A DNA stretch of 63,930 nucleotides, filler included, from an uncultured bacterium (GTDB taxonomy: Bacteria; DAOPZR01), in assembly GCA_964637655.1 (NCBI GenBank). It is 9 parts of 9 records of this genome, joined end to end, with 100 filler letters (N's around TTAATTAATTAA, not from the genome) between each part and the next. Parts side by side here need not be neighbours in the genome. Positions count along the whole stretch, not along the records: positions 57,320 to 63,930 come from CAZWUZ010000212.1; 8 more parts are not named here. One strand, written 5' to 3'. Positions 1 to 63,930 of the stretch are shown here, one piece after another. The translations under genes were made by a program, and so were the position numbers. A model generated the notes under the pieces. That model worked only from the letters and a program-made list of their open reading frames with translations. It was not told where the DNA came from and ran no database searches. The number at the start of each line of letters is the position of its first letter. Within the stretch, counting starts at the first letter, position 1.

Positions 1-2658
1 ACCGGGGACGGAACGCCCGGGGCGTTGGCGCTGCGCGACTGGCTGCACCTGCTCTTCCCCGAACTTCCCGATGCTGACAGCGATACGGCAGCCGCGGCGG
101 CCGGGCTGACGGTCACCGGCCTGCCGGCGCTGCTCGCGCTCTACCGCCGCTGCGCGGAGCGCTGGGACGCGCTCCCCCTGCCCGTGCTGCGCGATGTCGT
201 GCCGCTGCTCGACGGCGTCTCGCACCCGCATGCGCCGGAGTGGCGGCGGCTGCTGGTGCGGCGCATGCAGGTGGAACTGGCGGGCGCGGTGAAGGGGGCG
301 GCGCCCGGCCTGACCATGCGCGCCGAGCCGAAGGAAAACGTCACGCTGACGGGGAGCGCCGCGTACTTTGCTGCGCAGGGTCTGCTGGCGCGCGACCTCG
401 GCATGGAGGTGCGCCCGGCGCAGGAGCAGATGGCGCAGGGGGTGGAGGACGCGCTCAACGATTGCACGCTGCTGGCCGTCGAGGCGGGGTGCGGGGTGGG
501 CAAGTCGCTGGCCTACGGGCTGCCGCTCTTCCGCTGGTGCGCGGCGACCGGCGAGCAGGCGGTGGTCTCGACCAACACGCGCAACCTGCAGGAGCAGCTC
601 GACCGGCGCGATTTCCCGCAACTGCAGAAAATCCTCGCGCACGAGAATGTCACGGTCAACTGGTGCGTGCTCAAGGGGCGCGAGCATTACCTCTGCCCGC
701 GCCGCCTGCGCGTGCTGCTGCGTCACCTCCCCGCCGACCCGGCGGCGGCGTTGCGTCTCGCCGGGCTTGTCGTCTGGGAGCAGTTCTCCGCCACCTGCGA
801 TCTCGACGAACTCTCCTGGCTGTCACAGCCGGAGCAGCGCGGCCTGCGCGGTGACCTCGGCTCGTCGTATGACGGCTGCCTGCGCCGCTTCTGCGGGTTC
901 CGCAACCGCTGCCATCTGCGGCGGGCGCGCGAGCGCGCGCGACTCGCGGATATCGTGCTCGTCAATCACACGCTGCTGCTGACCGACGCGCGCGCAGCGC
1001 AGCGCCTGCTCCCCCCCTACCGCCGGCTGATTGTCGACGAGGCGCATCATCTCGAGCGGGTGGCGGCGGAGGAACTGGGGGTGGCCGCGGTCTACTGGGA
1101 CCTGCATCACCTCGGGCAGCGGCTGAGCAGCGGGCCGAAACGCGACGCGCAGGGCCTGCTCACCGAGGCGCGCCGCCCGCTCAAGCCCGACGCACCGGAG
1201 CATGGCCTGCTCGACGAGGCGCAGCGCGCCGCTGCCGGGGCGCTGGCCGCGGCGGAGTATTTCTTCCGCGCCCTCAAGCAGGCGTTTTTCCCCGACGCGC
1301 AGTCCCCCGTGGCGCGGCTGCGTCTGCAGGCGGCGATGCCCGACGCCTGGCCGCAGGGGGCGCAGCACGACCTGCAGCAGGCGCTGACGCTGCTGCTCGC
1401 CGCGGCGGACAACATCCTGCGCCGCTGGCCCGACGACGGCAGCGGCGAAGACCCCGAATGGCGGCAGGAACTTGCCGGGTGGCGCGAGGCGTGCACGCAG
1501 TGGCGGGATGCGCTCACTTTTCTCTGCACGCGCGACGATGCATCCATGGTCTACTGGGTCGAGCGGCGGCAGCATTTCGCCCACCTGCAGGCGGCGCCGC
1601 GGCAGGTTGGCCCGGCGTTGCGCGAGGCGCTCTACACGCGCTGCGCCAGCGCGGTCTTTACCTCCGCCACGCTGACCGTGGCGGGTGAATTTACCTACTG
1701 GGCGGAGCGGGTCGGCCTTGCCAACGACGAGCGCCTGCGCACGCTGCGCCTCCCCGAGGTCTTCGATTACGCGCGGCAGGTGAGCGCGGCGGTGGTGCGC
1801 TACATCCCGCACCCGGAGAAGGAGGACCACGCCGCCGAGGTGGCGGAACTCATCGCGCAGGCGGCGGAGCGCACGACGGGCGGACTGCTCGCGCTGTTTA
1901 CCTCGTATCGCGCGCTCAATGCCGCCGCGGCGCTGCTGCGCGGGCGCCTCGAACCCGGCCGCCTGCTCATCCACGGCGAGTCCGGGTCACGCGCCGCGCT
2001 CATCGATGCCATGCGCCGGCAGCCGGGGCTCGTGCTGCTCGGCACCTCGTCGCTGTGGGAGGGGATCGACCTTCCCGGCGACGCCTTGCAGACGGTGCTC
2101 ATGGTCAAACTGCCGTTCACGGTGCCTGACGACCCGCTGCATCAGGCACAATGCGAGGACCTGACCGCGGCGGGACGCGACGCCTTTGCCGAGTGCAGCG
2201 TGCCGCAGATGGCCATTCGCCTGCGCCAGGGGTTCGGACGGCTGATTCGCACGCAGCAGGACCGCGGCTACTTCCTGCTGCTCGACGGGCGCGCGCTGAC
2301 CCGCGGCTACGGACTGACCGTGCGCGCGACGCTCCCCGTCACGCAGTGGCATGAACTGACCGACGCGGTGGAACTTCCCGCCTACTTCGCCTGCACGCTG
2401 CCGTATCCCGCCGCTGAGGAGCCGGACAGCGAGGAGCAGCAGGCGCTCTTCGAGCGGCTCAAGCGCCTGCGCTGGCAGCTGGCGCAGCAGGAGCAGGTCA
2501 AACTCTGGGAGGTCTTCCCTGACGCCACGCTCAAGGCGCTGGTCTACGCGCACCCGCGCACGCCCGACGAGATGCGGCAGGTGAAGGGGATCCGCGACAA
2601 GAAACTGGCGAAATACGGCGAGGTGTTTCTCGCGGCGATCAACGCGGTGGCGGATTGA
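1..2658 (+). CDS. dinG: DinG/YoaA-family Fe-S helicase with C-terminal HRDC domain (frame open to window start, probably 5'-truncated)
   Basis: Q motif RPAQEQM, Walker A AGCGVGKS, Fe-S Cys (YLCPRR, CLRRFC..C), IVDEAHHL, FTSATL, GIDLPGD, QGFGRLIR; HRDC-like tail VFPDATL...KLAKYGEVFL. Confidence 0.9.
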   Translation, partial: TGDGTPGALALRDWLHLLFPELPDADSDTAAAAAGLTVTGLPALLALYRRCAERWDALPLPVLRDVVPLLDGVSHPHAPEWRRLLVRRMQVELAGAVKGAAPGLTMRAEPKENVTLTGSAAYFAAQGLLARDLGMEVRPAQEQMAQGVEDALNDCTLLAVEAGCGVGKSLAYGLPLFRWCAATGEQAVVSTNTRNLQEQLDRRDFPQLQKILAHENVTVNWCVLKGREHYLCPRRLRVLLRHLPADPAAALRLAGLVVWEQFSATCDLDELSWLSQPEQRGLRGDLGSSYDGCLRRFCGFRNRCHLRRARERARLADIVLVNHTLLLTDARAAQRLLPPYRRLIVDEAHHLERVAAEELGVAAVYWDLHHLGQRLSSGPKRDAQGLLTEARRPLKPDAPEHGLLDEAQRAAAGALAAAEYFFRALKQAFFPDAQSPVARLRLQAAMPDAWPQGAQHDLQQALTLLLAAADNILRRWPDDGSGEDPEWRQELAGWREACTQWRDALTFLCTRDDASMVYWVERRQHFAHLQAAPRQVGPALREALYTRCASAVFTSATLTVAGEFTYWAERVGLANDERLRTLRLPEVFDYARQVSAAVVRYIPHPEKEDHAAEVAELIAQAAERTTGGLLALFTSYRALNAAAALLRGRLEPGRLLIHGESGSRAALIDAMRRQPGLVLLGTSSLWEGIDLPGDALQTVLMVKLPFTVPDDPLHQAQCEDLTAAGRDAFAECSVPQMAIRLRQGFGRLIRTQQDRGYFLLLDGRALTRGYGLTVRATLPVTQWHELTDAVELPAYFACTLPYPAAEEPDSEEQQALFERLKRLRWQLAQQEQVKLWEVFPDATLKALVYAHPRTPDEMRQVKGIRDKKLAKYGEVFLAAINAVAD

Positions 2659-2707
2659 CCGGGGGCTGCATCCGCCTGATGTCCCCGGCAGGCATCGCCT
2701 CCGGCGA

Positions 2708-2737
2708 TTGACAGCGACGGAGCACCTGCGGTAGGAT
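2708..2737 (+). promoter_or_regulatory. sigma-70-type promoter
   Basis: TTGACA-18nt-TAGGAT upstream of ORF 2785. Confidence 0.55.
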
Positions 2738-2784
2738 AGCAGCAGTCACGGGGCCTTGCCCCGTCCCATCCCGGCAGTTGAGGA

Positions 2785-3840
2785 ATGAACATGGCAGACA
2801 CCGTAACCAGAACGGAACATATCGGCTGTTTCGGCAAACTGATGGAATCGATCAAGAACCTGGTGGGCGCGGTCATTCTCGTGCTGATTGCGGTCGCGGT
2901 CATCTTCGGCAATGAGTATGTCACGGAACGGCAGGCGGACAATCTTGCGGCCGGCGCCGCGTCGGTGGTTGAAGGCGTGGCTGACACGGTCAATCCCGCG
3001 CTCGAGGGAAAACTGGTCCATCTTTCCGGCATGGCAACAACGACGGAACAGTTGACCGACCAGCAGTTCGGTATTTCGGTCAACGCGCTGAAACTGACCC
3101 GCACGGTCGAGATGTACCAGTACAAGGAAACCGCAAACACCACCACGACCAAGAACGTGGGCGGCTCCGAGGAGCGCACGACCACCTACTCATACCCGAT
3201 GGAATGGTCGTCAACGCTCATCAGTTCCGCATCGTTCCAGGACCGCACCAAGGTCAACCCGTCGTCCATGCCTTACCAGACGCAGAACTTTGTCGCGCGG
3301 CAGGCGGTACTCGGCGCCTTCACGCTGCCTGAGAGCATCCTGCAGTCGCTGAGCGCGACCACGGGCCTGACCACGCTTCCGGCGCCCGCCATCCCGGGCG
3401 CGCGGCTCAACGGCAGCGGCTACTACATCGGCGCCAACCCGGGCCCGCAGGTGGGTGATGTGCGCATCACCTTCGCGCAGGTGGCACCGCAGGTCATCAG
3501 CATCTGCGCGCGGCAGACCGGCAGCACCTTCACCCCGTTCAGCACGGAATCGGGCACCATCGAAATGGTGGTGGCAGGGACGCAGACGGCGGCGCAGATG
3601 TTCGAGAGCGCGCAGTCGGGCAACAAGATGCTGCGCTGGGGCCTGCGCTTCCTCGGCTGGCTGCTGCTCTTTGCCGGGATTGCCATCGTCTTCCAGCCGC
3701 TGGTGGTCATCGCTGATGTCATTCCGCTGGTCGGCAACCTGCTGCAGCGCGGGGTGACGCTGATTTCGCTGCTCATCTCCGTGCCGGCGGCTATTATCCT
3801 CATGATTGTGGCGTGGTTTATCGCCAAAATGCTGGCGTAA
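2785..3840 (+). CDS. TMEM43/DUF1625-family membrane protein
   Basis: N-terminal TM helix, EGKLVHLSG, KLTRTVEMYQY, GDVRITF, three C-terminal TM helices. Confidence 0.8.
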   Translation: MNMADTVTRTEHIGCFGKLMESIKNLVGAVILVLIAVAVIFGNEYVTERQADNLAAGAASVVEGVADTVNPALEGKLVHLSGMATTTEQLTDQQFGISVNALKLTRTVEMYQYKETANTTTTKNVGGSEERTTTYSYPMEWSSTLISSASFQDRTKVNPSSMPYQTQNFVARQAVLGAFTLPESILQSLSATTGLTTLPAPAIPGARLNGSGYYIGANPGPQVGDVRITFAQVAPQVISICARQTGSTFTPFSTESGTIEMVVAGTQTAAQMFESAQSGNKMLRWGLRFLGWLLLFAGIAIVFQPLVVIADVIPLVGNLLQRGVTLISLLISVPAAIILMIVAWFIAKMLA

Positions 3841-3854
3841 CACGTATAGTCTGC

Positions 3855-3888
3855 AGCCCTGTCCCGCTTCGGCGGGACAGGGCTTTTT
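3855..3888 (+). terminator. Rho-independent terminator
   Basis: 13-bp perfect stem AGCCCTGTCCCGC/GCGGGACAGGGCT, TTCG loop, T tract. Confidence 0.9.
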
Positions 3889-3903
3889 GCACGGAGGAAG
3901 GCC

Positions 3904-4632
3904 ATGACAGTGCAACCTGACCTGCAGGGGAAGACGGCGCTGGTTACCGGCGGGAACCGCGGTATCGGCAAGGCCATCGCCCTCGCGCTGGCGCGCTGCG
4001 GGGCGAAAGTGGCTATCAGCGGGCGCAATGCAGAGACGCTGGCGGCGACAGCGGCGGAACTGAACGCGCTGACGCCCGGCGCCTTCTGGCGGCAATGCGA
4101 TGTGCGCGACGAGCAGCAGCAATTGACACTCTTTGCCGCGGTGCGCGAACAGTTCGGAAAGCTCGATATCTGCGTGCCCAACGCGGGCGAAGCGACGCTG
4201 GCCAGCGCTACCGACACGACGCTCACGCAGTGGCAGCGCGACATCGATACCAACCTGACGGGGACCTTTCTTACCTGCCGCGAAGCGCTGAAGATGATGG
4301 CGGAGCGCACAACGGGGTGCATCATCCCCGTCATCAGTCAGGCAGGGACCATGCCCTTCCTGCTGCGCGCCGCCTACTGCGCCTCGAAGTGGGGCGCGCT
4401 GGGGTTTAGCAAGTGTCTCGCGCTTGAGGCGAAGCCGCTCGGGGTGCGCGTGACTGCACTCTGTCCCGCGAGCGTGGCGACGGACTTCCAGCAGCACAAC
4501 CCGATGGGGATGGAGTGGATGCTCGATGCTGATGATGTGGCGCAGGCGGCGCTCTACGTGCTGACGCTGTCGCCTAATGTCGACCTCGACGAACTGATTC
4601 TCCGCTGCCGCCGCAAGCCGGCCAGAAAATGA
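3904..4632 (+). CDS. SDR-family oxidoreductase
   Basis: TGGNRGIG, NAG, YCASK; GGAGGA RBS. Confidence 0.9.
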   Translation: MTVQPDLQGKTALVTGGNRGIGKAIALALARCGAKVAISGRNAETLAATAAELNALTPGAFWRQCDVRDEQQQLTLFAAVREQFGKLDICVPNAGEATLASATDTTLTQWQRDIDTNLTGTFLTCREALKMMAERTTGCIIPVISQAGTMPFLLRAAYCASKWGALGFSKCLALEAKPLGVRVTALCPASVATDFQQHNPMGMEWMLDADDVAQAALYVLTLSPNVDLDELILRCRRKPARK

Positions 4633-4684
4633 GCGGGACCGATGCAGGGCAGAAAATGCGTGAACGGTATCCCGTCGTATCGCG

Positions 4685-4714
4685 CTCTGCGTGCTCTGTG
4701 TGCTCTGTGGTGAA
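4685..4714. repeat. Short 9-bp-period intergenic repeat (CTCTGYGTG x3), REP-like
   Basis: CTCTGCGTG CTCTGTGTG CTCTGTGGTGAA. Confidence 0.5.
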
Positions 4715-4735
4715 CGTAGTGATGAGGTTGAGCCG

Positions 4736-5242
4736 ATGAACGACATGATACGGCAACTGGCGCAGGACGCGCTGGCAGTTTTCGTGAAGCGGGGCGAGAC
4801 GCTGGCGACCGCGGAATCGTGCACGGGCGGACTGCTCGGCGGCGCGCTGACCGCGGTGGCGGGGAGTTCCGCCTATTTCCTCGGCGGCGTCGTCGCCTAC
4901 GACAACGCGGTGAAGGTGCAGCTGCTCGGGGTTGAGCAGAAGGCGCTCGACGAGTACGGCGCGGTGAGCGTGGCGGTGGCGCGGCAGATGGCGGAAGGGG
5001 TCGCGGTGAAAACCGGGGCGAACGTCGCGGTCGGCATCACCGGGGTGGCGGGCCCGTCGGGGAGTGAAGGCAAACCCGTCGGCACGGTCTACATCGCCAT
5101 CGCGCGCGGTGAGACCAGTCGCGTGCAGAAATATCACTTTGCCGGCGACCGCGACGCAGTGCGGGAACAGACCGTGCAGCGCGCGCTGGAACTGCTGCTT
5201 GGGCGCGAACCGGCGCATGTCCAGCCCGACCCGCAGGGCTGA
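4736..5242 (+). CDS. CinA C-terminal domain / NMN amidohydrolase (PncC-like)
   Basis: [43 protein letters not shown]. Confidence 0.9.
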
Positions 5243-5243
5243 G

Positions 5244-6890
5244 ATGCACGAATCGGCGCCGGCGGCGGTGCCCGTGCCACTGGGCGCGGCGCGGCACTGG
5301 TTGGTGCCTGCTGCTGCGCTGGTCGTGGCGCTGCTCTACTGGCTGACCTGTGCACGCTGCGTCGTCGGCAGCGGCGACAGCGGCGACTTTATCGCCGCGG
5401 CAGCGTGCAACGGCATTCCGCATCCGTCGGGCTATCCGCTCTACACGACGCTGGCGCATCCGCTGCTGCTGCTCACCGCGGGGAGCAGTCCCGCCTTTGT
5501 CCTCAATCTCTTTGCCGCCGCGTGCGCGCTCGGTACCGTGCTGCTGCTCATGCTCATCACGCAGCGCCTGACGGGGTCTGCTGTCGCGGCGGGGCTGTCG
5601 GGCGTCTGGTTTGCCGTCGGTATCCCGTTCTGGTCGCAAGCGGTGCGCGCTGAGGTCTACACCCTGCATACGCTGCTGCTTGCGCTGGTGCTGGGTGGCA
5701 TGCTCGGTATGGTGCGCTCTCCGCGCGCGCGCTGGACGTACCTGGCGGTGAGCGGACTGGCGCTGGCGCTGACCAATCACCTGACTGCGGTCACGTATGT
5801 GCCGGCGCTGCTGGTCGCGCTCTGGCAGCGGCGGTCGGCATGGCGGGTCATTCTGGCAGCAGCGCTGGCCGGCGCGCTGCTGCTGGCTGTTCTCTATGGA
5901 GGTATCATGCTGCGCGCGCAGGCGCAGCCCGCGGTCAACTGGGGCGACCCGTCGACGCCGGCGCGGCTCGGGCAGCTCGTCACGTTGCAACTGTACAGCG
6001 GCCTAAAGACGGGCAACCTTGACCCCGGGGTGAAGTTTGCAGCGTTGTGGGAGAGCGCGCGGGCGCAGTTCGGACTGTCGGGACTGCTGCTGCTGTGTGC
6101 CGGCACAGCGGCGTACTGGCGCACGCAGCGCGCCGCGGCGATTATCCTGCTACTGGCGCTGCTGGTGCCGCTGGCTACCGTGCTGCTGCTCTTTTCGCAG
6201 CGCGACACGGTGACCCTCGCGCATGCCATCGGCAACCACTTCCTCACGGCGTATGTCGCGGCGGGGGTGTTGCTCGGCGGCGGCGTTGCCTGGGCGCTCG
6301 ACAGCGGGCGCGTCTGGCGTCGCCTCGCGCTGGTCGCGCTGCTGCTGCTGATTACCGTGCACGGCTGGCGCGGCTATCGCGCCTGCGACCTGTCGCAGTA
6401 CGAGGATGTTGCCCTCTATGCCTACAATATCCTGCGGCAGGCGCCGGTTGACGCCATCGTGCTCACTCATACCGACATGACGGAGTTCCCGCTCAGGTAT
6501 TTCCAGGTGGCGGAACAGGTGCGGCCTGACGTGACGGTGCTCAACGACCGCCTGCTCGGCTACGACTGGTACTACCCGCGCGCGGGGCTGCAGGTGCCAG
6601 CTGGCGCCACCCCGCAGGCGAAGCGGCAGGCGGCGGTGGCGGAATTACTGACGCGCGCAGCGGGGAATGTCTACCTCTGTGAAGCGCTGCCGGAAGAGTA
6701 TTTTGCCGGATATGAACTGCAGCCGCACGGACTGCTTTTCCGCGTGGCCGCGCGCGGCGACAGCATGCCTTCCGTGGCACAGCAGCTGCGCCGCTATCGC
6801 GATATTATTCCGCCACTCGGGCCTGCACCGGCAGGCGAACTCGAACCGCCCATCGTGAGAGGCAATATAGCCCTGGCTTTGCGGCGTTGA
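5244..6890 (+). CDS. DUF2723/TMEM260-like GT-C membrane glycosyltransferase
   Basis: GDSGDF, GIPHPSGYPLY, WSQAVRAEVYTL, NWGDP, RPDV; many TM helices. Confidence 0.85.
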   Translation: MHESAPAAVPVPLGAARHWLVPAAALVVALLYWLTCARCVVGSGDSGDFIAAAACNGIPHPSGYPLYTTLAHPLLLLTAGSSPAFVLNLFAAACALGTVLLLMLITQRLTGSAVAAGLSGVWFAVGIPFWSQAVRAEVYTLHTLLLALVLGGMLGMVRSPRARWTYLAVSGLALALTNHLTAVTYVPALLVALWQRRSAWRVILAAALAGALLLAVLYGGIMLRAQAQPAVNWGDPSTPARLGQLVTLQLYSGLKTGNLDPGVKFAALWESARAQFGLSGLLLLCAGTAAYWRTQRAAAIILLLALLVPLATVLLLFSQRDTVTLAHAIGNHFLTAYVAAGVLLGGGVAWALDSGRVWRRLALVALLLLITVHGWRGYRACDLSQYEDVALYAYNILRQAPVDAIVLTHTDMTEFPLRYFQVAEQVRPDVTVLNDRLLGYDWYYPRAGLQVPAGATPQAKRQAAVAELLTRAAGNVYLCEALPEEYFAGYELQPHGLLFRVAARGDSMPSVAQQLRRYRDIIPPLGPAPAGELEPPIVRGNIALALRR

Positions 6891-7053
6891 GACGACCTCG
6901 CGCTGCAGCACGGCAACGAGGATGCGGCTACCCTCTTTCTGCAGGCAGCAAAACAACTGCAACCATCTGAATAACAACAGGTAATTAATTGACATGGGTC
7001 AAGGATACGACGGGTGTGGTGTGCTACCATGCCCGTACGGTCAGGAGGGCATC

Positions 7054-7211
7054 ATGCACGCACTGGAGAAACTCGGGTTCAGGCAGAAACTGCTGCTGCT
7101 GGTGGCGGTCCCCGCGCTGGCGCTGCTGCTGCTGGCGGCGGGTACGGTGAATGAGCGCATCGCGACGGTGCGCGACATTCGCGCCGTGGAGGAACTGGCA
7201 CGGCTGGCGGT
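7054..7211 (+). CDS. N-terminus of a membrane sensor/chemoreceptor (truncated by contig end)
   Basis: AGGAGG RBS; FRQKLLLLVAVP followed by a TM helix. Confidence 0.5.
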
Positions 7212-7311
7212 NNNNNNNNNNNNNNNNNNNNNNNNNNNNNNNNNNNNNNNNNNNNTTAATTAATTAANNNNNNNNNNNNNNNNNNNNNNNNNNNNNNNNN
7301 NNNNNNNNNNN
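7212..7311. other. Artificial contig linker (also 14520-14619, 21789-21888, 29011-29110, 36110-36209, 43178-43277, 50221-50320, 57220-57319)
   Basis: N run + TTAATTAATTAA (stops in all six frames) + N run; genes truncated on both sides; contig lengths decrease monotonically. Confidence 0.97.
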
Positions 7312-7583
7312 GCAACCTGAAGGGGTTCGATATCGGCATCGGCATCAACACCGGCAAGGTGGTGGCGGGCAATATCGGCTCACAGTCGCGCATGCAGTAC
7401 ACGGTGATCGGCGAGGCGGTGAACACCGCGTCGCGCATCTGTGCCAAAGCGCAGGCGAACCAGATCCTGATTACCGCGGCCACGTGGGAAAAACTCGGAC
7501 CCGCGGTGAAGACCAACAAACTCCTCCCCATGACCATCAAGGGCGCGGTTACCGGCGTGCAGGTGTACGAAGTCCTCGACTGA
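7312..7583 (+). CDS. Class III adenylate/guanylate cyclase, C-terminal fragment
   Basis: [32 protein letters not shown]. Confidence 0.88.
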
Positions 7584-7586
7584 CCG

Positions 7587-8396
7587 CTACAGCCGCACGC
7601 AGCCGACCAGCAGCACCACTCCCGCCAGACAGAGCAGCGAATCGAATCCGCGCCAGGCCAGCGGTCGCAGCAGGGTGCGCTGTGCCGTACTGCCGTAGAG
7701 ACGGCATTCCATCGCCACCGCCATGTCGCCGGCATGGCGGAAGGTGCGCATGAAGACCGGGACGATGACCGCGGCGATCGCCCCGAGGCGGGCCAACGGC
7801 CCGCCCGTGCCGAGCGGGGCGCCGCGCGCCGCCTGCGCGCGGATGACCGTCTCCGTCTCCTCGGTCAGCACGGGGAAGAAGCGGACCGCGAGGGCGAGCA
7901 TCATGGCGAAGTCGGCGGCGGGGAACCCGAGCCGGGCGGCGGGGGCGAGCAGGCGCTCGAGCGCAGTGCCCAGTTCGAGCACGGTGGTGGTCGCGGTGAA
8001 GAGGGCGAAGCCGACAACGGCGAGCGCCAGTTGCGCGCAGAGGCGCAGTCCGTGCAGGATGCCCGCCTGCGTCAGGTAGAGCGTGTCCGCTGAGCCGATG
8101 ATGATCCGCCCCCCCTCGTCACCGAGGTTGCCGTTGATGCTCAGCAGCAGGGTCATGAGAAAGACCAGCCACATGCCGCGCCAGTTGGCGACGAGCAGCA
8201 GCGGGCTGACGCGGGCACACGCGGTGGCAGCGGCGACAAGCAGCGCCAGCGCGCCGAGCCCGGGCCACGACGGGGTGAGGAAGACGGCGACGGCGAAGCC
8301 GAGTGCGAGCAGCAGCTTACCGCGCGGGTCGGCGCGGTGCAGCAGCGAGGAGCCCGGGGCATAACGCCCGATGGTGAGATAGCGGTGGAACTTCAC
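7587..8396 (-). CDS. ecfT: ECF transporter transmembrane T component
   Basis: SLLHRADPRGK, LAVRFFP, AQAARG, AMECR. Confidence 0.88.
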   Translation of the reverse strand: MKFHRYLTIGRYAPGSSLLHRADPRGKLLLALGFAVAVFLTPSWPGLGALALLVAAATACARVSPLLLVANWRGMWLVFLMTLLLSINGNLGDEGGRIIIGSADTLYLTQAGILHGLRLCAQLALAVVGFALFTATTTVLELGTALERLLAPAARLGFPAADFAMMLALAVRFFPVLTEETETVIRAQAARGAPLGTGGPLARLGAIAAVIVPVFMRTFRHAGDMAVAMECRLYGSTAQRTLLRPLAWRGFDSLLCLAGVVLLVGCVRL

Positions 8397-9190
8397 CGCA
8401 CGGTCGCCTCAGCCCAGCGGAGAAAGACTTCCGGGGGGACGCGCTCGGGGCGGGTGTCGGGACTGATGCCCGCTTCCGCGAGAAGCGCCTGCGCGCGCGC
8501 ACGGTCCCCGCCGCAGGCGGATGGCAGCGTGTTGCTGAGCATCTTGCGGCGCGCGTGGAAGACGGCACGGGCGATGGCCGTGAGGCGGCGCAGCACGTCA
8601 GGGGCGAGCGCCGGCCGCGGCACCGCGGTGAGCACCAGCGAGTCGACTTTCGGGGGCGGAGTGAACGCGCCCGGCTCGACGGCGCAGAGTTTCGTCCAGT
8701 GCCAGACATTCTGCGCGACGACCGAGAGCGCGCTGTAGTCGCCGGTCCCCGGCGGGGCGAGCAGGCGTTGCGCGAACTCGCGCTGCAGCATGATGGTCAG
8801 CGAGCGCAGGGGTGCGGCATGCTGCGCGAGCAGCGCGAGGATGGGCGAAGAGAGGTTGTAGGGAAGGTTACCGACCAGATGCAGCGGCCCGCGCGCAGTG
8901 AAGAGGGCAGGCCCCACCTGCAGGATGTCGCCCGCGACACATTCGACGCCTGCCTGTCGCTGCCAGTGCGCGGCCAGCAGCGGGTCGAACTCGACGACGA
9001 TGAGCGGACCTTCGCGCGCAAGCAGGTGGCGCGTCAGCGCGCCGCGCCCGGGGCCGATTTCGAGGATGGTTTCCCCGGGGGCGGCGGGTACCGCGGCGGC
9101 AATCTGCTGCGCGAGGTGCGCGTTGGTGAGGAAGTGCTGGCCCCAGGACTTGCGCGGCGGCGGAAAGCCGTTGCGGTCAGTGCGCGGCAT
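8393..9190 (-). CDS. rsmA: 16S rRNA adenine dimethyltransferase KsgA
   Basis: KSWGQHFL, LEIGPGRGALT, GNLPYNLS, FTPPPKVDS, RRKML. Confidence 0.95.
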   Translation of the reverse strand: MPRTDRNGFPPPRKSWGQHFLTNAHLAQQIAAAVPAAPGETILEIGPGRGALTRHLLAREGPLIVVEFDPLLAAHWQRQAGVECVAGDILQVGPALFTARGPLHLVGNLPYNLSSPILALLAQHAAPLRSLTIMLQREFAQRLLAPPGTGDYSALSVVAQNVWHWTKLCAVEPGAFTPPPKVDSLVLTAVPRPALAPDVLRRLTAIARAVFHARRKMLSNTLPSACGGDRARAQALLAEAGISPDTRPERVPPEVFLRWAEATVR

Positions 9191-10163
9191 GACGGTTCCG
9201 TACCATGGTGACGGCGAGTTCCCAGGCGGCGAGCAGCGAGGCCGGCGAGGCGCAGCCCTGCCCGGCGATGTCGCACGCGGTGCCGTGGTCGACCGAGGTG
9301 CGCACGAAGGGAAGCCCGAGCGTAACATTGACCCCGGTGTCGAATGCGAGCAGTTTGAAGGGGATGAGCCCCTGGTCGTGGTAGAGGGCGAGGAGCAGGT
9401 CGTAGCGGTCGCGCCGGCGGAACGCGACATCGGGGACCAGCGGGCCGTCGAGGTCGAGCCCGGCGGCCCGCAACTCCGCGAGGACCGGGATGATGACCTC
9501 GCGCTCGGTGCTGCCGAGCAGCCCGTCCTCACCCGCGTGCGGGTTGAGCCCGAGCACACCGAGGCGCGGGGCAGCGACGGCAAAATCGCGGCGCAGCGCG
9601 TCGTGGCAGCAGCGGATGACGGTACGCAGGCGGTCAGCGGTAACAAGCTCCGGCACACGGTGCAGCGGCTCGTGGATGGTGAGCAGCGCGACGCGGAAAC
9701 TGCCGGCGGCAAAGGCCATGACCGCGTCTGTGACCCCGGCGGCATCGCGGAAGAACTCCGTATGGCCGTGGTGGCGGCTCCCCGCGGCGACGAGCGCCGC
9801 CTTGCTTACCGGCAGCGTGACGACGCCGTCGATGAAGCCCGCGCGCAGGGCGGCAGCCGCCGCCTGCAGCTGGGCGAGCGCCTGGGCGCCGCTGCAGGCA
9901 TCGGGCGCACCAGAGGAGAGCAGGGCAGCATCGGGAACGGAACAGTCGCAGAACAGGGGGGCTGTCGGGCGTGACGTGAGCGTCGGCACGGACGGGTACG
10001 GGCAGGGGGACAGGTCAAGCTGCTGCGCCTCATGCTGCAGGCGGACGGCGCTGCCGAAGATGACGGGCACGGCACCGCGCAGCACCGGCAGGGCCGTGAG
10101 CAGCAGCTCGCCGCCGATACCGGCCGGATCACCAGCGGTGATACCGAGTACCGGTGCGGGCAT
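9177..10163 (-). CDS. pdxA: 4-hydroxythreonine-4-phosphate dehydrogenase
   Basis: GDPAGIGGE, GHTEF, GLNPHAGE, YHDQGLIPFK, RTSVDHGTA; surA-pdxA-rsmA synteny. Confidence 0.95.
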   Translation of the reverse strand: MPAPVLGITAGDPAGIGGELLLTALPVLRGAVPVIFGSAVRLQHEAQQLDLSPCPYPSVPTLTSRPTAPLFCDCSVPDAALLSSGAPDACSGAQALAQLQAAAAALRAGFIDGVVTLPVSKAALVAAGSRHHGHTEFFRDAAGVTDAVMAFAAGSFRVALLTIHEPLHRVPELVTADRLRTVIRCCHDALRRDFAVAAPRLGVLGLNPHAGEDGLLGSTEREVIIPVLAELRAAGLDLDGPLVPDVAFRRRDRYDLLLALYHDQGLIPFKLLAFDTGVNVTLGLPFVRTSVDHGTACDIAGQGCASPASLLAAWELAVTMVRNRHAAH

Positions 10164-10170
10164 CAGCGGG

Positions 10171-11073
10171 TCAGAAGCGGTCGCGGATCTCGACGTAGTT
10201 GTTCTCGCGCAGCTGGCGCTGCCAGTTGTCGATCTGCCCGTAGAGTTTGAGCATGCGCAGGTGGTCCATCAGCTGGCGCAGTTCCGCAGCGGGCATTTCA
10301 CTCTCCTCGAGCTTGCGCTTGCCCACCAGTTCGATGATGCTGTAGCCGCCGCGGTGGGCGATAATCCCGCTGCGCTCCCCCTCCTTGAGGGTGACCAGCA
10401 CGGCGTCGAGTTCGTCAGGGAGCGTACCGAGGCGGATGTAGCCCCAGTCGCCGCCGCGCGCGGCATGCGGGTCGGAGGATTCATAGGTGGCGACCACGGC
10501 GAAATCGACCCCCTTCTCAAGGTTGCTCTGCGCCACCCGCGCGTCCTCTTCGGCCGCGCAGAGGATGTGGCGGATATGGTACTCCTGCCGCACGTCGTCG
10601 GGAGTGACGTTGATCTCCGGGCCGAGTTCACTGCGATACAGGGTGGAGAGAATCAGGTCCTGCTTGGCCTGCTCGCGGTAATGCTCGCGCAGACCGTCAA
10701 CGGTCAGGCCGTTGCTGCGCAGCGCCTCGGCGAACTCGGACGCATCGAGGAAGTTGCTGCGCACTTCCATCACCAGCTTGTCCACCCGGGCGGAGACCTC
10801 GGCCTCTTCGACGACGATCCCGCGCCGCGCCGCTTCCTGCAGCACGAGGCGCGTGCGGATCAGCTCGTCGAGCGCCTGCTTCTTGACCTCGGGCGTGACC
10901 GTGCGCCGCTCGTTGAGCAGGCGCATGATGATCGGGTTGAGCTTCTGTTCGAGCTCGCTGTAGGTGATGATCTCGTCATTGATGATGGCGATGATCTTGT
11001 CGACAATGCGCGCCTCGGCCGCCGCCGGGTTCAGGCAGCAGGCAATGATGAGGATGGTCAGCAGGTAACGCAT
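10171..11073 (-). CDS. surA: SurA-like chaperone / parvulin PPIase
   Basis: Signal peptide, VDKIIAIINDEIIT, HIRHIL, GGDWGY. Confidence 0.85.
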   Translation of the reverse strand: MRYLLTILIIACCLNPAAAEARIVDKIIAIINDEIITYSELEQKLNPIIMRLLNERRTVTPEVKKQALDELIRTRLVLQEAARRGIVVEEAEVSARVDKLVMEVRSNFLDASEFAEALRSNGLTVDGLREHYREQAKQDLILSTLYRSELGPEINVTPDDVRQEYHIRHILCAAEEDARVAQSNLEKGVDFAVVATYESSDPHAARGGDWGYIRLGTLPDELDAVLVTLKEGERSGIIAHRGGYSIIELVGKRKLEESEMPAAELRQLMDHLRMLKLYGQIDNWQRQLRENNYVEIRDRF

Positions 11074-11164
11074 GGGACTCGCTCCTTGGTGGTCATGCCA
11101 CGAAGTCAGTATAGCAGATGGGACAGGCGCCGGCAACGGCCGGTTGCAGCGCGCGGTGACGCGG

Positions 11165-12580
11165 TCAGGCGCGGTGCCAGCGCGGGCCCTGCGGGGTGTC
11201 CTCGACGACAATGCCGCGGGCGGTCAGTTCGGCGCGCAGGCGGTCGGATTCGGCAAAGTTCTTCGCCTGCCGGGCCGCCTGCCGCGCGGCGACGAGCGCG
11301 TCGATGGCCGCGGCTTCCGGGTCGGCGGCGGCGGGCGGGTGCATGACCCCGATGACCGCATCGCAGCGGTCGAAGGCCTCCCGCAGGAGGAGGCGTTCCG
11401 CCTCGGGGGCGCCGGCTTCGAGGCGCGCATTGGCGTGGCGCATCAGGTCGAACACCGCGGCAAGGGCAGGGGAGATATTGAGGTCGTCATCGAGCGACGT
11501 GCCGAACTTTGTCTCCGCGGCAGTAACCGCGGCCGCGGTGGCCGGCGCGGGGCTGCCGGCCGGGCCGGGTTCGTCGAGCCGGCGGCGGAACTGCTGCAGG
11601 CGCTGCACGGCGGTGTGCGCCTGCTGCAACCCGTCGAGCGTGAAGTTGAGCGACATGCGGTAGTGTGCGGAGAGGAGCAGATAGCGGACGGCGAGCGGGT
11701 CATACCCTTTCGCGAGCAGGTCACGCAGGGTGTAGAAGTTCCCCTTCGATTTGGCCATCTTCTCGCCATCGACCAGCAGATGCGCGCAGTGCAGCCAGTA
11801 GCGCACGAAGGGGACGCCGTTGGCCGCCTCGCTCTGCGCGATCTCGTTCTCATGATGCGGGAAGGCGTTGTCCACCCCGCCCGTGTGCAGGTCAAAGGAG
11901 GGCCCGAGGTAGCGCATCGACATGGCCGAGCACTCGATATGCCAGCCGGGGCGGCCTTTGCCGAACGGGCTCTCCCAGGCGACGCTGCCGTCCTCCGGGG
12001 TGTACGCCTTCCACAGGGCAAAATCCGCGACGGTCTCTTTTTCGTACTCGTCGTGGTCGACCCGCCCGCTGGCGCGCTGCTGGGCAAAGTCGAGGTTGAC
12101 CAGGCGGCCGTACTGCGCTCCCGTAGCGAGATACTTCTCGATGGAAAAATAGACGGAGCCGTCATCGGCACGGTAGGCAATCCCCTTGTCGAGCAGGGTC
12201 TGCACGATGGCGATCATCCCGTCGATATGTTCGGTGGCGCGCGGGTACTGTTCCGCCGGCTCGATGTTGAGCTCCTTGAGGTCGGCGAAGAAGCCGTCGA
12301 TGAACGGGCGGGTGTAGGTGTCGAGCGGCACGCCCTGCGTACGGGCGCCGCGGATGGTCTTATCATCGACATCGGTCAGGTTCATCACCTGGGTGACGGC
12401 AAACCCGCGGTAGCGCAGGTGGCGGCGCAGCAGGTCCTCGAAGACATAGGCGCGGAAATTGCCGATGTGGGGATAGTTGTAGACCGTCGGCCCGCAGGTG
12501 TAGAGGCCGGCGCGGCCGGGCGTCAGCGGGACGAACTCCTCGCTGCGCCGGGTCAGGGTGTTATGGAAGCGGATGGCCAT
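11165..12580 (-). CDS. cysS: Cysteine--tRNA ligase
   Basis: YTCGPTVY..HIGN, DFALWK, GRPGWHIECS, FPHHENE, KMAKS. Confidence 0.97.
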   Translation of the reverse strand: MAIRFHNTLTRRSEEFVPLTPGRAGLYTCGPTVYNYPHIGNFRAYVFEDLLRRHLRYRGFAVTQVMNLTDVDDKTIRGARTQGVPLDTYTRPFIDGFFADLKELNIEPAEQYPRATEHIDGMIAIVQTLLDKGIAYRADDGSVYFSIEKYLATGAQYGRLVNLDFAQQRASGRVDHDEYEKETVADFALWKAYTPEDGSVAWESPFGKGRPGWHIECSAMSMRYLGPSFDLHTGGVDNAFPHHENEIAQSEAANGVPFVRYWLHCAHLLVDGEKMAKSKGNFYTLRDLLAKGYDPLAVRYLLLSAHYRMSLNFTLDGLQQAHTAVQRLQQFRRRLDEPGPAGSPAPATAAAVTAAETKFGTSLDDDLNISPALAAVFDLMRHANARLEAGAPEAERLLLREAFDRCDAVIGVMHPPAAADPEAAAIDALVAARQAARQAKNFAESDRLRAELTARGIVVEDTPQGPRWHRA

Positions 12581-12628
12581 GAGGATTCACCTTTCGCGCC
12601 ACGGTATAGCACACGGGCGTCCGCAGCG

Positions 12629-14519
12629 TCAATACCCGGCGTCGTCAGCCAGCAGCGGCGGGAAGATGCCGCCACTCACCTGCCCGACGAGAACGGCATT
12701 GCGCACGGCCGGCGAGTGCGGGGCGAGGCGTAAGGCGTCAGCCCAGTCGCGGCCGGCGGCAGCGAAATTCTCGAACCCGTGCCGCGCCCAGCCGCGCGCG
12801 AGCAGCAGGGCAGGCGACGCGGGGGCGAGACGGGCGGGAATCACCTGCGCCGCGCGCCGGTACTCCCCCTGCTGATAGAGGCATTCGGACTGCAGGGCGA
12901 GCACGGCGGCAACGTCGGTATCCGCGGCACAGGACGCCAGCATGCGCCGGGCGACGTCGGGCAGGTGCGCATCGAGTGCGGCGTGTACCAGCGTGAGCCG
13001 CGCCGCGCGGGGCAGGGCGGGTGACCAGCGCGCGTAGAGCGCGGTGGCGTCCGCGCGCTCACGCTGCACGGCAGCGAGGTTGTCGGCGGCGTAGGTGAAG
13101 CCGGGCAGCTGGACAAGCGCGGCGCGGAACTGCGCTTCCGCTTCGGCGCGCCGCCCGAGACGACGCAGCACGGCCCCGAGTTCGTTGTGCAGTTCCGGGT
13201 CGCCGGGGCGGTGGTCGAGCGCGGTCTGATAGCAGCGCAGCGCCTCCGCCGGCCGGCCGCTGCGCACGGCGATATCGCCGCGCTGGCGCCAGGCGACGCT
13301 GTAATCGATGCGGTCAAGGCCGGCGAAGTCGGTGTTGAGCACGACGACGAGCAGCAGGGCGGCAGCGGGGAGCAGCAGCGAGCGGCGGCGCAGCGCGTCA
13401 TACACGGCAGTGACGCCGACCATGGCGGCCGGCAGCAGGAAGGGGAGCAGCGGGGCGCGGTAGCGGCTGACGACGAAAAAGGCGACGACAGAAAGGGTGT
13501 AGAGCCCGAGCAGCCAGAGGTACGGGGCGAGGCGCCGCCACTGCGGGCGGAGCACGGCGAGCCCGAGCAGGGCGCAGGGGATGATGAGCCCGGTGGGGAA
13601 GGAGAGGCCGGCGCGGCGCCAGAGCAGCAGGCGCAGCACGGGCACCTGCTGCGCGACGAAGTAGGGATCGACATTGCGCATCAGCTCATAGCCGTGCAGG
13701 AAGCGATGCACCTTGACGACCTGCAACTGCAGGAAAGCGAGCGGGTCGCTGAGTGCCCAGCGCTCGACTTCCGCGACGTAGTAATTCTGCCGTGTGAGGG
13801 TGTTGAGCGGGCGCACACCGGCCTGTTGCGGCAGCAGGCAGAACTGTTCCCAGCCGAACCCGGGGCGCAGCGCGAGCAGCGCGTCCATGCGCGGGTGATT
13901 GCCGAGGTAGAGGTTGATGCCCCAGCTCGAGGCGAGAAAGACGGGTGTATCGTCGTTGAGCTTGTTGCGCAGCGCGATGGGGGCAAGCACCAGCGCAGTG
14001 CCGAGCAGCAGCCAGACGAGGCCCGCGGCCCAGCGGTCAGGTCGGCGCACCAGCCAGTAGCCGGCAATGACCGGCAGGAGAACGAGCATGCTGCCGCGCG
14101 TGGCGGCAGCCAGGCCGCAGAGCAGGCCGAGGGCGAGCCCGAGCGGGCGCGCGGGCGCATCCCGCTGCGCGAAGAAGAGGGTGAAGCCGCCGAGCAGGAG
14201 CAGGGTGGCAAGCGGCTCGCGCAGCAGCTGCCCCTCGAAGAAGAGGAGCGGGCCGCAGAGCGCGGCGGCGAGCCCGGCGGCGAAGGCGAGGTGCCGGCGC
14301 GGCGGGAACAGCACGCGGGTCAGGGCGAAGGTAAGCGCGGCAGTGCCGCCGCCGCAGAGAAAATTCAGCACGTAGGCGGGAGTGAGCCCGTAGCCGCAGA
14401 GGCGGAAGGTGACCGCGAGGAGGTAGAGGTAGAGCGGCTCGTGGTAGTAGGAGCCGCGCTCACCCCACCAGGAGACGAAGGCGATGGCCTGCGCCTTGCG
14501 CTGGAAGGTGTGCGCATCG
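12629..14519 (-). CDS. ArnT/PMT-family (GT-C) glycosyltransferase with C-terminal TPRs (5'-truncated)
   Basis: EPLYLYLL, GINLYLGN, FFVVSRYRAP, TPR motifs (HNELGAVL..LG...EA..QFRAAL). Confidence 0.8.
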
Positions 14520-14619
14520 NNNNNNNNNNNNNNNNNNNNNNNNNNNNNNNNNNNNNNNNNNNNTTAATTAATTAANNNNNNNNNNNNNNNNNNNNNNNNN
14601 NNNNNNNNNNNNNNNNNNN

Positions 14620-14907
14620 CTCGAACAGGCGCTGGTGGCGCTGCGGCGGGCGGGACTGGTGAAGGTGTTTCGCGGCGTGCACGGCGGCTATGCGCTGGGG
14701 CGCAGCGCGGAGAACATCACGGTGCACGACATCTACACGGCAGTGGAAGGGGAACTGAAACTGCTGGAGAAGAAGGAAAAGAACGAAACCCTGCGGCAGT
14801 ACTGGCAGGTGACGGAAATGGCGGCGGCAGCAGCACTGCGCGTCTCGCTGCAGGAACTGCTCCTGCGCGATGAGGCGCAGCGCACCGCCATCATCTACGA
14901 CATCTGA
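14620..14907 (+). CDS. Rrf2-family regulator, CymR-like (5'-truncated)
   Basis: LEQ..L.RAGLV...RG..GGY.L; no Fe-S Cys in the visible part; C-terminal IYDI; upstream of cysK. Confidence 0.8.
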   Translation, partial: LEQALVALRRAGLVKVFRGVHGGYALGRSAENITVHDIYTAVEGELKLLEKKEKNETLRQYWQVTEMAAAAALRVSLQELLLRDEAQRTAIIYDI

Positions 14908-15058
14908 AATAAATGGGGACAGTCCCCATTTTCCATGGTAGGGAATGTGCGGGAAAACGGATGTTTGAGACGGCGAGTGGGAAGACGGGGCACGTTCAAA
15001 CAGCGAAGTGGGAAAAGCAAAACCAGAAAATAAATGGGGACAGTCCCCATTTTCCATG
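14907..15058. repeat. Two direct copies of a palindromic REP-like element AAATGGGGACAGTCCCCATTT (third, inverted copy at 31068-31099)
   Basis: Identical 31-bp copies at 14907-14937 and 15028-15058. Confidence 0.85.
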
Positions 15059-15073
15059 AGGGGGAACGGGAAC

Positions 15074-15997
15074 ATGAAAGTCGCGCAGAACATTACGCAG
15101 CTTGTTGGCAATACGCCGCTGGTGCGGCTGAACCGGGTGGCACACGGAGCGCAGGCAACGGTGCTCGCCAAACTCGAGTATTTCAACCCGTGCAGTTCGG
15201 TCAAGGACCGCATCGGGGTGAACATGCTCGACATGGCTGAGCGCGAGGGAAAACTCAAGCCGGGCGCGGTGATCATCGAGCCGACGAGCGGCAATACCGG
15301 CATCGGGCTGGCGTTCGTCTGCGCGGCGCGCGGCTATCGCCTCGTCCTGACCATGCCCGAGACGATGAGCGTCGAGCGGCGCAAGGTGCTCAAGCATTTC
15401 GGGGCGGAGATCGTGCTGACCCCGGGTCCCGAGGGGATGAAGGGGGCGGTGGCAAAAGCGGAGGAACTGGCGAAGAATACGCCCGGATCGTACCTGCCGC
15501 AGCAGTTCAACAATCCCGCCAATCCCGCCATCCACCGCTGCACGACGTTCCACGAGATCTGGAACGACACGGATGGCACGGTCGACATTTTTGTTGCCGG
15601 GGTGGGGACGGGCGGCACCATCACGGGTGTCGGCGAAGAATTGAAGAAACAGAAACCCGGGGCGAAGGTGGTCGCGGTGGAACCCGCGGATTCCCCCGTG
15701 TTGTCCGGGGGCAAGGCAGGCCCGCACAAGATCCAGGGGATTGGCGCGGGCTTTGTGCCGGGGGTGCTCAAGCGCGACCTGATCGATGAGGTGGTGCCGG
15801 TGGCGACGGACGATGCGGTGCAGACCGCGCGCGCGCTGGCGAAGCAGGAGGGAATTTTCTGCGGCATTTCGTCGGGGGCGGCGACCTGGGCGGCGCTGCA
15901 ACTGGCACAGCGCGCGGAGAACGCGGGCAAGACCATTGTCGTGCTGCTCCCCGACACGGGTGAGCGCTACCTGAGCACGGTGCTGCTCGAAGAATGA
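15074..15997 (+). CDS. cysK: Cysteine synthase A
   Basis: [15 protein letters not shown] (PLP Lys), [28 protein letters not shown]. Confidence 0.97.
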
Positions 15998-16278
15998 GCG
16001 CAGAGAGCGCGGTGGCGGAGCGCGTCGTCTGCATCAGTGCGCCGCAGGGCCTGCACTTGCGCGTGGCCACGTCCCTCGTCAAAAAGATCCGCGCCCTGCG
16101 CGCGCGCCTGACCGTGCGGGCGGACGGGCAGCAGCCGGCCGATGCCAACTCGGTGATCGACCTGCTGCGGCTCGGGGCCACGTGGGGGACGTGCGTGACG
16201 GTGCGGGCGGAAGGACCCGATGCGGAGCAGGCGCTCCAGCGGGCGGAAGAACTTTTCAGCGACGGCGCCGGCATCTGA
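15994..16278 (+). CDS. HPr-family phosphocarrier protein
   Basis: GLHLRVA (His15 motif), [12 protein letters not shown] (Ser46 motif), [13 protein letters not shown] overlap with cysK. Confidence 0.85.
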
Positions 16279-16346
16279 AACGCAGCCAGGGTGCCGGTTG
16301 TTGTTATGTATCCAATTATGTTAGTATAGCCGCGAGAGGGGAAGCC

Positions 16347-17678
16347 ATGCGGCTTGCCATTGGTCTGTGTCTGCTTATGGCTGTGCCATGCGCAGCGTCG
16401 GTGCCGACGGCGCCGGCTGTGTCTGTCGCCATTCCCGACACCATCCCGTTGTTCAGCGAATCTGTGACCGGCGATACCGCGGCGGTTTACCGGCAACTGG
16501 GGGAACTCGGCGCGCGCGGACTGGCGCGCAACCCGGAACTGCAGGCAGCGGCGCGGCGCATTGATGCGCTGCAGCAGCGCCCGGCGCAGGCCGCCGCCCG
16601 GCCGGCGCCGGTGCTGGGCGGTGAGGCGGATCGCGTCCCCTTTGCCGACCCGTCGGAGTACATGGCAGTCAACCTCTTCGCCCAGCAGACGTTTCCGGCA
16701 ACGGCGAAGCTGGAAAGCCGGGCGCGGGTGGCATCCTACCCCGCGCTGCTGGCGGCAGCGGCGCAGGAACGGGAAGTCAACGACCTGCGGCGCGATATCG
16801 CGCTGGCGTGGTTCGACTACGGCTATGCGCACGAGGCGCTGCGCCTCAACGGCGAACAGAGTCAACTCGTCGACTGGCTGCGGCAGGTGGCGGAGGCGCG
16901 CTACACGGTCGGGCGCGCTCCGCAGCAGGATGTGTGGCTGGCGCAGGTGGAAATCTCGGCGCTGGAGGCGGCGCGACTGGCGCTCGAGGGCAAGCGCGCC
17001 CTGGCGCGGGCGCAACTTGTCTATCTGCTGGGCGGCGACACGCAACTGCTGCTGCCCGCGCCCGCCGGCGTGCCGGTGCGCACGTATCTGCCCGATCTGC
17101 CGGCGGCGGAACGTCTTGCCCTGGCGCAGCGTCCGGAACTGCGGGCCGCCCGCCTGGCGGTCGACGCGGAGGCGGCGCGCGCACTGCTGGCGCGGGCGGA
17201 ACTGCTGCCCGACGTCACCACGCGCGTTACTTCCACCGCCCGCACCGATGCCGACGACGCGGTGACGGGGATGGTGATGCTTGATTTCCCCCTCGCCCCC
17301 TGGTCGCGCGGCGGGGCGGAGGCGCAGGAGCGCGAGGCGCAGCTGACGCAGGCGGAGCAGGCGGTGCGGGTCACGGCGCTGGAAAACCGCATCCGCGGCG
17401 AACTGCAGGGAACGCTGGCGGAACTGCAGGCGGCGGCGGCACAGGTGCGGTTGTATCGCGGCACCATCATGCCGCAGGCGGAGCAGGCGTTCCGCGCGGC
17501 GCTGGCGGGCTATACCTACGGGCAGGTCGAGTTTGCCACCACGCTGGTGGCAGCGCGCGCGGCGGTGCAGCAGCGCGATGGCGAACTGCGCGCCCGCGTC
17601 GCCTATGAACAGGCCTTTTCGCGGCTGCTCTGGGCGACGGGTACCGACCAGCAGCAGATGCGGATGGTGTTGCAATGA
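16347..17678 (+). CDS. TolC/CusC-family outer membrane efflux protein
   Basis: Signal peptide, RNPELQAA, ARY..G...QQDV..AQ, RPELRAA. Confidence 0.85.
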   Translation: MRLAIGLCLLMAVPCAASVPTAPAVSVAIPDTIPLFSESVTGDTAAVYRQLGELGARGLARNPELQAAARRIDALQQRPAQAAARPAPVLGGEADRVPFADPSEYMAVNLFAQQTFPATAKLESRARVASYPALLAAAAQEREVNDLRRDIALAWFDYGYAHEALRLNGEQSQLVDWLRQVAEARYTVGRAPQQDVWLAQVEISALEAARLALEGKRALARAQLVYLLGGDTQLLLPAPAGVPVRTYLPDLPAAERLALAQRPELRAARLAVDAEAARALLARAELLPDVTTRVTSTARTDADDAVTGMVMLDFPLAPWSRGGAEAQEREAQLTQAEQAVRVTALENRIRGELQGTLAELQAAAAQVRLYRGTIMPQAEQAFRAALAGYTYGQVEFATTLVAARAAVQQRDGELRARVAYEQAFSRLLWATGTDQQQMRMVLQ

Positions 17679-17702
17679 AAGCGCACACGCATTTTCTTTT
17701 TT

Positions 17703-17797
17703 CCCTCTCCCACGGGGAGAGGGTGCAGGGTGAGGGGCCGCTGGTGCCGTCGCCCTCACCTGCCGCTGCGCGGCTTCCTCTCCCGGAGGGAGAGGGG
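17703..17797. repeat. CCCTCTCCC-N-GGGAGAGGG REP-like composite palindrome
   Basis: Two hairpins in inverted arrangement; 29 bp (17757-17785) identical to 27386-27414. Confidence 0.8.
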
Positions 17798-17814
17798 AAA
17801 CCCGGGGATGCCGT

Positions 17815-19188
17815 GTGAAAAAAATCGCGGTTGTCGTTTTGTTGCTGATACTTGCGGCAATCATCGCCGGCGGCGTGTGGTGGTGGACGCACCGCAGCGT
17901 CCCGGCAGCGACGGTGCCGCTGGCAGCGCTGCCCGGCCCGGCCATCGAGTACTACACCTGCTCGATGCATCCCTTCCTGCGCGAACCCGAACCGGGGCTC
18001 TGCCCCATCTGCAACATGCGGCTCGACCCGGTCTATGCGCGCGATGCGGCGACGGACACGTCGGTGCCCGCCATCGCGGTGAGCGCGGCGGAGGAACAGC
18101 GGCTGGGCATGCGGCTTGCCGCGGTGCGGCAACAGGCGGTGACGAAGGTGATCAGCGCCTACGCGCGCATCGAGACGAACGAGGAGAAACTCACGCATAT
18201 CCACACACGCTATGAGGGGTACGTGGACAAACTCTTCGTGAGTGCGGTCGGGCAGAGCGTGCGGCGTGGCGATCCGCTGTTTACCATCTACGCGCCCGAG
18301 GTGGTGGCGGCGCAGGAGGAATACCTCATCGCGCTGCTGGCGCAGGGCAAACTGGGAACGGACGCGCACCCGCTGGCGGTGGCGCATGCCGCGTCGCTGG
18401 CGCAGGCGTCGCACACGCGGCTGGAACTTTTAGAAGTGCCGGCGGATGTCATCCGGCGGATTGAAACGGAACGCCACATCGCGCGGACGATCACGCATTA
18501 TGCCGGGGTGAACGGCATCGTCGCGCAGCGGAACGTTACGGCAGGCGAGCGGATCACGCCGGATACGGACCTGTTCCTCATCGCTGATTTGTCGGCGGTC
18601 TGGGTGATCGCGGACATCTTCGAGCAGGATATGCCCGACCTGCGCGTCGGACTGCCGGTGACGGTGACCTTTGCGGGCCTCCCCGGGCGCGAGTTCCGCG
18701 GGCGGGTGTCGTACATCTACCCGTTCCTCGACGAGGCGACCCGCACCGCGCGCGCACGGCTCGAACTCGACAACCGCGCCGGGCAGTTGCGTCCCGGCAT
18801 GTTCGGTGACGTGCTCATCAATACGGGGATGAGCCGTCGCGCACTGGTGGTGCCGCTCGACGCGGTGCTGCGCGGCGGCGGTCAGGATATTGTGTTCAAG
18901 CAGGTGGCGCCGGGCAATTACGTGCCGGCAGTGGTGACGCTGGGCGGGCAGTTCGGCGATATGTACGCGGTGAGCAGCGGCCTGAGCGACGGTGATACCA
19001 TTGTCGCGCGCGCCAATTTCTATCTCGACGCGGAGGCACGGCTGCGTTTCGGTGACGCCGCCGCGACGGGACATGCCGGCCATGCGTCACCGGCCGCCCC
19101 GTCGCCAGCCGTATCGGCCCCGGCGGCAGTGCCGCCCGCCATGCCGGCTGCCGCGGCAGCCGACCCGCACGCCGGGCATGGCAGGTGA
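17815..19188 (+). CDS. cusB: CusB-type RND periplasmic adaptor with heavy-metal-binding domain
   Basis: YTCSMHP....PGLCPIC.M.L, ADLSAVWV, YIYPFLD..TRT, LRPGMF, His-rich tail. Confidence 0.85.
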   Translation: MKKIAVVVLLLILAAIIAGGVWWWTHRSVPAATVPLAALPGPAIEYYTCSMHPFLREPEPGLCPICNMRLDPVYARDAATDTSVPAIAVSAAEEQRLGMRLAAVRQQAVTKVISAYARIETNEEKLTHIHTRYEGYVDKLFVSAVGQSVRRGDPLFTIYAPEVVAAQEEYLIALLAQGKLGTDAHPLAVAHAASLAQASHTRLELLEVPADVIRRIETERHIARTITHYAGVNGIVAQRNVTAGERITPDTDLFLIADLSAVWVIADIFEQDMPDLRVGLPVTVTFAGLPGREFRGRVSYIYPFLDEATRTARARLELDNRAGQLRPGMFGDVLINTGMSRRALVVPLDAVLRGGGQDIVFKQVAPGNYVPAVVTLGGQFGDMYAVSSGLSDGDTIVARANFYLDAEARLRFGDAAATGHAGHASPAAPSPAVSAPAAVPPAMPAAAAADPHAGHGR

Positions 19189-19343
19189 GCGATGCATCCC
19201 GATCCCGACTGCAGAGCACTCGATAGAACAGTTAGTTGTAAGCTTGAGGTCGTAAAATGCGACGTAAGGCTCGCGGCATGTCGCGCCGCTCTGCGTGGTG
19301 AGAAACCGGGAGCGGGCGGACTGCTGGCGGAAGGCGCGCGCTG

Positions 19344-21028
19344 ATGCTTTATACCGAAGCCGAGATCCGCGAACTGCTTGCGCGAGACGAGGGGCAATTC
19401 CACGATTTCAAGAGCGTCTGGGACCGCACAACGGACCAGCCGCGTTTGCTTGACCGCCGTATGGTGCGCGATTGGATTGCCGAATACGCTGCCGCTTTTG
19501 CCAATGCCGATGGCGGCACGCTGATCATCGGCGTCGAAAACGATGGGACGCCGTCCGGGCACGAGTACCATGACGAGGCAATTGAAGAATTCCGGAATGT
19601 GCCGGAACGACGCTTGCGCCCGGCTGTTGCCTGCCGTTTCCAGCGCCTGCTATCGACGGGCGGGAAGTGCTGGTCTTTCAGGTGCCCATGACCGCCGAAG
19701 CGATAATGGTCGAGGAAAACGGGTATCCCTATCGGGCCGGTGATCAGGTTGTGCGTGAACCGCAGGAAGTGATCAATGCCCGCAAGCAGGCCTATCGCCG
19801 GGTCGGGTTCGAGCAGCGCCTTTGCCCGGCGGCGTCGCTGGCCGATCTCGACCTTGAAATGGCGCGTCGATTCCTTGCGGCAACACCTTTGCGTGACCGC
19901 CCGGTTGAAGAACAACTTGCCGCCTATGGCCTGCTGCAATGGGACGGTCCGCAGGCGCGGGTGACCAATGCCGCGCTGCTGCTTTTCGGCAAGGCGCCGG
20001 TGGTGCGGTGGCATCCGCGCGCCGGCATCCGGTTGTTCCGGGTTGCCGGGAGCGAGAAAACCCACGGCGAGCGGAGGAACGTCACGCAATTGCCGCGGCT
20101 TGATCCGCCGCTGGCAACGATGCTGCCTGACGCAAAACGGTATATTGCGGCGCAGATCCGCACGTCGGAGAAACTGCATGACCTGTTTTTCCGGGAGATG
20201 CCTGAGTATCCGGAAGCAGCCTGGCAGGAGGCGCTGGTCAATGCCGTGGCGCACCGGGATTACGGCGAGCAGGGGCGCGAAATCGAGGTGACGTTCTATA
20301 CCGACAGGATGGAGATAACCAACCCCGGCGACCTGATCGCGCCGGTCACCGTGCAGGCGTTGCGCGAGCGGCGCAAAGTGCATGCCAGCCGCAACCCGCT
20401 GCTGGCGCGGGTGCTGGTCGATGCGGGCATCATGCGCGAGGAAGGCGAGGGCGTGCCGCGCATATTTGAGGAGATGGAAACATCGCATCTGCGGGCGCCC
20501 GAAGTGAATGTCGAGTTCAGCACCTTTGGCGTAACCTTGCGGAATGAGCCGGTATTCGATGGCGCCACGGTCGAATGGAAGACCACGGTTAGCGGTCTTG
20601 GCTTGACGGTCAACCAGCAGCGGATGCAGCTGGCTTATCCCGAAGGGTTTTCCAATGAGGACTATCGCACAATCAACAGCGTTGACCGTGACCAGGCCTA
20701 CCGCGAGATCAGCGATATGGTTGCACGCGGCGTTGTGCGGGCGCCGGATGCAGCAGGCCGCGGGGCGTTTTACCGCATTGCCAACCAGCCGCGGAAAATG
20801 CGCGATTGGATTGGCGAGCGCCTGCCGCGCCTGGCGGAGTATTTCAAGCGCGCGCCGCAAATGCGCAATCAGGAGTATTGTGCCTGCTTCGTCGTTGACC
20901 GTTTTCAGGCGTTCCGTGAGTTGCAGCGGCTTGCTGCCCTGCAAATAGTCGTACCGCAGGGGCAGAAGAGGGGCAGATATTATCTGCCGGGAGAAATACT
21001 ATCAGCCATGACGAAAAAAGTCACATAA
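19344..21028 (+). pseudogene. AlbA_2 (Schlafen-like) + HATPase_c_4 + HTH protein, split by a frameshift near 19648
   Basis: EGQFHDFKS, AAFANADGGTLIIGVEND in ORF1; EALVNAVAHRDY, DRMEITNPG, SRNPLLARVL in ORF2; adding one base gives continuous QRL-AIDGREVLVF. Confidence 0.8.
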
Positions 21029-21336
21029 TCGTATCCACATGCCACATAATCGCATAACGACATTATTAACATACAGTAATGCAATGGCATATAGATGTCA
21101 CATAATGGTTTCGGGATGATGCATAACTGAAAAGTTGACATGGCGGGCGAGAGGAGACGGATAATGGCAAGCAGGGAAAGGGGCGAGACGAATGACATGA
21201 GAGTATCTTCCGGCGATTCAAAAAGCAACGTCTGGTTTCTCCGACGATGTGGAAAAGTATCACGAAGCGTGGCATCATGATCCTGATGGTAAAAAGGAAA
21301 AAGATGGGTGGGCGCCTGTGCTGCACGTAAGAAATA

Positions 21337-21475
21337 CTGGATTCCCGACAGAACAATTCGGGAATGACGACACGGAACTGGATTCCCGCGTGCGCGGGAA
21401 TGACGGACACCAGCCCCACGCATTATCCAGAGCGACCCTACGGGCCACCCCTGCCCTCTCCCGGGGGGAGAGGGC
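21337..21475. repeat. Cluster of REP-like palindromes (CTGGATTCCCG..CGGGAATGAC x2, CCCTCTCCC..GGGAGAGGG)
   Basis: Elements at 21337-21368, 21378-21404 and 21453-21475. Confidence 0.8.
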
Positions 21476-21496
21476 AAAGGCGGAGGCTGAACAATA

Positions 21497-21788
21497 ATGC
21501 ACGGCGGGAGCATCAATCCGAACGGGCTGATCGAACGGCTGATCGCGTTCTCGGCGCACAACCGGGTCTTTGTCATCGCCCTGACGCTGTTTGCCTGTCT
21601 GCTCGGCTGGCAGGCGCTGCAACTCATTCCGCTCGACGCCATCCCCGACATTTCGGACACGCAGGTCATCATTTACACGAAGTGGAACGGGCGTCCGCCC
21701 AACCTGGTCGAGGACCAGATCACCTATCCCGTGGTGACGGCGCTGATGTCGGCGCCCGGGGTGCGCACGGTGCGCGGCAGTTCCGATT
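21497..21788 (+). CDS. cusA: CusA/CzcA heavy-metal RND permease (3'-truncated)
   Basis: PLDAIPDISDTQVIIYT.W.GRPP.LVEDQITYP. Confidence 0.92.
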
Positions 21789-21888
21789 NNNNNNNNNNNN
21801 NNNNNNNNNNNNNNNNNNNNNNNNNNNNNNNNTTAATTAATTAANNNNNNNNNNNNNNNNNNNNNNNNNNNNNNNNNNNNNNNNNNNN

Positions 21889-23063
21889 AGGCACGATTTC
21901 CCGACAGTCGGGCAGCCGCCTGGCTGACGCTCGCGTTTATGGGCAATTACCTGTTTCTCTATCCGAACCTCGGGGATGTGACGGAATTCCCTTTCGCCCT
22001 GCCGCTGCACGCCGCGTTTCTCTGGCTGCTGGCCGTGCGACGGCAGATGCTGGCGATAGTAGTGTCGCTGCTCGCCCTGCTTGTGCACGAGCAACTGGTC
22101 GTGTTGTACGGCTGTTTCGCGCTGTTGCTGCTCACCGGTAGCGAGCGGCGCACGGGCTGGCTGTTGCTCGCGGTTCAGGTTGCAGCATACCTGCTGCTGC
22201 GCGGCAGCAACCGGATGCTGGGCATCGAGAATGCCTACCGACAGATGTTTGATTTCGCTTTGCTGAGTGACGGCGCAGCATGGCTGGCGACAGCGGGGAC
22301 GCTGGTGCTGCTCACGGCGCCATTCCTGTTCCTGCCGTGGCGCAACCGGAGCATGCTCGGAGTCGTCGGCATACTGCTGCTTTACCTGCTGTCAGGGCGC
22401 AGCGGACGCTATACGTTGTTCCACACGTCGTATGCCGCGTTTCTGCTCCCCCTGTTGCTCTACGGGTTTACCGAGGCGCTGTCACGCCTGCGCTGGCGCG
22501 ACGGAATGATTGCCTGCCTGCTACCGGTGACCTTGCTCATGATGTGGTACAAGGGCCCGCTGCCGCTTACCTATCGCTACCTGCATGAGCGTTCGCCGCA
22601 GAATCTCGCGACCTATACGGCATCGCCGCATGACCGGGAGCGTGCAGCAGCGGTAGCGGCATTGCGTACCCTGCCGGGAAGCGGCGAACTGACCGTGCTT
22701 GCCGGGCATGCACTGTTGCCGGCGCTGGTTGATGTGACCCCGCGCCTGTTTCCACTGTACGGAGCGGCGGAGGAGTTTGCTGCCGGGGCGGATGTCATCA
22801 TCTACGATGCCTGTGACCCGACACTGGCGTCGCTGTCGGCAGAAGATGCCGAGGCATTGCGCGGTTTGCTGGGGGCAACGGCGGCCCGACCTGGGTGGGA
22901 AACGCGACAGGCGGGAGAACAGCTGCTGGCACTGGTGCGCGGGTCGGGAACGGCAGGGAAACTGCCATGGTTGCGCGTTGACAACCCGCTGCCGCTCATA
23001 GATACTATGACCGATATGAACAGACAGGTACGGCACCTACGCCATGAGCCACGCTACCGCTGA
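21889..23063 (+). CDS. Polytopic membrane protein, DUF2079-like putative GT-C (5'-truncated)
   Basis: Multiple TM helices, LALLVHE, next to a GT2 gene. Confidence 0.55.
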
Positions 23064-24012
23064 CCGGCAACGTCCGGCGGCGCCCTTCGTCACGGTGATC
23101 GTGCCGGTATACAACGAAGAGGAATGCCTGCCGCGGCTGGTGGCGGAACTCGAGCGCGTGCTGCAGGGGTTTCGGCGCGAGTACCTGCTCGTGCATGGCG
23201 GCTGCACGGACGCGACGGCGGCAGTCATCGCGCGCCTGAAAGCGGAGGGGGCACCCGTCAGCAACCTGGAACTGTCGCGCCGCTGCGACCAGCAGGTGGC
23301 GATCAAGGCGGGCATCGATCACGCGCGGGGCGATGTCGCTGTCATCATGGATGCCGACCTGCAGCATCCGCCGGCGGAACTGCCGGGGATGCTGGACGCC
23401 TGGCGCGGGGGCATGGACGTGGTGGCGATGATCAAGCGCAACCATCCCGGGCGCCCGCTGTTCAGCCGCATGGCGGCGGCGCTTTTCTACCGCCTGTTCA
23501 ACCTGCTCAGCGACGTGCGCATCGAGCCGGAGGGCTCGGATTTCCGCCTGCTCGACCGTACTGCGATCGACGCGCTGCGCGCCCATCACGAAACGCAGCC
23601 GTTTATCCGCGGGCTCATCGGCCTGGTCGGTTTCCGCACGACGACGCTGTCGTACGATGTCGCGGTGCGCGCGGCGGGGGCATCGCATTACCCGCTGCGG
23701 CGGCTGTGGCGTCTCGCGCTCTACGGCATTTACGGGTTCAGCACCGCTCCGCTGCGACTTGCCATCTGGCTGGCAGTTTTGCTGTTGCTGGGGAGTTGCG
23801 GCTATACGCTGGTTAGTTATGTCACAGGGTACGGGCTTGGGAACCTGCTGCCCGGCGCCACGGACAAGATGGTGCTGGGCATGCTCATGGTGGCGCTCAA
23901 CTGCGTGGTGCTTGGTATTCTTGGTATTCACGGCATCTATCTCGCCCGCATTCTCGCCGAATCACGCCGCCGCCCGCTGTACAGCATCCGCATCTATGAC
24001 CCCTGCGCCTGA
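23044..24012 (+). CDS. GT2 polyprenol-phosphate glycosyltransferase (GtrB/ArnC-like)
   Basis: VPVYNEEE, MDADLQHPP, SDFRLLDR, two C-terminal TMs, RRPLY. Confidence 0.9.
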   Translation: MSHATADRQRPAAPFVTVIVPVYNEEECLPRLVAELERVLQGFRREYLLVHGGCTDATAAVIARLKAEGAPVSNLELSRRCDQQVAIKAGIDHARGDVAVIMDADLQHPPAELPGMLDAWRGGMDVVAMIKRNHPGRPLFSRMAAALFYRLFNLLSDVRIEPEGSDFRLLDRTAIDALRAHHETQPFIRGLIGLVGFRTTTLSYDVAVRAAGASHYPLRRLWRLALYGIYGFSTAPLRLAIWLAVLLLLGSCGYTLVSYVTGYGLGNLLPGATDKMVLGMLMVALNCVVLGILGIHGIYLARILAESRRRPLYSIRIYDPCA

Positions 24013-24811
24013 TGCCTGCCGGGTGTGCGGCGGTGTCACCGCTCCGTGGCGGCGCGTGCGCAACTGCGACGTAGCATACTGCGCTGCCTGTGATTATTAT
24101 TTCGTGCCAGCTCCCCCGCCCTTTGCCTACGAGTGCGAATATTATCAGGCCCCGGCCGGCAGCAGCGAGGAAAAACTCGGCTATGCTGACTACGCGGCGG
24201 AGGAGGAGAACGGGCGGGCACAGGCGCGCCTGCGCCTGGATTCGCTGCCGAATGCCGACGGTATGTTGCTCGATGTCGGGTGTGCGTACGGATTTTTTGC
24301 GGCCGAGGCGCGTGCGGCCGGGCGTACGGTCGCCGGCATGGAGTATTCGCGCTGGGGGTGCGGTGAAGCCGCACGACGCGGAGTGGCGGTGGCTCGTGCC
24401 GACGGCGGGCGGCTGCCGCTGCAGAACGCCTGCTGCGCGCAGGTGACGGCATGGGACGTGTATGAACATGTGCCTGACCCGGGCGCGCTGGCGCAGGAAT
24501 GCGCGCGGGTGCTGCGCCCCGGCGGCATGCTGGTGCTTACTACCGGGATTGTCGATTCGCTGGTGTTCCGCCTGCAGGGATCGCGCTGGCACCTGCTCAA
24601 GCCGCCGGAACACCTGTCATTTTTCTCACGGAAAGCGCTGCGCCGCCTGCTGGAACCGGCGGGTTTTATCGTACAGGAGATGCGCACGGAACCGCAACGG
24701 GTGAACCTGTCCTATGTGGCGTGGCGCCTGCGCCTGCCGCTCCGCATGCCGGGGGCGGCGACCATCAACCTGCACGACATCATTCGCGTCACTGCCCGTC
24801 GCGGCGACTGA
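23996..24811 (+). CDS. Class I SAM methyltransferase with N-terminal CxxC-CxxC
   Basis: CRVC, CAAC, LLDVGCAYGFF, WDVYEHVPDP, PPEHLSFFS. Confidence 0.88.
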   Translation: MTPAPDACRVCGGVTAPWRRVRNCDVAYCAACDYYFVPAPPPFAYECEYYQAPAGSSEEKLGYADYAAEEENGRAQARLRLDSLPNADGMLLDVGCAYGFFAAEARAAGRTVAGMEYSRWGCGEAARRGVAVARADGGRLPLQNACCAQVTAWDVYEHVPDPGALAQECARVLRPGGMLVLTTGIVDSLVFRLQGSRWHLLKPPEHLSFFSRKALRRLLEPAGFIVQEMRTEPQRVNLSYVAWRLRLPLRMPGAATINLHDIIRVTARRGD

Positions 24812-25901
24812 ACCGCAGGCGTAGCGCCTGCTCACGCAGCTGCTCTGCCATGGCGCGGTTGCCCGCGTCGTTGAGATGACAAACATCGAGAAAACGCGTC
24901 TGCCCCTCATTGGCAAAGACAGTGGTCAGGTCGACGATGCTGTCGCGCGGGGCGCTCCGTTGTACGGCCACATAGTAAGCGGCCAATGCTTCGTGGGACA
25001 GTAGCATGGCACGGGGGATGGCCTGCTCTTCGGCAGTCAACACCGGCTTATGGATAAGCACGGGTTGCAGCACGCTGAGCAGGGGGAGATTCTGTCCGCG
25101 ACTATAGGCGAGGCGCTGCTGCACCTGTGCGAGGTAGAGCGCGGCGGCTTCGTCCGGTGACGGGCGCAGCGGCTCGACGGCGCTGCGGTTGCGGTTGAGC
25201 AGGCGATCGAGCAGGCGCGTGGTGGCGCAGAGATTTGCCACGTTGAGCAAACGCGGGGTGCCATCAGTGAGCGGCGGCACGCCGCGCTGCAACTGCAGGG
25301 CATAGCGCTGGAAGTTCTGCGGCGCGTGTGTTGCACTCCAGGCATCGGCATAGCCGCCCCAGTCGAGGGCATAGGCGGCATCGTTGAACCCGTCGTAGAA
25401 GATGACCAGGTCGGGTTGGTACCGGTACAAAGAAGAAGTGTAATAGGCAAATTCCTGGTAAGCGGTGTAGCCGCCGACCCCGGCATTGATGACTTCACAC
25501 TTTTCTGTGGCGCGGGTGTCGCTGTTGAGCAGCAGTTCAAGCTGTGCGGGGATGGTCGCCTCGTTGCAGGAGGCGCGGCTGCCGGCCACGGTACTCCCGC
25601 CGAGCATGATGATGCGGAAGACGTTTGCGGGCTTGCCGACTGATATGGCGGAGGCGGTATCGCTGCGGTTGCTGATAAATCCGTCGGGTCCGATGCGCAG
25701 TTTCCCTTCGTACAACGAATCAGGAATGAAACGGTAGGCGAGGAAGGGGTCGAACTGGTAGCAGGAATCACCCTCGATGCCGCTGACAGTCGTGGCGGGC
25801 GGCCAGAGGGTGCTGACGGCGCGCGCACCGAGTTCGATGACGGACAGCGCCATGATGACGGCAACGATGGAGAAGAAGAGACGCTTCGTTCGCTGGTCCA
25901 T
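24789..25901 (-). CDS. SGNH/GDSL hydrolase-family protein, membrane anchored
   Basis: LGGSTVAG, EVINAGVGG, YDGFND, DVCH.ND.GN. Confidence 0.85.
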   Translation of the reverse strand: MDQRTKRLFFSIVAVIMALSVIELGARAVSTLWPPATTVSGIEGDSCYQFDPFLAYRFIPDSLYEGKLRIGPDGFISNRSDTASAISVGKPANVFRIIMLGGSTVAGSRASCNEATIPAQLELLLNSDTRATEKCEVINAGVGGYTAYQEFAYYTSSLYRYQPDLVIFYDGFNDAAYALDWGGYADAWSATHAPQNFQRYALQLQRGVPPLTDGTPRLLNVANLCATTRLLDRLLNRNRSAVEPLRPSPDEAAALYLAQVQQRLAYSRGQNLPLLSVLQPVLIHKPVLTAEEQAIPRAMLLSHEALAAYYVAVQRSAPRDSIVDLTTVFANEGQTRFLDVCHLNDAGNRAMAEQLREQALRLRFSRRDGQ

Positions 25902-25916
25902 GTTCTTTCTTGTGCC

Positions 25917-26061
25917 GTCACTCCCGAATTATGTAATCGGGAGTCCACTGATTCTGGATCCCCGATAGAACAATTCGGGGATGACTACTGAATTTGTCGT
26001 CTCTCCCGAGTTGTGTCATCGGGAGTCCACTGACTGATAAAACCTGGATCCCCAATAGAAC
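25917..26061. repeat. Alternating-orientation REP-like hairpins (three complete, one half)
   Basis: 25917-25947, 25954-25985, 25999-26029; half element CTGGATCCCCAATAGAAC 26044-26061. Confidence 0.8.
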
Positions 26062-26118
26062 GAATAACGCTCAGCGGGTGCTGTTGTTTTACGCGCACGC
26101 TGCCACGCGAAGTTAGCC
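26055..26118 (-). mobile_element. Putative integron attC site (degenerate)
   Basis: On the gene strand, just after the stop: GGCTAAC-TTCGC-GTGGCAGCG...CGCTGAGC-GTTATTC-GTT, 64 bp; inverse core is the exact complement of GTTAGCC at the cassette start (26887-26893). Confidence 0.55.
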
Positions 26119-26132
26119 GCCGTGGATTCTGA

Positions 26133-26327
26133 TCAGCCAGTTGCTGTTGAATTATGGACAGACGTTTGGGGAACGGAGATTTTCCGGCCCGGCAAGCTGA
26201 CAACTGCATGGCCGGACTTTTTTTCGATGTGTTGCAGATCGTCGCAGATTTTTGTCAGATCACCACCACATTTGACCGTATGTTCCATACGATGTTTGCG
26301 GACTTCTTCAACAATCGGGTCTTTCAT
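26133..26327 (-). CDS. Small protein coupled to the PIN gene, putative antitoxin
   Basis: MKDPIVEEVRKHR; ATGA overlap with the PIN gene; GGAGG RBS. Confidence 0.7.
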   Translation of the reverse strand: MKDPIVEEVRKHRMEHTVKCGGDLTKICDDLQHIEKKSGHAVVSLPGRKISVPQTSVHNSTATG

Positions 26328-26824
26328 TGGTTGGCCTCCAATAATTCTCCAGGCGAACAAATTTCGGGACAAACATATCCTGCATTTTCGACACAGCGCC
26401 GCAACAACGCACTGGTAAACGGATTATGGAGGTGTGCGTAATTCCAAGTCAGTAAAATATCAATGCCGTGGCGTGCCGCAACGGCAACGTGCAGCGCATC
26501 CTCCGGATATTCATTGGGGACACCACCACCGACAATAATTGCCCGCGCCAATATTTTTGCGTCATCGTCAATCGCTAACAACTTAAAGTCGACCATGGCT
26601 GCCAGTCGTTTGCCGGCTTGTTCGACGTCGCCCTTTCCCGCCTCGTCCAATACCAAGGCGGAAATATATGATTCAAATTCGTTGGCTAATTTCGGCCAGA
26701 GTTCTCGCGTTTCTTCCTGGTGGCCTGCAATGATTAAGTCCCGATGCGGTCTCGCGGTGAAATAACTAACCACGGTGGTTTCGATATATACTTTTCGTTT
26801 TAATATGTCGACCATATCAGTCAC
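26324..26824 (-). CDS. PIN-domain (VapC-like) toxin
   Basis: KVYIETTVVSY, SALVLDEAGKGD, EDALHVAVA, LLTWNYAHL; AT-richer than flanks; start may be 26815. Confidence 0.85.
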   Translation of the reverse strand: MTDMVDILKRKVYIETTVVSYFTARPHRDLIIAGHQEETRELWPKLANEFESYISALVLDEAGKGDVEQAGKRLAAMVDFKLLAIDDDAKILARAIIVGGGVPNEYPEDALHVAVAARHGIDILLTWNYAHLHNPFTSALLRRCVENAGYVCPEICSPGELLEANQ

Positions 26825-26832
26825 CTACTATG

Positions 26833-26861
26833 ATTGTACCGTCTTATTAGCTCACTGTCAA
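26833..26861 (-). promoter_or_regulatory. sigma-70 promoter internal to the TA cassette
   Basis: TTGACA-17nt-TACAAT on the minus strand. Confidence 0.75.
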
Positions 26862-26918
26862 GAAGTTATCGGGTTCATCGCAGCATGGCTAACAACTCAA
26901 CGGACTGTATGCGAGCTG

Positions 26919-27143
26919 TCAGGCGGCATAGCGGAGAATCTCGACTTCCGCCCCCTTGCGCACGGCTTCTTCAGCCCGGGCAAGCACTTCCCGGGTGATG
27001 GCTTCAGACAGGAAATACTCGCCGCAATTGTCGCACACCTCAGCCGGCACATCCTTGATAACCACCGTTGTTGAACCGCGCTGCAGGGTGACAGTGACCG
27101 TACCTGCGGCGGTTTCACCGGTGCGGCAAATTGAACAGAGCAT
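26919..27143 (-). CDS. YgiT-type zinc finger (MqsA-like antitoxin domain)
   Basis: CSIC..GET..GTVTVTL.RG...VVIKDVPAEVCDNCGEY. Confidence 0.88.
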   Translation of the reverse strand: MLCSICRTGETAAGTVTVTLQRGSTTVVIKDVPAEVCDNCGEYFLSEAITREVLARAEEAVRKGAEVEILRYAA

Positions 27144-27385
27144 GGGGAAATCACTGCCGGTCATACACAGAGTCCTCAGGGGCATACTGCGCGAGCATTG
27201 CCGCTGTGGCTGCCTGCTGCCACACCGTTACTTCATCGTCATCCGGGATGGCAATGTCACCCAAGGTACTCCTCCAGGGAAGACCAGATAGACTGCAGTT
27301 TGATATCCATTTGGTGCCTACTGATAACCCTGTCCACGCGCTGTCCTGGCGCGACTCCTGCGGCTCCTTGCAGGAGAATTGAAGC

Positions 27386-27540
27386 CACCTGCCGCTGCGC
27401 GGCTTCCTCTCCCGCAGCAGCGGGAGAGGGGCAACATGTGAAGAACGACTGCAACTGCTGGATCCCCGATAGAATAATTCGGGGATGACGACAAAGTATG
27501 ACGAAATGAAAAAGCCCTCTCCCCGGTGAAGGGGAGAGGG
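27386..27540. repeat. REP-like cluster at the other edge of the TA islet; last hairpin may terminate the xdh gene
   Basis: 27386-27431, 27458-27489, 27515-27540 (hairpin followed by a T tract on the minus strand). Confidence 0.75.
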
Positions 27541-27550
27541 AGGCAGATGG

Positions 27551-29010
27551 CTACAGTTTGCAGACGCGGCGGGGATCGACTTTCGGCGGCTGCGGGCGCG
27601 GGCCCTTCTTATTGAGTGCGCGCCAGACATCTTCCTGCCCGATGGGCATGTGCGTCAAATCGGCCCCGACGGCGTTCTGGATGGCGTTGCCGACGCCGGA
27701 GCAGACGGCAATCATCGAGTGCTCGCCGCAACCGCGGGCGCCGAACGGGCCGTCCAGCTGCGGGGTCTCGACGGCGATACCGACCATTTCCGGCAGGTCC
27801 ATCATGGTGAGGATCTTGTTGTCGGTGAAGGACGGGTTGAGCAGCACCCCGTCGGCGGAGTAGATGTACCCCTCGCAGAGCGCGGTACCGAGCCCCTGGA
27901 TGGCGCCGCCGATGATCTGTCCGCGCAGCGTCTTGGGGTTGATCGACTTGCCGATGTCGAAGGCCGAGGCGATCTTGATGACGTTGAACGCCCCCGTCTT
28001 CGGACAGGCCTCGAGGATGATGCCGTGCGCCCCGTAGGTCCAGTCGAGCGCCGGGCTCCCCTGCCCCGTCTCCTTGTTGAGGTATGACAGTCCCTGCGCG
28101 ACGTAGCGCCCGACTCCGATGATCGGCTCGCCGATGCCGTTGCCGTCAGGGAAGGAGTAGCCGATGGCGATCTCGGAGAACTTCACCGATTTTTCCCGGT
28201 GATGCTTGACGAAGATGCATTCGCCATCATGGTCGAGATCGACGTCAGTGGCGCGCAGAATCTGTCCGGCCACCGCGTAGGCGCGCTTGAGCAGGTCCCG
28301 GGCCGCGAGGATGGCGGCGTTCCCCGACATGATCAGCCCCTTGGAGGCGACGGTCTGCCAGTCGTACGGTTCCTTCTCGGTGTCGGTGTCGATGGAGACC
28401 TTGACCTTGTCGATGGGGAAGCGCAGCACCTCGGCGATGATCTGCGCGATGGCGGTGTAGGCGCCCTGCCCGATTTCGGAGAGGGCAAGATTGGCGATGA
28501 CCGAACCGTTCTCGTTCATCTTGAGGATGACCGCGGTGGCGGTGAAGGGGGGCATGGCCGGCGCCTTGTGCAGCCCGACGACGGCTTTGCCGATCTTCAT
28601 CCCGGTCTTTTTCTGCCGCGCCTTCTCCGCGTCGGTCAGCTTCCCGTATTTGATTTCTTTGGCCACCGCGTCGAGACAGCGGGTGACGTTGCCGGTGTTC
28701 TTCGTGATCTTCTCGCCGGTGAGCGTGATGCCGCCCGGCTTGAGCGCATTGACCCGGCGGAAATCGAGCGGGTCCATCTTCAGCTTGCGCGCGCACATAT
28801 CATAGTGGCGCTCGATGCCCCAGGAGAACTCAACGTGGCCGAAACCGCGGTAGGCGGTGCCGAACGGCTTGTTGGTGTAGATGGTGTAGGCGTCGAGCCA
28901 GGCATTGGGTATCTCGTACGGACCGGCGGCGGAATAGCCCGACGCGCGGGTGACATTGACCGCGTAATCGGCATAGGCGCCGCTGTCCCAGTACATCGTC
29001 ATCTGCTGCG
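27551..29010 (-). CDS. Xanthine dehydrogenase-family molybdopterin-binding subunit (5'-truncated)
   Basis: GPYEIPN, AYRGFG, EIGQG, GQIIGGAIQGLG, GPFGARGCGE. Confidence 0.93.
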
Positions 29011-29148
29011 NNNNNNNNNNNNNNNNNNNNNNNNNNNNNNNNNNNNNNNNNNNNTTAATTAATTAANNNNNNNNNNNNNNNNNNNNNNNNNNNNNNNNNN
29101 NNNNNNNNNNGGTCCAACGCACCAGCGGCCGGTTCCCGCAGTCCCGGC

Positions 29149-31017
29149 ATGCCCGGCGGTAAGCGGCCGCACGCAACCGCGCCCCCGTCGCTCTCCCCCT
29201 ACAACATCTGCCGCCTGCTCGCCGCGCACGGCGGCAACCGCACGCTGGCGGCGCACACCCTGGGGATCACACCGCTGCGGCTCAACCGCATCCTCGCCGC
29301 GCATCCCGACGAGTACCGCCTGCTCATTTTCCTCTTCAGTCCGGGCATCCGCGCCGCCTACGCCTGGTTCCGCCGCGAGCCCCTCTTCGCGCGGCAGCAG
29401 GCGCGCAAATACTACGACATCCACCGCGAGCGCATCCGCGCCTTCAAGCAGGAATTGCGCCGCCAGCCGGTGGGCGACCACTTCGCCCTCTACCGGAAAC
29501 TGTTCCAGCCCGCGGCGCCGCCGCACCGTACGCTGGCCCTCGCCATCGATGATCCCGACCACCACAGCTTGTATTCCGTCGTGCTGACGCTGCATCTGTG
29601 CGCCTACCGCCCGTCGCGGGCGGCGCAACGGCTCGGGCTGAGCCGCTATCGCCTGGCACAGGCGCTGCGCGCCAAACTTGACGAGACGCTCGCCCTGCTG
29701 CTGCTTTTCAACCGCAGTCCGCGCGCCGCGCTGGCATCAGCGAAGCGCCTGCACTTGCCAGTGTCCCACTGGCGGGAATTCATCGCCACGCAAAAGCCGC
29801 TGCTCGCCGCCTACCGCGCGCAGCTGCGCGCACAACCGGGCGACCCGTACGCCGCCTACCAGGTGGTCTACAAGGGCCATGTCCCGGGACAGGCGGGCTT
29901 CGACGAGGCGGTACTCAAGCGCATGCTGCGCGTCTGGCGGCGGGAGAGCGCCCGCGACCGCGGTACTCAGCCGCTGCTCTTTTCGCTCCCCGACGCGTTC
30001 CTGCACCCGCACCTGCTGGACAAGGTGCGCGCGTCCTCGTTCCACTACTGGCACGACGCCATGCAGGCCTTTATCGCGCGTGAAAAGCTGCCGTTTACCT
30101 ATGATGATCTCAACCGCCGCGAAGAGGAACGCCTGCGCGGAATGCTGGCACAGCAGACGCTGCGCCAGCTGCGTGAAGAGCATACCCGCCATGCCGCGCA
30201 GGCCCGGCGTGAGCCGGCGACGCCGGAACTGCCGCCCGCCGGAGATGCTGCTGTCATCCCGGATGATGACCGTCATACCCTTGTCCGCAGGGCGCAGTCA
30301 GGCGACCGCGCCGCGGAGCAGGAACTGCTGCGCCGCCACCAGCGGCTGATTTCTTCACTGGCCCAGCCCTTATGCGGACGCGGGCTTGATCTCGACGACC
30401 TGAGCAGCGAGGGGGCGCTTGGCCTGCTGCACGCGCTGCGCCGCTTCGACCCGTCACGCCCGGTGCGTTTCAGCACCTACGCGACGTGGTGGATACGCAA
30501 GTACCTGCACGAGGCCCTGGCCCGCCATCTGGGGCTTTCCACCTACCACTACGAACAGCTGCTGAAGGTCCAGCATGCGCAGCGCGACTGGCTGCGCCGC
30601 CGCAGCGAGACACCCGACGCCGCGCTGCTCGCGCAACTCACCGGCATCAACCGCGACGAGGTCGAGGCACTGCTGCTGCGCGGCGGCGGGCTGCTCTCGC
30701 TCGACGCCGGGCTCGACGGCAGCGAGGGACTGACGCTCGGGGAGACGCTGACCGCGGACGCGGTAACCGACAAGCTGATGCTCGACGAGGAGACGACACA
30801 CACGCTCAACGGCATCCTGCGCGAACACCTCGCGCTGCGCGAGGAGGCGGTGATCCGCTACCGCATGGGGTTTGGGCCGGGCTTCATCGCCCTGCCGCTC
30901 GAGGAAGTCGGGAAACTGCTGCGCGTGTCACGCACCGCCATCCAGATGATCGAACGCAGCGCGCGACTCAAACTCAACGCCCCGGCGCTGCGCCCCTTTC
31001 TGCAGGACCTGCTCTGA
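29149..31017 (+). CDS. Sigma-70-family RNA polymerase sigma factor with long N-terminal extension (frame open to contig edge)
   Basis: Region 2 DL..EG.LGL..A..RFDP....FSTYATWWIR, region 3, region 4 REEAVIRYRMG...LEEVG. Confidence 0.85.
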   Translation: MPGGKRPHATAPPSLSPYNICRLLAAHGGNRTLAAHTLGITPLRLNRILAAHPDEYRLLIFLFSPGIRAAYAWFRREPLFARQQARKYYDIHRERIRAFKQELRRQPVGDHFALYRKLFQPAAPPHRTLALAIDDPDHHSLYSVVLTLHLCAYRPSRAAQRLGLSRYRLAQALRAKLDETLALLLLFNRSPRAALASAKRLHLPVSHWREFIATQKPLLAAYRAQLRAQPGDPYAAYQVVYKGHVPGQAGFDEAVLKRMLRVWRRESARDRGTQPLLFSLPDAFLHPHLLDKVRASSFHYWHDAMQAFIAREKLPFTYDDLNRREEERLRGMLAQQTLRQLREEHTRHAAQARREPATPELPPAGDAAVIPDDDRHTLVRRAQSGDRAAEQELLRRHQRLISSLAQPLCGRGLDLDDLSSEGALGLLHALRRFDPSRPVRFSTYATWWIRKYLHEALARHLGLSTYHYEQLLKVQHAQRDWLRRRSETPDAALLAQLTGINRDEVEALLLRGGGLLSLDAGLDGSEGLTLGETLTADAVTDKLMLDEETTHTLNGILREHLALREEAVIRYRMGFGPGFIALPLEEVGKLLRVSRTAIQMIERSARLKLNAPALRPFLQDLL

Positions 31018-31067
31018 ACAGCAGTTGTTGTTTTCTCCCACCTGCCCCCTTCTTTTTCGTCCCCGCT

Positions 31068-31099
31068 TACCATGGAAAATGGGGACTGTCCCCATTTAT
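31068..31099. repeat. REP-like palindrome GGGGACTGTCCCC overlapping the folC stop
   Basis: 32-bp reverse complement of 14909-14940. Confidence 0.85.
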
Positions 31100-32301
31100 C
31101 TGAGGGGGGCGTATACGGGGCCGACGAGGGCGTGAGAACCGGCTATAACGCGCAGCGTCGCTTGGGGAAGCGCCGCGTCCCACCGGTGAAAAACGTCCGG
31201 CACATCACCGTCGGCCGCCTGCGCGGCACATCCTTCCTCCCGCGCCGCCGCAGCCAGGTCAGCAGCCGTTGCCGCGCGTTCGCCCGGCAGCGTCACCGTC
31301 GTCACCGCCACCGTCCCCGCCAGTTCGCGGAAAAAACCCGCCGCGTCCTTGTCGCGCATCAGGCCGCAGAGCAGCGCCTTGTCGCCGGGAATTTGCTGCA
31401 GTGCCGAACATAGCCACATGGCCGCCTCGGGATTGTGCGCGGTATCGAAATAATAGCGTTTGCCGTCACGCTCCAGCAGTTCGCCGCGCGCGGGCACCAC
31501 CACGTCAGCCAGTGCCGTCATGCCTACCGCCGCCGAAAATGTGTCGCCAAGCAGCGTGCGCGCGGCGAGCAGCGCGAGCAGCGCATCGGTACGCTGCACG
31601 GGCGCGGCATTGCGCAGCGGCGGCAGCTGCGCCTGCAGGTCGACGGCATCCGCGAGACGCAGCAGCGGGGTGCCGAGCGCCCGGGCGCGGCGTTCGACCG
31701 CCGTCAGCGCATCGGGCGGCAGGTCGCCGATGACGCAGGGAATGCCCGGGCGCATGATCCCCGCCTTCTCCCCGGCCACCGCCTCGAGTGTGTCGCCCAG
31801 CCAGCGGCAATGGTCAAGCCCGACCGAGGTGATGACACACACCGCCGGAGCAACGACGTTGGTCGCGTCGAGCCGCCCGCCCATCCCGACCTCGAGCACC
31901 GCCTCGTCAACCCGTTCCGCCGCCGCCAGCAACAGCGCCAGCAGCGTGACATACTCGAATTCCGTCAGGACATGGTCGCTGCCAGGATGTTCCCGCACCT
32001 GCCGGTGCACGGCCTCCCAGCGCGCAAGCGGCAGTTCCGCCCCGTCGATGGCCAGCCGTTCGGTAAAGCGTGACAGTTCCGGTGAAATATAACGCGCGGT
32101 ACGCCGCCCGTGCGCGCGCAGGATGGCATCAAGGTAGAACACCACCGACCCCTTGCCGTTGGTGCCGGCAACGAGGATACTGCGGAAGTCATGGTGCGGA
32201 TTGCCCGGCGCGGCGAGCGCCGCCTGCAGCGCGTCGAGGCGCGGATTGATGCCGCGCGCGCGCAGGCGCGCCAGTTCACCCGCCAGGGGCAGCGCGGTCA
32301 C
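31096..32301 (-). CDS. folC: Folylpolyglutamate synthase/dihydrofolate synthase
   Basis: VAGTNGKGS, LEVGMGGRLDATNV, EKAGIM, DTAHN; GTGA overlap with cvpA. Confidence 0.93.
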   Translation of the reverse strand: MTALPLAGELARLRARGINPRLDALQAALAAPGNPHHDFRSILVAGTNGKGSVVFYLDAILRAHGRRTARYISPELSRFTERLAIDGAELPLARWEAVHRQVREHPGSDHVLTEFEYVTLLALLLAAAERVDEAVLEVGMGGRLDATNVVAPAVCVITSVGLDHCRWLGDTLEAVAGEKAGIMRPGIPCVIGDLPPDALTAVERRARALGTPLLRLADAVDLQAQLPPLRNAAPVQRTDALLALLAARTLLGDTFSAAVGMTALADVVVPARGELLERDGKRYYFDTAHNPEAAMWLCSALQQIPGDKALLCGLMRDKDAAGFFRELAGTVAVTTVTLPGERAATAADLAAAAREEGCAAQAADGDVPDVFHRWDAALPQATLRVIAGSHALVGPVYAPLR

Positions 32302-32795
32302 GCAAAATCGTACGCGAAGCGGGCAAAGAGTGCGGGCAGAATGTGGAAGGCGGCACGCGCGGCACGCATCAGCCACGGCGCGAGGTCGGAATAGGTGCGC
32401 AACGCGTCGTGCACCGCGGGAATGCGGTCGGCGAGCAGCGCCACCATGCCGATGATGACCACCGCCTTGAGCACCCCGACGACAAACCCGCCGCACCTGT
32501 CGAGCCAGCCAAGCAGCAGCACCTTGACCACTTTCTGGATGACATTCCCCGCGACCACCGTCACCAGCACCGCCACGGCGAAGATGATGACATAGGCAAG
32601 GATGCGCGCGACGATGCCGGGCCCGACGAAACGCGCCAGGTACGGCATGACCAGCCCGTAGCAGGCGGTGGCCAGCACAATGCCGAGCACCAGCGCCAGC
32701 AGGGCGAACGTTTCGCGGATCAGCCCGCGATGCGCCGACCAGAGCCCCGAGCCGATGATCAGCGCGAGCAGGACCGCATCAAAATACGTGATCAT
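32298..32795 (-). CDS. cvpA: CvpA-family membrane protein
   Basis: D..LL......RGLIRE, LGWLDR..G...G.LKA. Confidence 0.88.
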   Translation of the reverse strand: MITYFDAVLLALIIGSGLWSAHRGLIRETFALLALVLGIVLATACYGLVMPYLARFVGPGIVARILAYVIIFAVAVLVTVVAGNVIQKVVKVLLLGWLDRCGGFVVGVLKAVVIIGMVALLADRIPAVHDALRTYSDLAPWLMRAARAAFHILPALFARFAYDFA

Positions 32796-32809
32796 GACAG
32801 TAACCGGCT

Positions 32810-33108
32810 AGCTGAGCGCGACCAGGCTCCGCACCAGGTGCGGTGAGGTGGTCGCGTGAAGCGAGCTTGCCCCGCAGGGGTCAGTCGGAACATAGTGACG
32901 ACTGACTCAGCTGAGCGCGACCAGGCTCCGCACCAGGTGCGGTGAGGTGGTCGCGTGAAGCGANNNNNNNNNNNNNNNNNNNNNNNNNNNNNNNNNNNNN
33001 NNNNNNNNNNNNNNNNNNNNNNNNNNNNNNNNNNNNNNNNNNNNNNNNNNNNNNNNNNNNNNNGCTTGCCCCGCAGGGGTCAGTCGGAACATAGTGACGA
33101 CTGACTCA
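32810..33108. repeat. 99-bp structured tandem repeat, at least two copies, unresolved by a 100-N gap
   Basis: GCTGAGCGCGACCAGG at 32811 and 32910; sequence is contiguous across the gap. Confidence 0.75.
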
Positions 33109-34416
33109 CCGCAGTTCGACGAAGTAACTGCTGCAGGCGCCGTCGATGAGCGTCTCGTTCAGTTCCGGCTCGACCCCGAGGTAGCGCGCCTGGTCGCCGA
33201 TCTGGTCGAGCAGGTCGCGCGCATGACAGCCGCGCAGCGGCTTGCCTTTCGGCTTGTAGTGGTGTTCAATCATGTAGTCGATCATCTGCTCGCGGTACTC
33301 GATCTTGCGGCTGCGGCAGACGAGCTGGAAGATGCGCTTGAAGCGGTCCACCGACGGGTCGCCGATCTCGACCTTGTAGCGGATACGGCGCAGAAAGGCG
33401 TCGTCGACGAGGTCGGCCGGGTCGATGTTGGTCGAGAAGATGATCAGCTGCTCGAACGGCACTTCGATCTTCTTGCCGGTGTGCAGGGTGAGGAAGTCGA
33501 CGCGCTTTTCCAGCGGGACGATCCAGCGGTTGAGCAGGTCCTGCGGGCGCATCTGCTGGCGCCCGAAGTCGTCGATGAGCAGGATGCCGCCGTTCGATTT
33601 CATCTGGAACGGCGCCTCGTAGAACTTGGTGTCGGTCGAGAAGATCAGGTCAAGCGTCGCCATGGTCAGTTCGCCGCCGACCATAATCATCGGGCGCTTG
33701 ATTTCCACCCAGCGCGCGTCGTACTGTTCTTTTTTGTCCTTGAGGATGGAGGAAACCGCGTTCTTTTCCTTCGGTTCCTCCGGCTCCTCGACCGGGAAAT
33801 GGTAGAACGGGTCGAAGAATTTGATCACCTGGTTGTCCACTTCCACGGCGTAGGGGACGACAATGTTGCCGCCCATCAGTTTGCAGATGCGCTCGGCGAT
33901 GGCGGTCTTGCCGTTCCCCGGGTAGCCGTAGAGGAACATCGACTTGCCCGAATTGATGGCGGGCCCGAGCTTGTCGATCATGTCGGGGTCGATGATCAGG
34001 TCGGAGAACGCCTGCACCGTGCGCTCGCGGTTGATATCGCCATAGACCACCTTGTTGTCGAGCACGCTCTGCTGGTAGGCGGTCAGCGGGACGGGCGCGG
34101 GCCCGCAGTAGGTGTCGCGGGTGAAGACCTCCGCCACCTTGAGCCGTCCCTTGTCGGTGATGCAGTATTTCCAGTTGCTCGCCGAGGCGCTGTCGCCCCC
34201 GCGCACCTCGAGGTACTTCTCGTCGCGCAGGTGGCGCAGCAGCACTTCGACCACGTCGGTGAACGGCAGGTGCATGCTGCGCGCCACGTCGCGCCCGACC
34301 ATCTCGCCGACGAAGTAGATGGTCTTCAGCGCCAGGTCCTGCAAAAAGCCGCGGGTCAGCCCCGTCTCCTCGAGATTTTTCGGTGCCAGCGGCAGTTTGC
34401 TTTCAGCCATGCTCAT
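33106..34416 (-). CDS. AAA+ ATPase with N-terminal winged-helix-like region
   Basis: Walker A GYPGNGKT, Walker B LLIDDFGRQ, FSTN, AFLRRI. Confidence 0.88.
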   Translation of the reverse strand: MSMAESKLPLAPKNLEETGLTRGFLQDLALKTIYFVGEMVGRDVARSMHLPFTDVVEVLLRHLRDEKYLEVRGGDSASASNWKYCITDKGRLKVAEVFTRDTYCGPAPVPLTAYQQSVLDNKVVYGDINRERTVQAFSDLIIDPDMIDKLGPAINSGKSMFLYGYPGNGKTAIAERICKLMGGNIVVPYAVEVDNQVIKFFDPFYHFPVEEPEEPKEKNAVSSILKDKKEQYDARWVEIKRPMIMVGGELTMATLDLIFSTDTKFYEAPFQMKSNGGILLIDDFGRQQMRPQDLLNRWIVPLEKRVDFLTLHTGKKIEVPFEQLIIFSTNIDPADLVDDAFLRRIRYKVEIGDPSVDRFKRIFQLVCRSRKIEYREQMIDYMIEHHYKPKGKPLRGCHARDLLDQIGDQARYLGVEPELNETLIDGACSSYFVELR

Positions 34417-34849
34417 TCCCTCCCGTGGGGTATGCCGGCGGCAGCACCACGCTGGTGCCGCGACAGAGGATCTTGCCGTGCTGGTTGCGCCAGAGCAGTT
34501 TCATCGTCACCGTTTTGCCGTCCGCGTGTTTTTCCGCCACCTCGACCCGGCAGGTGACGGTGTCGCCGATGTAGGCGGGGCGCAGGAATTTCACTGACAG
34601 GTCGGCGGCGATGGTTCCCGGGCCGGGGAGCAGCGTCCCGAGCACCGCCGAGCAGAAGCCGAGCGACAGCACACCATGCGCCACGCGCCCGGTCAGGCCC
34701 GCCGCGCGGGCGGCCGCGTCGTCGAGATGGATGGGATTGGTATCCCCCGACGTGCGGGCGAACGACTCGATATTCTCCGCGGTAATGACGCTCTGCAGTT
34801 CCGCGCTGTCGCCGACGGCAAGCGCGGCATAGGATTTCCCTGTGGCCAT
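34403..34849 (-). CDS. MaoC/PhaJ-family (R)-enoyl-CoA hydratase
   Basis: SGDTNPIHLD, RVAHG, LPGPG, FLRPAYIGD. Confidence 0.9.
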   Translation of the reverse strand: MATGKSYAALAVGDSAELQSVITAENIESFARTSGDTNPIHLDDAAARAAGLTGRVAHGVLSLGFCSAVLGTLLPGPGTIAADLSVKFLRPAYIGDTVTCRVEVAEKHADGKTVTMKLLWRNQHGKILCRGTSVVLPPAYPTGGNEHG

Positions 34850-34910
34850 GCGGTTCTCCTCCCTGATGCCGGTGGCAAGCATAGCATATCCGGCACAGCC
34901 GTCGCCACCC

Positions 34911-34939
34911 TTGACGACACCGCGGGCGCAGCTTATAGT
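34911..34939 (+). promoter_or_regulatory. sigma-70 promoter, probably giving a leaderless mRNA
   Basis: TTGACG-17nt-TATAGT; ATG 6 nt after the -10 box; no RBS. Confidence 0.65.
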
Positions 34940-34945
34940 GCCGCC

Positions 34946-36109
34946 ATGCGTGCCGCCCCGCTGCTCTGCTTCCTTGCCGTGTTTCTGCTCTTCGGCTATC
35001 GCGGGGTCATCGACTGCGAGGACGGCCTGATCCGCTGGCAGGGCGCGTTGCGCCTGGTTGCCGGTGACGGCTTCACCCACACGGTCTATGGCGGTGTGCT
35101 CCCGGTCAAGTACGGGCCCGCGCACTCACTGCTGGCCCTGCCGCTGCTCCTCGCCGGCATGGCCGTCGGGCCGCTGCTGTCTGCCGCCGGTCTTTCCGTT
35201 TCGCCGCATCTGCTGCTGCAGGGCGCGTTCATGCCGGTGATCCCGCTGGCTACCCTCGCCACTACGCTGCTGCTGTTGCGCTGGGCGCGAGCGCTGCCGG
35301 TTCATCCGCACGCGACTGCTGCCGTGGTACTCGCTTATGTCTGCGGCAGCTACGCCCTGGTTGCCGCCAACCTCGCTTTTGACGAACCGCTGCACGGTTT
35401 TTTCCTGCTCGCCGCGCTCCATGCCGCATGGCGCGGGGCGGGCGTCAGCGCTGCCCTCTGGTGGGCCGGTGCGCTCTTTACCCGCGCCACCGCGCTGCTG
35501 GCGCTCCCGGCGCTGCTGCTGCTGCCACTCCCGCGCCGGCGTTTCGCTGTTGCCGTCGTGGCCGTGCTGGCCGTCTTCAGTGCCTACCAGTATGTGCACG
35601 GCACCGCCACGCCCGATGCCGGCTACCACGGCGAAGGGTTCACCACCCCGCTGCACGTCGGGCTGCGCGGCCTGCTGGCCACGCCGGGCAAGAGTGTCTT
35701 CCTCTTTGCCCCGCCGCTGCTGCTGCTCCCCTGGGCCGTCGCGCGGGCGCGCACGCTCCAGCCGCGCCTGCTGCTGGCAACCGGCTGGCTGGCCACGGCC
35801 TACCTGTTCACCTACGCGAAATGGGTCCACTGGCCCGGGGACACCTTCTGGGGGCCGCGCTACCTGCTGCCGGTACTGCCGGCTGTTGCCGTGCTGTTCC
35901 TGCTGCTGCCGCGCGCCGGCATCCGTGCCCTGCTGGTGCTCGCCCTCTGCGGCTTCCTCGTCAATCTGCCCGGCTTCCTGCTCAGCTACCAGGCAGGCTG
36001 GACGGTGACCCTGCAGGCAGCGCACGGCGAGCGCATGACCGCCTACCGGCTCTGGCGGCATGACCCGCACTGGAGCGCGCCGCGCGTCACCACGCGACTG
36101 TTGCAGCAG
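34946..36109 (+). CDS. GT-C-like polytopic membrane protein (3'-truncated)
   Basis: KYGPAHSLL, GL.GLL.TPGKSVFLFAP, WGPRYLLP. Confidence 0.7.
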
Positions 36110-36216
36110 NNNNNNNNNNNNNNNNNNNNNNNNNNNNNNNNNNNNNNNNNNNNTTAATTAATTAANNNNNNNNNNNNNNNNNNNNNNNNNNNNNNNNNNN
36201 NNNNNNNNNAGGACCA

Positions 36217-36531
36217 ATGGCAGAACAGTTCACCAGCAGCAGCGTCACGGCGGCCATCGCCAAACCGGGGGTCACCCTGGTCGACTTCTACGCGGACTGG
36301 TGCGGCCCCTGCCGCATGGTCGCCCCGGTCATCGTCGAACTGGCGCAGGCCTATGCCGGCAAGGCGGTCATCGGCAAGCTCAATGTCGACGAGGCGGGCG
36401 ACATCGCGCAGCAGTACGGGGTGCAGAGCATCCCCACGCTGATCTTCTTCAAGGACGGGAAGGAAGCGAAGCGCGTGGTCGGGGCGCAGCCGAAGGAAGC
36501 GCTGCAGCAGATCCTGGATTCCCTGCTGTGA
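36217..36531 (+). CDS. trxA: Thioredoxin
   Basis: DFYADWCGPC, QSIPTL. Confidence 0.96.
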   Translation: MAEQFTSSSVTAAIAKPGVTLVDFYADWCGPCRMVAPVIVELAQAYAGKAVIGKLNVDEAGDIAQQYGVQSIPTLIFFKDGKEAKRVVGAQPKEALQQILDSLL

Positions 36532-36710
36532 AACTGCTGCTCATCCTCGCGGGCGCGGCCGGCGGGGCAGTCATCGGCTGGCTGCTCTACCGCTACGTCG
36601 GCTGCTACGGCGGCGCCTGCCCGATGACCGGGAACAAGTGGCTGACCCCGCTGCTCTGGTCGCTCATCGGTGCCTATACCGCGTCGGGACTCCACGGGAG
36701 CGGCACATGA
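36528..36710 (+). CDS. Small membrane protein with GC..G.CP motif (DUF6132-like)
   Basis: YVGCYGGACPMT; overlaps both neighbours by 4 nt. Confidence 0.75.
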   Translation: MKLLLILAGAAGGAVIGWLLYRYVGCYGGACPMTGNKWLTPLLWSLIGAYTASGLHGSGT

Positions 36711-36892
36711 GCGCGGAACGCGCCCTCCGGGTGGTGGCGGGGATCTTCGTCCTGCTCTCGCTCGCGCTCGGCCTCTGGGTGCACCCCTACTGGTTCGGTT
36801 TCACCGCGTTTGTCGGACTCAACCTGATCCAGTCGGCATTCACGGGGTTCTGCCCGGCGGAGATGCTGCTGCGCCGGTGCGGACTCAAATAG
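36707..36892 (+). CDS. DUF2892/YgaP-like membrane protein
   Basis: ER.LR..AG, FVGLNLIQSAFTGFCP. Confidence 0.85.
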   Translation: MSAERALRVVAGIFVLLSLALGLWVHPYWFGFTAFVGLNLIQSAFTGFCPAEMLLRRCGLK

Positions 36893-36898
36893 GGCGCG

Positions 36899-37552
36899 TC
36901 AGCAGTCACCCGCCACTTCGCGGTTGAGGCGGTCGAAGAACGCGACCATGAACTCGTGGCGGTCGCGCGCCATGGCCCGGCCCGCGTCGGTCAGCAGGCG
37001 GTCGCGGATATGGCGCAACTTGACGAGATATTCGCGATAGGCGGTGTCGTCGGGTCCGTAGGCGGCGCAGTGCGCCGGGTCACAGTCGGGGTCATGCAGT
37101 TTCGCCCCGATCTCGCCGGCAAACAGGAACGCGCGCCCGATGCCGACCGCGCCGATGGCATCGAGCTTGTCGGCATCATAGAGCACCCGCGCCTCGATGC
37201 TGGCCGGTTCGTCGCCGCCGCGGAAGCGGTGCGCGGCGATGCAGGCGGCCACCGCGTCAATGGCCGCCGGGACATAGCCGAATTCCGGCATCAGTTCCCG
37301 CGCCAGCTGAGCCCCGCGCGCGGCATGGCAGACCCCGCCGTTGCTGCGGTCCTCCTCGTCACGCCCGAGATCATGCAGCAGCGCCGCCGCCAGCAGGAGG
37401 TCCATGTCCGCGCCGGCCGGCGGCCCGAGATGCAGGCAGAGACGGTAAACCCGTTCCGTGTGTTCCCAGTCGTGGCTGCCGCGCGCGTCGGCCAGGCGCG
37501 CCTGCACCCGCGCGCGCACCGCGTCCAGCCGGGCCGGGTCAGAAACAGTCAT
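36899..37552 (-). CDS. HD-domain phosphohydrolase
   Basis: HDWEHTERV, LLHDLGR, HRFR, DADKLDAIGAVG. Confidence 0.92.
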   Translation of the reverse strand: MTVSDPARLDAVRARVQARLADARGSHDWEHTERVYRLCLHLGPPAGADMDLLLAAALLHDLGRDEEDRSNGGVCHAARGAQLARELMPEFGYVPAAIDAVAACIAAHRFRGGDEPASIEARVLYDADKLDAIGAVGIGRAFLFAGEIGAKLHDPDCDPAHCAAYGPDDTAYREYLVKLRHIRDRLLTDAGRAMARDRHEFMVAFFDRLNREVAGDC

Positions 37553-37557
37553 CGGTA

Positions 37558-38094
37558 TTACAACGGGTTGAGCAGGGAGACGATGCGCCAGGGCTGTTCC
37601 TGCCCGGGCGTAAAACGGAGGTCGCAGTAAGTGGCGACCGTTTTCGCCTCGCCGGTTTCCGAAACATAACTCAGCGAGATTTCCAGTTTGCCGCGGTTGT
37701 TCTGCACGGCCGCCTCGGGCGGCGGGGCAACCGCGAACTGCGACGCGTTTTTCACCTTGTCCGCCAGTGGCGCGAATACCCCGGTGGCAAACGCGGTTCG
37801 CAGTTCCTCGCCCTTTGCCTGCAACTGCTCCGGGGTCAGTGTCGCACGTTCCGCCTCGGGCGTATTCGCCCGCACGATGGCATTCCAGTCATGCACCGCG
37901 GCAAAGGCGGCGAAATCACCCGCCTGCAGCGCGCTCTTCACCTGCTGTGCCAGCGCCGTGGCCGGCACAAAGGCGGCGGGTGCCGCCGCCTGCGGCGCCC
38001 GGTTGCCCGCGGGCGCCAGCAGCATCAGACAGACGACAATAGTCACCGTTTCCAGCACAATCAGCGCCAGCAGTTTTTTGCGGGTATCCATCAC
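37558..38094 (-). CDS. Hypothetical membrane-anchored/exported protein
   Basis: N-terminal TM helix; 4-nt overlap with the upstream pilin-like gene. Confidence 0.65.
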   Translation of the reverse strand: MMDTRKKLLALIVLETVTIVVCLMLLAPAGNRAPQAAAPAAFVPATALAQQVKSALQAGDFAAFAAVHDWNAIVRANTPEAERATLTPEQLQAKGEELRTAFATGVFAPLADKVKNASQFAVAPPPEAAVQNNRGKLEISLSYVSETGEAKTVATYCDLRFTPGQEQPWRIVSLLNPL

Positions 38095-38615
38095 GGCACC
38101 TGCACCGACGTTGACGCGGTTGCTTCATACATGCCCGAAGTTGCCGTCAATGAAAACGCAGGTGTCCCCGACCCTGAATTCGGGGTGAATCTGAGCCCGG
38201 CATAGCCCTGCGCATCAACGCGGATGGTATAGCCGCCGCCATCGACATAGGTTCCCTGCGCCGTGCTGTAGCCCCACCCGGTAAGCCCGCCGCCGCTGAT
38301 CGACCAGCTGACCAGCGCATCGACTGCCGGCGACCCGTCAACATTTTTTACCAGTGCCGTGATGACGACGGGCGTGCCCAGGGCGACTGTGCCCGCCGAG
38401 GGGGACACCGTCATGGTAATGCCGTTATTGGCGTACATCAGTTCCGAGAGCGCGGCATTGCCCTGCTGCTCGGTGACCGCGCGGTTCTCGTACCAGTGAA
38501 TCATGGCGGGACCGTAGGCAATGGCCACCGTCCCCACCATGATGGCGATAAGACCGACGATGATGCCGTATTCAACCATCGACTGACCGCGTGCACCGCG
38601 GTGTCCTGTCTTCAT
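38091..38615 (-). CDS. Flp/Tad pilin-like N-terminus fused to an Ig-like (Big_1-like) domain
   Basis: RGQSMVEYGIIV prepilin motif; VVITALVKNVDGSP..DALVSWS, VDAQGYA. Confidence 0.7.
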   Translation of the reverse strand: MKTGHRGARGQSMVEYGIIVGLIAIMVGTVAIAYGPAMIHWYENRAVTEQQGNAALSELMYANNGITMTVSPSAGTVALGTPVVITALVKNVDGSPAVDALVSWSISGGGLTGWGYSTAQGTYVDGGGYTIRVDAQGYAGLRFTPNSGSGTPAFSLTATSGMYEATASTSVQVP

Positions 38616-38679
38616 GTTCCAATGCTACCACAACCGACAATCCGGTGCAAGCGTCACGAATACCCCCTTCCTCTTCCGC

Positions 38680-38708
38680 TTGACACGTACGGTATTACTT
38701 TGTAATAT
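38680..38708 (+). promoter_or_regulatory. Promoter with overlapping palindromic operator
   Basis: TTGACA-17nt-TAATAT; TATTAC-TTT-GTAATA at 38693-38707. Confidence 0.7.
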
Positions 38709-38727
38709 ACGTAGCGGAGGTGACCCC

Positions 38728-39021
38728 ATGGCCCACAAAGATTCGGTACTGACCTTCAAGGCCGATCCCGACCTCGCCGCCGCACTGCGCGCGCTCCCCA
38801 ACCGCAGCGACTTCATCCGCAGTGCTGTCCTCGCCGCGCTGGACAGCACCTGTCCACTCTGCAGCGGCAGCGGCATCCTTTCCCCCAAGCAGAAGGAACA
38901 CTGGGAGAAACTGCGCGGCACGCACCATATTGCCCGGTGTGCTGACTGTCAGGAATTCGTCATGGTCTGCGACCGCCACGCACCGCAGCATACGCACCGC
39001 TCCACCCGGGGTGCTGCATGA
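38728..39021 (+). CDS. Ribbon-helix-helix (CopG-like) regulator with Cys/His metal-binding C-terminus
   Basis: VLTFKAD..L...L..LPNRSDFIRSAV; CPLC, HH, CADC, C; GGAGGTG RBS; ATGA overlap with znuA. Confidence 0.8.
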   Translation: MAHKDSVLTFKADPDLAAALRALPNRSDFIRSAVLAALDSTCPLCSGSGILSPKQKEHWEKLRGTHHIARCADCQEFVMVCDRHAPQHTHRSTRGAA

Positions 39022-39947
39022 ACCGCCCCGTCCTCGTTCTCCTGCTGCTCCCGGTACTGCTGGGTGCCTGCAGTACGCCACCCGCCACCGCGCCGGCGGA
39101 CAGCTTCACCATCATCACCTCGTTTTACCCCATGCACATCATGGCGCTGAATATCGCCCGCGACATTCCCGGGGTGCGGGTGCAGCAGCTCACGCCGCCC
39201 GCTACCGGCTGCCTGCACCATTACCAGTTCACTCCGCAGGACCTCGCGCTGGTCAGCACGGCACAGGCGCTGGTGGTCAACGGCAGCGGCATGGAAGGGT
39301 TTCTCGACCGCATCATCAGCCAGTATCCGCACCTGTACCTCATCGATACCAGCCGCCACCTGGCCGCGGACAGCATGATCACCGTCGCCGCCGCCGCTGA
39401 CCACGCGCACGCTGCCGCTCATCATGACCATGCCGCCACCGTCAACCCGCATTTCTGGGTGAGCATTGCCAATGCCCGGGTGCAGGTGACCGCCATCGCC
39501 AAAGGTCTGGTCGATGCCGACCCGGCCCATGCCGCCGCCTACACCGCCAACGCCGCCGCCTATGATGCACGGCTGGCCGCGCTGCAGGCACGCCTGCACG
39601 CCGCGCTCGACACGCTCCCGCAGCGCGACATCGTCACCTTCCATGCCGCGTTCGACTATTTTGCCCGCGAATTCAACCTGCGCGTGCTCGCGGTCATCGA
39701 GCGCGAACCGGGGGTGGAACCCTCGCCGGCGGACCTGGCTGCGCTCATCCGCCGCGTGCGCGCCGCCGGCCGCGTGCCGCTCTTTGTCGAACCGCAGTAT
39801 CCTCCGGCCATTGCCGCCACCATCGCGCGCGAGACCGGGTCGCCGGTGCATACGCTCGACCCGTGCGTCACGGGTCCCGCTGCGCCCGACGCCTACCTGC
39901 AAACGATGGAACAGAATCTCGCCGTGCTCACGGCCGCACTGCAATGA
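39018..39947 (+). CDS. znuA: Zn/Mn ABC transporter substrate-binding lipoprotein
   Basis: Lipobox LGAC, CLHHYQ.TP, His-rich loop, NPHFW, FHAAFDYF. Confidence 0.88.
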   Translation: MNRPVLVLLLLPVLLGACSTPPATAPADSFTIITSFYPMHIMALNIARDIPGVRVQQLTPPATGCLHHYQFTPQDLALVSTAQALVVNGSGMEGFLDRIISQYPHLYLIDTSRHLAADSMITVAAAADHAHAAAHHDHAATVNPHFWVSIANARVQVTAIAKGLVDADPAHAAAYTANAAAYDARLAALQARLHAALDTLPQRDIVTFHAAFDYFAREFNLRVLAVIEREPGVEPSPADLAALIRRVRAAGRVPLFVEPQYPPAIAATIARETGSPVHTLDPCVTGPAAPDAYLQTMEQNLAVLTAALQ

Positions 39948-40729
39948 GCCCCCCCGCCTGCGGCAGCTGCTGCACGAAACTCGAACAGTTCGGTGTCCAC
40001 TTCGGCGACACGGTCATCCTGGAGAACGTCAACCTGCACCTGCATTGCGGCGAACTGACCGCGCTGATCGGCCCCAACGGCGCAGGGAAGACCACGCTGC
40101 TGCGCGCGCTGCTCGGTGAAGTGCCGCACAGCGGCGGCATGCGTTTCCTCGCTGCCAGCGGGGCGCACCGCCCCCCGCGCTTCGGCTACGTGCCGCAGAC
40201 ACTGGAATTTGATACCGGCGCCCCGCTCTCGGTTGCCGACCTGTTCGCCGGCGCACTCGCCCGCTGGCCCGCCTGGCTCGGGCATACCGCCGCATTGCGC
40301 ACGCGCGCTAGTGCCGCGCTCGCGCGCGTCCAGGCCGCGCACCTGCTCCTGCGGCGCGTGGGCGACCTGTCGGGCGGGGAACTGCAGCGTGTGCTGCTGG
40401 CCCTCGCGCTCGAACCGCTTCCCGACCTGCTGCTGCTCGACGAGCCGGTGACCGGCGTCGATGCCACGGGGCGGGAACAGTTCTACGCGCTTATCTGTGC
40501 GCTGCGGCGCGACTTCGACCTCTCCATTCTGCTGGTGGCGCATGACCTCGATCTGGTCGCCCGGCATGCCGACCGTTTCGTGCTGCTCGACCGCCGCCTG
40601 CTCGCCGCCGGCACGCCGGCCGAAGTGCTGGCCCATCCCGACTGCGTGCTGCGGTTCGGGCATATCATCCCTGACCCGCAGCAGCGCCACCACCACGGCG
40701 TGCAGCCGCGCGCGGAGCAGCACGCCTGA
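39944..40729 (+). CDS. znuC: Metal ABC transporter ATP-binding protein
   Basis: GPNGAGKT, GYVPQ, LSGGELQR, LLLDEP; N-terminal CGSCC. Confidence 0.88.
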   Translation: MSPPACGSCCTKLEQFGVHFGDTVILENVNLHLHCGELTALIGPNGAGKTTLLRALLGEVPHSGGMRFLAASGAHRPPRFGYVPQTLEFDTGAPLSVADLFAGALARWPAWLGHTAALRTRASAALARVQAAHLLLRRVGDLSGGELQRVLLALALEPLPDLLLLDEPVTGVDATGREQFYALICALRRDFDLSILLVAHDLDLVARHADRFVLLDRRLLAAGTPAEVLAHPDCVLRFGHIIPDPQQRHHHGVQPRAEQHA

Positions 40730-41568
40730 TGCTCGCTCCCTGGTACGCGCTCGGCGCGCTCCTTCCCGCCCCGTGGTCGGAGTTCCTGTTCCTGCAGCAT
40801 GCCCTGCTGGCGGTGCTGCTCCTCTGCCCGCTGCTCGGGCTGCTCGGCACCCTCGCGGTGGGGAGCCGCATGGCCTTCTTCGCCGACGCGGTCGCGCATG
40901 CCTCGCTCACCGGGCTGGCGCTCGGGGTGCTGCTCGGTGCCGCCTCGCCGCTGCCGGTGATGCTCGTCTTCGCCGCCTGCTTCGCCGCGCTGCTCACCCT
41001 GCTGCGCCGGCACAGCAGCGCCTCGACCGACACGCATATCGGCATCTGCGCCGCCGCCGCGGTCGCGCTCGGCGTGGTGCTGCTGTCGCGCGGGCGCGGT
41101 CTGGTACAATTCACCACCTTCCTCACCGGCGACCTGCTGAGCATCACCCCGGCGGAACTGGCGCTGCTCGCGGCAGCCCTGCTCTGCTGCCTGCTCGTCT
41201 GGCTGCTCTGCTTCAACCGCTTTCTCTTCGCTGCGTTCAATCCCGCGCTCGCGCGCAGCCGCGGCAGCAACCTGGCCCTGCTCGAATTTTCCTTTTCCAT
41301 CATGCTGGCCATGCTCGTTACCCTCGCCCTCCCCTGGGTGGGACTGCTGGTCATCAACGCGCTGCTCATCATTCCGGCCGCGGCGGCGCGCAACCTGACC
41401 CGCAGCATGCGCGGCTACCACCTGATTGCGGTCGCCGGCGGGCTGGCCTGCGGGCTGGCCGGCCTCTACCTCTCCTGGTACGCCAACACCGCCACGGGTG
41501 CGACCATCGCCCTGCTCACCGCGCTCTGGTATTTCCTCACCGTCCCGTTTGCCCGCCGCCCGCGGTAG
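40729..41568 (+). CDS. znuB: Metal ABC transporter permease
   Basis: RMAFFADAVAHASL.G, GDLLSI, GLLVINALLIIPAAAA. Confidence 0.88.
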   Translation: MLAPWYALGALLPAPWSEFLFLQHALLAVLLLCPLLGLLGTLAVGSRMAFFADAVAHASLTGLALGVLLGAASPLPVMLVFAACFAALLTLLRRHSSASTDTHIGICAAAAVALGVVLLSRGRGLVQFTTFLTGDLLSITPAELALLAAALLCCLLVWLLCFNRFLFAAFNPALARSRGSNLALLEFSFSIMLAMLVTLALPWVGLLVINALLIIPAAAARNLTRSMRGYHLIAVAGGLACGLAGLYLSWYANTATGATIALLTALWYFLTVPFARRPR

Positions 41569-41638
41569 CCGGGTAAGGAAGTTGCGTTTTTCCCGGGAAA
41601 GGGCTACAATCACCGGTCGTTGACAGGAAGGGGCATAC

Positions 41639-42250
41639 GTGGAGAAACCGCTGCTCGTCGCGCTCGATTTCGAGAGCGTGCTGGTCCCCGAGTTCTGGCC
41701 GGCCATCGCCGACGCGGCGGGTGAACCGGCGCTGCGACGCACCACGCGCGACGAGCCCGATTACCACGCGCTGCTGCGCGAGCGGTTCGCGCGGCTGCGC
41801 CGCTGCGGGCTGACGCTGGCGCAGGTACAGGCCATCCTGGCCGGGCTGCAGCCGCTCGACGGGGCCGCGGCATTCCTCGCCCGGCGGCGGGCACGCGGGC
41901 CGGTGGTCATCCTGTCCGACACATTTGCCGAGTTTGCCCGGCCGCTGCTGGCGCAACTCGCCGAGCCGCTGCTGCTCTGCCACACGCTGACGGTGGACGA
42001 CACCGGGTTCATCAGCGGCTGGCACGAGCGCTGCCCGGACAGCAAAGCAGCGACAGTGCGCGCGCTGCGCGGCCTCGGTTACCGCGTGGCGGCGGTCGGC
42101 GATTCGCATAACGACCTGGCCATGCTGCAGGCCGCCGACCACGGCTGCTGGCTGCAGCCGCCGGCAGCACTGGCACAGGCGCATCCCGCGTTCCCGGTCT
42201 GCCGGGACTACGCGGACGTGGAAATGAACCTGGGCGGCCTGACCGCCTGA
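41639..42250 (+). CDS. thrH: Phosphoserine phosphatase/homoserine phosphotransferase (HAD)
   Basis: [34 protein letters not shown]. Confidence 0.85.
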
Positions 42251-42263
42251 GACGGAGGATGTC

Positions 42264-43177
42264 ATGGACCTGAAGATCAACCTGCCGGAGAGCGAAATCC
42301 CGCGCCAGTGGTATAACGTCGCGGCCGATCTGCCGACCCCGCCGAAGCCGCCGCTCGGCCCTGACGGCAAGCCGATCGGGCCCGAGGCGCTGGCCCCGGT
42401 TTTCCCGATGAACCTCATCGAGCAGGAAGTCAGCATGGAGCGCTGGCTGAACATTCCCGACGAGATCACTGATATCCTGCTGCGCTGGCGCCCGACCCCG
42501 CTGCGCCGCGCCGTGCACTTCGAGCGCGCGCTCAAAACCCCCGCGCACATCTATTACAAGGACGAGAGCGTCTCGCCCGCGGGCAGTCACAAGGCCAATA
42601 CCGCGGTACCGCAGGCGTGGTACAACAAGCAGTTCGGCATCACCCGCCTGACCACAGAGACCGGGGCGGGGCAATGGGGCAGCGCACTGGCGTTCGCCTG
42701 CAAGCTCATCGGCGGGCTCGAGTGCAAGGTCTTCATGGTGCGCATCAGTTTCGAGCAGAAACCCTTCCGCAAGACGCTGATGGGGCTGTGGGGCGCCAAC
42801 TGCGTCGCCAGTCCGAGCACGGAAACGCAGGCGGGGCGCGACATCCTCGCGAAGTATCCCGACACCCCGGGCTCGCTCGGCATCGCCATCAGCGAGGCGA
42901 TCGAACAGGCCGTCACCGACCCGACGGGCAAATCGCGCTACACGCTCGGCAGCGTGCTCAACCACGTGCTGGTACACCAGAGCATCATCGGGCTCGAAGC
43001 AAAGAAACAACTGGCCCTGGTCGGCATCAAGAACCCCGATGTCATCATCGGCTGCGCGGGGGGCGGCAGCAACTTCGCCGGCATCGCCTTCCCCTTCATC
43101 CCCGAGAAACTCAACGGGGCGAAGATCGACATCTACCCGGTGGAACCCGCCGCCTGCCCGACCATGACCCGCGGGCC
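42264..43177 (+). CDS. trpB: Stand-alone tryptophan synthase beta chain, TrpB2 type (3'-truncated)
   Basis: [47 protein letters not shown]. Confidence 0.92.
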
Positions 43178-43277
43178 NNNNNNNNNNNNNNNNNNNNNNN
43201 NNNNNNNNNNNNNNNNNNNNNTTAATTAATTAANNNNNNNNNNNNNNNNNNNNNNNNNNNNNNNNNNNNNNNNNNNN

Positions 43278-44128
43278 TCGCCGTCCTGCTCGAGCGCACC
43301 CTCACCGCGCGCTGGACGCGCGGTGGCGCGCATGCGGTCGGACTCATCGTCTGCGTGCTCGTCTTCGGCGCCTTTGTGCAGGCGGGGAGCGGGATGTTCC
43401 GCGGCTTCCGCGGCAGCAGCGAGTCGTGGGGTGAACGCTTCACCTTCGGGCCCTACCCGCAGGCGGAGGATTGCGTGCGTCTGCAGCGTGAGGGATACAC
43501 CGCCATTATCTCGCTGATGAGTCCGCTCGTGCCGTTCGAGGCGGTGCTGCTGCAGCAGGAACGCGATAACGCGCGCGCCGCCGGCATCGAGCTCATCGAG
43601 GCGCCGATGCTCCCGTGGGTCACCGATAACCGCGCCTCGCTCGACCGCCTCCGCGCGCTGGCGCAGGACGGGGACGGACGCTACTACGTCCACTGCTACC
43701 TCGGGCGTCATCGCGCGGAACTGGCGAAAGCCACCATCATGGAGGCGCTGGGCGAAACCATGACCGTGCGCGCCGTCGAACTCCCCGAACGCTTCGAGCG
43801 CGGCACCGTGCGCCGGCTCGACAACCGCTTCATCCTCGGCCCGCTGCCGACGGAGGAGGAGTGGTTCGAATTCGTCGTGCGCGCGCAGGTCACACAGGTT
43901 GTCTGCCTGCTCGACGAGACGACTGCCGCCGCTGCGGTCGCAGAAGCGCGCGCCGCGGCGCGGAATTTCGGCATGACCTTCCACCTGCGCCGTGCCGGCA
44001 CGGCAGCGGAGGCGCGGGAAACCGCGGAATTCATCCGCATCCTCGATGGTGCCGTCTACGTTCACGCCTACACGTCCGATGCCGCTCTCGACCGCCTCGC
44101 CGCCGCGCTGACTGCCGCCGGCCGCTAA
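43278..44128 (+). CDS. Membrane-anchored cysteine-phosphatase (PTP/DSP)-like protein, tandem domains (5'-truncated)
   Basis: YYVHCYLGRHR = HCX5R; second GPLP..E domain ends in VYVHAYTS without the Cys. Confidence 0.65.
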
Positions 44129-44154
44129 ACGGCGGCTGCCGGGGACAGAAATTA

Positions 44155-44183
44155 TTGACGGTAGCGGCGCCGGGTGCTACTAT
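44155..44183 (+). promoter_or_regulatory. sigma-70 promoter, extended -10
   Basis: TTGACG-17nt-TACTAT with TGn. Confidence 0.6.
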
Positions 44184-44242
44184 GCAATCAGGATGAATTG
44201 CAGGCGCACAATCATGGCTGTGCATTTCCCGGGAGGATACCT

Positions 44243-45919
44243 ATGACCGCGACAACCTGTACCGTATCGGACTACCTGCTGCACCGGCTGCATGAGGCGG
44301 GTGTCAACCACCTGTTCGGTGTGCCGGGCGACTACACGCTCGACTTTCTCGACCACGTGCTCAAGAGCCCCGTCAAGTGGGTTGGCACCTGCAACGAACT
44401 GAACGCGGGGTACGCGGCCGACGGCTATGCGCGGATGAAGGGCGCGGGGGCGGTGAGCGTCACCTACGGGGTCGGTGCGCTGAGCATGCTCAACGCGGTC
44501 GCCGGCGCCTATGCCGAGCAGATTCCGCTGATTGCCATCAGCGGCGCCCCGCCCCGCCGCCGGCGCGACGCCGGGGCGCTGGTGCACCACCTGATTGCCG
44601 ACTACGACACCCAGTACGAGATCTTCCGCAAAGTCACCGTCGACGCTGCTATGCTCCGTGATGCTCAGACCGCACCCGATGAAATCGATCGCGTCATCAG
44701 CCGGGCCATCGCGCGGAAACTGCCCGTCTACCTCGAACTGCCGGCCGATGTCGCGCTGCAGCCGTGCCGCCCGCCCGCCGCGCTGCCGCCGGTGGCCGGC
44801 GAACCGTCGGACCCGGAATCGCTGCGCGATTGCATCGAGGAGGCCGCCAGCGTCATCAATGCTGCGGCGCACCCGGTTGTGCTGGCCGGGGTGGAACTCG
44901 CCCGGTTCGGCCTCGGGCCGGCAGCGCTGCAACTGGTGGAAATCGCGGAACTGCCGTTCTCGACCATGCTCAGTTCCAAGAGCGTGCTGCCCGAACTGCA
45001 CCCGCAGTTTGCCGGCATCTATCAGGGGGGATGGAGCCGCGAGAGCGTGCGCGAGCAGGTCGAATTGTCCGATTGTGTCCTCGCGCTTGGGGTGATGATG
45101 ACCGACCTCGATACAGGACTCTTCAGCTGCACACTTGACAGCCGCCGCGTCATCGCCGCGGGCAACGGCACAGTGCGTATCCGCAGCCACTACTACCACA
45201 ACGTGCACCTTGCTGATTTCCTGCGCGAACTGCCGTCCGCGCTCACACCGCGCGCCTACCTCGCGTCGCGCCCCGCCGCGCTCGACCTGGTCAAGCAGTC
45301 CTTTACGCCGGAGCGGAACAAGCCGCTCGTCGCGGAGCGCCTGTATGCCCGCCTCGATACGTTTCTCGACGACAACATGGTGCTGCTGACCGAGCCGGGC
45401 GACGCATTCTGCGCCTCCCCGGAATTCCATATCGAGGAGGCGCGCAATTTCATCGTCCAGTGCTACTACGCCTCGATCGGGTTCTGCACGCCGGCGGCGC
45501 TGGGTGTGGCGCTGGCTGAACCCGGGCGGCGGGCGGTGGTGCTCACGGGCGACGGTGCCTTCCAGATGACCGCGCAGGAGGTTTCCACGCTGCTCCGGCA
45601 GAAGTGCCCGGCCATCATCCTGCTGCTTGACAATGACGGCTACCAGATCGAGCGGGTCCTGCACGAGGACGGGATGTACAACGACATCCAGCGCTGGCAG
45701 TATGCGAAACTGCCGGAGGCGCTGGGGGGCGGTGCGCAGGCGCTGAGCTTCCGCGTGACCACCGAGGGTGAACTTGAAGACGCGCTCACGGCGGCACAGC
45801 AGCATCGCGACAAACTGATCTTCATCCAGCTGGTGCTCGGCCAGTTGGATTGCTCCGCCGGCCTGACCCGCCTCGGCAAGGCCTTCCGCGCCATGACCGC
45901 GGCGCAGCAGAAGAAGTAG
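44243..45919 (+). CDS. TPP-dependent 2-oxo-acid (pyruvate/indolepyruvate) decarboxylase
   Basis: FGVPGDY, CNELNAGYAADGYAR, TYGVG, HH, GDGAFQMT.QE. Confidence 0.93.
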   Translation: MTATTCTVSDYLLHRLHEAGVNHLFGVPGDYTLDFLDHVLKSPVKWVGTCNELNAGYAADGYARMKGAGAVSVTYGVGALSMLNAVAGAYAEQIPLIAISGAPPRRRRDAGALVHHLIADYDTQYEIFRKVTVDAAMLRDAQTAPDEIDRVISRAIARKLPVYLELPADVALQPCRPPAALPPVAGEPSDPESLRDCIEEAASVINAAAHPVVLAGVELARFGLGPAALQLVEIAELPFSTMLSSKSVLPELHPQFAGIYQGGWSRESVREQVELSDCVLALGVMMTDLDTGLFSCTLDSRRVIAAGNGTVRIRSHYYHNVHLADFLRELPSALTPRAYLASRPAALDLVKQSFTPERNKPLVAERLYARLDTFLDDNMVLLTEPGDAFCASPEFHIEEARNFIVQCYYASIGFCTPAALGVALAEPGRRAVVLTGDGAFQMTAQEVSTLLRQKCPAIILLLDNDGYQIERVLHEDGMYNDIQRWQYAKLPEALGGGAQALSFRVTTEGELEDALTAAQQHRDKLIFIQLVLGQLDCSAGLTRLGKAFRAMTAAQQKK

Positions 45920-45969
45920 GCCGAACTGACGCGCGCGGGCATATTCGCAGCACCCGGTTGCGCCCGGCG

Positions 45970-45998
45970 TTGACGACGGGCGGGAGTGGTGATAGGAT
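45970..45998 (+). promoter_or_regulatory. sigma-70 promoter of the TA pair
   Basis: TTGACG-17nt-TAGGAT with TGn. Confidence 0.55.
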
Positions 45999-46055
45999 GC
46001 TTTTCAGGTTGTCCCGATGCGGGGTGGACCTGCACTGTCTGAGAAAGGGAGAATA

Positions 46056-46376
46056 ATGGCAGAAGGCTTCGCCATTGCCTTGGCGCAGGAGGCGGCACGG
46101 TCAGGGCGGATTCACTGGCATCAGCACGCACTGGAACGTATGCTCGAACGTGGCATTACACGTTGCGAGGTTATCGACACGATTGTGCACGGTGAAGTGA
46201 TAGAAACCTATCCCGCTGATCGCCCTTTTGCCAGTTGCCTGTTGCTGCACGTCGCTAACCGGTTGCATGTGGTTGCGTCTGTAGACCCGCAGTCACGGAT
46301 ATGCCATGTGATTACCGCATATCGTCCGGATAAAGAACATTTTGCTGAAGATCTGCGTACGAGGAGAACATCATGA
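46056..46376 (+). CDS. DUF4258-family putative toxin
   Basis: HALERMLERGI, GEVIETYP..RPF.SCLL, HVV, ITAYRPD. Confidence 0.88.
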   Translation: MAEGFAIALAQEAARSGRIHWHQHALERMLERGITRCEVIDTIVHGEVIETYPADRPFASCLLLHVANRLHVVASVDPQSRICHVITAYRPDKEHFAEDLRTRRTS

Positions 46377-46618
46377 CACAGAGCAATGGGAAATGTCCCT
46401 TGTGCGGCGGGGAAAAACATGCAGGCACGACCACGTTTGCGGTTGACCTGAAGCCGTCGGTTGTTGTGGTGCGCGACGTTCCCGCACTGGTTTGTGATCA
46501 GTGCGGTGCGTCGTGGATCGAAGACCCGGTGGCTGCCAAACTGGAAAACATTGTTGAGGATGCCCGGAAGAAACAGGCGGTGGTGGAAGTGACTAACTGG
46601 CAACAGGTGGCGGCCTGA
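46373..46618 (+). CDS. YgiT-type zinc finger antitoxin
   Basis: CPLCGG...GTTTF.VD....VVVVRDVPALVCDQCG; ATGA overlap. Confidence 0.88.
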   Translation: MTQSNGKCPLCGGEKHAGTTTFAVDLKPSVVVVRDVPALVCDQCGASWIEDPVAAKLENIVEDARKKQAVVEVTNWQQVAA

Positions 46619-46630
46619 CGTTCAGTGCTG

Positions 46631-46681
46631 TAAGAAGTGCCATTCGTAAGAGGTGCCTAAGAGGTGCCACTAAGAGGTGCC
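46631..46681. repeat. Four short direct repeats TAAGARGTGCC
   Basis: Copies at 46631, 46647, 46658 and 46671. Confidence 0.8.
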
Positions 46682-46777
46682 ATTCTGCAACGCTGCAACA
46701 TTCGCGTGTATCATCTTGCCACCGTAAGAGTTGCAGAGCGAAAACGGTCCTGTAGTTAGCGGCGACAATGGTACCCG

Positions 46778-47854
46778 CTACTGGCCGTAGAGCCGGCCGA
46801 ACTCGAAAATATCCTCCTCGTCTATCCTGCCGTCGATGCCGTTTTTGCCGATGTCGTAGGCCGCATGGTACAGGCCGGGCACCCCGAATCGCAGTCCCAG
46901 CTGGCTGAGGTCGGCACTATCAACAGTGCCGTCAAGGTTGAAGTCCGTGGCTTTGTCGTCGGTGGTCTTGACGAACGAATCAGCCGCGCTCCAGGCACTA
47001 AGCAGGTTGTTGACATCACGCGCCTGCACGCGCCAGTACCAGGTATCGGCGGCAAGAAAACGGTAGCTGGTGGTGGTTTCTGTGGTCGAGGCCGAATGAT
47101 AGACATCCACTGCCGGGCTGGCAAACGTCGAATCGTTGCGCGCGGCTTGCAGGCGGTAATCGCGTAGCAGCGGTCCGCTCGAAACGGCGGCTGACCAGCG
47201 CAACGGAACAATCGCCGCGGTAGTGCCTGTCCCGTTTACCGGGCTGAGCGGTGCGGGTGGCGTCAGCGCATAGATGAGCAGCGTGGAATCGCCTGCGGTG
47301 CGGCTGCAGCCGCGGGCGTCTGTGGCAATGACCCGCCACGACCAGGTCTCGGTCGCGTAGAGCGCGGCGGTCAGCGTGGTCTGCGCGATGACGGTCGAAT
47401 CCAGATAATACGGACCGGCCATATCGGTGTCGATGATGACGCGGTAGGAAACGGGCGGCGAAGAATCGGTTGTGGTCGACCAGTTGAAGGTGATGGTGGT
47501 TGCTGTTGTTTCCGTGCCTGTCGCGGGGGTAATGAGCGCAAAGGCCGATGGCGGCGCGGTATCGTGCATGCCGAGCAGATACGCGGCAAGCCCGTCAGTG
47601 ACTGCCTGCGGCGCGGCCGCTACGCTGCCGGCGACCGGACTGCCCAGTGTATAACGGCAGACCATCCCGCCGCCGGACGTCGCGCCGCCGCCGGCGTCAT
47701 GGACTGTCCGCACTGACCGTGCGCCATCGCTGACGACTCCTGACAACGGACCTGCCTGCGCGCGGGTGGCAACCAGGAGCACCGCCAGCAGAGCGGGCAG
47801 GCAAAGGCGCGTCAGCGTCAGCAGCCGGCCGCCTCCGGCCCGGCAGGCGAGCAT
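46778..47854 (-). CDS. Secreted protein with two FN3-like modules and a C-terminal dockerin-like domain
   Basis: Signal peptide; WSWRVIATD and WYWRVQARD; DFNLDGTVDSADL and DIGKNGIDGRIDEEDI. Confidence 0.75.
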   Translation of the reverse strand: MLACRAGGGRLLTLTRLCLPALLAVLLVATRAQAGPLSGVVSDGARSVRTVHDAGGGATSGGGMVCRYTLGSPVAGSVAAAPQAVTDGLAAYLLGMHDTAPPSAFALITPATGTETTATTITFNWSTTTDSSPPVSYRVIIDTDMAGPYYLDSTVIAQTTLTAALYATETWSWRVIATDARGCSRTAGDSTLLIYALTPPAPLSPVNGTGTTAAIVPLRWSAAVSSGPLLRDYRLQAARNDSTFASPAVDVYHSASTTETTTSYRFLAADTWYWRVQARDVNNLLSAWSAADSFVKTTDDKATDFNLDGTVDSADLSQLGLRFGVPGLYHAAYDIGKNGIDGRIDEEDIFEFGRLYGQ

Positions 47855-47864
47855 TGGCCCTGCC

Positions 47865-49509
47865 CTACCTGCCCTCCAGCGTCTGCACCCGGCGCAGCAG
47901 TTCCTGCACGGTCTCCCGCAGTTCCGCGTTTTCCGCGCTCAGCCGTTCCACTTCACCGGTCAGCAACTGTCCGCCTGACTCGAGATAGCGCTCGAGCGCT
48001 TCGCTGTCGACCGTGGGATTAGTGCCCGAGGGGGATATATGGACGAGTTTCTGTCCGGACAGCCGCTCGACGATGCGCACCACTTTGAGCATGTCGACAT
48101 TGATGGTGCCGCCGAATTGTTCGTTCATGCTCCAGTGCGACCAGGAGAGGGGCTCGGTCTGCGGGGCGATGGTGAAGAGGTGGGGTGCGAGGTTGGTTAC
48201 GTTGCCATTCTCGTCACGGCACATGAAGTTGGAGCCGAAACCGGTGTCTATAGCGTACAGTATCACCCCGTTATACGCTGATTGGGTGGGATAGGGATAG
48301 ACATCCCAATCGCCGCCATTCCACTCCGAGTATGAACGCAAGATGAGAAATCCGCTGTCAATGCACAAATTGGCGTTGTAGATTCTAACCGTATCAGTTG
48401 TGTTGGATTTTCCCACTACCGTGAGCAATTCGCCCGGAGTATTCGTTCCGATCCCCACGCGGTTATTGGCGTGATCGACGACAAAGGTCGGGGCATCGAC
48501 GGTCAACTGGCTGAATGCCGTCGGGAGGTTGCCTGCAGCTAGCATGCCGGTCACCGAATCGGCGAGGTTGATTGCCCCGCTGATACGACCGGCCGCCAGC
48601 ACACCCGTCGTCGAGTCGGGCAGATTGATGCTCAGTGCCAGCACCTCGCTGCGCGTGATGGTGTCGCCGCTCACGCGCGTCAGCGGCAGCGCGCCCGCGG
48701 TTGAATCGGTCAGCAGCAGCGCGCCGCTCAGGCGTCCTGCCACCAGCACCCCCGTCGTCGAGTCGGGCAGGTTGATGCTCAGTGCCAGCACCTCGCTGCG
48801 CGTGATGGTGTCGCCGCTCACGCGCGNNNNNNNNNNNNNNNNNNNNNNNNNNNNNNNNNNNNNNNNNNNNNNNNNNNNNNNNNNNNNNNNNNNNNNNNNN
48901 NNNNNNNNNNNNNNNNNNNNNNNNNNTCAGCGGCAGCGCGCCCGCGGTTGAATCCGTGAGGTTGAGCAGACCGCTGATAGCGGCGGCGTTGATTGCGGTC
49001 GCGGTGACCCCGGTCAGGAGCGCACCATTGCCGGTGAACGTGCCGGCAGCCATCGTCTCGGTAACGGTCAAACGCCCGATGGTGAGCCCGGACACGACAC
49101 TATCGGCCACTGCCGCGCGAAAGGCGTAGGGCGCCATGGCGAGCAGTTGTCGCGGTGTCATCTCGCCGCCGCCGTCCACCTCTATGCCGAGAAAGTACCC
49201 GGTGTCGAAGGTGAGGCCCTGTGCGGCGAAGGCAGTCACGCTGCCGAGCAGCACAGCGTACAACCCTTCCGTATCGGCATTGACTCCATTCTGGTTTTCC
49301 GTCCAGAGTGCGCCCCCGCCTGATGGCACAGCGTATAGTTTGAAGGTGAAATTGTGTGATCCCGGGAGTGGCGCGCCGGCCGCGGTGGTCAGCCGGCCCT
49401 GATGGTGGATCAGTTGCGGCACTGCCGCCTGCACGGGGACGGCCAGCAATCCCGCGAATAGCAGCAGTACCAGCATGCATGACCTATGGCAACTGGTGCC
49501 TGATTTCAT
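47865..49509 (-). CDS. Secreted phage-tail-fibre-like adhesin with 49-aa repeats (one gene interrupted by the N gap 48827-48926)
   Basis: Signal peptide; VPQLIHHQGRL...LWTE...EMTPRQ...APYA N-domain; 147-bp repeat; RVGIGTNTP; C-terminal coiled coil. Confidence 0.75.
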
Positions 49510-49661
49510 CGTCCACCACCTCGCCGTTGAGTGTGCGCCGTATTCAGTTGTGCATCTTTAGCCGACCGCCCCGCAGCCGTGAATGTATCCGTCAGGAAAA
49601 CCCAGCAATCATCATAACTTGGCCTGACGCGTGGCGCAAATGCGGACCGGCGGTTTCCCCG

Positions 49662-49690
49662 TTGACGGCGTAATTGCATAGTGGTAGTAT
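49662..49690 (+). promoter_or_regulatory. sigma-70 promoter, extended -10
   Basis: TTGACG-17nt-TAGTAT with TGn. Confidence 0.6.
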
Positions 49691-49764
49691 GGCGTGCGTA
49701 TGCATACCGCAGCGTAGGCAATCAGGTGATGCCCGCTGCGGGACGTGTTTCGGGAGAGAACAGC

Positions 49765-50220
49765 ATGTCTTCATTTCTGCTCAATCAGCAACTGATACAG
49801 ACCAAGGAGCCCGCGGGGATGGTGCTCCTCGAGTTCATCCGCGACGTCAAGTGCCTGTCGGGAACGAAGGAGGCGTGCCGCGAAGGAGAATGCGGCGCCT
49901 GCACCGTCCTCGTCGGCACCGCGCGCGCGGGCGGCATCGATTACCGCGCCTGCGCCTCCTGCCTGCTCCCTATCGGCGATGTCGAGGGCTGCCACGTGGT
50001 CACCGTCGAGGGGCTGGCCGGCGAGTCGCTCACGCTCGTGCAGCAACTTATCGTCGACCATAGCGCCTCGCAATGCGGGTTCTGCACCCCGGGCATAGTC
50101 CTCTCGCTCACCGGGTTCGCACTGGCCAGTCCCGACTGCTCCTATGCCGATGCCATCGACGCGCTCGACGGCAATATCTGCCGCTGCACCGGCGACGCCG
50201 CCATTCGCAATGCCGCGCGC
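49765..50220 (+). CDS. Xanthine dehydrogenase small subunit, 2x[2Fe-2S] (3'-truncated)
   Basis: GTKEACREGECGACT, QCGFCTPG, GNICRCTG. Confidence 0.92.
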
Positions 50221-50547
50221 NNNNNNNNNNNNNNNNNNNNNNNNNNNNNNNNNNNNNNNNNNNNTTAATTAATTAANNNNNNNNNNNNNNNNNNNNNNNN
50301 NNNNNNNNNNNNNNNNNNNNAAAACCACCAGGTCAACGAGCACAGTGCTCTGACCCACCGGTGGCAGAGCCATGGTCAGTGCCGCAAGCTCTGCAGCACC
50401 CTGAGTCCCGCAGGCGATACCCTATGCCCCGTCGTCAGAAACTCGTCCAAATATCGCCCCTTACCTGTGACGTGGACTGATTCTATCACCACCGCCGGCA
50501 AGCGTCAACAGACCGATGGTCCGGCACACACTATCTGGCACGAGGTG

Positions 50548-50576
50548 TTGACGCGACGGGCAGCTCAGGCTATAGT
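50548..50576 (+). promoter_or_regulatory. sigma-70 promoter
   Basis: TTGACG-17nt-TATAGT. Confidence 0.6.
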
Positions 50577-50664
50577 CTTGCCACCGCCGGCGCACAGTCG
50601 GCACTTGGGCAGGGACGCGAACGCAGCATTCCCCCTCTGCACCAACAACGTGGCGGAGCGTGCG

Positions 50665-51699
50665 GTGGGTCTCTTCCCTTTCCTCTTTGCCAGCGGATTG
50701 ACGGCATTACGGGCGCAATGGTGCCCTGCGTTCCGCCGGCCGCTTGGGGTCTACATCATCCTGACCAACCGCTGTGACAGCAACTGCCGCTACTGCACGT
50801 ATCCTCCCCCGCAACCGCAAACCCTCGATGCGGAATTCGTCTGCGATTGTATCGATCAATTCGCCGCGCTGGGCACACGCAAGCTGAATCTTTCCGGGGG
50901 AGAACCGCTGCTGGTCGACGGACTCGACCGCATGATCCACCGGGCCAAACAGCGCGGCATGTTCGTCGCACTGACAACCAACGGACAGCAGCTGCCGGAG
51001 CGGCTGGAGGCGGTCCGGAAGGCCGACCTGCTCATGGTCAGTCTTGACGGCGATCCGGCAATCCATGACCGCAACCGGGGGGCAGGAAGCCATGCCCGGG
51101 TGCTGGCCGCGTTCGACGGTCTGGCGCGAGCACGCATTCCCTTCTGGATCAATACCGTGCTGCACCGCGACAACCTGCATGCGTTCGCCTACCTCTTTGC
51201 CGTCGCCCGACACTACCGTACAATCGTCAATATCACTCTGATCCAGCATCAGTCAGTCCCCGCCCCGCTGGGCAATGTGCCCGTCACCACCCGGGTCGAC
51301 ACCCTGCTGCCGGACGCGGCAGAAATGCGCGGCGCGATCCGGGAACTGCTCGCTGCCAGACAGCGGGGGGAACCGCTCGGCACCAGCGTCGCCTATCTCG
51401 AACACCTACTGTCGTGGGCCGATCCCGCGCAGCTGACGTCGCCGTTCCCTGCAACCGTGCCGTGCCTGGCGGGCCGCCTCTACTGCCACCTGCTTTTCGA
51501 CCGCCGCCTCTACGCCTGCGGCATCAATGTGAATCCGGCATTCGGGCAGCCCCTGCAGGACGGTGTGGCCGCGGCGTTTGCCCGGCTGCGCCCGCACCCG
51601 AACTGCCGTTCCTGTCGTGTCGCCTGCGAAGTCGAGAACAGCCTGATTTACAGCCTGCATCCCGGCACGATCGTCAGCTGGCTGCGACGACTTCCCTGA
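50665..51699 (+). CDS. Radical SAM protein with C-terminal Cys-rich (twitch/SPASM-like) region
   Basis: CDSNCRYC, SGGEPLL, TTNG, SLDG, CLAG...CRSC..AC; start inferred from GGAG + GTG. Confidence 0.88.
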   Translation: MGLFPFLFASGLTALRAQWCPAFRRPLGVYIILTNRCDSNCRYCTYPPPQPQTLDAEFVCDCIDQFAALGTRKLNLSGGEPLLVDGLDRMIHRAKQRGMFVALTTNGQQLPERLEAVRKADLLMVSLDGDPAIHDRNRGAGSHARVLAAFDGLARARIPFWINTVLHRDNLHAFAYLFAVARHYRTIVNITLIQHQSVPAPLGNVPVTTRVDTLLPDAAEMRGAIRELLAARQRGEPLGTSVAYLEHLLSWADPAQLTSPFPATVPCLAGRLYCHLLFDRRLYACGINVNPAFGQPLQDGVAAAFARLRPHPNCRSCRVACEVENSLIYSLHPGTIVSWLRRLP

Positions 51700-52493
51700 C
51701 CTGTTTCTGCAGTTCGATAGTGAGATACATCCCGAGCAGACAGTTGCAAGGTGCCAGCAGCCGTTCGCACCACTCAATCCACCCATACGCAGAGAGCGGG
51801 ACCAGCGGTTTCAGCACCGTTCCGCCGCTGACAAGAAACTTGAGGGGCGTATGCGGCTGTACGCGCACAATTCTGAGCAACGGATACCGCTGTTCGAACA
51901 GTCGCCGGTCCCGAACAAAGATGATCCAGGGGATGGCGGCGTTGGCAGAAAGCAGCGGACTGCTGCCATCCGTATCCCACCCCGCCGTCCGGTCATAGTT
52001 CTCATAATGGATAAACCGCCAGATAAAACGTGCCCACAGCGTGCTGGCCGGTTCGAGCAAGACCACTCTGCCGCCCGGTTTGAGCGCACGCGACAATTCA
52101 GCAAAAAGTTGTCTCGTTGCCGGCATGTGATGCAGCGCGTTGAGCATGAATACGGCGTCGAGCGATTCCGTGCGGAACGGCAGGCTCTCCGCCGCCATGC
52201 GCACATCGATACGCGGTACCTGCATAACGTTCGGTGGTGATAACCTGCGGAAGTACGTCCCGGATGCCCCCTCCCCCCGAGCCGAGTTCGACCATGATTT
52301 GGCTACCACCAGTGACCGGCATCGCCTGCTGGAACACTGCATAGAAATCGGCGTACGCGCGCCGCAAGAACGGTTTAGCGGCGATAACCTGCGCCTGCGC
52401 CAGACAGCGGTCAAGGTCGTCGGCGCCCCAATCCGCGCCCGGTTCCGCGACTCCCAAAAGATGCGCCAGGCGTACAAACCACGTTTTACTCAT
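51674..52493 (-). pseudogene. Class I SAM methyltransferase with a single-base frameshift near 52230
   Basis: VELGSGGG in one frame, LPF..ESLD....NALHH in another; deleting one A (GAAC>GAC) restores VITTDVMQVP. Confidence 0.8.
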
Positions 52494-53617
52494 CGCGCCC
52501 CCTGACTGCTGTGCCCGTTTCTTGACGCCGTTGGCCGGAACCGGTTACGCAGCGTCTCCCACACCGTCTCGCCGATCACCCGCCAGTCCCAGTTGATCAT
52601 CGCCGATGTGTTCATCAGCGGCAAGATGTAGCAGGTATCGCACTGCTTCGTCGCCAGATGGGTGAACGCCGAATCGAACCCGTCCCGTTCCCAGTTTTTC
52701 GCCGCAAAGACTCCCTGCATGCCCTGGCAGGGATAGAGCGCCCCATCCTCATCAATCACCAGCTCGTACTGCCCATACTGGCAGTGAATCGGGCGAAAGC
52801 CGGGGAGTGCCGCGGCTTCCGCAGCGGAAAGAAACACGCGGTCATACGGAACTGGCCAGGCAGCGGCATAGCGCAGCACGCGCGAAGTGGTGAAGATCGG
52901 ATACCCGCGCTTTTTGTAGGCGAGCAACTCAGCCAGGTAGGCGCGAATCTCCTCCGTGCTCATGCCCAACGGTTCCCCTTCCTGCTCCTCATTGCCGCGA
53001 AACAGGAAACTGCAGCCCCATTCGAGACGCTGGTCGCGCACCAGTCGTGCCATCTCATGCACATCACCGGCCACATGCCGGTGCACCGTGGAGTTGATGC
53101 GCACCGGCACACCGTAGCGACGGCGTACCTCTCCGATCGAACGCAACACCCGCGCGAACGTTCCCGTCCCGCGCACCCGGTCGTTGCCCTCCGCCATGCC
53201 GTCGAGGGAAAAACAGAGATTGTCCATCAGGTCGAGTTCGGGGATTTCGCCGATGCGCTCCGGTAGCTGGCCATTGCTGGCTAGCGCGGTGACGATGCGC
53301 CGGCCGGCCAGATGGCCGAGCATCCGGCCGAGATCGGGATGCAGCAGCGGCTCCCCTCCCTGGATAAGCACGTAGCGCGTTCCCCGCGCCGCAAGGAGCT
53401 CTGCCAGCGCAAGGAATTTCTCGTAGGGCAGGTCGGGACGCTGGCGCTCGGCATAGCGACCGAAACAATACGCGCAGCGATTGGTGCAGCGGCTGTTGAT
53501 GACCAGGTTGACGTAGAACGGATAGCGGGGCCGGCGGAACGCGCGGATGGCGAGCATGGCCGCGAGGATGCGCCCGCGATCCCACAGGCGTGCCGTTTCC
53601 CTCCGCTGCCCGTTCAT
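52490..53617 (-). CDS. Radical SAM protein
   Basis: CTNRCAYC, GGEPLL, SLDG, CQYG...YPC...CDTC; ATGA overlaps at both ends. Confidence 0.9.
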   Translation of the reverse strand: MNGQRRETARLWDRGRILAAMLAIRAFRRPRYPFYVNLVINSRCTNRCAYCFGRYAERQRPDLPYEKFLALAELLAARGTRYVLIQGGEPLLHPDLGRMLGHLAGRRIVTALASNGQLPERIGEIPELDLMDNLCFSLDGMAEGNDRVRGTGTFARVLRSIGEVRRRYGVPVRINSTVHRHVAGDVHEMARLVRDQRLEWGCSFLFRGNEEQEGEPLGMSTEEIRAYLAELLAYKKRGYPIFTTSRVLRYAAAWPVPYDRVFLSAAEAAALPGFRPIHCQYGQYELVIDEDGALYPCQGMQGVFAAKNWERDGFDSAFTHLATKQCDTCYILPLMNTSAMINWDWRVIGETVWETLRNRFRPTASRNGHSSQGAR

Positions 53618-54681
53618 CGCAGGAGGGAATCGAGTTCCCGGTTCACCGTAAGGTAACAGCCACGGCAGCGGCGGCAGGCACGACGGCGCGCGTCCCACGC
53701 CGGCGAGAACCAGAGATCGCGTACGCTCCCGCCTCCGCTCCGCACATCGTGCCCGTTCCGTTCCGCCAGCATGTCTGCCTTGCACGCGAATGCGCGCAAC
53801 TGCGGGTCAATGAACAGGGTCAGGTACGCGGCCGTGCACCCGTCGGGGGGGGCTCCCCCGGCAAGGCAGGCATCGAGGGCGGCAAGGTAACTGTCGGAAT
53901 TATCGACCAGCCGGCGGCGCGGATGCCGGGCGAGCAGAGCGCCGGGGCGGCACCCATCGGGCCAGCAGCTTATGTGGCAGTTGCCCGGCGCATACTCATG
54001 CTGCGGGCAAAAGATCACCCGTGCCACCCGCAGCCTATGGGCGAGATCAAGCAGCCCGCCAAGCTGCGCGGCGTTCTCGCGGCAGATGACCGCGGAGAGT
54101 GCCAGCTCGGTGGGCGTGTCCGTGCGGTCAAGTCCGGCCTGCAGCTGCTGCAGGTTGGCGAGCGTGGCCGCGAAAGCGCCGGGACAGCCGCGAGAAGCAT
54201 CGTGTACCGGCGCTTCCGCCCCGTCGAGCGATACCATCACTGTCGCCGGCGCCGCCGTGAACAGCTGCTCCAGCTGTTCGCCGAGCAACAACCCGTTGGT
54301 CACCACCATCGTTTCCAGGCCGCAGCGCTTCGCCTCACTGACCAGCGTCCACAGATCGCGCCGCAGCAGCGGTTCGCCACCGGTGAATGCAACCGCTGCG
54401 ACGTTCATTGCCGCCAGTTCGTGCAGCAGCCCGATCGCCTCGGCGGTAGTCATCTCCGGATCCTGCCGGCGCTCCGGCAGCCGGCAGCGCGGACAGTGCT
54501 GGTTGCAGTTCGCCGTGACAAACAGGTGCGCGATCAGCGGCCCGCTCGAAATGCTGCCGTCGTCCCGTCGCCAGTCTCGCCGCAACCGGGCAAGGGAGAC
54601 GAACCGCCGCCAGCACCAGCCGAGATTGCCGGCGCGCAGGCGCCGCCGCGCCGCTGTCAGCAGGCCGCGTCTGAACCTCAT
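53614..54681 (-). CDS. Radical SAM protein
   Basis: CNQHCPRC, TGGEPLLR, TNG, SLDG, CTAA...AC...CRRCRGC. Confidence 0.9.
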   Translation of the reverse strand: MRFRRGLLTAARRRLRAGNLGWCWRRFVSLARLRRDWRRDDGSISSGPLIAHLFVTANCNQHCPRCRLPERRQDPEMTTAEAIGLLHELAAMNVAAVAFTGGEPLLRRDLWTLVSEAKRCGLETMVVTNGLLLGEQLEQLFTAAPATVMVSLDGAEAPVHDASRGCPGAFAATLANLQQLQAGLDRTDTPTELALSAVICRENAAQLGGLLDLAHRLRVARVIFCPQHEYAPGNCHISCWPDGCRPGALLARHPRRRLVDNSDSYLAALDACLAGGAPPDGCTAAYLTLFIDPQLRAFACKADMLAERNGHDVRSGGGSVRDLWFSPAWDARRRACRRCRGCYLTVNRELDSLLR

Positions 54682-55868
54682 CGACCGGGAACCCCGCGCT
54701 CCCGGGCGCATGCGGCCAGCAGCGTTTCCTGTTCGTCGAAGCGGGCCAACACTTCTGCGGGGGAAATCCCGTTCATGCAGGCAGTGCCCTGACGGCAACG
54801 TCCGCGCTTGGCGTTGAACACATCGAGGCACGGGCTGCACGGCAGCCTCCGGCAGAATACGGCATGCCCGGGGCCACTATGCCCGTACAGTTCGGGGGAT
54901 TCCGTGCCGAAAAACGAAAAGGTCGGCACGCCCAGTGAGGCCGCAAAATGCAGCGGCCCGGAGTCGGTGGTGATCACCAGCAGCGCCCGTTCCAGCAGCG
55001 CGAGCAGCGTGGCGAAATCAAGCTTGCCGGCAAGTGCCAGCGTCGTTGCGCCGACGCGAGCTGCCAGCCGGTCGCTCTCCTCCTGCTGGGCGGCCGTGCC
55101 GATCACCGCCAGGCGATACCCGCGTCCTGCAAGGTTGCGGCCAACAGCGGCAAAGTGATCTTCCGGCCAGCGTCGTTCGATCCATGGCGATGTGTCGCTG
55201 ACATTGGGATTGAGCACAATCAGCGGCTGCGCGGCGGCTCCGGCCGCAGCCAGCAGTTCCCGGCACCGCTGCCGGGCGGAATCCGCAACCGCAGGAGCGA
55301 CCAGCACCCGCGACACCGCGTCACCCGTCAGCGGTTGCACGAGATCGAGAAAGATATCGACGATGTGCCGGCCGCGATCAAAACAGCACGGGATATCGGG
55401 AGGCGTGCCGCGATATACCCGGCCGGTATGAAACCCGATGCGGCAGCGGGCACCGGAAAAGCGGCTGACCAGCGCTGTATAGCGTGCGAAGAACTCCGCG
55501 TCAATCACCACGTCGGGCCGACGGGCGTGCGTCCCGGCAATGATCCGTCTGGTATCCGCCGCGAACGCTGCCAAGCTGGTGCGACGAACCGCATGGAGTA
55601 TCACTTCGCCGCAATAGCTGCGGACAATTTCCTCGTTACCGGCAAAAGTCATGAACGACATCCGCGCCTGCGGACAGCAGCGCCGCAGTTCGCGGACGGC
55701 CGGCGCCAGCAGAGAGATGCTTCCCATCCCCATCATCTTGATGAGCAGAATCTCGCGCACCGTCTCCGGCGGGGGCAGGGGCCGGCGCGGGCGCGGCAGC
55801 GCGGCGGCTAATGCGCACAGGGGGGCACCACCATAATTGTCGAGCAGTTGCATGGCCCCGGTGCGCAT
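54678..55868 (-). CDS. GT9 (heptosyltransferase-like) glycosyltransferase
   Basis: IKMMGMG, RRWP..HF, TTDSGPLHFA, CSPC. Confidence 0.88.
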   Translation of the reverse strand: MRTGAMQLLDNYGGAPLCALAAALPRPRRPLPPPETVREILLIKMMGMGSISLLAPAVRELRRCCPQARMSFMTFAGNEEIVRSYCGEVILHAVRRTSLAAFAADTRRIIAGTHARRPDVVIDAEFFARYTALVSRFSGARCRIGFHTGRVYRGTPPDIPCCFDRGRHIVDIFLDLVQPLTGDAVSRVLVAPAVADSARQRCRELLAAAGAAAQPLIVLNPNVSDTSPWIERRWPEDHFAAVGRNLAGRGYRLAVIGTAAQQEESDRLAARVGATTLALAGKLDFATLLALLERALLVITTDSGPLHFAASLGVPTFSFFGTESPELYGHSGPGHAVFCRRLPCSPCLDVFNAKRGRCRQGTACMNGISPAEVLARFDEQETLLAACARERGVPGR

Positions 55869-55949
55869 CCGGCGTTTCTCCTGTCGTTCAGTTTCTCACA
55901 GCGGCATCATAATACATCCGGGGGTGACTGACAAGGAACGCGGGACGCG

Positions 55950-57219
55950 CTATCCAGAAATGGTTCGCTGCCAGCGAAGCCGCAGCAGCAGGAACAACAG
56001 CACCAGCGTCGCCACGCCCGACAGCACCAGGCCCGGCGCCAGCCCCGGCTGCCGGAAGCGGAAAACAACGTTCGCGTGCCCCACCGGCACGGCCACCGCG
56101 CGGAACGCATAATTCGCCCGCAGCAGCGCCGCCGGCTGGTCGTTGACGCGGACTTCCCAGCCGTCTGCCAGCAGGTCAGCCAGCAACAACAGGCCGGGAG
56201 CGTCCGTCACGGTCGCGATGCTCACGCGATCAGGTTCATCCGCGATGATTCGCGCTGTTCCTGTCATCCCCGACGCCGGGGGCAGGGGCGGCGTTTCCGT
56301 CAGCAGGAGCGTGCGCGCCGGATCGAAATCCGGGGCAAGCAACAAAGGCAGCTGCGCCTGCGGTTCCGGCACGACACGGTATTCGGCGAACAGGGAAGCA
56401 CGGGCCAGCGGGGCAGCAACGACAACCACTGTGTCGGGATAGACAATCCAGCGGGTGGCGGTAAGCCGGCAGAATTGCGGCAGCCGTTCTTCCGTCGGTT
56501 CTTCCGGCCCGTTTTCAAGACGGTACGGTGAAGCGGGATAGAACATCAGTGCCGCCATCCCTTCCGGGACGCGATTATCATACCCGGTGCTGGCATACAT
56601 GCCGGTAAGCAAGCCCGTCGCGTTCTGCGTCGCCCGGCTGCGCCCGTAGATGCGGTGCCTGCCGCCTTCCTCACGGTACGTCTCCAGCGCCATCCAGTCT
56701 CCCGCGCCAAGGGAAACAACAGGGGGCGGGGAGAAAAACGGCAGCAGCGCATTGGCATGGATCCGCACGCTGCAGGAGAGGTCGGCGATGACCAGCAGCC
56801 CGATGGCGCCACGCAACCAGGTTCGGCGTGAAGCCGGTTGTCGGGACCAGCGCAGCAGCAGCAGCGAGCTCAGGACAGCGACCGTGCCGCCGATCGCCAG
56901 CGCGTCTCCCGGCAGCGGGATGCCGTTCCGCTGTCGCACCAGGAGCAGGAGCAGCGTCGCCGGCAACAGCAGCAGCAGCGCACCGCCCGCCATGCCGGCT
57001 CCGGCGGCCGGCCGACGCTCCAGTCGGCTGCCGGCACAGGCGCAGAGTGCCGCCCAACACACAGGCATGAACCAGGTGATTCGAGTGAACATCAACGACG
57101 AGCGGTTTCCCAACAGATGCAACAAGCCGGTGACCGGCGTACCGTATGCCGCCAGCAGGATACCCACCAGTGCTCCCGACCAGAACCAGGTTTTCTTCCC
57201 GGGCCCGGGAAGAAAACCT
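55950..57219 (-). CDS. YfhO-family membrane protein (5'-truncated)
   Basis: GLLLLAD...GW...VN......RANYAFRAVAVP.G..V.F.F followed by a terminal TM. Confidence 0.85.
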
Positions 57220-57319
57220 NNNNNNNNNNNNNNNNNNNNNNNNNNNNNNNNNNNNNNNNNNNNTTAATTAATTAANNNNNNNNNNNNNNNNNNNNNNNNN
57301 NNNNNNNNNNNNNNNNNNN

Positions 57320-57832
57320 CCGGATATGATAGCGCGACAGTTCCTTGGCCAGGCTCGTGGTAAATCCGCTCACCGCCGCCTTCGCCGCCGCGTAATGCAC
57401 CGGCACCTCGAGAAGACGATGACCCGCCAGCGAACCGATATTGACGATCGTCCCCTGCTGGCGGTGGATCATCCCGCGCACCGCCGCGCGCGTGGTGAGG
57501 AACATGGTCTTGAGGTTTGCCGCCATCATCAGGTCCCAGTCCGCCTCTTCGATCAGCGCGAACGGCATAACCTGCGTGCGCCCGGCATTGTTCACCAGCG
57601 CCGCCAGCGGCCCGCACTGTTCCTCCGCGGCGGCGACCAGTTGCGCGGCCTGCGTCGCGTCGGTCAGATCGGCCGCCAGCGCCCGCGCGCCTGTTTCCGC
57701 AGCCAGCGCCTCCGCCTTGTCCCGGTTGCGGTGGTAGGAGAATACCACCGTCCATCCGTCCCGCACCAGGCAGCGGACGATCGCGCTCCCGAGCGCGCCG
57801 CTCCCTCCCGTTACCAGCGCTGCCTTACTCAT
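57320..57832 (-). CDS. FabG-like ketoreductase 2 (3'-truncated)
   Basis: TGGSGALG, NNAG, HYAAAK. Confidence 0.88.
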
Positions 57833-58233
57833 GCTGCGCCTCCCTCCGCCTGTATCGTCTTCACCAGGTTGACGAACGTCTCCACCCGGAAGCGGCGCGG
57901 CAGTTCGGCGGTGCCCATGCCGGGCCTGAACTCCTCTGCCGGCACCTCCGGCATCGCCCGCTGCAGTTCCGCCAGCGCCTCCGGCGTGTAGATGCCGCCG
58001 ACCTCGAGCGGCACGGTGCCCAGCGCCGCGCGCGCCTTGCGCTCGATGTTACCCGGCACGATCCGGATCGAGAACCGCCGTTCCAGCTGGAACAGCAGGT
58101 CGAGCAGGTCGAGCGAATCCGCGCCAAGATCGTCGAGGATCCGGTCGCTCAGCTTGATTGTTGACGGCTCCGTGTTGAGCACCCGGCCCACGCATTCACA
58201 GACACCGGCAACGGTCTCTTCATGGCTCAGCAT
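57829..58233 (-). CDS. Acyl carrier protein with large internal insertion (134 aa)
   Basis: DDLGADSLDLLDL.FQLE..F.I.I, then ~50 extra aa before FRVETFVNLV. Confidence 0.85.
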   Translation of the reverse strand: MLSHEETVAGVCECVGRVLNTEPSTIKLSDRILDDLGADSLDLLDLLFQLERRFSIRIVPGNIERKARAALGTVPLEVGGIYTPEALAELQRAMPEVPAEEFRPGMGTAELPRRFRVETFVNLVKTIQAEGGAA

Positions 58234-58844
58234 AGGTATCTCCGGTATGACGCCGGCGCCTTGCGCGCGGGCGGCGTCAGTTCTTCCGCCGGATAGCCGA
58301 CGGTGATCAGGCAAACCAGTTCCTGCCGTTCGTGCAGCCCGAGCAGCGGGCGCAACGCTGCTGCCGCCGCCAGCGGGCCGGTCAGGCAGCAGCTCCCGAG
58401 CCCCGCCGCCGTCGCCGCCAGCATGAGATTCTGCGCCGCCATGGCGGCAGCGGTGCGCTGGCCGGCGACCGCGACGGCATCCTCGCCCAGCAGTTCCTGC
58501 AGGAACAGTTCCGGGCGGCGGCAGGCGACCGCAATAACCGCCGGTGCCGCTGCGAACCAGGCGAAATGTTCCGCGTAGCGCCGCAGTTCCGCCAGGGCGC
58601 CGTCCGCTGCCGCATCCGCCGTCAGTTCCTGCCAGCGCGTGCGCACCGCTTCCGCCATCAGCTGCTTTGTTGCCGCGGCGGTGACGACGACAAATTCCCA
58701 GTTCTGGCGGTTGCTCGCGCTTGGCGCCCAGACCGCGGCCGCCAGCAGTTCGTCGAGCAGCGCCGCCGGCACCGGGTCGGACCGGTAGCGGCGTACCGAG
58801 CGCCGGGCGCGCAGCAGGGCCAGCGCCGCGTCGAGGCCGCTCAC
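58227..58844 (-). CDS. Nitroreductase-family flavoprotein
   Basis: RRSVRRY, APSASNRQNW, AQNLMLAA...GLGSC, VGYP. Confidence 0.92.
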   Translation of the reverse strand: MSGLDAALALLRARRSVRRYRSDPVPAALLDELLAAAVWAPSASNRQNWEFVVVTAAATKQLMAEAVRTRWQELTADAAADGALAELRRYAEHFAWFAAAPAVIAVACRRPELFLQELLGEDAVAVAGQRTAAAMAAQNLMLAATAAGLGSCCLTGPLAAAAALRPLLGLHERQELVCLITVGYPAEELTPPARKAPASYRRYLC

Positions 58845-59587
58845 AGGCCGAGCCCGCCGTCGACGGCAATGACCTGCCCGGTGAGATACGCGGCCTGCTC
58901 GCCGGCGAGAAACACGACCACCGCGGCAACATCATCGGGTGTGCCGAAGCGCTGCACGGCGATCTCCTCGCGCAGCCGCGCGCCGTAATCGGCGCGGATG
59001 CGCGCCGACATCTCCGTCTCGATGATACCCGGCGCCACGCAGTTGACCAGCACCCCCTTGCGGCCGACTTCCTTCGCCAGCACCCGGGTCAGCGCTTCGA
59101 CCCCGGCCTTGCTGGCGGCATAATTGATCTGTCCGCGCCCGCCGTAGCGGGCGGCAATTGACGACAGGTTGATGATCCGTCCCCAGCGGTTGAGCAGCAT
59201 GAATTTCGCCGCCGCCCGGCAGAGCGCGAAAGCGCCGGTCAGGTTGGCGTCGAGCACCGCCGCCCAGTCGTCGTCGGACATGCCCAGCGCCGGCGCCTCG
59301 CAGTTGCGCGCCGCGCAATTGACGAGGATATCGAGCCGTCCGTGCGTGTTGTACAACTGTTCGCATACTGCCGCGCACTGCTGCGGGACAGCGACATCCA
59401 GTGCGACCGCTTCCGCCGCGTTGCCGGCCGCATGCAGTTCGGCAACCAGCGCTTCTGCCCGGTCGCGATGCTGACAGTAGCCGACCGCCACCCGCACGCC
59501 GGCCTGCGCCAGCTGCCGGCATACCGCGCTGCCGATTCCACCGCTGCCGCCGGCGACCAGCGCCACCCGCTGTGTTCCGCTCATCAC
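58841..59587 (-). CDS. fabG: 3-oxoacyl-ACP reductase
   Basis: GGSGGIG, GQINYAASKAG, VAPG.IET.M. Confidence 0.9.
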   Translation of the reverse strand: MMSGTQRVALVAGGSGGIGSAVCRQLAQAGVRVAVGYCQHRDRAEALVAELHAAGNAAEAVALDVAVPQQCAAVCEQLYNTHGRLDILVNCAARNCEAPALGMSDDDWAAVLDANLTGAFALCRAAAKFMLLNRWGRIINLSSIAARYGGRGQINYAASKAGVEALTRVLAKEVGRKGVLVNCVAPGIIETEMSARIRADYGARLREEIAVQRFGTPDDVAAVVVFLAGEQAAYLTGQVIAVDGGLGL

Positions 59588-60825
59588 TGCACCTCACGCC
59601 GCAGCACCAGGGCCGCGTTCTGGCCGCCGAACCCGAACGAATTGCTCAGTGCGTATTCCCCGGGGCAACGGGTGCCGGGTGCCGTCACATGGCAGAGTTC
59701 GCAGCCTGCTCCGACCTGCTGCAGCGACAGGTTGGGGGGCACGATCCCCGTCTGCAGCGTCAAGACAGTCGCTGCCGCTTCGATGGCGCCCGCCGCGCCG
59801 ATCAGATGTCCGGTCATCGCCTTGATCGCGCTGACCGGCACCTGCTGCCAGGTGTCGGCGAACACCGTGCGTATCGCCTGCGCCTCGTTCCGGTCGTTCA
59901 GCGGTGTGCCGGTCCCGTGCGTATTGATATGTCCGACATCCGCCGGCGCGATCCCCGCATCGGTCAGCGCGTTGCGCATGGCGCGCATCGCGCCGTCACC
60001 GGTCGGGTCGGGTGCGCTCAAACTGTGCGCGTCGAGCGATGTTGCGTAGCCGCAGATCTCGGCCAGCACCGTTTTGCCCGCCGCGCGGGCCGCCGCCAGC
60101 GGTTCGAGCACCAGCACAGCCGCGCCTTCACCGAGCACCGTGCCGACCCGCGCCGCGTCAAACGGCCGGCAGGCGCGGGCGCCGTCCTCGTTGCGTGTCG
60201 TCAGCGCTCCCAGCAGCTGGAAGCCGCCCATCCGGAGCGGGTTGAGCATTGAATCGAAGCCGCCGCATACCGCAACCTGCCACTCGCCGCTGCGGATCGC
60301 GCGGAACCCGTGGCCGATCGCCTGGGTTCCGGCCGCGCAGGCCGCGCAGTTGACCAGCGTGCGCCCCGGCCGGCCGTATGCGTCACCCAGCAGACGCACG
60401 GCACTGTCGAGCGGTATCTGCAGCGGCGATCCGTCGCCGTTCAGGCTGCGGCGCGCCACGGCGGCAAAATCCGGCTTGCCGCCGGCAATGATCTTTCCCA
60501 GGTCGAAGATTTCCAGACCGGTGCCGAGATGCAGCAGTGTTTCCGCGGTGAAGCGCTCCTGCCCGGCCTGGACCAGCGCTTCGCCGGCCGCGGCAAAGGC
60601 AAAGCCGATCTTCGGATCGAGCGCCGCCAGCGGCCGCACTGCTTCCGGCAGTTCCGGCAGCTGTTTCACTTCTCCGGCCAGGCGCGCGGCAAAAGTCGAG
60701 GCGTCAAACCGCGTGAGCGGCGCGATGCCGCTTCTTCCGTCGGCGAGCGCCGCCCGGAACGCCGGACCGCCGTTGCCGACGGGCGAGATCACGCCGAGCC
60801 CGGTCACCGCCACGCGCCGGTTCAC
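59584..60825 (-). CDS. fabF: Beta-ketoacyl-ACP synthase (active KS, FabF-like)
   Basis: AACAAG, RPFD, GEGA, HGTGT, K.MTGH, NSFGFGGQN. Confidence 0.9.
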   Translation of the reverse strand: MNRRVAVTGLGVISPVGNGGPAFRAALADGRSGIAPLTRFDASTFAARLAGEVKQLPELPEAVRPLAALDPKIGFAFAAAGEALVQAGQERFTAETLLHLGTGLEIFDLGKIIAGGKPDFAAVARRSLNGDGSPLQIPLDSAVRLLGDAYGRPGRTLVNCAACAAGTQAIGHGFRAIRSGEWQVAVCGGFDSMLNPLRMGGFQLLGALTTRNEDGARACRPFDAARVGTVLGEGAAVLVLEPLAAARAAGKTVLAEICGYATSLDAHSLSAPDPTGDGAMRAMRNALTDAGIAPADVGHINTHGTGTPLNDRNEAQAIRTVFADTWQQVPVSAIKAMTGHLIGAAGAIEAAATVLTLQTGIVPPNLSLQQVGAGCELCHVTAPGTRCPGEYALSNSFGFGGQNAALVLRREVQ

Positions 60826-61766
60826 GGCCGCCCCAGTTTCGCGCTGAAGGTCTGCCCGTCGCCGCAAGCCATGGTCATGCCCGGCTCGCCGGCAAGGGCG
60901 GTCAGCGCCAGCATCACCGCCGGCGCCGCGGCAAAACTCTGTCCGCAGCGCATGGCGAGCGGATCGGCAGCCGGTTCAGACGACTGCGCCAGTTTCAGGT
61001 TGCGCACCAGCGCGTACGGTTGCCGTCCCGCGGCCTGCGCCGCTGCCGCGCGCTCGATGATGAGGTAGGCGGCGGCTGAGGCGGGCACTTCGCCGTCATG
61101 CAGCAGGCCCGCCTGGCGCAGGTAGACAAACGTGGCGGGCTGGGCCGGAGTGTCGGCCGCGCCGGCTACCGCACAATCGACTTCACCGTCTGTCACCGCA
61201 CGCCACGCTTCGTACAACGCTGCCGCCGTCTGTGCCGCCCACGGCGTGAGGATAAGGTTGGGGCCCTTGATCCCCTCGATGATCGAGATCAGGCAGGGGG
61301 GCATGTTGGGCAGGATGCGGAACGACAGCAGCGGGTTGGTCGCCGCCAGGCCATCACGCCCGAGACATACCGTCGAGAAGATTCCGTGTTCGTCCACGGA
61401 ATGCTCAACCGTCGTTGCCACTTCCGACAGATTGGCCGCTGCCAGGCCGCTGCCGGCATAGAGACCTATCCGCTCCGCCGCGTAACGGCCGATAATGCCG
61501 GCATCGGCTATCGCCGCGTGCGCGGCGGCGCAGCCGAGCACCGCGGCCGGAGACATGTATTTGAGCATGCGCCGGTTGCCGGTCATGGTGCCGGCATCGA
61601 AGGCCGGCGGTTGCGCGACCGGCGCCGCCGCCAGCGGGGTTTCCGCCAGTTCCGGCAGCGGCGCGCGCGGCGCAACCGTGCCGGCCCGCCAGGCCGCGAG
61701 ATTGTCCGCGGCCGTCACTCCCAGCGGCGTCAGCAGGCCGATGCCGGTGATGGCGATCTCAGTCAC
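60822..61766 (-). CDS. Truncated non-catalytic ketosynthase (chain-length-factor-like)
   Basis: ITGIGLLTPLG, LPNMP, IKGPN; catalytic Cys position is in WAAQ; C-terminal His motifs absent. Confidence 0.8.
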   Translation of the reverse strand: MTEIAITGIGLLTPLGVTAADNLAAWRAGTVAPRAPLPELAETPLAAAPVAQPPAFDAGTMTGNRRMLKYMSPAAVLGCAAAHAAIADAGIIGRYAAERIGLYAGSGLAAANLSEVATTVEHSVDEHGIFSTVCLGRDGLAATNPLLSFRILPNMPPCLISIIEGIKGPNLILTPWAAQTAAALYEAWRAVTDGEVDCAVAGAADTPAQPATFVYLRQAGLLHDGEVPASAAAYLIIERAAAAQAAGRQPYALVRNLKLAQSSEPAADPLAMRCGQSFAAAPAVMLALTALAGEPGMTMACGDGQTFSAKLGRP

Positions 61767-62226
61767 GCGCCGACGGCTCCCGCAGCCAGAGTGCCAGCAG
61801 TTCCGCCCGCCGCTCATCAAGCAGCGGCTGGTCGATCTGGTGGAAGGAAAAGAGCAGGCGGCATTCCGCTACCGTTTTGCCGTCGCGCTGCGCCTGCACT
61901 ACGGCCGTGGCCCCGGCGTCGTTGGCCGATTCCACCGCTGCCCGGTAGGTGAGCGTGTCGCCGGGATAGACCGGGAGGCGGAACTTGGCGCGGTCGACCA
62001 GCGACAGCAGCGCCTTGCGGTTGCGCCCGGTGCGCTGCCGCTCCCCTTCCTCGATCAGCAGTCCCGACAACTGCGCCATCCCCTCGAGCAGCAGCACGCC
62101 GGGCATGATCGGCTTGAGCGGAAAATGATCGTCAAAGTAATCTTCAGACAGGGCAACGTTCTTCACCGCCGTCGCCTGCCGTCCCGGCTCCCACTGCGTT
62201 ATCCTGTCGATCAGGAAGAAGCGCAT
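61759..62226 (-). CDS. fabZ: 3-hydroxyacyl-ACP dehydratase
   Basis: FFLIDRI, KNV, DHFP..PIMPGVLLLEGMAQ, F..PV.PGD. Confidence 0.9.
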   Translation of the reverse strand: MRFFLIDRITQWEPGRQATAVKNVALSEDYFDDHFPLKPIMPGVLLLEGMAQLSGLLIEEGERQRTGRNRKALLSLVDRAKFRLPVYPGDTLTYRAAVESANDAGATAVVQAQRDGKTVAECRLLFSFHQIDQPLLDERRAELLALWLREPSARD

Positions 62227-62239
62227 GCTGGTCTTCGCC

Positions 62240-62692
62240 TCACGTGCCGGCCGGAACGTTCCGGTCGAGGTATTTGATCCCGATGGCGGCGACGAACATA
62301 CCGATCATCGCGCCGTTGGCCATCGTCGCCAGGTAGACGATAACGATGCCGGCCAGCGCCGCCGACAGGTGGTTGGAGGCGATCAGCAGCGTCAGGGGAG
62401 GGACCAGCGCCACCGCGATGCCGACCGCCGCGCCGATCAGCGCCCCGTCGAGCCGGGTGGCCGGCCCCGCGGCGGAACGGTGCTTGATCAGCCAGAGCCG
62501 TATGCCGTAGTCGTTGGCAAACGCGCCCAGCGCGCCGCCGCCGATGACCGACAGCAGCAGACGCAGCAGGTACACCTCGCGGAACGGGATGGTCAGGCCC
62601 AGCACGATGAAGAAGGCCAGCGTCGGCACGATGCAGAACAGGGCGCCGATCAGTTTCGCCCGCCGGATGTAAAAATCACAGAGTGCTTTCAC
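62240..62692 (-). CDS. Hypothetical 4-TM membrane protein
   Basis: Four hydrophobic Gly-rich segments; GGGAGG RBS; overlaps the regulator stop. Confidence 0.75.
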   Translation of the reverse strand: MKALCDFYIRRAKLIGALFCIVPTLAFFIVLGLTIPFREVYLLRLLLSVIGGGALGAFANDYGIRLWLIKHRSAAGPATRLDGALIGAAVGIAVALVPPLTLLIASNHLSAALAGIVIVYLATMANGAMIGMFVAAIGIKYLDRNVPAGT

Positions 62693-63348
62693 TATACCCC
62701 TCCCTTGCGGTCAACAACGTGTTGTGATGCCTCGCGATGATGCAGTATCAGTTCCTCCACCATCTGCGGGTCCGTGGTCGCCACGAAACCCGGCGCCCAC
62801 ATGTTCTTGCCGTGGAAATGGAGCGGATGACAGACCCCCAGCGCCAGCGTCGCGTTTTTCAGGTTGCGCACGATGCGTTCCGGCGAATGGTCGGGTGACG
62901 CGAGCAGGCTGATGATGAAGCCGTCGGCACTGATCTCCAGTTTGCGGATTTCCCAGTCATGCTCACGGCAGACCCGGCGCAGCTGCTTATCCAGTTCGTC
63001 AGCGATCTTCTCCTGGAAAAACGGGTACCCCTTGCGCGTGCGACAGGCAATAATGATCGGCAGGTAGGCAAAGTAGTGCTGGCTGGCCCAGATCTTCTTC
63101 TTCAGTGCGGTAATTATGGTGGTGCGCTGCCCCGGCGCGTGCAGCAGGCGGATCGAGCGGGCCCGGTCGGGCGTACGCTGGATATACCCCTTCTTTTCCA
63201 GCGCCAGCAGGTGGGAACGTATGCCGTTCGGGTTGGGAATGCTGAAGCGCTCCCCGATCTCCATCAGCGTGGGCGCCACCGCCCGTTCCGCGATCCGGCT
63301 CTGGATGAAGGTCAGGATTTCCTGCTGCCGGGCCGTCAGCGCTTCCAT
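62692..63348 (-). CDS. LexA-type winged-HTH fused to a degenerate IS200/IS605 Y1 transposase domain
   Basis: LTARQQEIL.FI...PT..EI...F....NG...HL.ALEKKGYI.R....RSI; then CREHDWEI..LEI..D, SP..SP..IV..LK, W.PGF..TT. Confidence 0.8.
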   Translation of the reverse strand: MEALTARQQEILTFIQSRIAERAVAPTLMEIGERFSIPNPNGIRSHLLALEKKGYIQRTPDRARSIRLLHAPGQRTTIITALKKKIWASQHYFAYLPIIIACRTRKGYPFFQEKIADELDKQLRRVCREHDWEIRKLEISADGFIISLLASPDHSPERIVRNLKNATLALGVCHPLHFHGKNMWAPGFVATTDPQMVEELILHHREASQHVVDRKGGV

Positions 63349-63365
63349 ACCGCCCTTTCAACTAC

Positions 63366-63413
63366 TGTCATTATTTACACCCTTATTATACTGTAATTTC
63401 GTACACCTGTCAA
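63366..63413 (-). promoter_or_regulatory. Consensus sigma-70 promoter with two TGT-N8-ACA operator boxes
   Basis: TTGACA (63408-63413)-17nt-TATAAT (63385-63390); boxes at 63366-63379 and 63392-63405. Confidence 0.8.
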
Positions 63414-63695
63414 GGGCGCGCCGCTGGCATTTTGCTAACTTCCTGCCGCTCCGGATAATGTATGCGAGGGATTGGCGGCGGTTGACAGGGCCTTGTCGCC
63501 GCGCCGGTATGGCCTTCCCGAAAACCGGTCCGGATGCATCCGGGGGAATCAGGTCAGGTCACTTCAATAAAAGGCCGCTTCCTCATACGAGAAAACGGCA
63601 GTTCTGATCCATATTGGCTCCCCGGACCTCACCATAGACAGAACCTTCAGCATAATTCTTGCGGTCGATTTTGCCGGTCGGGGTACTGACTGATA

Positions 63696-63930
63696 TCAGG
63701 GAAGCAGGAACTCGTCGACAAAATCGCGCGGCGACATAATCCGCACATACGGCAATCCGTGCCGGCGCAATTGCTGAGCGGTGAGGTCAAGAAGGTGCCG
63801 GTCACCGCTCACGATAATCCTGGCCCTGGCGGCAGAGGCGACAGCAAGACAGGCAGTATCGGCAGCATGCGTACTGACCGTAACAGTTCGCGTTGCCCGC
63901 ACCGTGGTCGCCTGATGGATGATCGTCCTG
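63696..63930 (-). CDS. PIN-family putative toxin, C-terminal part (cut by window end)
   Basis: D..CL.VA....A.IIVSGDRHLLDL...IMSPRDF. Confidence 0.8.
   Translation of the reverse strand, partial: RTIIHQATTVRATRTVTVSTHAADTACLAVASAARARIIVSGDRHLLDLTAQQLRRHGLPYVRIMSPRDFVDEFLLP

Follow-up and report, generated by a model that had tools for sequence, protein, structure and literature searches.

A LexA-type DNA-binding domain joined to a catalytically dead IS200-type transposase fold: a probable autoregulated repressor of a fatty-acid-like biosynthesis operon

The locus raises the question of what a protein does when it joins a LexA-type DNA-binding domain to a transposase fold without catalytic residues and stands at the head of a biosynthetic operon. 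The window, i.e., the whole stretch of DNA that was analysed (63,930 nucleotides), consists of joined parts that need not be genomic neighbours; positions 57,320–63,930 come from record CAZWUZ010000212.1. The view upstream of the regulator extends over 582 bases, up to the window end. The features are collected in Table 1.

The regulator is an intact ORF of 218 aa with an ATG start, and its stop shares one base with the GTG at which the next ORF begins (TAGTG, 62694–62690). A terminator-like hairpin ends the upstream gene, and the regulator therefore has its own promoter. The first-pass annotation had described the intact ORF, the consensus promoter and the overlap with the next gene, and all three were found. 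As it had also stated, no tnpB-type ORF adjoins the regulator within the window. Rfam families gave no match in the window or in the loci L001, L004 and L066.

Table 1. Positions of the features in the window.
Feature	Position	Strand	Basis or remark
Regulator gene: LexA-type winged HTH, linker helix, dead IS200-type Y1 domain	62692..63348	−	ORF, Pfam, NCBIfam, model and Foldseek
LexA DNA-binding domain, residues 1–64	63157..63348	−	Pfam E 9e-21; 1lea/1jhf E ~1e-11; column counts
Y1 (HUH) transposase fold lacking the catalytic residues, residues 88–215; predicted homodimer interface	62704..63087	−	Pfam, PDB profile, Foldseek, dimer model
G-F-I, residues 143–145, at the HUH (His-hydrophobic-His) place	62914..62922	−	Two alignments; family counts
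H-H, residues 203–204, at the catalytic Tyr place (LILHH)	62737..62742	−	H204 by HMMER, H203 by MAFFT
Sigma-70-type promoter, TTGACA-17-TATAAT, 12/12	63385..63413	−	
Operator-like box 1, GTGTACGAAATTACAG	63391..63406	−	Fills −35/−10 spacer
Operator-like box 2, GTGTAAATAATGACAG	63365..63380	−	5 nt downstream of −10 hexamer, over expected transcription start
150-aa hydrophobic (membrane-like) protein	62240..62692	−	No Pfam/NCBIfam family; start overlaps regulator stop
Co-directional cluster: FabZ/FabA-like dehydratase, truncated KS (N-terminal domain only), KS, FabG-like KR, nitroreductase, ACP, SDR	57272..62226	−	Pfam, NCBIfam
Genes listed as further cluster: YfhO-like membrane protein, GT9 glycosyltransferase, two radical SAM, methyltransferase (−); third radical SAM (+)	50467..57167	− and +	
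Terminator-like hairpin closing upstream gene	63574..63599	−	

The N-terminal half matched LexA_DNA_bind (PF01726) with 73.9 bits against a cut-off of 23.7, and the PDB match to the LexA DNA-binding domain (1lea) gave an E of 1.6e-11, in agreement with the earlier claim of a LexA winged HTH at residues ~1–69. Its recognition-helix region reads PNPNGIRSHLLALEKKGY, and R44 and H46 were each conserved in 44 of the 45 members of the fusion family. The NCBIfam lexA equivalog (TIGR00498) covered residues 1–75 only and scored 71.1 bits, below its cut-off of 110.95. The winged HTH of that equivalog is thus present, and its S24 domain with the Ser/Lys dyad and its Ala-Gly site are missing: Peptidase_S24 (PF00717) gave no match in the regulator, and no Ala-Gly dipeptide occurs anywhere in the 218-residue translation, as the first reading had it. 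E. coli LexA cleaves itself at an Ala-Gly in the linker. With neither the S24 domain nor this site, RecA-stimulated self-cleavage is not available to the regulator. A full-length LexA was also present in all five genomes searched, including the four that carry the fusion.

The fusion is not a one-off, an outcome that had been named as one that would refute the first interpretation. A word search found nine fusion proteins, an exhaustive search gave 26 representatives at E ≤ 1e-30, and purpose-built domain HMMs detected both domains in 25 proteins. In all, 45 fusion proteins and 32 loci were gathered from several phyla, the family members (at least 45) coming from Planctomycetota, Desulfobacterota and unassigned metagenome contigs. 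The LexA–Y1 fusion is therefore a multi-phylum family rather than one domestication in one genome. Each of four genomes had a single fusion locus; the rest of the 2–26 matches per genome were ordinary Y1 genes. One candidate, L005 (Hydrogenedentota), was first taken for a fusion because its tblastn match extended to residue 189; it proved to be that genome's ordinary LexA, has no Y1 domain, and was excluded from later counts, although some earlier counts and the 46-row dimer alignment retained it. L022, L036, L043 and L110, whose matches reach residues 154–160, were left out on the assumption that they are LexA over-extensions of the same kind. Two apparent stand-alone C-domain forms, P0066 (135 aa) and P0074 (114 aa), appear to be truncated gene calls, and neither was counted as such a form. 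No description of a LexA–Y1 fusion was found in the literature within reach of the search, which lay outside most subscription journals and supplementary files.

The same FabZ/KS-type cluster was found downstream of the regulator in 29 of 31 informative loci, which bears out the expected linkage to KS/ACP genes (KS, FabZ and ACP beside the fusion). The order regulator, FabZ-like, truncated KS, KS was shared by 18 loci and the window, and in 11 loci the regulator was followed by radical SAM and SDR and then by FabZ, truncated KS, KS, KR and nitroreductase. In 10 type A loci, the 150-aa membrane-like protein adjoins the regulator or the cluster. The regulator of L001 stands at the head of genes for phosphatidylserine decarboxylase, CDP-alcohol phosphatidyltransferase and patatin, and the downstream side of L002 has no lipid genes, its upstream side being ended by the contig end. 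Relatives of the cluster KS numbered over 6,500 at E ≤ 1e-60. A ladderane-like cluster is, by description alone, a lead for comparison; the accessible part of the ladderane paper (PMC2649909) mentions no regulator or transposase.

Promoter-like sites in the region numbered four, compared with 0.5 expected from shuffles. Box 1 takes up 16 of the 17 spacer bases of the perfect promoter, and both boxes read GTGT-N8-ACAG. They were the only sites in the 63.9 kb within one mismatch of GTGTA-N6-TACAS, they are the only repeats found beside the regulator, and both lie in the stretch proposed earlier for EMSA (63360–63415). The whole-window box count (three matches against 1.4 expected, with 21 of 100 shuffles reaching three) is not significant alone. 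Across 28 distinct upstream regions of the family, 32 boxes were counted against 1.89 ± 1.35 in dinucleotide shuffles, and none of 1000 shuffles reached 32, in a test that is partly post hoc because the box pattern was defined after the upstream regions had been viewed. In 22 of the 28 regions, a promoter agreed with the consensus at 10 or more of the 12 positions, and 17 of the 28 had a box inside the −35/−10 span. The boxes are conserved at a fixed promoter position. Six of the 28 regions lacked a box at up to one mismatch, and variant palindromes, e.g., TTATACTATA...TATAGTATAA, occur in some of them.

The regulator is probably a pathway-specific, autoregulated dimeric transcription repressor that most likely switches off a fatty-acid-like biosynthesis operon. 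The LexA-type winged HTH would bind, as a dimer, 16-bp GTGT-N8-ACA(G/C) boxes. With one box in the promoter spacer and the second across the start site, the bound protein should block RNA polymerase. Repression would cover the regulator's own gene and the operon, i.e., the membrane protein, the FabZ-like protein, KS and truncated KS, KR, nitroreductase, ACP, SDR and onwards.

An activating or dual role of the regulator at the operon is improbable. Some relatives do have arrays of two or three boxes with a 15-nt period that extend downstream, an arrangement that would suit activation, but the promoter already matches the consensus at all 12 positions, so no activator is needed. Boxes in the spacer or over the start site stand at positions typical of repressors, and this is where the two boxes of the window and those of the 17 relatives are placed.

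It is highly unlikely that the boxes are SOS boxes of the host LexA and that the fusion competes with it or serves as a decoy, linking the lipid operon to the DNA-damage response. The box GTGT-N8-ACAG is one base away from CTGT-N8-ACAG, the SOS box of the E. coli type, and the DNA-binding domain is 42% identical to that of E. coli LexA over ~70 residues. However, lexA is usually self-regulated, and none of the four canonical lexA genes of fusion-carrying genomes had a box within 200 nt upstream. The canonical LexAs of those genomes also differ in recognition-helix sequence, and the form of the box varies with the amino acid at position 41 of the fusion: the third base of the half-site was 26 G/10 A with Asn and 12 G/36 A with Ser, in counts that ignore phylogeny. 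In a 9.9-Mb genome, the one exact match to GTGTA-W6-TACAS lies in the promoter of the fusion itself, which again speaks against host SOS boxes. One genome (G003) had an additional exact box site inside a molybdopterin oxidoreductase/FeS/NrfD operon, probably by chance, and another (G001) had one additional box site.

The C-terminal half matched Y1_Tnp (PF01797) over residues 96–192 (profile positions 7–105 of 121; E 8.5e-7, 29.6 bits, cut-off 23). NCBIfam IS200 transposase (NF033573) covered residues 98–201 with 38.9 bits, below its equivalog cut-off of 55, and PDB profile matches to 2fyx and 2f4f gave E values of 9e-8 and 4e-7, respectively. The AlphaFold model of the regulator matched the ISDra2/IS608 TnpA and the LexA DNA-binding domain in Foldseek (2xm3/2fyx: E ~1e-6, TM to target 0.65–0.77), and all 30 Atlas feature matches were Y1_Tnp clusters. 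The Y1 pattern that had been read at residues ~89–205 thus has both a profile and a structural match, the absence of which would have spoken against it.

The HUH triplet aligned to G143-F144-I145 (ADGFII), both in the profile alignment to solved TnpAs and in an alignment with ten ordinary Y1 proteins. The earlier reading of DGFI for HUH and LILHH for the YxxxQ helix was thereby upheld. The second HUH His was present in none of the 45 family members and the first in 32. At column 204, two of the 45 members have the Tyr, and at column 203 one of 46, where the count still included L005. In the same alignment, the ordinary Y1 proteins of genomes G001–G004 had HxH and Tyr intact in ten of ten. The catalytic residues are therefore lost family-wide, and not in the window protein alone. 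The Asp before HUH (D142) was retained in 38 of 45 members, H154 and S155 in 44 each, and the family-specific W132, H154, S155 and W184 were invariant or almost so. Because the first His and the preceding Asp are so often kept, a residual metal or ligand site may remain. Compared with the IS200/IS605 TnpA family, the regulator has the Y1 profile and fold, and lacks HUH, Tyr and a mobile-element context (a tnpB partner, several copies).

In a tree of 55 sequences, the 45 fusion domains formed one group (support 100/98) that adjoins IS200-type TnpAs and stands apart from RAYT-like proteins (100/100). The dead domain has a single origin among the 55 sequences compared, and the second His, which binds metal, and the Tyr nucleophile would have been lost before the family radiated. 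Nei-Gojobori dN/dS gave a median of 0.16 and a maximum of 0.30 for the C-domain (44 pairs), and a median of 0.12 for the N-domain (40 pairs), with the window's own clade (P0002, P0003) left out of the pairs. Values below 1 had been expected for homologues, and the fusion family is under purifying selection.

The homodimer prediction for the dead domain gave an ipSAE of 0.70 (0.69–0.71 in three runs) against 0.00 for the best control, with contact agreement of at least 87% and partner pLDDT of at least 79. The run used the 46-row alignment made in this analysis, and in calibration 20 of 30 true one-chain pairs reached the mark, compared with 1 of 23 single chains. The predicted interface comprises residues 88–98, 150–158, 185–193 and 196–208, and holds the most conserved residues of the family: P152, H154, S155, P156, G187, T191 and T192. 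The score may reflect the model's memory of solved TnpA dimers. The dimerisation module proposed in the first-pass annotation is thus favoured by the structural model, and we infer that the regulator dimerises through the dead domain. The C-terminal half would no longer cut DNA and would supply dimerisation, as the S24 peptidase domain does in LexA.

It is highly unlikely that the regulator is still a DNA-processing enzyme or mobile-element protein, working e.g. through His154–Ser155 and Asp142, or only binds the hairpin ends of an element by which the cluster is moved. The retained Y1 fold and the conservation of H154, S155 and D142 would fit such an activity, and a relative with 78% identity bears the name ‘REP element-mobilizing transposase RayT’ in one public source, but the second HUH His is missing from the whole family and the Tyr from all but two members at most, and both are present in all ten real Y1 proteins. 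H154 and S155 lie on the predicted two-fold dimer contact and match a PxxS stretch common to ordinary TnpAs, so a structural role suffices to explain them. The single fusion locus per genome, the biosynthetic synteny fixed across phyla, and the absence of the TnpB zinc-ribbon family (PF07282) from all four relatives' genomes also argue against mobility. Finally, a decaying remnant or an assembly chimera without function, which the degenerate catalytic motifs might suggest, has next to no probability with 45 proteins in intact frames, 32 separate contigs, a dN/dS of 0.16 and the near-invariant W132, H154, S155 and W184.

The dead Y1 domain of the proposed repressor could tentatively be given a further role as a signal-receiving module. 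It would have retained structure-specific binding of single-stranded or hairpin nucleic acid, or its former active-site cleft would serve as a pocket for an intermediate of the lipid pathway, e.g., acyl-ACP or the cluster product; Asp142, the often-kept first His and the invariant His154–Ser155 could be the pocket residues. If so, this would be the first bacterial transcription-factor family with an effector domain derived from a HUH transposase, and the regulator would be the dedicated switch of an FAS/PKS-like pathway of uncultured anaerobes, which is called widespread because of the number of KS relatives.

According to the accessible text of the Y1 survey, the Y1 transposases so far known to be domesticated (RAYTs, TIRYTs) retain the residues for catalysis (PMC6006769). 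The LexA–Y1 family would represent another route, in which the HUH fold is retained for architecture and joined to a LexA DNA-reading head. It suggests that the LexA DNA-binding domain can pair with a dimerisation partner other than the S24 domain, and it places TnpA beside the known TnpB-derived regulators among exapted IS200/IS605 proteins. The promoter and its two 16-bp boxes offer a handle for switching on the FabZ/KS/radical-SAM lipid-like cluster of several phyla.

Compared with LexA (1JHF, 3JSO, 1LEA), the regulator shares the winged HTH (rmsd 1.1–3.3 Å over the same ~70 residues) and boxes that cover its own promoter, and it would likewise bind as a dimer to 16-bp boxes in which 8 bp separate the 4-bp half-sites. 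In contrast to LexA, it has no S24 domain or Ala-Gly site, its box begins with GTGT instead of CTGT, a true LexA is present beside it in all four carrier genomes, and its predicted regulon is one biosynthetic operon. Lrp/AsnC, FapR, FabR, DesT and FadR combine a winged HTH with a small alpha/beta oligomerisation or effector domain and exert local control of lipid synthesis. They are functional analogues of the regulator without sequence relation, and Lrp (2gqq) appeared only at Foldseek rank 50 (TM 0.22–0.29).

With the IS200/IS605 TnpAs (ISDra2 2XM3/2FYX, IS608 2A6M, IS200 2F4F), the regulator shares the fold, the order of the motifs and, by prediction, the homodimer. It differs from them in lacking the second HUH His and the Tyr, in its fusion to a duplex-DNA-binding domain, and in being single-copy per genome, with fixed synteny and no tnpB. 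The RAYT/TnpA-REP and TIRYT proteins (4ER8) are, like the fusion, single-copy, host-retained Y1 proteins, and 4er8 was a weaker Foldseek match (E 2e-3). As far as the accessible text of the survey goes, TIRYT subclass 2.1 carries an HTH domain, which is C-terminal and of the DnaA_C/HTH_23/28 type, and RAYT/TIRYT proteins have HuH and Tyr intact and are believed to process REP/ssDNA (Quentin et al. 2018, PMC6006769). In the fusion, in contrast, these motifs are lost, the domains are separate from RAYT-like proteins in the tree, and the only repeats found beside the gene are the two operator-like boxes. According to the same text, proteins had to carry both motifs to be included in the survey, and long ‘fusion’ proteins were discarded, so the LexA–Y1 family would have been filtered out. 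There is a parallel in kind with the TldR proteins, described in the accessible part of PMC10705468 as nuclease-dead, TnpB-derived repressors. In both cases, a protein of the IS200/IS605 element family has apparently become a bacterial transcription factor; TldR derives from TnpB and is RNA-guided, whereas the regulator derives from TnpA and would read DNA through a fused protein domain.

The reading of the window returned the regulator ORF on the minus strand with the coordinates of the first-pass annotation, which had described a LexA N-terminal winged HTH joined to a Y1 transposase half, with no S24 domain. Pfam supported both halves of the 218-aa protein above the cut-off: residues 1-64 matched LexA_DNA_bind (73.9 bits, E 9e-21) and residues 96-192 matched Y1_Tnp (29.6 bits vs a gathering cut-off of 23; E 8.5e-7). 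There was no S24 peptidase match. The NCBIfam lexA model covered residues 1-75 only, and the lexA and IS200 transposase models showed 71.1 bits and 38.9 bits, under their equivalog cut-offs of 110.95 and 55, respectively. An AlphaFold2 model, for which nine family members were the input, had a mean pLDDT of 76.4. By Foldseek, its C-terminal half resembled ISDra2 TnpA (2xm3 and 2fyx; E about 1e-6, TM to target 0.65-0.77), followed in order by IS608, IS200, and Sulfolobus TnpAs, and its N-terminal part resembled the LexA DNA-binding domain (3jso, 1lea; 42% identity). A small profile of the C-domain only matched the solved TnpAs 2fyx (E 9e-8) and 2f4f (E 4e-7), and all 30 ESM Atlas feature matches for residues 88-218 were Y1_Tnp clusters.

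In HMMER alignments of the regulator to ISDra2 and IS200 TnpA, the HUH triplet was occupied by G143-F144-I145 and the Tyr position by H204, confirming the proposed loss of both motifs. Ten ordinary Y1 proteins (four IS200-type, six RAYT-like) from four fusion-carrying genomes served as controls in a joint alignment with the fusions, and all ten kept HxH and Tyr at the matching columns. The residue counts were made on alignment A4 (19 database and 26 locus proteins; L005 removed, distinct locus proteins L078 and L081 outside it). The second HUH His was present in 0/45 fusion proteins, the first in 32/45, and the Asp before the first in 38/45. Column 204 held Leu in 31, Phe in 6, His in 5, Tyr in 2, and Trp in 1. 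The MAFFT joint alignment placed the Tyr column one earlier, at 203, where one Tyr was found among 46 rows, L005 still being included in that count. Because the counts extend over 45 fusion proteins, the catalytic-residue loss is a family-wide property and not a recent decay in the window genome. The window's clade is the furthest degenerated, with DGF vs DH(V/I) in most relatives.

The nearest relatives of the window protein were P0002 (88% identity) and P0003 (78%). One public source names P0003 'REP element-mobilizing transposase RayT', a label contradicted by the residue analysis and probably wrong, as the family lacks the second HUH His. Automatic pipelines may file such regulators as transposases.

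A word-index search showed both Pfam domains in 9 of 23 matched proteins, and separate HMMs for each half were both present in 25 of 171 proteins scanned. At E ≤ 1e-30, 26 representatives came from the exhaustive profile search; its 28,175 matches at E ≤ 0.001 were mostly LexA DNA-binding domains. Many of its high-scoring representatives carried a tandem pair of LexA-type DNA-binding domains in one 140-350-aa chain (P0031-P0034, P0038, P0043, P0045-P0049, P0052, P0054, and others; about 27 of proteins P0024-P0070), and P0051 carried four; the tandem chains could be single-chain pseudo-dimers. Scans of genomes and metagenomes brought up 33 loci with an apparently full-length match, and 32 after removal of L005 (Hydrogenedentota), which is the ordinary LexA of its genome. 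The named hosts were Planctomycetota (L001, L002) and Desulfobacterota (L003, L004), and the other loci were unassigned metagenome contigs. With 45 proteins and 32 loci, the fusion is recurrent and not a one-off.

In a maximum-likelihood tree with the ten control Y1 proteins, all 45 fusion C-domains formed one group (support 100/98) on the IS200-type side, and a 100/100 branch separated the RAYT-like proteins. Within this sample, the tree gives good support for one origin of the fusion domains from an IS200-type TnpA; the limit to the sample is set by the small outgroup and some long branches. Pairwise Nei-Gojobori dN/dS was calculated for locus genes at 65-97% protein identity (51 non-independent pairs). 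The values were below 1, as anticipated, with a median of 0.16 and no value above 0.30 for the dead domain (44 pairs with unsaturated dS) and a median of 0.12 for the DNA-binding domain (40 pairs); the window's own lineage, including P0002 and P0003, lies outside this sample.

The dimer structure prediction suggested earlier was carried out with two copies of residues 78-218 and a 46-row alignment. The predicted homodimer had an ipSAE of 0.70 (runs 0.69-0.71), and the best of three controls scored 0.00. Contact agreement was at least 87% and partner pLDDT at least 79. In calibration, the same mark was reached by 20/30 true one-chain pairs and 1/23 single chains. Confident interface residues in the model were 88-98, 150, 152-158, 185-193, and 196-208, and the best-conserved residues of the family (P152, H154, S155, P156, G187, T191, and T192) were within this predicted interface. 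Because TnpA is itself described as a dimer whose subunits share active sites (PMC3597680), the score may derive from TnpA dimers already known to the predictor, and it is a sign of resemblance and not of binding.

Features around and downstream of the regulator promoter
Feature	Position	Strand	Remarks
Upstream ORF, 77 aa visible	63696-63929	−	open at window end; no Pfam match; hairpin follows
Terminator-like hairpin	63599-63574	−	closes upstream ORF
Promoter TTGACA-17-TATAAT	63413-63385	−	12/12 match
Box 1, GTGTACGAAATTACAG	63406-63391	−	fills −35/−10 spacer
Box 2, GTGTAAATAATGACAG	63380-63365	−	starts 5 nt past −10 hexamer
Regulator ORF, 218 aa	62692-63348	−	ATG start
150-aa hydrophobic membrane-like protein	62240-62692	−	no Pfam or NCBIfam family
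FabZ/FabA-like dehydratase		−	after 150-aa protein
332-aa KS		−	after dehydratase; N-terminal domain only
Full KS		−	after truncated KS; 363 bits to fabF, below cut-off 494
FabG-like KR, nitroreductase, ACP, SDR		−	after full KS
YfhO-like membrane protein, GT9 glycosyltransferase		−	after SDR
Two radical SAM enzymes, methyltransferase		−	after GT9 gene; third radical SAM enzyme on other strand

The consensus promoter noted in the first-pass annotation was found intact and carries two 16-bp boxes at a spacing of 26 bp. These were the only sites within one mismatch of GTGTA-N6-TACAS in the 63.9-kb window, and the whole-window count was not significant alone (3 strand-matches vs 1.4 expected; 21/100 shuffles reach 3). 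The box evidence rests on the relatives and not on this count. Among 28 distinct upstream regions, 22 had a promoter of at least 10/12 match at 59-68 nt upstream of the start codon, 17 had a box inside the −35/−10 span, and 12 had one at the −10 hexamer or past it. These regions contained 32 boxes (at most one mismatch) vs 1.89 ± 1.35 after dinucleotide-preserving shuffling, with 0/1000 shuffles reaching 32, and 13 exact boxes vs 0.09 expected; the pattern was defined after viewing the same regions, so the test is somewhat inflated, but the effect is large. A box was present in 15/17 sequence-distinct groups, and the box-less clades had related palindromes (GTATAC..., TTATACTATA/TATAGTATAA). 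Under the looser pattern STRT-N8-AYAS, boxes were often in arrays of 15-nt period. The third base of the half-site tracked recognition-helix residue 41 (Asn: G 26, A 10; Ser: G 12, A 36) in raw tallies with shared ancestry left in. Ahead of the promoter, about 150-190 nt upstream of the regulator start, the second locus type has a conserved GC-rich inverted repeat, AACCGC.GGGCAGC...CC.GCGGTT (L004, L074, L080, L082, L084); Rfam gave no family match in L004.

In 5/5 genomes searched there was a full-length LexA that scored above the NCBIfam cut-off, and the fusion was additional to it in 4/4 fusion-carrying genomes. The 200-nt regions upstream of these four canonical lexA genes contained no boxes, and the recognition helices of their products differ from the fusion's. 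In these genomes, the fusion is very unlikely to be part of the host SOS system. Upstream of the canonical lexA of G002 (L145) there is a different palindrome, TGTTCAATTGAACA, which is unlike the fusion's boxes and is a candidate for the SOS box of G002. In G004 (9.9 Mb), the single GTGTA-W6-TACAS site was the fusion promoter. G001 had this site at the fusion promoter and one identical 16-mer, GTGTAATTAAATACAC, elsewhere (L158 7120-7135; G001:C133:65119-65134), between promoter-like hexamers TGGACA-17-TAATAT and ahead of a 796-aa ORF that Pfam did not match; it is a possible second target. The one G003 site was within an oxidoreductase operon, and the fusion promoter there had a one-mismatch variant.

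All cluster genes downstream share the regulator's strand, except the third radical SAM enzyme. The overlap with the next gene was as annotated, the GTG start of the 150-aa protein overlapping the regulator stop codon (TAGTG). This protein is 46-54% identical between loci, always near the regulator or the cluster on either strand, and was also beside the regulator in L064-L066, L069, L072, L073, L075, L077, L085, and L091; it may belong to the pathway or act as a partner of the regulator. The dehydratase and KS (KS pair and FabZ-like, 59584-61820, minus strand) resembled the cispentacin enzymes AmcE and AmcF in NCBIfam, at scores below threshold. At E ≤ 1e-60 the KS had more than 6,500 relatives, with about 60-68% identity among the best 120 listed and names such as Sumerlaeota, Deltaproteobacteria, Planctomycetota, Elusimicrobiota, and Nitrospirae, so that clusters of this type are much more frequent than the regulator. 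The cluster has the look of a type II FAS/PKS-like pathway that is widespread and has no name.

In 18/32 fusion loci the genes follow the order of the window: the regulator, in some loci the membrane protein, and after these FabZ-like, truncated KS, KS, and further genes. A second order, in 11/32, had the regulator, radical SAM, SDR, class-III aminotransferase, KR, and a second radical SAM before a FabZ-like cluster (FabZ-like, truncated KS, KS, KR, nitroreductase); on short contigs, its start alone was visible. In L001 (10783-13610, Planctomycetota), with the two-box promoter layout of the window, the fusion heads phosphatidylserine decarboxylase, CDP-alcohol phosphatidyltransferase, patatin-like lipase, and AMP-binding enzyme genes and not the FAS-like cluster. 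L002 had unrelated genes downstream and its upstream side was cut by the contig end, and L087 had only 92 bases downstream. The proposed linkage to KS genes held, with the FAS-like cluster in 29/31 informative loci and lipid genes in 30/31.

The simplest account of all the evidence is that an inactivated TnpA dimer would have taken the place of the self-cleaving dimerisation domain in a LexA paralogue, giving a stable dimeric repressor that would act on its own consensus promoter and control one biosynthetic operon. Repression may be relieved by a ligand for the dead domain or by a partner protein, e.g. the linked 150-aa membrane protein, or the regulator may provide simple autoregulatory homeostasis.

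At sequence level the finding is solid: these proteins are LexA-domain paralogues and putative regulators derived from a transposase. In the literature searched, no description of the LexA-Y1 fusion architecture was found. According to passages of a Y1 superfamily survey, only proteins with both motifs were retained and long fusion proteins were dropped (PMC6006769). In passages of a review of exapted mobile elements, LexA and RAYT are unmentioned, and those on IS200 treat IscB and TnpB nucleases only (PMC8987985). Compared with LexA, the regulator has neither the S24 domain nor the cleavage site and falls outside that family, sharing one domain with it. Compared with functional Y1 transposases and RAYTs, it is without the HUH motif, the Tyr, and the element context, and it again stands outside the group with one domain in common.
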